Counted from the first letter of the stretch, positions 1 to 32,000 are shown. The stretch is DNA of 32,000 bases from an uncultured Gammaproteobacteria bacterium (GCA_963704875.1 CAVPIA010000008.1:648498-680497); one strand, 5' to 3'. The notes: generated by a model from the letters alone, not told the origin. Made by a program: numbers and translations.

Positions 1-1
1 C

Positions 2-493
2 TCGGTGTCCGGTCGGGTGATGGACCCGGGGCTAAAGCTGGCGCCGGCCGGTATCTCGGCCAAGGCACTGATCGATCAATACTGCGGTGGCATGGCCGAC
101 GGTCACCGGCTGATGGCCTATCTGCCAGGCGGCGCATCGGGCGGTATCCTGCCGGCACGTCTGGCTGATCTGCCGCTGGATTTTGGTTCACTTGAGAAAC
201 ACGGCAGTTTCATCGGCTCGCATGCGCTGATCGTGCTCAGCGATCAGGACGACCTGCGCCGTGTGGTGCTGAACCTGATGCGCTTCTTTGAAGATGAAAG
301 CTGTGGCCAGTGCACCCCATGCCGGGTCGGCACCCGCAAGGCAGTGGCGATGATGGAGCGCGGTGTCTGGGATCAGGCGCTGCTGCAGGATCTTGGCCGG
401 GTGATGGCCGACGCATCCATTTGCGGCCTGGGCCAGGCTGCGCCGAACCCGCTGTTATGCGCATTGCGCTATTTCCCCGAGGTGTTCTCATGA
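2..493 (+). CDS. fdsB: NAD-dependent formate dehydrogenase beta subunit (NuoF-like flavoprotein), C-terminal part; 5' end lies outside the window
   Basis: The open frame runs in from the window edge. The translation contains FEDESCGQCTPCRVGT and ASICGLGQAAPNP, the 4Fe-4S motifs of the NuoF/HoxF-type flavoprotein family. Stop TGA 491-493 overlaps the ATG of the downstream FdsA-type gene (ATGA). Confidence 0.85.
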   Translation, partial: SVSGRVMDPGLKLAPAGISAKALIDQYCGGMADGHRLMAYLPGGASGGILPARLADLPLDFGSLEKHGSFIGSHALIVLSDQDDLRRVVLNLMRFFEDESCGQCTPCRVGTRKAVAMMERGVWDQALLQDLGRVMADASICGLGQAAPNPLLCALRYFPEVFS

Positions 494-3246
494 GCACCGA
501 AGGCATCCGCTTTTTTCTCGACGACGTCGAGGTCGAAGCCCGTCACGACGAAACGATCTGGTCCGCGGCCAGACGCGCCGGGGTGGATATCCCGCATCTT
601 TGCCACCGCCCGGAGCCGGGCTATCGCGCCGACGGCAATTGCCGCGCATGTATGGTGGAAATTGAAGGCGAACGGGTGCTGGCGGCTTCATGTGTCCGCA
701 AACCAAAGCCGGAGATGAAAGTCAGCTTTGACAGCCCGCGAGCACGGTCTGCAAGGCTCGGGGTGTTTGAGTTGCTGCTGGCCGACCAGCCTGAGCGTGA
801 TATTGCGCACGATCCGGGTTCGCAGTTCTGGCAATGGGCGGACCGACTCGGTTTACGTGACAGCAGATACCCGAATGAGCGGGGACCCGCCGCCGATACC
901 ACCCATCCGGCGATGGCGGTGTTTCTGGATGCCTGCATCCACTGCAATCTGTGTGTGCGTGCCTGCCGCGAAGTCCAGGTCAACGATGTCATCGGTATGG
1001 CCTACCGCGGCAGCCACAGCAAAGTCGTGTTCGACTTCGATCAGCCGATGGGCGAAAGCACGTGTGTCGCCTGCGGCGAGTGCGTCCAGGCCTGCCCGAC
1101 CGGCGCGTTGCTGGAGCGCTCGCTGGTGGATGCCGGCGCACGGCCTGCCGCGGAGTCCGTGGACACCGTCTGCCCGTATTGCGGCGTCGGATGCCAGATC
1201 CGTTGTCATGTCGATGATGGCCACGTGATCTCGGTCGACGGCCGCGATGGACCGGCCAATCAAAATCGACTATGCGTGAAAGGCCGCTTTGGCCTGGATT
1301 ACGTTAATCACCCGCAGCGTCTCACCGTGCCATTGATCCGCCGTGACGATGCACCCAAGGCGGGCGATATGCAGGTCGATCCCGCGGATCCATCAAGTCA
1401 TTTCCGCGAGGCCAGCTGGGAAGAAGCGCTGGACTTCGCTGCGTCCGGATGGAAACGGATACGCGATGCCCATGGTGGCCAGGCGCTGGCAGGTTTCGGT
1501 TCCGCCAAGTGCTCCAACGAAGAAGCCTATCTGTTCCAGAAACTGGTGCGCACCGGTTTCGGGACCAACAACGTGGACCACTGCACCCGGCTGTGTCATG
1601 CGTCATCGGTCGCGGCCCTGCTCGAAGGGATCGGCTCCGGCGCGGTCACCGCGCCGTTTACCGCCTGCGAGGATGCCGATCTGATTCTGGTGATCGGCGC
1701 CAACCCCAGCGAGAACCATCCGGTCGCCGCGACCTTCTTCAAACAGGCGACAAGACGCGGCGCCCGGCTGATCGTGATGGACCCCCGCGGCACCGCATTG
1801 AAACGCCACACCAGCCACATGCTGCAGTTCCGCCCCGGCACCGATGTCGCCATGCTGAATGCGCTGCTGAACGTGATCGTCGAAGAGGGTCTCTGGGATC
1901 GTGATTACGTTGCCAGGCATACCGAGGGCTTTGACGCGTTTGCGGCACACCTCAAGGACTATTCCCCGGAGCGCATGGCACCAGTCTGCGGCATCGATGC
2001 GGAAACCTTGCGCACGGTAGCAAGGGAGATCGCGGCCGCCCGCTCAGCCGTGATCTTCTGGGGCATGGGCATCGCCCAGCATGTCCACGGCACCGACAAC
2101 GCCCGCTGCCTGATCGCGCTTGCTGCGATCACCGGCAATATCGGCCGGCCGGGTACAGGCCTGCATCCGCTACGCGGCCAGAATAATGTCCAGGGCGCCT
2201 CTGATGCCGGTCTGATCCCGATGTTTTATCCGGACTATCAGCCGGTCGACGCCGCCGATGCACGCGCCCGTTTTGAACAGGCCTGGCAGACAAAACTTGA
2301 CTCCAGTCCCGGGCTGACCGTGGTGGAGACGATCAACGCCGCACGCGCCGGAGAAATCCGTGGCATGTATGTGATGGGCGAAAACCCGGCCATGTCTGAC
2401 CCGGACACCCGGCATGCGCGTGAGGCGCTGGCGAGTCTTGAACATCTGGTGGTGCAGGATCTGTTCCTGACCGAGACCGCATTCCACGCCGACGTCGTGT
2501 TGCCCGCATCCGCATGGCTGGAGAAAGACGGCACGGTAACCAACACCAACCGCCAGATACAGATTGGACGCCAGGCGGTCGCGCCGCCGGGATCGGCCCG
2601 CCAGGACCTTTGGATCCTCCAGGAACTGGCGCGGAGACTCGAACTGGACTGGGATTACCCGCAAGCCCGCGATGTGCACGCGGAGATGGAAAGCGTGATG
2701 GGTTCTCTGAATCACATTAACTGGGAACGGTTGCAACGCGAGGATGCGGTCACCTACCCGTGCCCTGGCCCTGACCTGCCCGGCCACGACATCGTGTTTG
2801 GCGACGGCTTTCCAAGAGAGGGCGGTCGCGCGCGACTGGTGCCGGCAGAATTTCTGCCCCCGGGCGAAACCCCGGACGAGGAATTCCCGCTGATCCTGAC
2901 GACCGGCCGTCAGCTGGAGCACTGGCATACCGGCGCGATGACCCGGCGCGCGAGCGTGCTTGACGCGCTGGAGCCCGAGGCAGTCGCATGCATGTCCGGA
3001 CGCGGACTGGACGGCCTGGGTGTCGAGCCGGGGCAGCGTATTCGCGTGATCACCCGCCGAGGCGCGATCGAGCTCAAATGCCGCCGCGACCCGGCGGTGC
3101 CTGACGGCATGATCTTTATCCCGTTCTGCTACGCCGAGGCCGCCGCCAACGTGTTGACCAGCCCGAAGCTGGATCCGTATGGGAAGATTCCCGAATTCAA
3201 GTTCAGCGCAGCGCGCGTCGAGAAGGCAGAACCAGCACCAGCCTGA
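490..3246 (+). CDS. fdsA: NAD-dependent formate dehydrogenase alpha (catalytic Mo-bisPGD) subunit, 918 aa
   Basis: Starts MSTEGIRFFLDD at ATG 490, coupled to the fdsB stop. Has an N-terminal 2Fe-2S motif (CHRPEPGYRADGNCRACMVE) and 4Fe-4S motifs (CIHCNLCVRAC, CVACGECVQACP, CPYCGVGCQ). The molybdopterin oxidoreductase body carries VDHCTRLCHASSV, i.e. a Cys rather than Sec ligand context. The extra 60 N-terminal codons of ORF 310-3246 overlap fdsB and are rejected. Confidence 0.93.
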   Translation: MSTEGIRFFLDDVEVEARHDETIWSAARRAGVDIPHLCHRPEPGYRADGNCRACMVEIEGERVLAASCVRKPKPEMKVSFDSPRARSARLGVFELLLADQPERDIAHDPGSQFWQWADRLGLRDSRYPNERGPAADTTHPAMAVFLDACIHCNLCVRACREVQVNDVIGMAYRGSHSKVVFDFDQPMGESTCVACGECVQACPTGALLERSLVDAGARPAAESVDTVCPYCGVGCQIRCHVDDGHVISVDGRDGPANQNRLCVKGRFGLDYVNHPQRLTVPLIRRDDAPKAGDMQVDPADPSSHFREASWEEALDFAASGWKRIRDAHGGQALAGFGSAKCSNEEAYLFQKLVRTGFGTNNVDHCTRLCHASSVAALLEGIGSGAVTAPFTACEDADLILVIGANPSENHPVAATFFKQATRRGARLIVMDPRGTALKRHTSHMLQFRPGTDVAMLNALLNVIVEEGLWDRDYVARHTEGFDAFAAHLKDYSPERMAPVCGIDAETLRTVAREIAAARSAVIFWGMGIAQHVHGTDNARCLIALAAITGNIGRPGTGLHPLRGQNNVQGASDAGLIPMFYPDYQPVDAADARARFEQAWQTKLDSSPGLTVVETINAARAGEIRGMYVMGENPAMSDPDTRHAREALASLEHLVVQDLFLTETAFHADVVLPASAWLEKDGTVTNTNRQIQIGRQAVAPPGSARQDLWILQELARRLELDWDYPQARDVHAEMESVMGSLNHINWERLQREDAVTYPCPGPDLPGHDIVFGDGFPREGGRARLVPAEFLPPGETPDEEFPLILTTGRQLEHWHTGAMTRRASVLDALEPEAVACMSGRGLDGLGVEPGQRIRVITRRGAIELKCRRDPAVPDGMIFIPFCYAEAAANVLTSPKLDPYGKIPEFKFSAARVEKAEPAPA

Positions 3247-3424
3247 TTAGATCCGGCGGTCGACAACGCCTTTCTCTAGCTGAGCCATGGGGCAGGGTTC
3301 CGCCAGAAACTGTCGTTGCAAATACTGTGTTTCGGCGTCGCGGAGATCGGGCCAGTCACCATGATGACCACGGTCGAAACCGAGAAGACAAGGTCACTGT
3401 CTCCCAATTCTCAAGACGTATAAA

Positions 3425-3487
3425 GCGCAGTCAATGCGCCAGGTTAATGCGCCGCTGAAAACGGTCGCCTTTTGCGACTTGTTAACT
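3425..3487 (-). repeat. Tentative degenerate attC-like site 3' of the VOC cassette ORF
   Basis: Plus strand reads GCGCAGTCAATGCGCCAGGTTAATGCGCCGCTGAAAACGGTCGCCTTTTGCGACTTGTTAACT. It has a GTTAACT box at 3481-3487 abutting the ORF stop, duplicated AATGCGCC blocks resembling the TAACGCC end of the better sites, and an internal GTCGC/GCGAC stem (3464-3478). The boxes deviate from consensus and the boundaries are uncertain. Confidence 0.25.
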
Positions 3488-3488
3488 T

Positions 3489-3983
3489 TCAGTAAGCACC
3501 CTGTGAATAAGTTAATTCATAGCTATGTGAATAGACTTCGAAGATCAGGCCAAACGGATCTTCCACGTAACACATTCTGTAGGGTTTCTCGCCGGGATAG
3601 TATTCACGTATCGGCATTCTCTGTTTACCACCGTGAGCCACAATTTTCTCTACAAGCCCTTCGATGTCGGGGTCCTGCACGCAAAAATGGAACGTGCTCG
3701 TTTTCCAGTATTCGAAATCCTTCGGCGTCTCGTTGTTTTTAAACTCGAACATTTCAACGCCGATTTTGTCGCCGGTGGACATGTGAGCGATTTTGAAAGA
3801 GCCCCAGCCGGCTCCAAATACATCAATACACATTTGACCAATCGGAGTATCTGATTCTTCGGTAATGACGGTGGGCTCCATTATGTGATACCAGCCCATG
3901 ACTTCGCTGTAAAATTTGGCCGCTTTCTCTACATCAGGAACAGAAATTCCGATGTGTGAGAACGTTCTTGGGTATGTACTCAT
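3489..3983 (-). CDS. VOC (glyoxalase/bleomycin-resistance/dioxygenase fold) family protein, 164 aa; cassette-like ORF
   Basis: Translation FSHIGISVPDVEKAAKFYSEVMGW...FHFCVQDPDIEGLVEKIVAHGG...CYVEDPFGLIFEVYS shows the paired beta-alpha-beta-beta-beta VOC pattern. The ORF is complete, the DNA is AT-richer than the flanks, and only ~25 nt of 5' UTR follow the GTTAGCT box. Confidence 0.75.
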   Translation of the reverse strand: MSTYPRTFSHIGISVPDVEKAAKFYSEVMGWYHIMEPTVITEESDTPIGQMCIDVFGAGWGSFKIAHMSTGDKIGVEMFEFKNNETPKDFEYWKTSTFHFCVQDPDIEGLVEKIVAHGGKQRMPIREYYPGEKPYRMCYVEDPFGLIFEVYSHSYELTYSQGAY

Positions 3984-4002
3984 GATGATTGCTTGTTTTC
4001 GA

Positions 4003-4080
4003 AGCTAACGCCCACATAAGCGGCCGAGCGCCAGAGAAACCTGCCGACTGCAGGGAGCGAACTTAATGTAATCATTAGGT
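4003..4080 (-). repeat. attC-like site (degenerate) between the 4-TM ORF and the VOC ORF
   Basis: Plus strand has AGCTAAC (4003-4009) ... ATTAGGT (4074-4080). The arms CTAACGCCCACATAAG / CTTAATGTAATCATTAG pair only partially. It shares the TAACGCC, GCCAGAGA and GGGAG blocks with the 4468-4564 site. Read on the minus strand it is ACCTAAT...GTTAGCT, with one mismatch in each box. Confidence 0.45.
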
Positions 4081-4087
4081 GTTGCAT

Positions 4088-4417
4088 TCATCGATTATCA
4101 GAAAGCAAAGCCGCGAGCCCCGCTCCGATAACCGAACAAACAATAGAAATAGCAGCAACTATTGACTGCCACTTGGCATCTGGCTCTATAAGTAAAATCA
4201 GAACGGCCGTCACAATAAGTGCCGCATTAAGCAAAAGAATTAACGACCAATCTTCATGAAGGGCGCGGGGATTCCCACGAGAAAGAAAGAATTGAGAAAA
4301 CAGGTAGTAAATACCAATAACAATAAATGCAGCGGCAACTCCGAATGTTTCACCCACAGCAAACCCCAGAAAGAACGAAATTATCCCGAGAATTAATGCG
4401 ATTATTTTCTTTGCCAT
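4088..4417 (-). CDS. Hypothetical small integral membrane protein (109 aa, 4 predicted TM helices); cassette-like ORF
   Basis: Complete ORF with AAGGA 8-9 nt upstream of the ATG. There are four hydrophobic ~20-aa segments (IIALILGIISFFLGFAV, FGVAAAFIVIGIYYLFSQFFL, WSLILLLNAALIVTAVLILLI, WQSIVAAISIVCSVIGAGLAALL). I recognise no family. Confidence 0.6.
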   Translation of the reverse strand: MAKKIIALILGIISFFLGFAVGETFGVAAAFIVIGIYYLFSQFFLSRGNPRALHEDWSLILLLNAALIVTAVLILLIEPDAKWQSIVAAISIVCSVIGAGLAALLSDNR

Positions 4418-4467
4418 TGATTGAGTCCTTCTTAACTCGACACTATGTATTCACGGGAAATGAGCAC

Positions 4468-4564
4468 ACCTAACGCCAGAGATCAGCTGCGTTTGACGGC
4501 GACCGACCGTAGCGGCAGCGAAGGGAGAAAGCGGTCAAACGTCTGCTGCAGCGCATTGTTAGCC
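4468..4564 (-). repeat. attC-like recombination site (97 bp), the best preserved in the window
   Basis: Plus strand has ACCTAAC (4468-4474) ... GTTAGCC (4558-4564). The arms ACCTAACGCCAGAGATCAGCTGCGTTTGAC and GTCAAACGTCTGCTGCAGCGCATTGTTAGCC are imperfect inverted repeats around a ~36-nt centre. On the minus strand (the sense of the flanking ORFs) it reads GGCTAAC...GTTAGGT, so the perfect GTTRRRY box sits at the distal (R') end. Confidence 0.6.
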
Positions 4565-4609
4565 AGCATACGACAAGATACTGACAGTGTCCGCTTCCAA
4601 AAGCGGAAG

Positions 4610-5134
4610 TCAGGTTAACGCCGGCTCTTCTTTCAGAAACGGCATTGCGTCGAAGGCACTCGTGTATCTATACGGGTTATTCGGATCATTCCGTAGTGCC
4701 TCAAGTTCTTCCACCAAATCTGGTGCGAAGGCGCCCGAAGATTCTCTCCACCACACAGCACCGCCAGGGGTACTGATCAGGCCGTTGTACCACGTCAGCC
4801 AGCCTTTATAAGACAGGTCCGCGATCAGACCCTTTTGCTTCATCCGAAAAACAGATTCCATTTGCAAATGGAAGTTGACGAAAAGGAAATAGAAACGTGT
4901 CTTCACTTCAGGATCTTGTTCTTCGTATCGATTCAGGCAAGCTCTGAATTCGGCAGTCAAGGTTGGATCTGCGATCAGAGGCGCGAACGTGTTAACCGTC
5001 AGCAATTCGCGCTGACTCTCTGCTTCAGCAAGACTGTTGGATTGACGAATCTGAAGGGAAAAGTAGATCAGGGTGACCAGTACTGCAACTGCCCCAAAGA
5101 CTTCCGCGACTGCACTTATTGCGTCCCAATTCAT
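4610..5134 (-). CDS. Hypothetical protein with one N-terminal TM anchor (174 aa); cassette-like ORF
   Basis: The ATG at 5134 is preceded by GGGAGG with a 6-nt spacer; the GTG at 5152 used by the ORF track is less likely. The N-terminus AISAVAEVFGAVAVLVTLIYFSL is hydrophobic and is followed by a ~140-aa soluble region. I recognise no family. Confidence 0.6.
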   Translation of the reverse strand: MNWDAISAVAEVFGAVAVLVTLIYFSLQIRQSNSLAEAESQRELLTVNTFAPLIADPTLTAEFRACLNRYEEQDPEVKTRFYFLFVNFHLQMESVFRMKQKGLIADLSYKGWLTWYNGLISTPGGAVWWRESSGAFAPDLVEELEALRNDPNNPYRYTSAFDAMPFLKEEPALT

Positions 5135-5230
5135 CTCAGACCTCCCATTCACAAGAAGGAGCAGAATACCGTATGGAGCTATTTTATTATTCAGTTACCG
5201 AAGTGGGTCGTCTCCGGCCGCAAACACCTA

Positions 5231-5273
5231 TGCTAACTCCCATACCCGTTACGACGGCTTTGGGTCGCTAGCA
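5231..5273 (-). repeat. Short attC-like palindrome at the upstream (minus-sense) boundary of the 4610-5134 cassette
   Basis: Sequence is TGCTAACTCCCATACCCGTTACGACGGCTTTGGGTCGCTAGCA. The ends TGCTAAC/GCTAGCA and TCCCA/TGGG pair, and the centre forms CCGT-TACG-ACGG. The left end CACCTA-TGC-TAAC resembles CACCTAAC of the 4468 site. It is only 43 bp, shorter than typical attC sites. Confidence 0.35.
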
Positions 5274-5404
5274 GTCATGCAACTCGCCATTTTCTCCTGC
5301 CGGACCAGGACGGGCAGCCGGGGCGACGTCGGCGGGGCGATTCTATATCCAGCCGCAACAGCTCCCTTGGATCGCCAACGTCGAGTTCGGCTAGACTTCC
5401 GAGC

Positions 5405-6934
5405 ATGAGCGAGGAATCAGACGAGGAGACCGTGGGCCAGGACCAGTATGTACTGCCGGACGGTGGGGGCCGCATCGCCGTGGTCCTCGGTGCCAGCGGC
5501 TACATGGGTTCCAATATGGTCCCGGCGCTGGCGGCCCAGGGCTGGCATGTCCGTGCCACGGCCCGCAATCCGGCCGTGCTCGAGGCCCGGGAATGGGGCG
5601 AGGGCGTCGACTGCCTGCCGGTTGATGTACTCGAGCCGGAAACCCTGCCGCCGGTGCTGGAGGGTGCCGACATTGTTTACTACCTGGTGCACATGATGTG
5701 GACCGGTGGGGACTTCGTGCCGGTGGAGCGCCGTGCCGCCGAGAACGCCGCCAAGGCATGCGAAGTGGCCGGCGTACGACGCATTGTCTATCTGGGCGGC
5801 ATCATGCCGAAGGAAAAACGATCCCGGCACATGGAAGGCCGCGCGGTGGTAGGCGATGCGCTCAGGGAGGGTTCGGTGCAGGTCATCGAACTGCAGGCGG
5901 CCATGATCGTCGGCCCGGGTTCCGCTGCCTTCGAGGTGATCCGCGACCTCGTCAACCATCTGCCGCTGATGATCACGCCCAAGTGGGTGCGCAATCGCTC
6001 CACGCCCATTGCCCTGGACAACGTGCTGACTTACTCGCTGGCAGCGGCGGACCTGCCATTCGAGGGACACCGGACGCTGGAGCTGGCCGGGCCGGACACA
6101 CTTTCCTACCAGGAGATCATGGATATCTACGGGGAGTTTGCCGGTAAAAAGACACTGGTTATCCCGGTGCCGGTGCTGACACCCACGCTCTCCAGCTACT
6201 GGCTGTACCTGGTTACCTCCGTGCCGCCCACCACCGCCATGTCCCTCGTCGAGGGCCTGGCGCACGACTACATCGGCGATGACAAGGAGATGCGCCAGCT
6301 TGTACCCCAGCGGCTGCTGACCTTTCGCGAGTCCGTGGCCGCGACGCTTGAGGCCGAAAGGAACCATGATGTGCCGGCACGCTGGGTCGAGGGATCCATT
6401 GCCTGCCGGGACTGGAACCCGAAGTATGCTTACTACGCCAAGCAGTACTGCAGCGAGCAGGAAACCACTGCGTCCCGCGAAGCGGTGTTCCAGGTCTTGC
6501 AACAGTTCGGGGCGGACGGGGATTTCTTCGCCTACAAGCCTCTATGGTGGCTGCGGCGGGCCTTCGACTGGCTCATTGGCGGGCCGAGTTTCCGAACGCG
6601 CCGCCGGGACCCGGACACCCTGCGCATGGGCGATATCGTGGACGGCTGGCGGGTGCTGGGCCTTGAGCCCGGCAAACGGCTGACCCTCTTGATGGAGATG
6701 CGGGCACCGGGTTCCGGGGTTCAGGAGTTCTCGGTTCGGGAGCAAGATGGAAAACGGGTCATCCGCATGTGCGCCTACTGGCACCCGGCTGGCGCGTGGG
6801 GTCTGTTTTACTGGTACGCCCATCTGCCCTTGTATGGCCCGCTGGTACGCGGCGCGCTCGAGGAGATCGCCCGGCGGGCGGAGTCGCTGGAGGCGATACC
6901 CCGCCGCCGGCCGGAGAGCCCCGACGTTGCGTAG
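5405..6934 (+). CDS. Atypical SDR / NAD(P)H-binding (NmrA-like) domain fused to a C-terminal DUF2867-like domain (YbjT-like architecture), 509 aa
   Basis: Has the Rossmann motif VLGASGYMGSNMVPAL near the N-terminus and a long C-terminal region (...WRVLGLEPGKRLTLLMEMRAPGSGVQEF...) typical of NAD(P)-binding+DUF2867 proteins as I recall them. GC is host-like. The start is ambiguous: ATG 5405 has a weak RBS, and GTG 5480 lies just before the Rossmann motif. Confidence 0.7.
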   Translation: MSEESDEETVGQDQYVLPDGGGRIAVVLGASGYMGSNMVPALAAQGWHVRATARNPAVLEAREWGEGVDCLPVDVLEPETLPPVLEGADIVYYLVHMMWTGGDFVPVERRAAENAAKACEVAGVRRIVYLGGIMPKEKRSRHMEGRAVVGDALREGSVQVIELQAAMIVGPGSAAFEVIRDLVNHLPLMITPKWVRNRSTPIALDNVLTYSLAAADLPFEGHRTLELAGPDTLSYQEIMDIYGEFAGKKTLVIPVPVLTPTLSSYWLYLVTSVPPTTAMSLVEGLAHDYIGDDKEMRQLVPQRLLTFRESVAATLEAERNHDVPARWVEGSIACRDWNPKYAYYAKQYCSEQETTASREAVFQVLQQFGADGDFFAYKPLWWLRRAFDWLIGGPSFRTRRRDPDTLRMGDIVDGWRVLGLEPGKRLTLLMEMRAPGSGVQEFSVREQDGKRVIRMCAYWHPAGAWGLFYWYAHLPLYGPLVRGALEEIARRAESLEAIPRRRPESPDVA

Positions 6935-6936
6935 GT

Positions 6937-7263
6937 TCATGAATGCATCCCCCCGAAACGGCGAACCCGCCAGGGATGCAAATAGAACACCTTGCAGACT
7001 ATCTTCCACTGACCGTCGAACCTGACCAGGTTGAAGAAGTCCGTGAACCGATGACCGGTCCATTCGTCCATGTCCAGGCGCACGCTGGCGCAGGTGCCCA
7101 CCACGTCGATTGAAGTGAAGCGGGCTTCCAGGCCCTTTGCGGGCCAGTTGGAATCATTCCAGTCGTAAAGACCCTGGATGGGACGGCCGAACAGGTCGGG
7201 GCCTGTGTATCCACAGATGTTGGCGCCTTCGTGAAACGCCGGGCGCAAAGCCAGTATCAGCAA
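6937..7263 (-). pseudogene. NTF2-like (SnoaL_3 / putative lumazine-binding type) gene, 5'-truncated
   Basis: The translation ...[14 protein letters not shown]...FTSIDVVGTCASVRLDM...FTDFFNLVRFDGQWKIVCKVFY matches the C-terminal ~80% of NTF2-like proteins. The first helix (~25 aa) is missing. There is no ATG (the ORF track starts at a TTG), and the frame runs straight into the antisense of the intI remnant. Confidence 0.55.
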
Positions 7264-7435
7264 GGCCGCATCGTGTCACACACTGCGCCATTGCCTCGCC
7301 ACCGATCTGCTGGAGTCCGGTTACGACATCCGCACGGGGCAGGAACTGCTGGGCCATAAGGACGTTGCCACCACGATGATGTACACCCATGTGCTCAACA
7401 AGGGCGGGCGAGGTGTGCGGAGCCCGCTGGACTAG
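7235..7435 (+). pseudogene. intI: Integron-integrase (IntI-type tyrosine recombinase) C-terminal remnant, 66 codons
   Basis: This frame is not in the ORF track because it is short and has no start. It reads [66 protein letters not shown]. The pattern HTLRH..AT.LLE.GYDIRT.QELLGH.DV.TTM.YTHVL..GG.GVRSPLD is the box II/catalytic-Tyr C-terminus characteristic of IntI proteins. About 250 N-terminal codons are absent. Confidence 0.8.
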
Positions 7436-7481
7436 CCAGGATGCTAATGGCATTGGGCACACAAGGTGCTGGTCCCCGCTC

Positions 7482-7673
7482 ATGAAGCGGTTCGTCCGGA
7501 ACGCCCAAAAGAGCGAACCACTTTTCGACAATCACGGAATTTGTTTCGAGGAAGTCCTGTTCGACGTAGAGAACGGCGAGGTGCTGGATGTACCCGAACA
7601 CCCAAATCAGGCGCAGCATTGGAATCAGAGGATTCTTATGGTGGCGCCAAGTGAGTACGCGTACCGAATGCCG
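7482..7673 (+). pseudogene. BrnT/DUF497-like toxin gene fragment (N-terminal ~64 codons), 3'-truncated
   Basis: The translation is MKRFVRNAQKSEPLFDNHGICFEEVLFDVENGEVLDVPEHPNQAQHWNQRILMVAPSEYAYRMP. It fits my recollection of a BrnT-like subgroup (..RGI.FEEV...IE.G.VLD..EHPN...YPNQ.I.VV.I..YAY.VP...). The expected C-terminal ...IFLKTIIPSRK.TKKY is missing, and the frame continues only as antisense of the 5'-nucleotidase gene. No antitoxin gene follows. Confidence 0.35.
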
Positions 7674-7690
7674 GGAATACCCGTGCAGCC

Positions 7691-8587
7691 CTATCGCCCG
7701 ACCACGAACGGCACGCGTCCGGTAGGCACTGTCGGGGCGGCGCGCTCGCAATGGGCCGGCTGGTCGTCAAAGAAAATGTGTGGACGGAACGCTTCCAGAA
7801 ACCGGGTCTTGGGCACGCCGCCGAGGAAGAATGCCTCGTCGATGATCACACCCCAGTCCAGCAGAGTACGGATGACGCGTTCATGCGTCGGTCGGCCACG
7901 GGCGGTCACCAGTGCGGTTCGGATCGGTGCCTGGCCGGGAGATGCCCCGCGCTGGATTGCGGACAGGCTCTTGAGGAAACCGGCGAACGGTCCTTCCGCC
8001 AACGGCTGCCGGGCCTTCTCTGTTTCGTTACGTTCAAAGGCTGCTAGACCCTGTTGCTGATAGATCAGCTCTGACTCCCCTGAGAACAAGGTCGCGTCGC
8101 CATCGAAGGCGATGCGGATCTGGTCGATATCCTGATCCTCGCTCCCGGCATAGTCATAGAGTATGGCGGCGCCGATATTGCCGGCAAGCGCGGCCTGGAC
8201 ATCGTCCTCGTACTGGGACAGAAACAGATCGACGCTGAAGGCATGGAGATACGGCGCGAGTGCGGCGCCTCCAGACAAGGCCGCGCGATTCACATCCAGA
8301 CCATAGTGCTCGATCGAGTTGAAGATTCGCAGGCTGGTCTCGGTGGAGTTGCGCGACATGATGACCACTTCGGCACGGCGTCTCTCATCCAGCTGGTTGA
8401 GCCGAAGGATCGCCTTGACCAGCGCGAAGCCGGCGCCCGGCCTGAGCAGCACCGATTCCTGCGCCAGCTGGTGCGCGCGGTAGGCCTCCAGGCCTTGCTC
8501 ACGGAAGATCCGATCTTCCTCACGCAGGTCAAACAAGGCGCGTGAAGCGATCCCCACAACCAGGCATTCGTCTAGTGTCACAGCCAA
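7691..8587 (-). CDS. 5'-nucleotidase family protein (PF06189-type, cN-IA-like), 298 aa
   Basis: The translation IASRALFDLREEDRIFREQGLEAYRAHQL...VVIMSRNSTETSLRIFNSIEHYGLD...IRIAFDGDATLFSGESELIYQQQGLAAF...IRTALVTARGRPTHERVIRTLLDWGV..DEAFFLGG..K...L.AF.PHIFFDDQ matches the conserved blocks of this family. The TTG start at 8587 is preceded by GGGAGG with a 6-nt spacer. Confidence 0.85.
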   Translation of the reverse strand: MAVTLDECLVVGIASRALFDLREEDRIFREQGLEAYRAHQLAQESVLLRPGAGFALVKAILRLNQLDERRRAEVVIMSRNSTETSLRIFNSIEHYGLDVNRAALSGGAALAPYLHAFSVDLFLSQYEDDVQAALAGNIGAAILYDYAGSEDQDIDQIRIAFDGDATLFSGESELIYQQQGLAAFERNETEKARQPLAEGPFAGFLKSLSAIQRGASPGQAPIRTALVTARGRPTHERVIRTLLDWGVIIDEAFFLGGVPKTRFLEAFRPHIFFDDQPAHCERAAPTVPTGRVPFVVGR

Positions 8588-8708
8588 CTCGTTCCTCCCG
8601 GACTCAGGTCACCGGATCCGCTCCGGTGTCTGCAGCAATTATGGCGTATGCATCATTGCGGCTCCATGCCGCCGGCGAGCTCCGTCGCGGGACGATGAAC
8701 CGTTGCAC

Positions 8709-8733
8709 AAAAAAGGCCGGGCATTGCCCGGCC
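8709..8733 (-). terminator. Rho-independent terminator downstream of rplQ (end of the alpha operon)
   Basis: Minus sense reads GGCCGGGC-AAT-GCCCGGCC, a perfect 8-bp GC stem, followed by TTTTTT. It lies 27 nt after the rplQ stop. Confidence 0.85.
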
Positions 8734-8760
8734 TCTTGACTCAATCAAACACGGCGCCGA

Positions 8761-9150
8761 TTAGCTTTCGGCGGTCTCCGCGGCTGGATCGGCGCTGCCG
8801 CCGACCAGCTGAACCAGAGCCATCGGGGCGGCATCGCCGGGACGCAGGCCGATCTTGAGGATCCGCAGATAGCCGCCGGGACGACCCTGATAGCGCGGAC
8901 CAATCTCCTTGAACAGCTTGCCGACCGCTTCCTTGTCACGCAGACGATCGAAAGCACGGCGGCGCTGAGCCACACCATCGACCTTGGCCATGGTGATAAG
9001 CGGTTCAACGACCCGGCGCAATTCCTTGGCCTTCGGCACCGTGGTGCGGATGGCTTCGTGCTTGAGCAGCGAGGCAGTCATGTTGCGATACATGGCTCGA
9101 CGGTGCGAGCTGTTTCGCCCGAGCTGACGGCCAGATTGACGATGGCGCAT
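8761..9150 (-). CDS. rplQ: 50S ribosomal protein L17
   Basis: [24 protein letters not shown]... is the canonical bL17 N-terminus. The gene follows rpoA. Confidence 0.97.
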
Positions 9151-9181
9151 GATTCCGTTTCCCGATCTTCAGCCGATCGCC

Positions 9182-10183
9182 TTAGGCGACCTGCTCGTCT
9201 TCTTGTCTAAGGCTGGCCGGCGGCCAGTTGTCCAGTCGCATGCCGAGGGCCAGGCTGTGGCTCTCGAGCACCTGCTTGATTTCGGTCAGCGACTTCTTGC
9301 CGAGGTTCGGCGTACGCAGCAATTCGACTTCGGTCCGCTGCACCAGATCACCAATGTAATTGATGTTCTCGGCCTTCAGGCAGTTGGCGGAACGCACTGT
9401 GAGCTCGAGCTCGTCCACCGGGCGCAACAGGATCGGATCGACCTGCGTCTCCGCGCTGCTGGCTGAGGCTTCGGCCTGACCCTTGAGGTCGACGAACACC
9501 GACAGCTGATCCATCAGGATGTTGCCGGCGCGACGAATCGCCTCTTCGGGATCGATGGTGCCGTTGGTCTCGATGTCGATCAGCAGCTTGTCCAGGTCGG
9601 TGCGCTGCTCCACACGGGCCGACTCGACCGTGTAGCTGACACGGCGGACCGGGCTGAACGAGGCGTCAAGCTGCAGACGGCCGATCGGACCGGTCTGCTC
9701 TTCGAATGCCGGACGCAGCGTTGCCGGCTGGTATCCGCGGCCGCGCACGATCTTCAGCCGCATATTCAGTTCACCAGCGCTGGTCAGGGTGGCGATGACC
9801 AGGTCCGGATTGACGATTTCGATGTCGTGATCGACAGTGATATCGCCCGCTGTGACCGGACCCGCGCCCTTCTTGCGCAGCGTCAGTTCGGCTTCGTTAC
9901 GGCTGTGCATGCGGATCGCAACCTGCTTCAGATTGAGCAGGATGTCGACGACGTCTTCCTGCACACCTTCGATGCTGGTGTACTCGTGCAACACGCCTTC
10001 TATTTCGGCCTCGATAATGGCGCTGCCTGGCATCGACGAGAGCAGAATGCGACGCAGCGCATTGCCCAGCGTGTGGCCAAAGCCCCGCTCGAACGGCTCG
10101 ATAACGACCCGCGCAAGGTTCGCAGTCTGGGACTGCACCTTGACGACGCGCGGCTTGAGAAAATCTGTAACGGAATCGGGCAT
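9182..10183 (-). CDS. rpoA: DNA-directed RNA polymerase alpha subunit, 333 aa
   Basis: Contains ...[23 protein letters not shown]... and the C-terminal domain ...[45 protein letters not shown]. Position in the alpha operon is as expected. Confidence 0.98.
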
Positions 10184-10201
10184 GGCTATAAGCCTCGGCT
10201 A

Positions 10202-10822
10202 TTACTTGGAGTAGAGCTCCACAACCAGGTTTTCGTTGATGTCGGGGAGGATATCGCCCCGGTCAGGGAGCTGTTTCAGAGTCCCTGTCATCTTCTTCTC
10301 GTCGACTTCCACCCACTCGGGGAAACCGACCTGGCTTGCGATGGACAGCGCGCTTTGGATACGCAGCTGCTTTCTCGATCTTTCACGGACGGAGACGACG
10401 TCCCCGCCATTGACCTGATACGAGGGAATATTTACGAGATCGTCGTTCACCCGGATGCCCTTGTGGCTGACCAGCTGACGCGCCTCGGCACGGGTGGAAG
10501 CAAAGCCCATCCGGTAGACGACGTTGTCCAGGCGACCTTCCAGCAACTGCAACAGGTTCTCGCCGGTCGAGCCCTTCTGGCCCGCCGCCTTCTTGTAGTA
10601 GTTGCGGAACTGCTTCTCGAGCACTCCGTACATACGACGCAACTTCTGCTTTTCACGCAGCTGCAGACCGTAGTCCGAGATCCGCGGGCGTCGCTGCGGC
10701 GCGCCACCTGGCGGCACTGTCAACTTGCACTTGGATTCCAGCGGGCGCACGCCACTCTTGAGAAACAAGTCGGTGCCTTCGCGGCGTGACAACTTGCACT
10801 TGGGTCCGAGATATCTAGCCAT
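10202..10822 (-). CDS. rpsD: 30S ribosomal protein S4
   Basis: [24 protein letters not shown]... Full length, 206 aa. Confidence 0.98.
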
Positions 10823-10836
10823 GACCTATTTCTCCG

Positions 10837-11226
10837 TCACACCCGGCGCTTCTTGGGCGGCCGGCAGCCATTGTGTGGAATTGGCGTGACGTCCGCGATC
10901 TGCGAGATCCGGAAACCCACCGCGTTGAGCGAACGAACCGCGGATTCGCGACCCGGCCCGGGGCCTTTGACCCGGACTTCCATGTTTTGTACGCCGTATT
11001 CCTTGGCTGCCAGTCCGGCCTTCTCCGCCGCAACCTGGGCAGCGAAGGGCGTGCTCTTGCGTGAACCACGGAAACCGCAGCCACCAGAAGTCGCCCAGGA
11101 CAAGGCGTTACCCTGGCGGTCGGTGATGGTGATGATCGTGTTGTTGAAAGACGCGTGGATGTGAGCGATGGCATCGACCACCGTCTTCTTTACTTTCTTT
11201 CGCGTCTTTGTCGTCGGCTTTGCCAT
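10837..11226 (-). CDS. rpsK: 30S ribosomal protein S11
   Basis: Contains ...[43 protein letters not shown]... Confidence 0.98.
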
Positions 11227-11282
11227 AGTGCCTACCTAATTAGTCCCGTCATTGCTGCTGACGTTCTGATGTGCCCTGGAGT

Positions 11283-11334
11283 TGATCCCGGCGGACGTCC
11301 CTTTGACGTCTTTGGGTCATCTGATCCCGGGCGG
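11283..11334. repeat. Palindrome flanked by 12-13-nt direct repeats in the expanded rpsM-rpsK spacer
   Basis: TGATCCCGGCGG (11283-11294) and TGATCCCGGGCGG (11322-11334) flank GACGTC-CCTTT-GACGTC (11294-11310). The whole rpsM-rpsK spacer is 109 nt. Confidence 0.5.
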
Positions 11335-11335
11335 C

Positions 11336-11692
11336 TTACTTGCGGATCGCACGCCGCGGACCCTTGCGGGTGCGGGCGTTGGTGCGCGTACGCTGGCCGC
11401 GCAACGGCAGCCCCCGACGATGACGGATACCCCGGTACGAACCGAGGTCCATCAAGCGCTTGATATTCATAGAAATATCGCGGCGCAGATCACCTTCGAC
11501 CATATGCTTGGAAACGATCGCGCGAATCTGATCGACCTCAGGCTCGCTGAGATCCTTGATCTTCACATCAGGCTCGATTCCGGCCGCGGCACAGATCTTG
11601 CGCGCAGTCGAGCGGCCGATCCCATAGATATGGGTCAGCGCAATCACTGCATGCTTGTGTGGGGGGACATTAATCCCTGCAATACGCGCCAT
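11336..11692 (-). CDS. rpsM: 30S ribosomal protein S13
   Basis: [30 protein letters not shown]... 118 aa. Confidence 0.98.
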
Positions 11693-11736
11693 TTAGACTG
11701 ACTCCTGTAAGCCGCGCGAAACCGAACAATTTACCG

Positions 11737-11762
11737 TAAAAGCAGCGCTCCTTCAAGCGCTG
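11737..11762 (-). terminator. Weak terminator/attenuator-like hairpin just after rpmJ
   Basis: Minus sense reads CAGCGCT-TGAAGG-AGCGCTG, a 7-bp stem starting 1 nt after the rpmJ stop, followed by CTTTTAC. The U-tract is short, so read-through into rpsM is likely. Confidence 0.4.
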
Positions 11763-11763
11763 A

Positions 11764-11877
11764 TCAACCCTGCCGCTGTTTGTGGCGGGCGTCGGTGCAG
11801 ATAACCCGCACCACGCCGTGACGGCGGACAATCTTGCAATTCCGGCAGATTTTCTTGACCGATGCTCTAACTTTCAT
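11764..11877 (-). CDS. rpmJ: 50S ribosomal protein L36 (Zn-ribbon C+ form), 37 aa
   Basis: Not in the ORF track because it is shorter than 60 aa. My hand translation of the minus strand gives [37 protein letters not shown]. It lies between secY and rpsM as expected. Confidence 0.95.
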
Positions 11878-11907
11878 TTCACTCTCCCGAAGCGGAAGCT
11901 GCCGCGC

Positions 11908-13257
11908 CTAGCGGACCCGCCCCGCACGGCCATGACCCTTGAGGTTGGCCTTCTTAAGCATGCCCTCGTACTGATGGCTCATCATGTGAGCCTGCAGTTG
12001 CGACATGAAATCCATTACCACCACCACGATGATCAGCAGCGAAGTACCGCCGAAGTAAAACGGCACATTCCAGTACATCCGCATCAGCTCCGGCATCAGA
12101 CAGACGGCGGTGACATATACCGCGCCCCAGAAGGTCAGCCGGGTCAGCACCGCGTCAATGTATTCGCCGGTCTGCTTGCCTGGCCGGATACCGGGGATAA
12201 ACGCACCGGACCGCTTCAGGTTGTCTGCGGTCTCGCGCGAGTTGAACACCAGCGCGGTATAGAAGAAGCAGAAGAAGATAATCAGCGCTGCATACAGCAC
12301 GGTGTAGACCGGCTGTCCGGGCGCCAGGCTGCCAGAAATCCGCTGCAGCCAGCCGAATCCCTCGCTGGTACCGAACCACTGCGCGATCGTGGCCGGAAAC
12401 AGGATGATACTGGAGGCAAAAATCGGCGGAATCACGCCCGACATATTCAGTTTGAACGGCAGGTGGGTGCTTTGACCCTGGACCATGCGCCGGCCCTGCT
12501 GCCGCTTCGCATAGTGGACCGTAATCCGCCGCTGGGCGCGCTCGACGAAAGACACAAAACCGGTCACGGCGATGATCAGCACAAACAGAATCAGCGCCAG
12601 CGCCGCAGCCATCTCACCGGTGCGCACCAGCTCCAGCGTGCCGCCGACCGCGGCTGGCAATCCGGCGATGATGCTCGACAGAATAATCATCGAGATGCCG
12701 TTGCCGATGCCCCGCTCGGTGACCTGCTCGCCCAGCCACATCAGGAACACGGTGCCGGTGATCAGGGTAACCGCAGCGGTAAACACGAACTGGGACCCAG
12801 GTGCGATAACGACGCCCTGGTTCTGAAAAGCGATCGCGGCACCGATGGACTGGAACGTTGCCAGACCGACCGTACCGTACCGGGTGTATTGCGTGATTTT
12901 GCGTCTGCCGGCCTCGCCTTCCTTTTTCAGCTGAGCCAGAGACGGCACTACGACGGCCATCATCTGCATGATAATGGACGCGGAAATATACGGCATGATG
13001 CCCAGCGCGAAGATACTCAGGCGCTCAAGCGCACCACCGGAGAACATGTTGAACACGCTCAGGATAGTGCCTTCCTGCTGCTCGAAGAAGCTGGCCAGCG
13101 CTTCCGGATCGATCCCAGGCACCGGGATAAATGTTCCGATGCGATAGACGATCAGGGCGCCGATCAGAAACACCAGACGCTTGCGCAGCTCGGAGAAGCG
13201 GGTTGCTTCGCCGAGGGCCAATGCCGGGTTCGAGCTTATGCCTTTGGATTTCGCCAC
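11908..13257 (-). CDS. secY: Preprotein translocase subunit SecY, 449 aa
   Basis: Contains ...[28 protein letters not shown]... and multiple TM segments. I place the start at GTG 13257 ((V)AKSKGISS...), 14 nt after the rplO stop. The ORF-track start at 13305 would overlap rplO. Confidence 0.93.
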
Positions 13258-13273
13258 GATCAGGTTCCCTGGA

Positions 13274-13708
13274 TCAGGCCTCGACGCTGCCGCCGGCAGC
13301 CTCAATCGCGGTGCGGGCGCCGGCAGTCACCAGCAGCCCCTTGACGGTAATCGCGCGCTCGATCTTGCCCGACGCGATCACCTTGATGCGCTGGGCGCGC
13401 TGCGACACGATGCCGGCACGCTTGAGCACCAGCTCGTCCACCACGTCGCCATCGATCTTGGCCAGTTCATGCAGACGCACTTCGGCCGCGAAGCGCGCCT
13501 TGCGTGACGCGAATCCGACTTTCGGCAAACGACGCTGCAGCGGCATCTGACCGCCCTCGAAACCGACCTTGTGATAGCCGCCGGAACGCGCGTGCTGTCC
13601 CTTCACGCCGCGACCACTGGTCTTGCCCTGACCCGCGGAATGTCCGCGGCCCAGGCGCTTGCCAGGCTTACGGCTGCCGGCATCGGGCTTTATCGTATTC
13701 AGACGCAT
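13274..13708 (-). CDS. rplO: 50S ribosomal protein L15
   Basis: [37 protein letters not shown]... Confidence 0.98.
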
Positions 13709-13709
13709 C

Positions 13710-13913
13710 TCAGCCTTCCTCTACCTGCAACAGGTAAGAAACCTTGTTGATCATGCCCCGATTCTCCGGGGTATCGATCACCGTGACAGTGTGATTAATC
13801 CGGCGCAGACCCAGACCTGCAACGCAGGCCTTGTGGCTCGCGAGGCGGCCGTTGGTGCTGCGGACCAGCTTCACCTTCAGGCTCGACGCGGATTTGCTTT
13901 TCTTTCCAGCCAT
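13710..13913 (-). CDS. rpmD: 50S ribosomal protein L30, 67 aa
   Basis: The start is at the internal ATG ([19 protein letters not shown]...), just after the rpsE stop. The 16-codon upstream extension in the ORF track overlaps rpsE. Confidence 0.95.
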
Positions 13914-13917
13914 TGTT

Positions 13918-14424
13918 CTAACCCAGAATCTGTTCCACGGTCTTGCCCCGCTTGGCCGCAATGGCCTTGGGGGAGTTCATGTCAGCGAGAGCACTGATCG
14001 TCGCCCGCACCACGTTGATGGGGTTACGCGAACCGTAGCTCTTGGCCAGCACGTTGCGCACTCCCGCGCATTCGAACACCGCGCGCATCGCGCCACCGGC
14101 GATGACGCCGGTACCATCCGAGGCGGGCTGCATGTACACCTTGGTGGCGCCATGGTTACCGACCATTGCGTACTGCAAAGTGTCGCCGCGCAGGTGTACC
14201 CGCTGCATGTTCTTGCGCGCCGCCTGCATTGCCTTCTGGATCGCCAACGGCACTTCGCGTGCCTTGCCGTAGCCAAAGCCAACACGGCCCTCGCCGTCGC
14301 CGACCACGGTCAGTGCGGTGAAGCCGAACTGGCGTCCGCCCTTGACCACCTTGGCGACTCGATTGATGGTGACGAGCTTCTCAATGAGGTCGTCGCCCGC
14401 GCTATTTCTGTCTGGTGCTGCCAT
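13918..14424 (-). CDS. rpsE: 30S ribosomal protein S5
   Basis: Contains ...[47 protein letters not shown]... Confidence 0.98.
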
Positions 14425-14448
14425 ACCGATTTAACCCCTGGCCGGCGT

Positions 14449-14802
14449 TCAGAATTCGAGGCCGGTTTCGCGCGCAGCTTCCGCCAACGCCTTCACCCGA
14501 CCGTGATACTTGAAGCCGGAACGGTCGAACGAAACGCGAGTGATTCCCGCTTCCTTCGCCCTTTCGGCTATCAGTTTGCCGACGGCCGCTGCCGCCGCGA
14601 TATTGCCCGTGGACTTCAGGTCCGCCCGCAATGCACCCTGCAGGGTCGATGCGGTGGCTATGACCTTGCCGCCGTCCGGCCCGAGCACCTGGGCATAGAT
14701 ATGCCTTGGCGTACGGTGCACGCTCAAACGATAAGCGCCCAGCTCACGGAGCTTGGCGCGGCCTCGCCGGGCGCGGCGCAAACGAGTCTGCTTCTTATCC
14801 AT
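14449..14802 (-). CDS. rplR: 50S ribosomal protein L18
   Basis: [39 protein letters not shown]... Confidence 0.98.
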
Positions 14803-14814
14803 GCCTAGACCTGC

Positions 14815-15348
14815 CTACTTCTTCTTCGCTTCTTTCATAACTACCCGCTCATCGGCATACCGCACGCCCTTGCCCTTATATGGCTCCGGCGGACGATAAC
14901 GACGAATCTCGGCAGCAACCTGGCCTACGACCTGCTTGTCGATACCCCTGACCACAACTTCCGTCTGGCTCGGCGTCTCGACGGTGATGCCTGCGGGCAC
15001 TTCGTAATCCACCGGGTGCGAGAAACCGAGCGTCAAATTCAGATTCTGACCCTTGGCCTGGGCGCGATAACCCACGCCCCTGAGCTCGAGTTTGCGCTCG
15101 AAACCCTCGGATACGCCGGCAACCATATTGGCCAGCAATGCCCGGGTCGTACCGGCCATCGCCTGGATCTTGCGATCGACGCTGCTACCGGCGATCTGCA
15201 CGCCCTGCTCATCCTGCTCAATGCCGATATTCGGCTGCAGGTCCAGCGACAGTGAGCCCTTCGGGCCTTTGACTGTCACGCTGTTCCCGTCGACCTTGAG
15301 TTCGACACCCTTAGGCAAGGTGATCAGTTTTTTTGCGACTCTGGACAT
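14815..15348 (-). CDS. rplF: 50S ribosomal protein L6
   Basis: [31 protein letters not shown]... 177 aa. Confidence 0.98.
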
Positions 15349-15376
15349 CTCAATTTCTCTCGCCGTTTCCGGCTGC

Positions 15377-15772
15377 TTACGAAACTACGCAGAGGATCTC
15401 GCCGCCCTGGCCCTGAGCCCTGGCATCACGGTCACTCATCACGCCTTTGGAAGTGGAGACCACGGCAATGCCGAGTCCGCCCATTACCGTCGGCAATTCA
15501 TCCTTGTTCTTGTAAACCCGGCAACCCGGCTTGCTTACCCGATCAACCGTCTCGATCACCGGCTTGCCGGAGAAGTACTTGAGTTCGATCGACAGCAATT
15601 CCTTGGCGCCGTCCTTGTCGGCGCTGAAGTCGGCTATGTAGCCTTCGTCCTTCAGTACCTTCAACACCGCCTTCTTCAAACCCGAGGCAGGCGCGACGAC
15701 ACGCGTCTTGCCAGCCTTCTGGCCATTACGGATGCGGGTCAACAAATCGGCAACTGGATCAGTCATGCTCAT
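15377..15772 (-). CDS. rpsH: 30S ribosomal protein S8
   Basis: [22 protein letters not shown]... Confidence 0.98.
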
Positions 15773-15783
15773 GATGTCATTCC

Positions 15784-16089
15784 TTACCAGCTGGCCTTGG
15801 TCAATCCGGGGATCTCGCCAGCCATGGCGGTCTCGCGGAGCTTGTTCCGGCCAAGACCGAACTTACGATAAAAGCCATGCGGCCGACCGGTGATCTGACA
15901 GCGGTTATGCAAGCGCGAAGGGCTGGCGTCCCGCGGCAGCGCATGGAGCTTGGCCATTGCCTGGTCGCGCTCATCTTCAGAGCTCATCGGATTACGGATG
16001 ATCTCTTTGAATTTAGCGCGCTTGGCCGCGTATCTGGCCACCGTCTTGGCGCGTTTCCGCTCCCGCTCGAGCATTGATTTCTTAGCCAT
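15784..16089 (-). CDS. rpsN: 30S ribosomal protein S14 (long, non-zinc form), 101 aa
   Basis: [31 protein letters not shown]... ends ...[11 protein letters not shown]. Confidence 0.98.
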
Positions 16090-16101
16090 CGGAACCGTTC
16101 C

Positions 16102-16641
16102 TCACTTGCGGAAGGGGAAATCGAACGCTTCGAGTAGCGCCCGCCCCTCCTCGTCATTCTTCGCACTGGTGGTGATCGTGATGTTCAGACCACGCAACTC
16201 ATCGATCTGGTCATAGTCCACTTCCGGGAAGATGATCTGTTCCCGCACGCCCATGTTGTAATTGCCGCGGCCGTCAAAAGACTTCGCGCTCATACCACGG
16301 AAGTCGCGGACACGCGGGATCGCGATGTTGATCAGACGATCGAGAAACTCGAACATCCGTTCGCGCCGGAGCGTGACCTTGCAACCCACCGGCCAGCCAT
16401 CGCGAATCTTGAAACTGGCGACCGAGCGGCGGGCATTGGTGACCAGCGGCTTCTGCCCGGTGATCTTGACCATATCCCCTACCGCGTGATCGAGGATCTT
16501 GCGATCGCGCACAGTCTCGCCGACACCCATGTTGACGGTGATCTTCTGGATTCGCGGCACTTCCATGGGATTGGTCAGCCCGAGCTTTTTCTGGAGCTGA
16601 GACACCACGGTATCGCGATAATACGTTTGCAGTCTTGACAT
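16102..16641 (-). CDS. rplE: 50S ribosomal protein L5
   Basis: [42 protein letters not shown]... Confidence 0.98.
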
Positions 16642-16655
16642 TTCTGCGACCTGGA

Positions 16656-16979
16656 CTAGACGTCCACGACCTCGTCGTTGGACTTGAAATAACGGACCTT
16701 GCGACCGTCTTCCAGCGTGCGTACGCCGACCCTGTCGCCTTTTTTGGTGACCGGGTTGAACAGCATCACGTTGGAGACGTGCAGCGGCATTTCCTTCTCG
16801 ATAATCCCACCCTGAACTCCGGCATTGGGGTTGGGCTTCTGGTGTTTCTTCACCACGTTCACGTTTTCCACCAGCAGGCGCTCGTTGTCGAACACCCGGA
16901 TGACGGTTCCACGACGGCCCTTATCCTTACCGGTGATGACGATGATTTCATCGCCCTTTTTAATATTTTCAATAGCCAT
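16656..16979 (-). CDS. rplX: 50S ribosomal protein L24, 107 aa
   Basis: The start is at the internal ATG ([26 protein letters not shown]...), after the rplN stop. The ORF-track extension overlaps rplN. Confidence 0.96.
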
Positions 16980-16998
16980 CTGGTTTCTCCGCGACGCC

Positions 16999-17367
16999 TC
17001 AGAGCACTTCCGGCGCGAGGGATACAATCTTCATAAAACTGCCGCTACGCAGCTCGCGCGTGACCGGGCCGAAGATACGGGTACCGATCGGCTCGAGCCG
17101 GGCGTTGAGCAATACTGCGGCGTTGCCATCAAAGCGGATCAGCGACCCGTCGGGACGACGCACACCCTTGCGGGTACGCACCACGACCGCGTTGTAGACC
17201 TCGCCCTTCTTCACTTTGCCGCGCGGGATCGCGTCCTTGACGCTGACCTTGATAATGTCGCCTACACCGGCGTAACGGCGCTTGGAGCCGCCCAGTACTT
17301 TGATGCACTGGATGCGCCTGGCGCCGCTGTTATCAGCAGCAGTCAAAACCGTCTGCATCTGGATCAT
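16999..17367 (-). CDS. rplN: 50S ribosomal protein L14
   Basis: [39 protein letters not shown]... Confidence 0.98.
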
Positions 17368-17408
17368 GGCTTCTTCTCGTTACTCTCTGGCCGGCACCTG
17401 ATTCCGCG

Positions 17409-17687
17409 TTAGCGGACTTCGGCACGCTCCACGATATTGACCACACGCCAGGCCTTGTGCCGGGAAATCGGCCGACATTCGGCGATCTCCACGGTGTCCC
17501 CGATCTGGCACTCGTTATTCTCGTCATGGGCCATCAGCTTGGAGGTGCGACGGATGAACTTGCCGTAGACCGCGTGCTTGACCAGCCGCTCAACGGCGAC
17601 CGAAGCGGTCTTGTCCATGCGATTGCTTACCACCCGGCCGGTGACCGTGCGTTGCTTGCTTTCAGTTTCCTGCGTCGACTCGCTCAT
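17409..17687 (-). CDS. rpsQ: 30S ribosomal protein S17
   Basis: Contains ...[38 protein letters not shown]... The start overlaps the rpmC stop (ATGA). Confidence 0.98.
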
Positions 17688-17896
17688 TTCGCATCACCCG
17701 TGAGGCTGGCGGCCTCCATCTGCTTGAGCACGGTCTTGACCCGTGCAATATCCTTGCGGACCTTGCTGAACTGGTCCGGCCGCGCCATCTGACCCGAAGC
17801 GCGCTGCATACGCAGGTTGAACTGCTCACGGCGCAGGTTGAGGATCTCTTCCTGCAACTCGGCGGCGGTCTTGTTACGCAATTCGCTGGCCTTCAT
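17684..17896 (-). CDS. rpmC: 50S ribosomal protein L29
   Basis: [31 protein letters not shown]... The ATG at 17896 overlaps the rplP stop (TGATG). The first codon in the ORF track is a GTG one codon upstream. Confidence 0.96.
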
Positions 17897-18309
17897 CACA
17901 TCACCTGCCTGGTCACGACGGTGGTCTCGATCGGGAGCTTGGCGGCGGCCAGGCGAAACGCCTCGCGCGCGATCTCCTCAGTCACACCTTCCATCTCATA
18001 CAGGACCCGCCCAGGCTGAATCTGACAGACCCAGTACTCGACGTTGCCCTTACCCTTACCCTGACGCACTTCCAGCGGCTTCTGGGTGATCGGCTTGTCC
18101 GGGAACACCCGGATCCAGATCTTGCCGCCACGTTTCACATGACGAGTCATGGCGCGTCGGGCTGCCTCGATCTGGCGTGCCGTCAGGCGTCCGCGTCCCA
18201 CAGCCTTCAGGGCGTATTCCCCAAACGACACGGAGCTACCGCGCAGCGCAAGACCGCGGTTCTTGCCCTTTTGCTGCTTTCTGTATTTGGTTCTCTTCGG
18301 CTGCAACAT
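17896..18309 (-). CDS. rplP: 50S ribosomal protein L16
   Basis: [21 protein letters not shown]... Confidence 0.98.
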
Positions 18310-18320
18310 CTCGCTGACTC

Positions 18321-19004
18321 CTACTTCGCCGCTGCCGCTTCGGTCGCCGCCGACACCGGCTCAGGCGTGTCGAAGACTTCACCCTTGAAGATCCACACCT
18401 TGACGCCAATGACGCCATACGTGGTGCGGGCCTCAGCCAGGGCGTAATCAATTTCTGCGCGGAACGTGTGCAGCGGCACCCGACCCTCGCGATACCATTC
18501 CGAACGCGCAATCTCGGCGCCATTCAGCCGGCCGCCGACCTTGACCTTGACGCCCTGGGCACCCAGACGCATCGTGTTGGTGACCGCCCGCTTCATCGCC
18601 CGGCGGAACATCACCCGGCGCTCCAGCTGCTGTGCAATGCCTTCTGCGACCAGCTGAGCATCCAGCTCCGGCTTGCGGATTTCGGCGATGTTGATGCGCA
18701 CATCCCCGGCCGGCATCTTCATCATCTGCGCAACTTCATTGCGCAGGCGCTCGATGTCCTCGCCTTTCTTACCGATCACGATGCCCGGCCGCGCCGTATG
18801 CACCGTGATGTGGATCTTGCGCGCGGGCCGCTCGATATGGATCTTGCTCACCGAGGCCTGGGCCAGCTTCTTCTTCAGGAACTCCCTGATCTGGTAGTCC
18901 GAGTTAACGAACTCCGCGAAGGTGCCGGTATCGGCGTACCAGCGTGAGGTCCAGTCTCTGGTGATCCCAAGACGAATCCCGATCGGATTTACTTTCTGAC
19001 CCAT
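18321..19004 (-). CDS. rpsC: 30S ribosomal protein S3
   Basis: [24 protein letters not shown]... 227 aa. Confidence 0.98.
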
Positions 19005-19021
19005 TACGGCTTCCCTAGTCC

Positions 19022-19354
19022 TTACTCGTCCGCCACTTTCACAGTGATATGGCTGTTACGCTTGATGATCCGGGCTCCACGACCGCGGGCACGTGCCCGA
19101 TGACGCTTGAATGTCGGCGCTTCATCGACCGCGATGAAGGCGACTTTTAGCTCGTCGATATCCGCGCCATGATTGTGCTCAGCATTCGCGATCGCCGACT
19201 CCAGCAACTTCTTCACAATGCGGGCAGCCTTCTTCGGCGTGAACGTCAGCGTCTGCAAGGCCTCACCCACCGGCTTGCCACGGACCATGTCCGCCACCAG
19301 CCGGCACTTCTGCGGCGAAATCCGCGCATGACTCAGCTTTGCTGCTACGTGCAT
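19022..19354 (-). CDS. rplV: 50S ribosomal protein L22, 110 aa
   Basis: The start is at the internal ATG ([27 protein letters not shown]...), after the rpsS stop. The ORF-track extension overlaps rpsS. Confidence 0.96.
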
Positions 19355-19364
19355 CTCTCTGTCC

Positions 19365-19637
19365 TCACTTGGCCTTGCGATCGCCGGAATGGCCGCGGAA
19401 TGTCCGCGTCTGGGCAAACTCGCCAAGCTTGTGGCCGACCATGTTCTCGGAGATCAACACCGGCATGTGCTGGCGACCGTTATGGATCGCGATGGTCAAA
19501 CCGACCATCTCCGGTGAAACCATCGAACGCCGCGACCAGGTTTTGATCGGTCGCCGGTCGTTCCGCTCCTGAGCCGCAGTCACCTTTTTCGCAAGGTGCG
19601 CATCGATAAAGGGGCCTTTCTTAACCGAACGTGGCAC
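19365..19637 (-). CDS. rpsS: 30S ribosomal protein S19
   Basis: [19 protein letters not shown]... Confidence 0.98.
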
Positions 19638-19648
19638 GGCTGAATCTC

Positions 19649-20476
19649 CTACTTCTTGTTCCGGCGGCGGACAATCTGATTGTCCGTACGCTTGTTATTC
19701 CGGGTCTTGTAACCCTTGGTCGGTGTCCCCCACGGAGACACCGGATGACGGCCGCCGGAAGTACGACCCTCACCACCGCCATGCGGATGATCCACCGGGT
19801 TCATCGCCACACCGCGGACGGTCGGGCGAACACCACGCCAGCGCGTCGCGCCAGCCTTGCCGAGCTTGCGCAGGCTGTGCTCACCGTTGCCAACCTCGCC
19901 GATCGTGGCGCGGCAATCGACGTGCACTTTGCGCATTTCGCCGGAGCGCAGACGCAAGGTGGCATATACACCTTCGCGTGCAGCGATCTGAACCGTCGCG
20001 CCCGCGCTGCGCGCCAACTGCGCGCCTTTGCCAGGCCGCATTTCGATGCAATGCACCTGCGTACCCACCGGGATGTTACGCAATGGCAGACAGCTGCCCG
20101 GCTTGATCGGCGCATCGGCACCGGACATCACCGGATCACCAATCTGCAGACCCTTGGGACGGATGATGTAGCGACGCTCACCATCCGCGTAGAGCACCAA
20201 TGCCAGCTGCGCGCTGCGGTTCGGATCGTATTCAAAACGCTCGACACGGCCGGGAACCCCGTCCTTGGTGCGCTTGAAATCGACCAGACGATAACGCTGC
20301 TTGTGACCACCACCGGTATGCCGGGTGGTGATACGACCGGCATTATTGCGGCCGCCGGTCTTGCTCTTCTTCGCAAGCAGCGGGCCGAAGGGCTTGCCCT
20401 TGTGCAAGTCCGCGGTTTTGACGCGGACCACAAAACGGCGGCCGGCCGATGTCGGTTTTGTCTTCTGCAGTGCCAT
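19649..20476 (-). CDS. rplB: 50S ribosomal protein L2
   Basis: [19 protein letters not shown]... and ...[28 protein letters not shown]... Confidence 0.98.
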
Positions 20477-20514
20477 GGCTGCTACCCTGCTTCCTTAAAT
20501 CTGATCCTGGCCGC

Positions 20515-20811
20515 TTACTCAGCGCCCAGGAAATCGATGCTCTGGCCCTCGGCCAGCCGCACATATGCTTTCTTCCAATCCGAACGTTTGCCGTTGAGCC
20601 GCCCGAAGCGCTTGGCCTTGCCGTACTGGTTAAGCACCTGTACGCCTTCGACCTTGACCTCGAACATCAGCTCGACTGCCTTGCGGATTTCTGCCTTGTT
20701 CGCGTCACGGCGGACCCGGAAGATCACCTGGTTGTGCTTCTCGGCCAGGATCGTGCCCTTTTCTGACACATGCGGGCCAAGCAGCACCGTCATCAGTCTT
20801 TCCTGGCTCAT
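20515..20811 (-). CDS. rplW: 50S ribosomal protein L23
   Basis: Contains ...[45 protein letters not shown]... The start overlaps the rplD stop (ATGA). Confidence 0.97.
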
Positions 20812-21422
20812 ACCAGCTTCTCCTCAATCCGGCGCAGCGCAGCGACCGACATCACCACATGCTCATAGCGGAGCAGGCTGACGGGATCGACCGCAGTGGC
20901 TTCCAGAACCTCCACATGCGGCAGATTACGGGCGGCCAGAAAAATCTTTTCGTCATAAGCCTCGGTCACGATCAACCCGCTGCTTACACCCAGCTCTTTC
21001 AGCTTGGCGACCATCAGGCGGGTCTTCGGCTCGGCCAGCTCCAGCGTTTCGACGATCAGCAGGCGCTCCCGGCGAATCAGCTCCGACAGCAGCGAACGCA
21101 TCGCCGCCCGGTACATCTTCCGGTTGACCTTCTGCTCGAAATTCCGCGGACGGGCTGCGAACGTGCGGCCACCGCCAACCCAGATCGGGCTGCGGATGGT
21201 GCCGGCGCGAGCGCGGCCGGTGCCTTTCTGGCGCCAGGGCTTGATACCGCCGCCACGCACGTCCGAACGGGTCTTCTGCGCCTTGGTGCCTGAGCGTCCT
21301 GCCGCCATATAGGCGTTGACTACCTGGTGCACCAGGCCTTCGTTGAATTCACGGCCGAAAGCAAGCTCGGAAACCTGCAGGTCCTTGCCCGATGCGCCGT
21401 GGAGTTGAATCTTCATCGACAT
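20808..21422 (-). CDS. rplD: 50S ribosomal protein L4
   Basis: Contains ...[56 protein letters not shown]... The ATG at 21422 is preceded by GGGGGTAAGA. Confidence 0.97.
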
Positions 21423-21424
21423 TC

Positions 21425-22069
21425 TTACCCCCGGGCCTTGATAGCAGGCTGCACAATGACGTCGCCGCCTTTGGAACCGGGGACCGCGCCACGCACCAGC
21501 AGCAGATTGCGTTCCACATCGACACGCACCACGGTCAGATTCTGTGCAGTAGTACGAGCATTACCCATATGGCCGGCCATCCGCTTGCCCTTGAACACGC
21601 GACCGGGGGTCTGGTTCTGACCAATAGAACCAGGCGCGCGATGGGACAGGGAGTTGCCGTGAGTGGCGTCCTGAGTACGGAAGTTATGACGCTTGACGGC
21701 GCCGGCAAAGCCCTTGCCGATGCTGGTGCCAATCACGTCAACGGTCTGACCATCGGTGAATGACTCGACGGTGATGTCGCCACCTGGAGCGAAGTCGGCA
21801 CCCTCTTCGCCTTCGAGGCGGAATTCCCACAAACCACGACCAGCCTCTACCCCTGCCTTGGCGTAGTGCCCCTGCTGAGGCTTGGTTACGCGGGAGGCCC
21901 GGCGGGTGCCGGTGGTGACCTGCACCGCGCGGTAGCCGTCAGACTCCGCGGTCTTCACCTGGGTGATCCGGTTCGGTAACGCCTCGATCACGGTAACCGG
22001 GATAGATTCCCCGTCTTCCGTAAACACACGCGTCATGCCGCACTTGCGGCCAACTAGACCGATAGCCAT
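21425..22069 (-). CDS. rplC: 50S ribosomal protein L3, 214 aa
   Basis: The start is at the internal ATG ([30 protein letters not shown]...) with AGGA 9 nt upstream. The 22-codon upstream extension in the ORF track is spacer sequence. Confidence 0.96.
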
Positions 22070-22176
22070 CTTGTCTATTCCTCTGTCACCGCGCCGGCTT
22101 CGATTGGTCAGCGCTGTATCTCGAAACTTGACCACCCGTGCCGGAGTCCGGCCGCGTGGCTGTCCCTTTCAAATCA

Positions 22177-22209
22177 GCGGCCCGGCGCGGGAAATCCGCA
22201 CCGGGCCGC
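22177..22209 (-). promoter_or_regulatory. Strong GC hairpin in the rpsJ-rplC spacer (candidate 5'-leader structure or attenuator)
   Basis: Minus sense reads GCGGCCCGGTGCGG-ATTTC-CCGCGCCGGGCCGC: 14 contiguous pairs (13 Watson-Crick plus 1 G.U) and a 5-nt loop, followed by TGATTTGAAA. It begins ~13 nt downstream of the TATAAT at 22222-22227. Confidence 0.5.
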
Positions 22210-22221
22210 AGGGAGCAGACC

Positions 22222-22250
22222 ATTATAAGAGAACGAATCTCTTAATTCAA
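22222..22250 (-). promoter_or_regulatory. Candidate sigma70 promoter overlapping the rpsJ stop, reading toward rplC
   Basis: Minus sense reads TTGAAT (22250-22245, the last two sense codons of rpsJ), then a 17-nt spacer, then TATAAT (22227-22222). This is a short AT-rich island in otherwise GC-rich DNA. Confidence 0.5.
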
Positions 22251-22553
22251 TTTAATCTGCACGTCCACGCCAGCCGGGAGTTCCAGCTTCATCAGGGCGT
22301 CGACGGTCTTGTCCGTCGGGTCCATGATCTCCATCAGCCGCTTGTGCGTCCGGATCTCATACTGGTCGCGGGCATCCTTGTTGACATGCGGCGACACCAG
22401 CACGGTCCAGCGCTCTTTCTTGGTCGGCAGCGGCACGGGTCCGCGCACCTGGGCGCCGGTCCGTTTCGCAGTCTCGACAATCTCCCGCGCCGAGGTATCG
22501 ATCAATCGGTGATCGAAAGACTTCAGCCGGATTCGGATGTTCTGGTTAGCCAT
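22242..22553 (-). CDS. rpsJ: 30S ribosomal protein S10, 103 aa
   Basis: [34 protein letters not shown]... The ATG is at 22553; the first codon in the ORF track is a TTG one codon upstream. Confidence 0.97.
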
Positions 22554-22581
22554 CAAATGCTCCGCAATTCGATCTCGCCAG

Positions 22582-22607
22582 CCCCGAGCGGAGTATTCCG
22601 CCCGGGG
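22582..22607 (-). promoter_or_regulatory. 11-bp hairpin in the 63-nt tuf-rpsJ spacer (no U-tract)
   Basis: Minus sense reads CCCCGGGCGGA-ATAC-TCCGCTCGGGG (one G.U pair) and is followed by CTGGCGAGATCG. It is not a canonical intrinsic terminator. It could be a processing or stability element, or part of an S10-leader-type structure. Confidence 0.35.
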
Positions 22608-22619
22608 TTGGCGCTGACA

Positions 22620-23810
<1,191 letters not shown>

Positions 23811-23856
23811 GGCTGCCTACCTCTAATACAAATCGCTACAGGGAATCTTCAAACTG

Positions 23857-25950
23857 TCAGGAAGCTTTCTTCATGACAGCTTCGGCCACGCTGTTCGGGG
23901 CCTCGTTATACTTCTCAAACTCCATCGAGTACGTCGCCCGACCCTGGGTGGCGGATCGCAGGTCGGTCGCATAACCGAACATCTCGGCCAGCGGCACCTC
24001 GGCGCGAACCAGCTTTCCGGCCGGCGAATCTTCCATGCCCTGGACGATGCCGCGACGGCGATTCAGGTCGCCCATCACATCGCCCATGTAATCCTCAGGC
24101 GTGACCACCTCGACCTTCATGATCGGCTCAAGCAGTACCGGCTTGGCCTTCAACGCGCCTTCCTTTACCGCCATCGAACCAGCGATCTTGAACGCCATTT
24201 CGCTGGAGTCCACGTCGTGATAGGAACCGTCGAACAGCGTGACCTTGACATCGACCACCGGGAAGCCGGCGATCACGCCATTTTCCAGCTGCTCCTGTGC
24301 GCCCTTGTTGACCGCGTTGATATATTCCTTCGGCACAGCACCACCGACAATGGCGTTCTCGAACTCGTAGCCCTTGCCTGGTTCCTGAGGCCCCATCCGC
24401 AACCACACGTGGCCGTACTGGCCGCGGCCACCGGACTGGCGCACGAACTTGCCTTCCTGCTCGACCTCGGCGCGAATCGTCTCGCGGTAGGCGACCTGGG
24501 GCTTGCCCACGTTGGCCTCGACCTTGAACTCACGGCGCATGCGATCAACGATGATCTCCAGATGCAGTTCGCCCATGCCGGAGATGATGGTCTGGCCGGA
24601 CTCCTCGTCGGTGTGCACCCGGAAAGACGGATCTTCCTGGGCCAGCTTGGACAGCGCGATACCCATCTTTTCCTGGTCCGCCTTGGTCTTCGGCTCCACC
24701 GCGACCGCGATCACAGGCTCGGGGAACTCCATCCGCTCGAGGGTGATCACCTTCTTCATATCGGAAAGCGTGTCACCGGTGGTGACGTCTTTCAGCCCCA
24801 CCGCTGCGGCAATGTCGCCGGCTCGCACTTCCTTGATTTCGGCCCGTTCATTGGCGTGCATCTGCAGGATACGGCCGATGCGCTCGCGCTTGCCCTTGAC
24901 CGGGTTGTAGACCGTATCGCCGGAATGAATCACGCCGGAATAAACCCGGAAGAACGTCAGGCTGCCGACAAACGGGTCGGTAGCGATCTTGAATGCCAGC
25001 GCCGCGAACGGCTCGTCATCATCGGACTTGCGGACCCCTTCAGACTCATCCTCGAGCACGCCGCGAATCGCGGGTACTTCTGCCGGCGACGGCATGTACT
25101 CGACCACGCCATCCAGCATGGCCTGCACGCCCTTGTTCTTGAACGCCGAGCCGCACATTACCGGCACGACTTCATTAGCCAGAGTGCGCGCGCGAACGCC
25201 GCGGCGAATCTCCTCCACCGTCAGCGCCTCGCCCTCCAGAAATTTCTCGAGCAACTGCTCGTCGCCCTCGGCTGCGGCTTCGATCAGATGCTCGCGCCAT
25301 TCCTGACAGGCAGCGACCATGTCCGCCGGGATGTCCTTCAATTCGTAGCTCATCCCCTGGGTAGCGTCGTCCCAGTAGATGGCTTTCATCTGCAGCAGAT
25401 CAACCACGCCCTGGAAATTTTCTTCAGCGCCGATCGGCAACTGCAGCGGCACCGGGGTCGCACCCAGACGGTCTTTGATCTGCCGGACTACACGCAGAAA
25501 GTCGGCACCGGCGCGATCCATCTTGTTGACGAAGGCCATGCGCGGCACTTTGTACTTGGTCGCCTGACGCCAGACTGTTTCCGACTGTGGCTCGACACCG
25601 CCTACGGAACAGAAAACCGCAACCGCGCCATCGAGCACGCGCAAGGAACGCTCAACCTCGATCGTGAAATCGACATGTCCCGGGGTATCGATGATATTGA
25701 TACGGTGCTGCGGATACTGGCGGTCCATACCCTCCCAGAAACAGGTGGTCGCCGCAGAAGTGATGGTGATACCACGCTCCTGCTCCTGCTCCATCCAATC
25801 CATCACGGCCGCGCCGTCATGAACTTCACCGATTTTGTGCGACACGCCGGTGTAGAACAGAACACGCTCTGTCGTCGTCGTTTTACCGGCGTCGATGTGA
25901 GCCATGATTCCGATGTTCCGATAGCGCTCGATAGGCGTCGTGCGTGCCAC
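23857..25950 (-). CDS. fusA: Elongation factor G, 697 aa
   Basis: (GTG)[34 protein letters not shown]... GAGG lies 9 nt upstream of the GTG start. Confidence 0.99.
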
Positions 25951-25994
25951 GATCAGTACCTCAAAAAATCAAAAAAGAAGGGGTAGGGCTAGCG

Positions 25995-26474
25995 TTACCA
26001 GCGGTAATGCGAGAACGCCTTGTTGGCCTCGGCCATGCGATGCGTGTCTTCACGCTTTTTCACAGCGCTGCCACGATTCTCGGACGCTTCCATCAGCTCG
26101 TTGGCGAGCCGCTGGGCCATGGATTTCTCGCTGCGCTTGCGAGCCGCATCGATAACCCAACGCATGGCGAGCGTCTGACGACGTACCTGGCGCACTTCGA
26201 CCGGCACCTGATAGGTGGCGCCGCCGACCCGACGGGATTTCACCTCGACCGCCGGTTTGACGTTCTCCAGCGCCTGCTCGAGCACATCCACCGCCTGCTC
26301 GGACGCAATCTTGCGCCGCTCGGCGATGCTGTCGATCGCGCCGTAAATAATGCGCTCGGCGACCGATTTCTTGCCGCTCTCCATGATCATGTTCATGAAT
26401 TTGGCAAGCATCTGGCTGCCAAATCGGGGATCGGGAAGGGTCGCGCGTTTCGGCGCTTGTGCTCGTCTGGACAT
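25995..26474 (-). CDS. rpsG: 30S ribosomal protein S7
   Basis: Contains ...[34 protein letters not shown]... and ends ...[15 protein letters not shown]. Confidence 0.98.
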
Positions 26475-26511
26475 GGGACCGCCTACATCAAATTATAAAA
26501 ACAGCGTCGGA

Positions 26512-26886
26512 TCAGGACTTGGGCCGCTTGGCGCCGTATTTGGAACGGCCCTGGCGGCGGTCCGAAACACCGGCACAATCAAGCGTGCCGCGGACCGTGT
26601 GATAGCGAACACCGGGCAGGTCCTTGACGCGACCGCCGCGGATCATGACCACCGAGTGCTCCTGCAGGTTGTGTCCTTCGCCACCGATGTAGCTGGACAC
26701 CTCAAAACCATTGGTCAAACGCACGCGGGCGACTTTGCGCAGAGCCGAGTTCGGCTTCTTGGGCGTCGTCGTGTAGACCCGGGTACAGACGCCACGGCGC
26801 TGCGGGCTGGCCTGGAGTGCAGGCACATTGGTCTTGTCCCGCTTTACGCGGCGGGGTTTACGTACCAGTTGATTAATCGTCGCCAT
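26512..26886 (-). CDS. rpsL: 30S ribosomal protein S12
   Basis: [52 protein letters not shown]... The wild-type-looking TPKKPNSA and [13 protein letters not shown] segments are present. Confidence 0.99.
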
Positions 26887-26913
26887 CTATATTTCTCTGT
26901 CCCAGTTCTCTGC

Positions 26914-26950
26914 GATATCTCTGTTCGATATCTCTGTTTGATATTCCAGA
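26914..26950. repeat. 13-bp tandem repeat (2 full copies plus a partial third) in the rpsL 5' leader
   Basis: Plus strand has GATATCTCTGTTC (26914-26926), GATATCTCTGTTT (26927-26939) and GATATTCCAGA (26940-26950). In leader sense this gives four CAGAGA motifs within ~60 nt upstream of the rpsL ATG. Confidence 0.8.
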
Positions 26951-27038
26951 GAAGAACCGGGCCGCCCTGGGGCGACCCGACTCTTGGATAAGGTTTTACA
27001 GACCGACAAATTGCGGGCGGCCTGAGCGTAGCCTCGGA

Positions 27039-27067
27039 ATTCTAGAAAGGGGCGGCCGGTCTGTCAA
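27039..27067 (-). promoter_or_regulatory. Candidate str-operon (rpsL) sigma70 promoter
   Basis: Minus sense reads TTGACA (27067-27062, perfect -35), then a 17-nt spacer GACCGGCCGCCCCTTTC, then TAGAAT (27044-27039, 5/6 match). It lies ~150 nt upstream of the rpsL ATG, and the -35 sits in the loop of the rpoC terminator hairpin. Confidence 0.6.
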
Positions 27068-27076
27068 CCAGCCGCC
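27041..27076 (-). terminator. Hairpin terminator candidate after rpoC
   Basis: Minus sense reads GGCGGCTGGT-TGACAG-ACCGGCCGCC, a 10-bp stem with one G.U pair, starting 5 nt after the rpoC stop. It is followed by CCTTTCT, a weak U-tract. Confidence 0.5.
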
Positions 27077-27081
27077 GCTTT

Positions 27082-31290
<4,209 letters not shown>

Positions 31291-31347
31291 GGTGTCACCT
31301 GCCCCGGGGGCTAAATTCTGTCAGTCCGATCAATCCGCGCGTGCGCC

Positions 31348-32000
<653 letters not shown>

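Follow-up and report, generated by a model that had tools for sequence, protein, structure and literature searches.

A probable relic of a sedentary chromosomal integron in an uncultured gammaproteobacterium: an integrase gene remnant and three gene cassettes on either side of chromosomal DNA

Between the stop codons of fdsA and nuc5, in the 32,000-nucleotide stretch of DNA from an uncultured gammaproteobacterium analysed here (the window), lie what appear to be the remains of an integron: the final fifth of an integrase gene (intI) and three captured gene cassettes, the recombination sites (attC) of which have decayed unequally (Table 1). The cassettes are on the strand opposite to intI, 2 kb away, and are directed away from it, as in a normal integron.

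Table 1. Features of the locus, in the coordinates of the window
Feature	Position	Strand	Description
Stretch between last attC and fdsA stop codon	3247-3436		190 nt, GC 0.55
attC of cassette 3, badly decayed	3431-3487	-	L'' GTTCAATG changed to GCAAAAGG; R' GTTATTC changed to GCATTGA
Cassette 3	3437-4008	-	572 nt; VOC/glyoxalase-family ORF 3489-3983 (TIGR03645)
attC of cassette 2, slightly decayed	4003-4080	-	ACCTAAT-GATT-ACATTAAG...CTTATGT-GGGC-GTTAGCT
Cassette 2	4009-4473	-	465 nt; 4-TM orphan ORF 4088-4417; GC3 0.36
attC of cassette 1, intact, canonical	4468-4564	-	GGCTAAC-AATGC-GCTGCAGC...GCTGATC-TCTGGC-GTTAGGT
Cassette 1	4474-5236	-	763 nt; TM-anchored ORF 4610-5134; R' cores at 5237 and 4474
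attC 3' half, L'-spacer-R'	5231-5254	-	R' GTTAGCA 5237-5231; 5' half absent
Stretch between attC 3' half and chromosomal block	5255-5289		36 nt
Native chromosomal block, non-integron	5290-7247		1.96 kb
NmrA/DUF2867 gene	5405-6934	+	509 aa; inside the block
NTF2/Lumazine_bd_2 gene, 5'-truncated	6937-7247	-	First 32 codons absent, cut at codon 33
intI remnant	7248-7435	+	Terminal ~62-65 codons of an integron integrase gene; natural stop codon 7433-7435
Non-native spacer between intI stop and nuc5 stop	7436-7684		Called 74-aa ORF 7395-7619 (-)

The earlier note on this DNA had read the end of an open frame at 7235-7435 (+) as the C-terminus of an integron integrase, and both that ending and the comparison with Xer recombinases that it proposed came out in favour of IntI. 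The remnant matches TIGR02249 with 107.2 bits (model positions 249-313 of 315), which lies under the curated whole-protein cutoff of 265 because just 65 residues exist, and PRK15417 with 82.8 bits, against 65.5 for XerC and 63.9 for XerD; among IntI, Xer and phage tyrosine recombinases, IntI is the best match, and the top match in the PDB is VchIntIA (2a3v, 73 bits; XerA 48). The alignment with IntI1 covers residues 263-328 of 337 at 68-69% identity (tblastn, E 3e-23), too low for the element to be a class 1 integron. As the note had held, no intact integrase survives: tblastn with full-length IntI1 found no further intI-like piece in the 32-kb window. The catalytic set R-K-H-R-H-Y is reduced to the HxxR-H box (HTLRH) and the tyrosine (MMYTHV), so that the second Arg, the His and the Tyr are kept, and the first Arg and the Lys belong to the missing 262 codons. 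Integron integrases possess a specific additional domain, an insert near patch III that is required for attC recombination. The fragment begins downstream of that region; the insert is therefore deleted, and the gene is a pseudogene remnant, no member of the IntI family in the functional sense. Conserved residues of the fragment are also substituted (F>L, H>D, V>G, I>M). Beyond its stop codon, the spacer matches no Pfam or NCBIfam profile; in L004, the nearest other species, homology reaches ~7 nt past the nuc5 stop and no further (window position ~7683), and the spacer may once have flanked the integron platform on its 3' side.

An attC site has the form R'' (RYYYAAC)-spacer-L''...L'-spacer-R' (GTTRRRY), in which the boxes pair and L'' holds an extra unpaired base. 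The window was searched with two covariance models, R1, built from 16 class 1 attC sites from plasmid arrays, and R2, for which the window was not in training; both were built for this analysis from class 1 integron sites and are specific rather than sensitive: over 154 kb of control loci R1 gave no false positive, and R1 and R2 both missed a genuine class 1 attC kept out of training, aac(6')-Iae. The check with attC covariance models, also proposed in the note, returned one significant site: the attC of cassette 1 is the sole R1 match in the window (36.7 bits, E 9e-7; both strands, filters off, E<=10) and the only significant R2 match (38.1 bits, E 6e-7; runner-up 7.6 bits, E 8.3), and it has the window's top AAC...GTT structural score, thus combining attC architecture with covariance-model significance. 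It shares with the cmlA1 and blaOXA-10 attC sites the register (R'' 7, spacer 5, L'' 8...L' 7, spacer 6, R' 7), an identical L'' (GCTGCAGC), a near-identical L' (GCTGATC vs GCTGAGC) and the right end TCNGGC-GTTAGNY, and differs from them in a longer central region (97 nt overall) and an unrelated cassette gene.

The remaining attC-like palindromes that the note had placed between the ORFs are decayed and weak-scoring, or half a site. The attC of cassette 2, in which R'' ends in AAT instead of AAC and both spacers are 4 nt, went unreported in the whole-window searches and gives a full-length alignment in the expected register of 5.6 bits; its L boxes are fully paired around one bulged base, an architecture found at 0.009 per kb-strand in a 2.9-Mb background (0.0009 expected in the spacer, by a criterion chosen post hoc). 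On its 5' side the VOC cassette begins at the R' core of this site, and in L101, a second array discussed below, the R' of a detectable attC lies in the colinear position. The attC of cassette 3 scores 2.1-5.0 bits itself, and aligns base for base with an intact 57-nt attC of L101 (R1 31.8, R2 49 bits). In the sibling strains L105, L103 and L109 a 128-aa cassette is followed by a degenerate attC, and the half site is homologous to the 3' half of that attC, with homology beginning at GTCGTAACGGG; 5231-5273 holds no R1 or R2 match. Nor do the covariance models find an attC in the stretch next to fdsA, which is unrelated to the fdsA downstream region of L162, an 83% relative. By DNA folding energy the spacers do not outperform shuffled sequences, and matching with a relaxed attC pattern meets a high background (0.17 per kb-strand). 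Under a strict two-attC rule, with one significant site, the word array is thus founded on that site together with arguments from homology.

The three cassettes (763, 465 and 572 nt, all within 3437-5236 on the minus strand) include the sizes of ~0.47 and ~0.76 kb that had been implied earlier, and each consists of one ORF with no promoter of its own. They are AT-rich, as had been noticed (GC ~0.46 in the patch vs 0.63; cassette GC3 0.36-0.53 vs 0.73-0.81 in the host), but the patch is limited to ~3250-5250, and 5290-7690 is host-like in composition. The cassettes would by this composition seem recent acquisitions, yet the intI remnant is a long way off; on the premise of insertion at attI, that distance means that the proximal array was lost or rearranged. 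The ORF of cassette 1 (GC3 0.53) is preceded by a GGGAGG Shine-Dalgarno sequence, finds a weak DUF6082 match only in the family search, and differs from its counterpart in the sibling L105 by 16 synonymous and 6 non-synonymous codon changes. The 4-TM ORF has no family match among Pfam and NCBIfam profiles; the exact protein occurs on 22 contigs, and the 8 matches listed all represent this locus in sibling strains. These two cassettes are assigned by structure only, and it is for the VOC cassette that a second array supplies context. The VOC ORF (TIGR03645, 295 bits, cutoff 262) recurs in L101, an unrelated metagenome array with different neighbours, where the cassette, again 572 nt, lies between two attC sites detected by covariance model. 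The two copies are 91% identical and colinear without indels between their G|TT points, and homology stops at the crossover point, the G of R' (window 3437); within the ORF all 43 differences are synonymous and in third positions, with none non-synonymous. As a promoterless ORF with an attC, bounded by G|TT and present in different arrays, it has the properties of a gene cassette, and sequence comparison marks it as a mobile one.

The DNA between the two integron parts is of another kind. The earlier note had the intI remnant directly flanked by small ORFs and overlooked the 509-aa gene, which fills most of the gap. The block is 92% identical in nucleotide sequence to positions 164-2119 of L111, with abrupt ends on both sides beyond which L111 and the window diverge; L111 carries a full-length 123-aa NTF2 gene, then a membrane-protein gene, and no intI. 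Homology to this native NTF2 locus ends at 7247, directly before the intI remnant, and the NTF2 ORF of the window (6937-7263, minus strand) covers Pfam profile positions 25-116 only, so the note was right to call it truncated; it is the N-terminus that is absent. The 509-aa and NTF2 genes are convergent, 2 nt apart, and host-like in GC3 (0.81 and 0.74). Homologues of the 509-aa protein occur at 52 metagenome loci (54-99% identity, most 76-98%), and their contexts (216 kb) yielded no significant attC (best E 0.3). Judged by these comparisons, the two genes are native chromosomal genes conserved in relatives. The four small ORFs of one orientation named in the note accordingly divide: VOC, 4-TM and TM-anchored are cassettes and not syntenic core genes, and the NTF2-like gene is a conserved chromosomal gene.

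Sibling strains differ in cassette content. They have additional cassettes, one attC and one attC remnant and, at one junction, an IS3 orfA fragment, the sibling array running on proximally through more cassettes and an attC remnant to the IS3 fragment; L103 and L105 have two significant attC sites and one remnant. In L110 a 259-nt deletion between 7-nt microhomology has removed 7426-7684, and the substitutions in the intI remnant vary among siblings, L147 having a catalytic Y>C. Across these strains, erosion of the locus is still under way in the population.

We conclude that the locus is very probably the relic of a sedentary chromosomal integron, non-functional as an integron today. A complete integron has a functional intI with adjacent attI, Pc promoter and at least one attC; here the 5' part of intI is absent and the expected position of attI and Pc is taken up by the chromosomal block. 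With 5290-7247 removed, the order is cassettes (-)...intI (+), the canonical divergent layout. The earlier proposal of an inactivated integron withstands all three refuting conditions that the note had set, for the intI piece and for three of the four cassettes; it fails for NTF2 and for contiguity. Because native DNA lies between the halves and no strain with an intact integron platform was found, it is their orientation and proximity that suggest a common origin in one integron. The lost middle would have comprised proximal cassettes, attI, Pc and intI codons 1-~262, its site now being filled by 1.96 kb of ordinary chromosome, and an IS3-type element probably caused the rearrangement. In 3200-5450 the sole sigma-70-like promoter match lies downstream of the cassettes and none upstream, and the cassettes are likely to be transcriptionally silent or weakly expressed.

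Sedentary chromosomal integrons with an inactivated intI exist elsewhere, for example in Xanthomonas; they occupy a fixed chromosomal locus per species, carry strain-variable arrays of cassettes mostly of unknown function, and have had the integrase destroyed by deletion or frameshift. The present locus shares the fixed site, the destroyed integrase, the strain-variable array and cassettes whose function is mostly unknown, and differs in that its array is very short (three to five cassettes) and its platform physically replaced, beyond mere mutation. Different from large chromosomal arrays, in which attC repeats are homogeneous, its attC sites are dissimilar to one another. The nearest known type of locus is a CALIN (cluster of attC sites lacking integron-integrase) with a neighbouring intI pseudogene: a CALIN has two or more attC sites clustered within 4 kb and no intI called nearby, 15 of 279 have an intI pseudogene within 10 kb, roughly one complete integron in four contains IS elements, and intI loss and rearrangement have been proposed as origins (Cury et al. 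2016, PMC4889954). Like these, the locus has cassettes with attC (few, none related to known resistance cassettes), no functional intI nearby and an intI pseudogene within 10 kb. Unlike them, it has one attC significant by models built from class 1 sites plus two decayed ones where two are required, and native genes between intI remnant and cassettes; the intI piece, which spans ~20% of the gene (31% of PF00589), would fail the 50%-coverage pseudogene rule of that study.

Two separate integron events are a less likely but serious alternative: the nuc5-side intI would have lost its own array, once between intI and NTF2, and the fdsA-side cassettes would be an independent CALIN, a multi-cassette circle put into a secondary, non-att site by this integrase before its loss or by another in trans. 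The chromosomal block does separate the two parts, the proximal end of the cassettes lacks a full attC, and secondary-site integration is one listed origin of CALINs (PMC4889954); a preprint (bioRxiv 10.1101/2022.09.11.507474) reports integrase-catalysed cassette insertion outside att sites, which would likewise leave cassettes without attI or adjacent integrase. The junctions at this locus, however, do not look like clean attC x GTT products, the distal one being G|CA... and not G|TT. The siblings show that the array was formerly longer, and since it continues in them proximally to an IS fragment, what is now its proximal end is a junction left by a deletion or an IS, not a clean attC x secondary-site one. 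That L111 and the window differ on either side of the block points to rearrangement, not to two insertions into a colinear chromosome.

Far less probable is the contiguous decayed integron of the earlier note, with intI followed on the opposite strand by a four-cassette array (NTF2-like, TM-anchored, 4-TM, VOC). The small ORFs lie on the strand and in the order that it requires, and the NTF2 truncation point is the start of the intI fragment, but NTF2 converges on an opposite-strand gene 2 nt away, no attC lies between it and the TM-anchored ORF, and its assignment as a cassette is refuted by the integron-free L111 locus with both genes and a full-length NTF2, by the host-like GC3 of the pair and by the attC-free contexts of the 509-aa homologues. 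Hardly credible at all is an ordinary small genomic island with a remnant of an Xer-like or phage-type tyrosine recombinase, its palindromes being terminators or chance: the shuffle-like folding energies and the frequent background patterns would suit it, but it is refuted by an IntI profile score more than 40 bits above the Xer profiles, by a single attC match at E ~1e-6 with no other significant site in the window, and by the VOC cassette in L101, with homology ending at G|TT crossover points.

For the relic of a chromosomal integron that we favour, excision or reshuffling of the cassettes in cis is impossible because neither integrase nor attI is left. Of the attC sites, only the intact one could still serve an integrase given in trans. 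At least the VOC gene is still maintained by selection.

The locus has fdsA, which ends with its stop codon at 3246, on one side and the 5′-nucleotidase gene nuc5 (7691-8587, minus strand), then rplQ, rpoA and rpsD, on the other; it is very probably an integron relic made up of an intI pseudogene and gene cassettes with attC sites. The window is part of a 971-kb contig assembled from metagenome data (ENA ERZ25039514 contig_7848). The closest species representative, FCS_Gamma_003, is 91% identical in nuc5 and RpoA. In a comparison of gene order around nuc5 across 80 species genomes, the nearest species departs from the window directly past this gene and no relative has fdsA there; the left boundary is not fixed, and the relatives of fdsA belong either to the same species or to an 83% relative whose downstream region is unrelated.

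The plus-strand frame at 7235-7435, identified in an earlier note as the C-terminus of an integron integrase, reads as described there, and the comparison of IntI with Xer profiles favors the same identity: TIGR02249 (integron integrase; positions 249-313 of the 315 in the model) gives 107.2 bits, against 65.5 for XerC and 63.9 for XerD (NCBIfam). The best match in the structure database is the Vibrio cholerae integron integrase 2a3v (73 bits; XerA 48, XerD 43), and identity to IntI1 is 68-69%. When full-length IntI1 from a plasmid record was compared with the 32 kb by tblastn, residues 263-328 alone matched and no further intI-like sequence was found; about four-fifths of intI has therefore been lost, and with it the first catalytic Arg, the Lys and the IntI-specific insert. 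What is left is drifting: the window copy departs from the family consensus (F>L, H>D, V>G, I>M), and the remnants of sibling strains differ in their substitutions, with the catalytic Tyr replaced by Cys in one of them (L147). The best 120 database matches of the 66-aa fragment are all short ORFs; a recurrent truncated integrase was rejected as the explanation, since fdsA shows the same surplus of short or partial matches and the examples inspected were frameshifted or contig-end pieces. With the 66-aa IntI fragment or the 299-aa FdsA as query, the top-ranked matches are nearly all short or partial and on small contigs, and the search ranking seems biased towards fragments, such that short top matches should not be taken as biology. 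The annotated 74-aa ORF on the opposite strand is 118 aa long from its first start codon, has a GC of ~0.52-0.55 and no Pfam or NCBIfam match; L004, the nearest other species, lacks it, L147 has it at 84% identity, and the sibling L110 has lost it by deletion. It could be a genuine small gene or else what remains of the integron flank.

Features of the integron relic and its surroundings (window coordinates)
Feature	Coordinates	Strand	Length	GC3	Remark
VOC cassette	4008-3437	minus	572 nt	0.52	GC3 of the ORF, 3489-3983
4-TM cassette	4473-4009	minus	465 nt	0.36	GC3 of the ORF, 4088-4417
TM-anchored cassette	5236-4474	minus	763 nt	0.53	GC3 of the ORF, 4610-5134
509-aa NmrA/DUF2867 gene	5405-6934	plus		0.81	
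NTF2/Lumazine_bd_2 gene	6937-7263	minus		0.74	
Frame with the intI remnant	7235-7435	plus		0.79	
74-aa ORF	7395-7619	minus			source annotation; overlaps 3′ end of intI remnant
Flanking host genes				0.73-0.79	

Two home-made attC covariance models were used. For R1, nine plasmids with class 1 cassette arrays supplied 17 known attC sites; 16 of these were aligned with the variable center masked and a textbook structure imposed (an R box of 7 bp; an L box carrying one bulged base, after which comes a short extension containing a second bulge), and the model was then calibrated. It scores its training sites at 35-68 bits and gave zero false positives in 154 kb of control DNA, but is specific rather than sensitive, and misses a genuine attC site kept out of the training set; R2 comprises the R1 set and four more sites, none taken from the window. 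The covariance check of the proposed array covered the whole window (R1 with filters off, on both strands, to an E of 10) and returned one match, full-length, at 4468-4564 on the minus strand (36.7 bits, E 9e-7), which is also the sole significant match of R2 (38.1 bits; the runners-up score 7.6 and 7.4 bits, with E of 8-9). This site, GGCTAAC-AATGC-GCTGCAGC...GCTGATC-TCTGGC-GTTAGGT, is identical in register to the attC sites of cmlA1 and OXA-10, and nearly so in its L boxes. A strict AAC...GTT heuristic, scoring class 1 attC sites at 13.5-22 and background at up to 14.5, picked it alone (16.5), and a generic inverted-repeat search found its inner stem only. A small hairpin (CCGCTT-CCAA-AAGCGG, 4580-4609) lies between this site and the stop codon that ends the TM-anchored ORF, and is kept in the siblings.

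The other two minus-strand sites, at 4003-4080 (5.6 bits, a full-length alignment in the correct register) and 3418-3487 (5.0 bits), are not significant. The former retains a complete architecture, ACCTAAT-GATT-ACATTAAG...CTTATGT-GGGC-GTTAGCT, in which the L box is perfect and one base bulges; such architectures occur 26 times in 2.9 Mb of background (0.009 per kb), giving 0.0009 expected in the spacer on the same strand, by a post hoc criterion, as the perfect L box was chosen after the site was seen. A relaxed architecture scan was dropped as unspecific (0.17 hits per kb-strand), and the DNA folding energy of inter-ORF spacers compared with shuffles was uninformative, genuine attC sites being not unusually stable. 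No fourth tiny cassette could be delimited in 3247-3436, where an R′-like GGC-GTTGTCG near fdsA has no L″ or R″ to match, and no sigma-70-like promoter was found 5′ of the cassettes.

The lengths of the TM-anchored and 4-TM cassettes agree with those implied in the earlier note, and the third cassette is delimited by a second copy elsewhere. The exact VOC protein is also encoded on L101, a 1.6-kb scaffold (43% GC) from another metagenome, where the gene 5′ of it is a different 120-aa ORF and where it lies between two attC matches (R1 20.7 and 31.8 bits; R2 42 and 49 bits). The two copies are colinear without indels from the upstream R′ G (4009; L101 938) to the downstream R′ G (3437; L101 1510), giving a cassette of the same length in both, with 91% identity from the start codon through the last base and no relatedness right past the G on the 3′ side. 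Integron integrases cut at that G of R′. In the window copy of the 57-nt VOC attC, the L″ box has changed from GTTCAATG to GCAAAAGG and the R′ core from GTTATTC to GCATTGA, and because both are lost the site scores low. The R′ core reads G-CA-TTGACT in the window and G-TTATTC in L101; deletion of 'CA' would recreate a GTTRRRY-like core, and there may therefore have been a 2-nt insertion precisely at the crossover point. The sequence GGCGCATT occurs twice within the decayed site (3431-3450), 13 nt apart. All 43 differences between the two VOC ORFs are synonymous third-position changes and none is non-synonymous; the protein, a member of TIGR03645 (295 bits; a glyoxalase-like family of unknown function), is under strong purifying selection.

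The earlier note had counted the truncated NTF2 gene among the cassettes and had treated intI and the cassettes as contiguous; both claims fall because the block that separates them, 5290-7247, is native chromosomal DNA. At L111, a locus with the 509-aa and NTF2 genes and no intI, the block is matched at 92% nucleotide identity with sharp ends, and NTF2 is full-length (123 aa) and preceded by a membrane-protein gene. The window's NTF2 lacks its first 32 codons, and homology switches from NTF2 to intI between 7247 and ~7251. The two genes are convergent with 2 nt between them; homologues of the 509-aa gene occur at 52 metagenome loci (54-99% identity, mostly 76-98%), with NTF2 beside it only in 95-99% relatives, and no significant attC was found in 216 kb around these homologues (best E 0.3). 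The claim that the DNA is AT-rich stands for ~3250-5250 (GC ~0.46 vs 0.63) and not for the rest of 3247-7690.

Sibling strains vary at the same locus. An exact match to the 4-TM protein occurs on 22 contigs, and the 8 places listed are all the same locus in siblings. Two of the siblings, L105 and L109, have two extra cassettes in the interval from the TM-anchored cassette to the 509-aa gene, one with a 141-aa ORF and the other with a VOC-like ORF of 128 aa. The same interval holds an attC (R1 20.9, R2 43 bits), an attC remnant (18-19 bits) and part of the orfA of an IS3-family transposase, which abuts the upstream region of the 509-aa gene (window ~5371). A third, L103, has the same IS3 fragment and both attC matches, with a different cassette region (a 197-aa called ORF) in which the 128-aa cassette appears disrupted. 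The window keeps only the 3′ half (5231-5254) of the last sibling attC, followed by 36 nt (5255-5289). The junction between intI and NTF2 is identical in all strains examined (L103, L110 and L147); in L110, a clean 259-nt deletion (window 7426-7684) at a 7-nt microhomology, two copies of G(C/G)AGCCC (L110:2534-2540), has taken away the entire spacer and the final codons at the end of intI, placing the remnant directly against the nuc5 stop. Several sibling assemblies are broken inside the locus (L002, GCA_049669125.1; L099/L107, GCA_049664305.1; L003; L106), within the intI remnant, just past nuc5 or in the spacer with the intact attC, which fits strain heterogeneity or repeats.

With 5290-7247 taken out, the minus-strand cassettes and the plus-strand intI stand in canonical order. 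We hypothesize that one integron originally lay between fdsA and nuc5, and that its center (proximal cassettes, attI, Pc and most of intI) would have been lost in a rearrangement joining the integron to the chromosomal block; we lean towards this as the most likely history. An IS3-type element probably took part, because siblings carry the IS3 fragment at that junction. The main alternative, for which the separation of intI from the array leaves room, is a separate cassette cluster produced by secondary-site insertion, and we consider it unlikely. That the 1.96-kb block with the 509-aa gene and truncated NTF2 was put between intI and the array by integron- or IS3-linked recombination is improbable; if true, the destruction of an integron platform would have been caught in the act, via capture or rearrangement of ordinary chromosomal DNA, with one intact attC leaving the cassettes open to integrases in trans. 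No attC was found in or around the block.

Two other sets of decayed integrases were seen. Three JGI metagenome contigs carry a frameshifted, otherwise full-length intI (L085:858-1768, L086:500-1411, L087:697-1607; two or three frames together cover IntI1 residues 15-328). It is convergent with rpsD where a ribosomal-protein supercluster ends, in a lineage unrelated to that of the window (infA, map and adk in the cluster; no rpoA or rplQ past rpsD); neither R1 nor R2 found attC in the short upstream stretch. Loosely read, the distal end of the ribosomal-protein supercluster might be a place where integrons settle repeatedly, and the similar neighborhood may be coincidence. On L084, a 53-kb contig from the same ENA study as the window, an intI pseudogene (9264-10210, over three frames) is followed downstream, on its own strand, by attC matches at 10969-11038, 11537-11606 and 15574-15651 (R2 15-23 bits), within 10969-15651; two IS transposases interrupt these matches, and small ORFs, a glyoxalase among them, come after. 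The element resembles a same-orientation ('inverted') integron, decaying too.

Integron relics and integrase-less cassette clusters are already documented, and the window locus is an ordinary object of this kind. CALIN are defined by two or more attC sites and the absence of intI; an intI pseudogene lies within 10 kb in only 15 of 279, integrase loss and rearrangement have been proposed as their origins, and IS elements occur in about a quarter of complete integrons (Cury et al. 2016, PMC4889954). The window locus would fit this class, and is an unusually informative example: attC sites at several stages of decay stand in one place, an intact homologue elsewhere pinpoints the changed bases of one of them, one cassette gene has stayed under strict purifying selection after the integron's death, and sibling strains document continued erosion. 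The relic is unable to mobilize its own cassettes; the one intact attC could in principle still be usable by an integrase in trans. Standard ORF annotation would miss the locus, and IntegronFinder, whose intI pseudogene rule asks for more than 50% profile coverage (PMC4889954), would probably miss the remnant too: the intI piece covers 31% of PF00589 and would fail this rule. Counts of small intI remnants may therefore be too low, and similar ones may exist in some 'CALIN without intI remains'.
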